Assembly (NCBI RefSeq): GCF_006345805.1
Contig: NW_021829715.1
Location: 1 to 5,746, forward strand
Origin: Octopus sinensis
Taxonomy: Eukaryota
DNA: 5,746 bases
Direction of reading: 5' to 3'
In this document: positions 1-5,746 of the stretch, in pieces
Layout of the letters: every line of letters begins with the position of its first letter
How positions within the stretch are numbered: position 1 is the stretch's first letter
Translations under genes and position numbers: made by a program
Notes under the pieces: generated by a model
The model's database searches: none
Seen by the model: the letters and a program-made list of their open reading frames with translations, nothing else
What the model was told of the DNA's origin: nothing

Positions 1-350
1 AAGTTTTCAACTGAAACAAGTGGTATGTGCTGCTCAGGCACTCAGGTAACATTGCCAGCACTACCAGCTCCTTCTCAACCTCTTATGAATCTTCTAGAAG
101 GCATTTCCATCCAGTCAAAGGATTTTCTGAGCAACATCAGACAATACAACTCTGCATTTCAAATGACATCGTTTGGTGCATCTAAGAAGATAGATAAACA
201 TGGATTTACGCCGACGTCAAAGTTCAAAGGCAAGTCTATCACTTCATTGGTTCCCTGTTACCCGCAAATGAACAACCATATTTCCTCCAAATTTACTTTA
301 TGTGTGATGTAGAACAACAAACCCAAAGGAGGTGTCAACATTTCAGATGA
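1..350 (+). pseudogene. Helitron Rep/Helicase N-terminal fragment (frameshifted; open at window start)
   Basis: Frame 1 from base 1 reads KFSTETSGMCCSGTQVTLPALPAPSQPLMNLLEG...SKDFLSNIRQYNSAFQMTSFGA...GFTPT. After a 1-nt loss at ~217 the frame starting at 219 continues KVQRQVYHFIGSLLPANEQPYFLQIYF...RRCQHFR* (TGA 348-350). MCC..G.V.LP, FL.NIR.YNSAFQMTSFGA, FKVQGQVYH.IGSLLP and FLQIYF are recognised conserved blocks upstream of the Rep domain in Helitron RepHel proteins. Confidence 0.9.
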
Positions 351-620
351 TGAGTTGTGTTAGACACAGCGCCAACTGCTGTAAAAGAGAGTATATCCAC
401 TGACAGCTTTTCGGTGCGTTCAAAAACCACATAACCCCCACCTCCAATTTTCCATGACAAGTTAGGGCCTGAAATACATCAAACGGGCGCATAGCATGTT
501 GCTTAGTCGAATTAGTCCAGCATTTACTCCACAAATGTTTTGTTGTCAACGCTGCACTTTCCCATATCACCTGTTTCAACATAACTGTAATATATTATAT
601 ACAAACTACGCCATTTTAAT

Positions 621-648
621 CCCGAGCAATGCCGAGTATCTCTGCTAG
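621..648 (+). other. Helitron 3' terminal hairpin + CTAG
   Basis: CCCGAGC-AAT-GCCGAG-TATCTCTG-CTAG|T fits the hairpin/CTRR rolling-circle termination signal; the stem is partly decayed. Confidence 0.75.
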
Positions 649-652
649 TATT

Positions 653-750
653 AATAAGTCCTGGGGGTCGATTTGCTCGACTAATGGCGGTGCTCCAGCA
701 AGACCGCAGTCAAATGACTGAAACAAGTACAAGAGTAAAAGAGTAAAAGA
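653..750 (+). mobile_element. 5'-truncated SINE (or partner LINE) 3' tail, octopus-type
   Basis: AATAAGTCCTGGGGGTCGATTTGCTCGACTAA.GGCGGTGCTCCAGCA.G.CCGCAGTCAAATGACTGAAACAA recognised from memory as an abundant Octopus retroposon 3' end. Directly visible: stem-loops GTCGA/TCGAC (667-681) and CAGTC/GACTG (707-720), then a tandem tail (GTAAAAGA)x3 at 727-750 (first unit GTACAAGA). No Pol III A/B boxes present. Confidence 0.75.
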
Positions 751-1081
751 ATGTAATTTAATTTCCAAAACTAAAAATATTGAAAGTAAGTTTCCATCAA
801 AACCAGTTCAATCGCAAATATTAAAACTACGGGTGACACTTTGTACGCATGACACCCTTATGTCTAATCTATTATTAATCAGGTGGCTCTCATCTTTATG
901 CTTAAACATTTTCCTGTTTCCATTGAGCCAAAGCTCACACCCATATCTGCTATTTCTATAAGGCTGAGCTTTTCTTATCATTTCCCATTTAAGGCTAAAC
1001 TTAATTCTACTCTCCTCTGAAAATTACTTTCTTTATTCCCTTTTTTAAAGTGTTCTTGAGCGAAACACTTCATTTCAAGTT

Positions 1082-1361
1082 GAAAAAAAAACCCATTAAA
1101 ACGACAATCGCCGCACAAACCGCCATTGTTCCCATTGTGATTTCTCTCATCTGGTTCAGTCGCTGGTTGAATAAGACATGGTCATGTCCAAAGAGAAGTC
1201 TCACGTCAACAGTGAATGAATGTACTGTTAGCAGTGGTGAATAGTGGTAAGGGTGGTGTGCGTATGGTGGTGGTTGTCTGTCTATGTGTCGCTATTGTTC
1301 GCTGGTGGGATCGGCCGTGTTGTTTACTTTTTCTCTTTCTGCTGTTATTACGTATACATAT
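1082..1361 (+). repeat. Unclassified interspersed repeat, copy A (inverted relative to 4722-5000)
   Basis: Collinear reverse-complement matches: 1097-1109 with 4976-4988 (13 bp exact), 1162-1178 with 4904-4920 (17 bp exact), 1328-1361 with 4722-4755 (34 bp exact), with diverged sequence between. Confidence 0.9.
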
Positions 1362-1406
1362 GTGTATGTATGTATATATGTATGCATATAAGTATGCATG
1401 TATGTA

Positions 1407-1437
<31 letters not shown>

Positions 1438-1729
1438 ATGTATGTATGTATGTATGTATGTATGTATATATGTATGTATATATGTATGCATATAAGTATG
1501 CATGTATGTATGTGTGTATGTATGTATGCATGTAAGTATGTATGTATGTATTATGTATGTATGCATGTAAGTATGTGTGTATGGTATGTATGTATGTAAG
1601 TATGTAAGTATGTATGTATGTATTATGTATGTATGCATGTAAGTATGTGTGTATGTATGTATGTATGTATGTATGTATGTATGCATGTAAGTATGTATGT
1701 ATGTATGTACGTATGTATGCATGTATGTA

Positions 1730-1760
<31 letters not shown>

Positions 1761-2032
1761 ATGTATGTATATATGTGTGTATGTGTGTATGTATGTATGT
1801 GTATGTATGTGTATGTATGTGTGTATGTGTGTATGTATGTATGTGTGTATGTATGTATGTATGTATGTATGTGTGTATGTATGTATTTTTTTATATATAT
1901 ATGTATGCGTGTATGTATATATTTGTGTGTGGTGTGTGTATATACTATATATATATACATATATATATATTATATATATATATATAGATATATATATATA
2001 TATATATATATAGTATGTATTTATATGTATGT

Positions 2033-2063
<31 letters not shown>
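1362..2063. repeat. Compound microsatellite: (TATG)n with TG/TGCA/TAAG variants, then (TA)n
   Basis: Directly visible: TATG-based to ~1886, TA-rich from ~1893 to 2063. Confidence 0.98.
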
Positions 2064-2108
2064 ATCTTCTACATCGTGGGATATAGCTTCACACGATGTC
2101 AAAGACAA

Positions 2109-3760
2109 CTGATTTGTGGATAGTGTGAAGTCCCCTCTCGACCCAAAATAACGTGGTGGTGGAACCATGTTGTTGACAGGGCTATTAGAGAAAAGAGACA
2201 GGCTTGGAAGGACTGGAAGAACGGTAGTAGCAGAGAATTGTATCAGACTGCAAGAAGGGAAGCTAGGAGACAGGTTTATTTAGCCAGAGGGGAAGCAGAT
2301 AAGAAAAAATTTGCCAATGTTCTGCGCCGTGAGGACCAAAGACTTGAGGTATTTCGTGTTGCAAGACAGTGTGTGAGAGAGAATTGTGATGTGGTGGGAG
2401 AGAAGTGTGTTCGCATGGATGATGGTTCACTTGCGCTAAATGAGGATGCAAAGAGAGAGGTTTGGAGCTGCCACTATGAAAGGTTGCTCAATAAAGAAAT
2501 TGAATGGGAGAATGAGAGTCTGCCAAATGTCGAGCCAACAGAGGGACCAGCTATCCGAGTTGATAGTTCCATGGTAAATAAAGCAATTAAGAGTATGAAG
2601 ACAGGGAAAGCCCCAGGCCCATCAGGAATCACTACAGAGATGCTCAAAATATCTGGCAGTGTCGGCTATAGCCTAGTCACCCGTATAGTTAACCAGGTGA
2701 TACACAAAGGAGTCATACCCAATGACTGGTGTAGTAGCATAATAGTCAACTGCTACAAAGGTAAAGGTGACGCTTTAGATACAAATAATTACAGAGGTAT
2801 CAAGCTGTTGGATCAGGTAATGAAGGTCACGGAGAGGGTCATAGCCCAACTGATTAGGGAGAGAGTCAGTTTAGATGAAATGCAGTTTGGGTTCGTGAGA
2901 CGCTGTCAGTAAGGTGGGGGCTGGCAATGAGTACAGTGAAGAATTCCGGGTAGAAGCAGGGGTCCACCAAGGTTCAGTCCTCAGACCCCTCCTATTTATC
3001 ATAGTCCTCCAGGCAATAACAGAGGAGCTGAAGACAGGATGCCCCTGAGAGCTCCTCTATGCTGAAGTAGTTGATAGCTTCCGCTACCTAGGTGACCAAG
3101 TCAGTAGTGGGAGAGAGTGCGCTGAAAGTGTAGTTGCTAGAGTAAGAATAGCTTGGGCAAAGTTCAGAGAGCTCTTACTTCTACTGATAACAAAAGGCCT
3201 CTCGCTCAGAGTAAAAAGTAGACTGTATGACGCATGTGTACGAACAGCCATGCTACATGGTAGTGAAACATGGACCGTGACTGCTGAGCACATGCGTAAG
3301 CTCGCATGGTTGAAGCAAGTATGATCCGATGGATGTGTAATGTCAGTGTTCATATTCGACAGAGTGTAAGTACCTTGAGAGAAAAGTTGGACCTAAGAAG
3401 CATCAGCTGTGGTGTGCAAGAGAGACGATTGCGCTGGTATGGTCATGTGGCGAGAATGGATGAAGATAGCTGTGTGAAAAACTGCCACACACTAGCGGTT
3501 GAGGGAACCTGTGGAAGAGGTAGATCCAGGAAAACCTGGGACGAGGTGGTGAAGCACGACCTTCGAAAATTAAGCCTCACTGAGGCAATGACTAGTGACC
3601 AAGACCTTTGGAAATATGCTGTGCTTCAGAAGATTCGGCAAGCGCAAGTGAGACCATAACCTTGTGGCCTATGCCAGGGGTGTAACCATTCCACTTATGC
3701 GTACCTTTCCTTCATTGGACACTAAACTCTGCTTGCAAAGACCTGTTGAGGCAAGTGAAA
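2109..3760 (+). mobile_element. RTE-clade non-LTR retrotransposon (LINE) fragment; 5'-truncated, internally deleted, non-functional
   Basis: Translation [34 protein letters not shown]..., KAIKSMKTGKAPGPSGI..EMLK, IPNDWCSSIIVNCYKGKGDALDTNNYRGIKLLDQVMKVTERVI, QFGF, GVHQGSVLRPLLF, LLYA, FRYLG, ARVRIAWAKFREL, HGSETW, RRLRWYGHVARM, GRGRSRKTW. These are RT and C-terminal motifs typical of RTE elements. About 100 nt of probable 3' UTR follows the stop at 3659; the right boundary is approximate and no TSD or tail is seen. Confidence 0.93.
2124..3659 (+). pseudogene. Disrupted RTE reverse transcriptase ORF
   Basis: Three pieces: 2124-2897 (frame 3), 2899-~3309 (frame 1, internal TGA at 3046-3048 at a Trp position) and ~3312-3659 (frame 3). 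Upstream TAG at 2121-2123. No endonuclease domain; deletions at ~2897 and ~3065. Confidence 0.9.
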
Positions 3761-4058
3761 GAGCATGGCCTTGAGAAGAGGCTTGTTCTTTCCTGTTCCC
3801 TCTTCCTTTCACTTATTTCATTTTACGCATTTGTATTCACTCTGATTAAGCTCCATGTACTAGATCGAATGTCCTATGGAGATGACGAATATTATTTTCA
3901 TAATTCTTTCGTAAGCACCGACTGGCAATGGAAGCGGAAACGGCCGTAAGAATTGTTATGTCACAAAAATGTTATGTCATGTTTTGTATTAAAAAATGAT
4001 CTTCAGAAACGGTTCAATTCGTTTGTTTGCTGATCAAAAGTTTTCTCTATTTTCTGGA

Positions 4059-4092
4059 TGTGTATATATATATATTATATATATATATATAG

Positions 4093-4123
<31 letters not shown>

Positions 4124-4284
4124 TTAGATAGCTAGCTAGCTAGATAGATAGATAGATAGATACTACATACATACATACATACATACATACATACTACATA
4201 CATACTACTACATACATACATACATACATACATACATACATACACACACATATATATATACATACATATATACATATACCTATT

Positions 4285-4330
<46 letters not shown>

Positions 4331-4398
4331 ATATATAAATGCACTATATATATACATATAAATACATACATAATATATATGTGTGTGTGTGTGTGTGT
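4059..4398. repeat. Compound microsatellite: (TA)n, (GCTA)n/(GATA)n, (TACA)n, (TA)n, (GT)n
   Basis: Directly visible. The TACA block (~4165-4278) is the reverse complement of the left TATG array motif. Confidence 0.98.
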
Positions 4399-4399
4399 G

Positions 4400-5000
4400 G
4401 CTACAGGACGTCACCAGCTGTCCAAGCAACATGAGATACGTAAAAACAAGACAAATAAACACAGAGAAAGGACCCTTCATCAGTTGTCGGCTGTCTAGCT
4501 ACTCCTCATTTCGAGCATTCATGGACAATATGAGTAAACAAAGATAGTTGCTCCCATAAATTCTAAAATAAAATTTAGGATTTACGGAGGGTGTTAATTT
4601 TGGACAAAAACAGGACAGTGAAGACATAGAAGGAAACCGAACGAAAAGAACATGGTCGTCAGAAGAGAACGAGAGGAAAATAGTGAACGCTTGGAGAAAT
4701 ATTTTGTTTGAATATGTGTGTATATGTATACGTAATAACAGCAGAAAGAGAAAAAAAGATGTTCCCACCAGAGAACAATAGCGACACACAGACATACAAT
4801 CACCCCACTCTTACTACTACTACTACTCTCCACTGCTAACAGAACATTCATTCCCTCTTCATGTCGGTCCTTAAGACCACCAAAAACAATACGGAAATGA
4901 ACGTGTCTTATTCAACCAGCACGTTGTGATTTAGCTGAGAATAATCACAATGTGAACAATGGTGGTTTGTGCGAAGATTGTCGTTTTAGGGATTTTTTTC
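4400..5000 (-). repeat. Unclassified interspersed repeat, copy B (possibly Penelope-like terminal-repeat derived)
   Basis: 4722-5000 is the inverted homolog of 1082-1361 (well supported). 4400-4721 is contiguous, T-rich on the minus strand and carries CGAAA...GACAACTGATGAAGGG. Its inclusion in the element and the Penelope link are inference. Confidence 0.6.
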
Positions 5001-5303
5001 TCCTCCTGTTTTCCCGTGACTGCTTTTAATGAAGTATCCTTTGAGTTTCGTAATTTTGAAGCTGGAAAAAAACATTCTCCTCGCCGGTTTACACGGTTTC
5101 TCGTAAGATTCCTAAAGCTTTCTTTCCTAATACTCAGGCGTTTCAAATTATCCTTGGATTTCTCCTTATACCATAGAAGTGGTCGGCCGAGATTTCGTCG
5201 GGAAATTTTGAAGCTAACTACGGAAGTTTCGTTTTCCTCTTCGATCATTCTTCATGCGAAGGATGTGTCCATACAATTGTATTTGAGACGGGATTAAGAA
5301 AGT

Positions 5304-5484
5304 TGATTTGCAACATGCAAAAAAATAAATAAAAAAGCTAGTTGCACCGATAACCAGCTAGCGGAGAATCTGCCTGGGGTTAAACGTGTAGTACCAGTTT
5401 GATGTGGCGACTGGCTGTACTACTTTACTACTCTATTTCTTCTCCTGATTTTACAACTAGCTTTATTTTACTTGTTACAAACCA
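5304..5484. repeat. Decayed nested foldback / long hairpin
   Basis: Nested arms: 5304-5322/5466-5484 (15 of 19 Watson-Crick), AAAGCTAGTTG 5334-5344/CAACTAGCTTT 5454-5464 (perfect), GGAGAA 5363-5368/TTCTCC 5440-5445, GTAGTAC 5388-5394/GTACTAC 5417-5423, CAGT 5395-5398/ACTG 5410-5413. Confidence 0.75.
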
Positions 5485-5545
5485 GTGACCAATGGTCACT
5501 TTGTTTATGATATATTGTTAGCGGTCTCTGGCTATCGCTCTGGCG

Positions 5546-5610
5546 TGCAGGTCGTTGCGACTGAGGATGGGCCAAAAAGCTTGAAACTGAATCAGTGTCG
5601 CGATCCTGTA
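5546..5610 (+). ncRNA. Type I hammerhead ribozyme-like motif (non-canonical GUG at cleavage triplet)
   Basis: Stem I GTTGCGA 5554-5560/TCGCGAT 5598-5604, extended past a 2-nt bulge by TGCAGG 5546-5551/CCTGTA 5605-5610. Core CTGAGGA 5561-5567; extra T 5568; stem II GGGC 5569-5572/GCTT 5579-5582 with loop CAAAAA; GAAA 5583-5586; stem III ACTG(A) from 5586/(T)CAGT to 5596; position 17 = G5597. All three helices are in exact register with the CUGANGA/GAAA/U core. Confidence 0.75.
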
Positions 5611-5746
5611 ATCTGCTAAAGGTAATAGGGTTCCTTCCGTCTGCTAACAATACACTGAAAGGCAAAAGAAACGCGAGACGCGTGTGACTGTGAAATATGT
5701 TTTAATTTCATTATGTCAGAGATAATTCTGATAATCTTATAAGGTC

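What the first reader, a model, noticed from the sequence alone, without database searches (positions are those of the whole stretch)
5546..5610. Type I hammerhead ribozyme fold with a palindromic stem III and a GUG cleavage triplet
Seen: CUGAGGA and GAAA boxes with stems I, II and III all pairing in exact register, a bulged extended stem I, an extra U between A9 and stem II, and a near-palindromic stem III (ACTGA-A-TCAGT). Established: type I hammerheads with short palindromic stem III occur in metazoan Penelope-like elements and non-LTR retrozymes and can cleave as dimers. Deviations: G at position 17 breaks the NUH rule (it can pair with C3), and the stem II closing pair is G-U rather than G-C (TG in place of CG, compatible with CpG decay). 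Inference: a decayed or variant copy of a cephalopod ribozyme-bearing retroelement family.
Basis: partly seen in the sequence, partly recalled or inferred. Interest (0 to 1): 0.85.

Follow-up and report, generated by a model that had tools for sequence, protein, structure and literature searches.

The report
Decayed hammerhead in a retrozyme copy
This is a real but mutated hammerhead ribozyme inside one old copy of a 360-base repeat scattered through this animal genome, and the way the copies are inserted suggests a small self-cutting RNA that was likely pasted around by Penelope-type retrotransposon enzymes.

Summary
The type I hammerhead fold at 5546-5610 is real (0 of 2000 shuffled windows match). 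It lies in one copy (5339-5657) of an interspersed family with a 360-nt head-to-tail unit. The odd GUG site is private decay: position 17 is C in 78, U in 16 and G in 2 of 96 family rows. The G-U closing pair is CpG decay. The extra U and the 11-nt palindrome are family features.

Copies carry Penelope-type footprints. Their 3' ends pile up at two sites (73 of 107 segments), mostly into microsatellites, and none lies at the cleavage site. 5' ends are ragged, 19 of 19 inverted neighbours are head-to-head, and 42 segments exceed one unit. No internal ORF was found. The majority unit is predicted to fold as a strongly self-paired circle (z -7.5). A collinear, much younger sister family (352 nt, copies 97-99% alike) shows the same architecture.

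Verdict: a dead copy of a non-LTR retrozyme lineage for which eight literature searches found no description, likely mobilised by Penelope-like enzymes. Cleavage, circular RNA and the helper element are not shown.

The parts
5339..5657 (+). Single, slightly sub-monomeric, circularly permuted copy of the 360-nt repeat (unit positions 267 to 248), 87.5% identical to the majority of its nearest subfamily
5304..5345 (-). Short, degraded inverted piece of the same unit (about positions 41-70) abutting the 5' end, head-to-head
   Evidence: weak: nhmmer 2.9 bits, E 0.007; same arrangement in 19 of 75 family loci
5546..5610 (+). Type I hammerhead motif; 9 of 65 bases differ from the subfamily majority (5553, 5554, 5556, 5570, 5577, 5582, 5591, 5597, 5610)
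5561..5568 (+). C3-A9 box CUGAGGA plus the family-conserved extra nucleotide (U in 71 of 89 rows)
5569..5582 (+). Stem II and 6-nt loop; family GAGC-CAAAUA-GCUC, here with two G-U pairs and a changed loop base
5586..5596 (+). 11-nt near-palindrome forming stem III (4 bp + 3-nt loop as monomer, 10 bp as dimer); its 3' arm can alternatively pair with the CUGA box
   Evidence: predicted folds
5597..5597 (+). N17 cleavage-site base: G here, C in the family
   Evidence: C 78, U 16, G 2 of 96 rows
5509..5543 (+). 5' arm (approximate) of the long helix predicted to carry the hammerhead at its tip
5613..5653 (+). 3' arm (approximate) of the same long helix

Best explanation
The motif is a mutated hammerhead ribozyme in one old, likely dead copy of a 360-nt protein-free repeat that likely spread as a non-LTR retrozyme using Penelope-like reverse transcriptase and endonuclease in trans. 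Shown: multicopy family, exact head-to-tail unit, intact GUC hammerhead in all four large subfamily majorities, fixed 3' ends, ragged 5' ends, head-to-head inverted pieces, microsatellite 3' flanks, no ORF, and a young collinear sister family with the same layout. Inferred steps: (1) a locus with two or more units is transcribed; (2) two hammerheads cut out a unit-length RNA, probably as a double hammerhead joined through the palindromic stem III; (3) a host ligase closes it into a rod-like circle (about 0.6; an uncleaved multimer is the alternative template); (4) a Penelope-like endonuclease nicks an (AT)n-type tract, and its reverse transcriptase starts at a preferred site about 173 nt downstream of the cleavage site (or about 45-57 nt further on), runs through the ribozyme and often past one full unit, then stops at random or switches strand. 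The window copy has one ribozyme, G17 and changed loop bases, so it would not yield a circle and would cleave slowly if at all.
For: Family: 40 of 40 scored candidates match; first-look candidates 118, 1055 and 1176 (candidates are not copy numbers). Unit of 360 nt with an exact junction. Of 107 non-redundant segments, 44 end within 8 nt of unit position 360 (5.1 expected) and 29 at positions 41-59 (5.6 expected); 0 3' ends and 3 5' ends lie at the cleavage site (6.2 expected each), and 0 and 0 of 33 segments from loci fetched with a non-ribozyme query; 42 exceed 365 nt, longest 715. A microsatellite follows 53 of 81 ends in the preferred zone (positions 345-60) versus 5 of 26 other ends; 19 of 19 adjacent opposite-strand pairs in 75 loci are head-to-head. 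Partial tandems, inverted 5'-truncated copies, a tail and microsatellite bias are the PLE hallmarks described in 10.1101/2021.04.23.441226 (passages). Majority unit as a circle: -139 kcal/mol, z -7.5 against 100 shuffles. The four large subfamilies keep an identical core, vary at N7 and in loops, and 8 of the 9 pairs that differ among them stay standard pairs, including one C-G/U-A swap. Sister family: global alignment score 83.5 against a shuffle maximum of 20.5 in 300, ribozyme in register, N17 173 nt from the main 3' end in both; copies 97-99% alike; 44 of 48 segments end at two sites, one insertion spans 3.2 units; 25 of 28 ribozymes intact. Size, type I ribozyme and self-paired circle match the mussel and coral retrozymes of PMC7229834 (parts 2-4 read).
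Against: No cleavage, circular RNA or transcription is shown. Published retrozymes often form long tandem arrays; this family showed at most about 2 units in the loci examined. No helper element was identified: none of 29 other loci of the commonest GIY-YIG family carries the unit, and among 30 further GIY-YIG loci only one (L179) holds a related unit, more than 1 kb upstream of the GIY-YIG match. No covariation above shuffles in the first 30-copy ribozyme alignment; the excess comes from an alignment fitted to the structure. The end counts are partly shaped by the queries and by where I cut the model. Only the 40 best candidates per search were scored.
Confidence: 0.8

Rival explanations
1. 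The unit is the pseudo-LTR of an autonomous Penelope-like element not found here, and the copies are its 5'-truncated ends.
For: PLE insertion hallmarks. In L013 the unit is fused directly behind a GIY-YIG frame on the same strand. Retrozymes and pseudo-LTRs are related in Xenopus (10.64898/2026.07.22.740005, parts 1-3 read).
Against: Upstream of a unit lies another unit in exact register, up to 715 nt, not an ORF end. L013 is 1 of 75 loci and interrupts that PLE's frame shortly before its usual stop; 0 of 29 other copies of that PLE carry the unit. No shared non-repeat 5' flank was found. Pfam on 145 of 154 flanking frames found only two GIY-YIG hits, L013 and an opposite-strand one in L025.
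Confidence: 0.12
2. The window copy is a functional G17 variant retained by the host, for example a slow ribozyme in a transcript or intron, like the amniote HH9 motifs.
For: All core bases and all helices can still pair; best Rfam match is HH9; G17 variants keep 1/8 to 1/100 of the rate in tertiary-stabilised hammerheads (PMC3884650, parts 1-2 read).
Against: 9 of 65 bases differ from the subfamily majority (86%), the same decay as in the whole copy (87.5%). Loop 1 and loop 2 bases are hit. 38 of 105 rows also keep the core, as expected from neutral decay. In the predicted dimer the window copy pairs G17 instead of forming the double hammerhead. No host gene is evident in the 5.7-kb contig.
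Confidence: 0.04
3. The unit spread as a SINE-like passenger of a LINE (RTE/CR1 type) or as satellite DNA by recombination, not through Penelope enzymes.
For: LINE fragments are common near copies (RVT_1 and zf-RVT hits); no Penelope partner was identified.
Against: Head-to-head inverted 5' pieces, two fixed 3' ends a 'tail' apart, run-through of the unit junction and dispersed placement fit PLE-type integration. No long arrays and no poly(A) tails were seen.
Confidence: 0.04

Closest known systems
Metazoan non-LTR retrozymes (mussel 350-390 bp, coral 220-240 bp, axolotl 330/350 bp; PMC7229834)
   Same: Unit size, one type I hammerhead per unit, no ORF, head-to-tail repeats, GC under 50%, strongly self-paired predicted circle, coexistence with Penelope-like elements.
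   Different: Mostly dispersed 5'-truncated insertions of 0.3-2 units rather than long arrays; longer stem III (4 bp, 11-nt palindrome); conserved extra nucleotide after A9; circular RNA not shown; no sequence comparison with those families was made.
Pseudo-LTRs of endonuclease-bearing Penelope-like elements with minimal hammerheads (PMC4209133; 10.1101/2021.04.23.441226)
   Same: Partial tandems, inverted 5' pieces, tail, microsatellite targets, an unpaired base 5' of stem II, palindromic helix III.
   Different: No RT/GIY-YIG ORF; canonical 4-bp helix II and a long bulged helix I instead of a 7-8 bp helix II and a 4-5 bp helix I.
Rfam Hammerhead_HH9 (RF02275)
   Same: Best-scoring Rfam model; same topology, 6-nt C-A-rich loop 2, bulged stem I.
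   Different: 21-25 bits against a gathering score of 52; multicopy and decaying rather than single-copy and ultraconserved (the latter recalled, not from a call).

Membership tests
Type I hammerhead ribozyme | CUGANGA and GAAA boxes with three helices, open helix I | tested here: met
   86% of cells paired in 30 copies against 27-36% for slid registers
Type I hammerhead ribozyme | NUH cleavage triplet (window copy) | tested here: not met
   GUG in the window; the family majority is GUC, with C or U in 94 of 96 rows
Type I hammerhead ribozyme | Self-cleavage 3' of N17 | not testable with these tools
   needs an in vitro assay
Type I hammerhead ribozyme | Covariation in helices | tested here: inconclusive
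   none above shuffles; excess in the model-fitted alignment (46 against 27 cells), which leans towards the structure
Non-LTR retrozyme | Unit of about 150-450 nt with one type I hammerhead, in head-to-tail arrangement | tested here: met
   360-nt unit; 42 of 107 segments longer than one unit; several loci hold two ribozymes in register
Non-LTR retrozyme | No ORF and no LTR-flanked body | tested here: met
   in 75 sampled loci; PBS and polypurine tract were not searched for separately
Non-LTR retrozyme | Highly self-paired predicted circular RNA | tested here: met
   z -7.5 for the majority unit; z -8.8 for a natural sister-family unit
Non-LTR retrozyme | Expressed as linear and circular unit-length RNA | tested here: inconclusive
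   only assembled contigs of runs guessed to be RNA were available; they cannot show circles or strand
Non-LTR retrozyme | At least two complete ribozymes in consecutive units (activity criterion of the 2026 preprint), window copy | tested here: not met
   one ribozyme in the window
Autonomous Penelope-like element | RT plus GIY-YIG ORF between pseudo-LTRs | tested here: not met
   1 chimeric locus of 75; 0 of 29 other copies of that PLE family carry the unit
Penelope-type integration | Partial tandem, inverted 5'-truncated neighbour, tail, microsatellite bias | tested here: met
Rfam Hammerhead_HH9 / Hammerhead_1 | Score at or above the gathering threshold | tested here: not met
   21.4 and 25.1 bits against 52 for HH9; no hammerhead family at gathering level in 18 loci

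The most novel reading that the evidence does not exclude
These dispersed insertions are a fossil record of how animal retrozymes move. A Penelope-like enzyme primes at (AT)n tracts from a fixed point about 173 nt past the cleavage site of a circular RNA and rolls through the ligated junction, a geometry kept between an extinct and a recently active family. In the older family the monomer locks itself by pairing its CUGA box with the 3' arm of stem III and C17, and is released only as a double hammerhead, which would explain how a circle avoids cutting itself open.
Probability: 0.3. Interest if true: 0.65.

Novelty: new member of a known kind. Interest (0 to 1): 0.42.

Why it matters
The flagged oddity (a GUG hammerhead) is ordinary decay. 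The family matters moderately. That animal retrozymes are moved by Penelope-like elements is a standing hypothesis resting on co-occurrence and sequence kinship (PMC7229834; 2026 preprint). Here the insertions themselves show Penelope-type footprints and read through the cleavage junction. A young sister family with mostly intact ribozymes, and Penelope-like frames of about 780 codons without stops in the same genome, make the helper, the circular template and the priming site directly testable.

Tried and rejected
(1) Pseudo-LTR of the abundant GIY-YIG/RT family seen in L013: 0 of 29 other loci carry the unit; rejected. With about 7000 first-look candidates for that family, one adjacency can also be chance.
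(2) G17 as a subfamily trait: rejected.
(3) Insertions made from cleaved linear monomers: no ends at the cleavage site; rejected.
(4) Covariation in the first 30 ribozymes: none above shuffles.
(5) Two passes within one insertion share 36 of 224 non-majority bases against 8.8% for controls: a weak excess that does not separate a circle from a tandem source.
(6) Sequencing runs: no RNA holder listed. Four coded runs, all contigs and only guessed to be RNA, hold family pieces at mostly 80-95% likeness, and one contig crosses the unit junction. This is equally explained by genomic partial tandems, so it is not used as evidence on expression.
(7) Monomer 'lock': an inactive monomer fold is also predicted for the sister family's ribozyme (gap 6.3 kcal/mol), so the monomer gap alone is not special. 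The double hammerhead equals the dimer minimum energy for the four large subfamily majorities (in one as a tie with another fold), but not for the small subfamily, the window copy, six decayed natural copies or the sister family. Nearest-neighbour models ignore loop-loop contacts.
(8) The U6 snRNA copy inside a family copy (L020) is a later insertion with its own 14-nt duplication, not a ligation at the cleavage site.
(9) An exact 35-letter core pattern matched only 2 places, consistent with an old family.
(10) Earlier findings: none returned.
(11) Literature: eight answered searches gave no description of a cephalopod retrozyme; the squid genome paper lists 235 Rfam hammerhead-1 loci without analysis (passages). 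The supplement of PMC7229834 and one supplement file of PMC4209133 could not be read, the preprint supplements were not seen, and repeat databases were not available; the family may be listed there.
(12) Protein comparison of two frames in the window's inverted pair found nothing.

Full report
Observation. A type I descriptor allowing any N17 finds only this site in the window and none in 2000 block-shuffled windows. Rfam's best non-microsatellite match is Hammerhead_HH9 at 21.4 bits, below its gathering score of 52. The isolated 65-mer is not unusually stable (z -1.6). The window is a whole 5746-nt contig of a 2.72-Gb genome. No call names the organism; an octopus is my inference from recalled genome features.

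The family. A 161-nt query gave 118 first-look candidates, of which 40 were scored and all matched at 73-83% apart from the self hit. Longer or different queries gave 1055 and 1176 candidates; these are not copy numbers. Among the first 29 other copies, position 5597 is C in 24, T in 5 and G in 0, and position 5582 is C in 23. In the larger set N17 is C 78, U 16, G 2 of 96 rows, and the extra base after A9 is U in 71 of 89. So G17 and the G-U closing pair are private decay, while the extra U and the palindrome belong to the family. An unpaired base 5' of stem II is already known from Penelope minimal hammerheads and a viroid hammerhead (PMC4209133 part 1; PMC1636495 passages). The window motif differs from its subfamily majority at 9 of 65 bases, including loop 1 and loop 2 positions. 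Copies are 86-90% identical (medians) to their subfamily majority, at most 93%, so the family is old. 38 of 105 rows spanning the motif keep all core bases and NUH, and 12 of those have at most one broken pair.

Anatomy of the element. The sequence downstream of the ribozyme runs on into the sequence found upstream, giving a 360-nt head-to-tail unit. The window holds positions 267 to 248 at 5339-5657, plus a weak inverted piece at about 5304-5345. I mapped all family loci on a tripled profile, removed duplicates, hits under 50 bits and one reverse hit caused by self-complementarity, leaving 107 segments in 75 loci. 44 end within 8 nt of position 360 and 29 at positions 41-59 (about 5 expected each). 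None ends at the cleavage site (position 187), also not among 33 segments from loci fetched with a query lacking the ribozyme. 42 are longer than one unit, the longest 715 nt. A microsatellite follows 53 of 81 ends in the preferred zone against 5 of 26 others. All 19 adjacent opposite-strand pairs are head-to-head, 3 of them with overlaps inflated by self-complementarity. The queries and my choice of model boundary influence the end counts, but they do not force copies to stop at those bases. These are the insertion features described for Penelope-like elements (10.1101/2021.04.23.441226, passages).

Selection on RNA structure. The majority unit folds as a circle at -139 kcal/mol, z -7.5, with a long helix carrying the hammerhead at its tip. 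Four large subfamilies have an identical core and differ at N7 and in loops. Of 9 pairs that differ among them, 8 remain standard pairs, and one is a full C-G/U-A swap, probably a single event. Within dead copies covariation is not expected and was not seen in 30 ribozymes; the excess in 91 model-aligned ones is biased by the fit.

Is it a pseudo-LTR? One locus, L013, joins a GIY-YIG frame (Pfam PF01541) directly to the unit over a 3-nt microhomology. That RT/GIY-YIG family is abundant (7064 candidates), but none of 29 other copies carries the unit. Flank comparisons and Pfam on 145 of 154 flanking frames show no shared body. L013 is either a template switch or a chance insertion. Among 30 further GIY-YIG loci none ends in the unit. 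The helper remains unidentified. A Penelope-like family with frames of about 780 codons without stops is present, and two of five printed 3' flanks run into (AT)n, which is a lead only.

A young sister family. A second hammerhead repeat noticed beside a PLE copy has 2823 candidates, the 40 scored at 97-99% apart from the self hit, and a 352-nt unit. 44 of 48 segments end at two sites 43-46 nt apart, followed by (AT)n; many have head-to-head inverted pieces and one spans 3.2 units (the query included one of these ends, but the unselected inverted pieces mostly end at the same sites). It aligns collinearly with the old family (83.5 against at most 20.5 in 300 shuffles), with N17 173 nt from the main 3' end in both. 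25 of 28 ribozymes are intact. No PLE frame adjoins it except at the seed locus (downstream of that PLE's ORF) and one weak hit.

Mechanism. Shown: the architecture above. Inferred from PMC7229834 (parts 2-4 read): multimeric transcript, self-cleavage, ligation by a host ligase, reverse transcription by a Penelope-like enzyme. Because insertions cross the cleavage site intact and exceed one unit, the template was a religated circle or an uncleaved multimer, not a cut linear monomer; I put the circle at about 0.6. Predicted only: in all five subfamily majorities the 3' arm of stem III plus C17 can pair over 6 bp with the bases leading into and including the CUGA box. The monomer's best fold is inactive by 3.6-4.8 kcal/mol in the four large subfamilies, while the double hammerhead equals the dimer minimum for those four. 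The sister family also misfolds as a monomer and does not give the double hammerhead, so this is a hypothesis, not a result. For the window copy, G17 would lower the rate 8- to 100-fold rather than abolish it if the loop contacts were intact (PMC3884650 parts 1-2), but these loops are mutated and there is no second ribozyme.

Expression. No RNA holder was listed, and contigs cannot show circles; nothing is concluded.

Known or new. It works like, and meets the sequence-testable criteria of, a non-LTR retrozyme; the RNA criteria are untested. It is not an autonomous Penelope element and not an Rfam HH9 member. Eight literature searches found no description in cephalopods; unread supplements (and those of the 2026 preprint) and repeat databases might list it. 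The 2026 preprint (parts 1-3 of 5 read) argues the Penelope link from distribution and phylogeny, mainly in vertebrates, not from insertion structure. Verdict: new member of a known kind; the flagged GUG site is decay; interest 0.42, carried by the family architecture and the testable young sister family.

Noticed in passing
L073:109-562 and L123-L152: Young 352-nt hammerhead repeat family, collinear with the window's family, copies 97-99% alike, 2823 first-look candidates, up to 3.2 units in one insertion (L151).
   Followed up: partly
L179:24-421: A diverged unit matching the sister family (119 bits) and weakly the window's family (11 bits), with an inverted neighbour; possibly a third family.
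   Followed up: no
L013:869-1757: GIY-YIG frame of an abundant Penelope-like family fused on the same strand to a family copy over a 3-nt microhomology; possible template-switch chimera.
   Followed up: partly
L020:1069-1410: Full-length U6 snRNA copy fused to an abundant SINE-like repeat, inserted into a family copy with a 14-nt duplication.
   Followed up: partly
L088, L091, L135: Minimal hammerhead-like motifs (CUGACGA box, very short helix III) in another abundant repeat, probably a Penelope pseudo-LTR.
   Followed up: no
L159, L160 and other loci: Penelope-like family with many near-identical GIY-YIG copies and open frames of about 780 codons; some 3' ends run into (AT)n; candidate helper.
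   Followed up: no
window 2124-3660: Broken LINE-like reverse transcriptase frames between microsatellite tracts; RTE-like by recalled resemblance, no Pfam hit for three frames.
   Followed up: partly
window 1082-1360 and 4723-5002: Inverted pair, 72% identical over 297 columns, flanking the microsatellites and the LINE-like fragment; another repeat.
   Followed up: partly
window about 655-750: Piece of an abundant SINE-like repeat shared with about 29 fetched loci; similar repeat ends abut the 5' junction of several family copies.
   Followed up: no
family alignment, N17: U at position 17 in 16 of 96 rows, more than C-to-T changes at other non-CpG core cytosines (4 of 91, 6 of 93); unexplained.
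   Followed up: no
G000:C3:120026296-120029704 (L033-L035): Three near-identical 1.4-1.5 kb blocks in tandem, each holding a family copy with an inverted neighbour; local duplication or assembly repeat.
   Followed up: no
family alignment, unit positions 81-96: 5' ends are enriched just past a small hairpin (15 of 108 in one 20-nt bin), possibly reverse transcriptase stalling.
   Followed up: no
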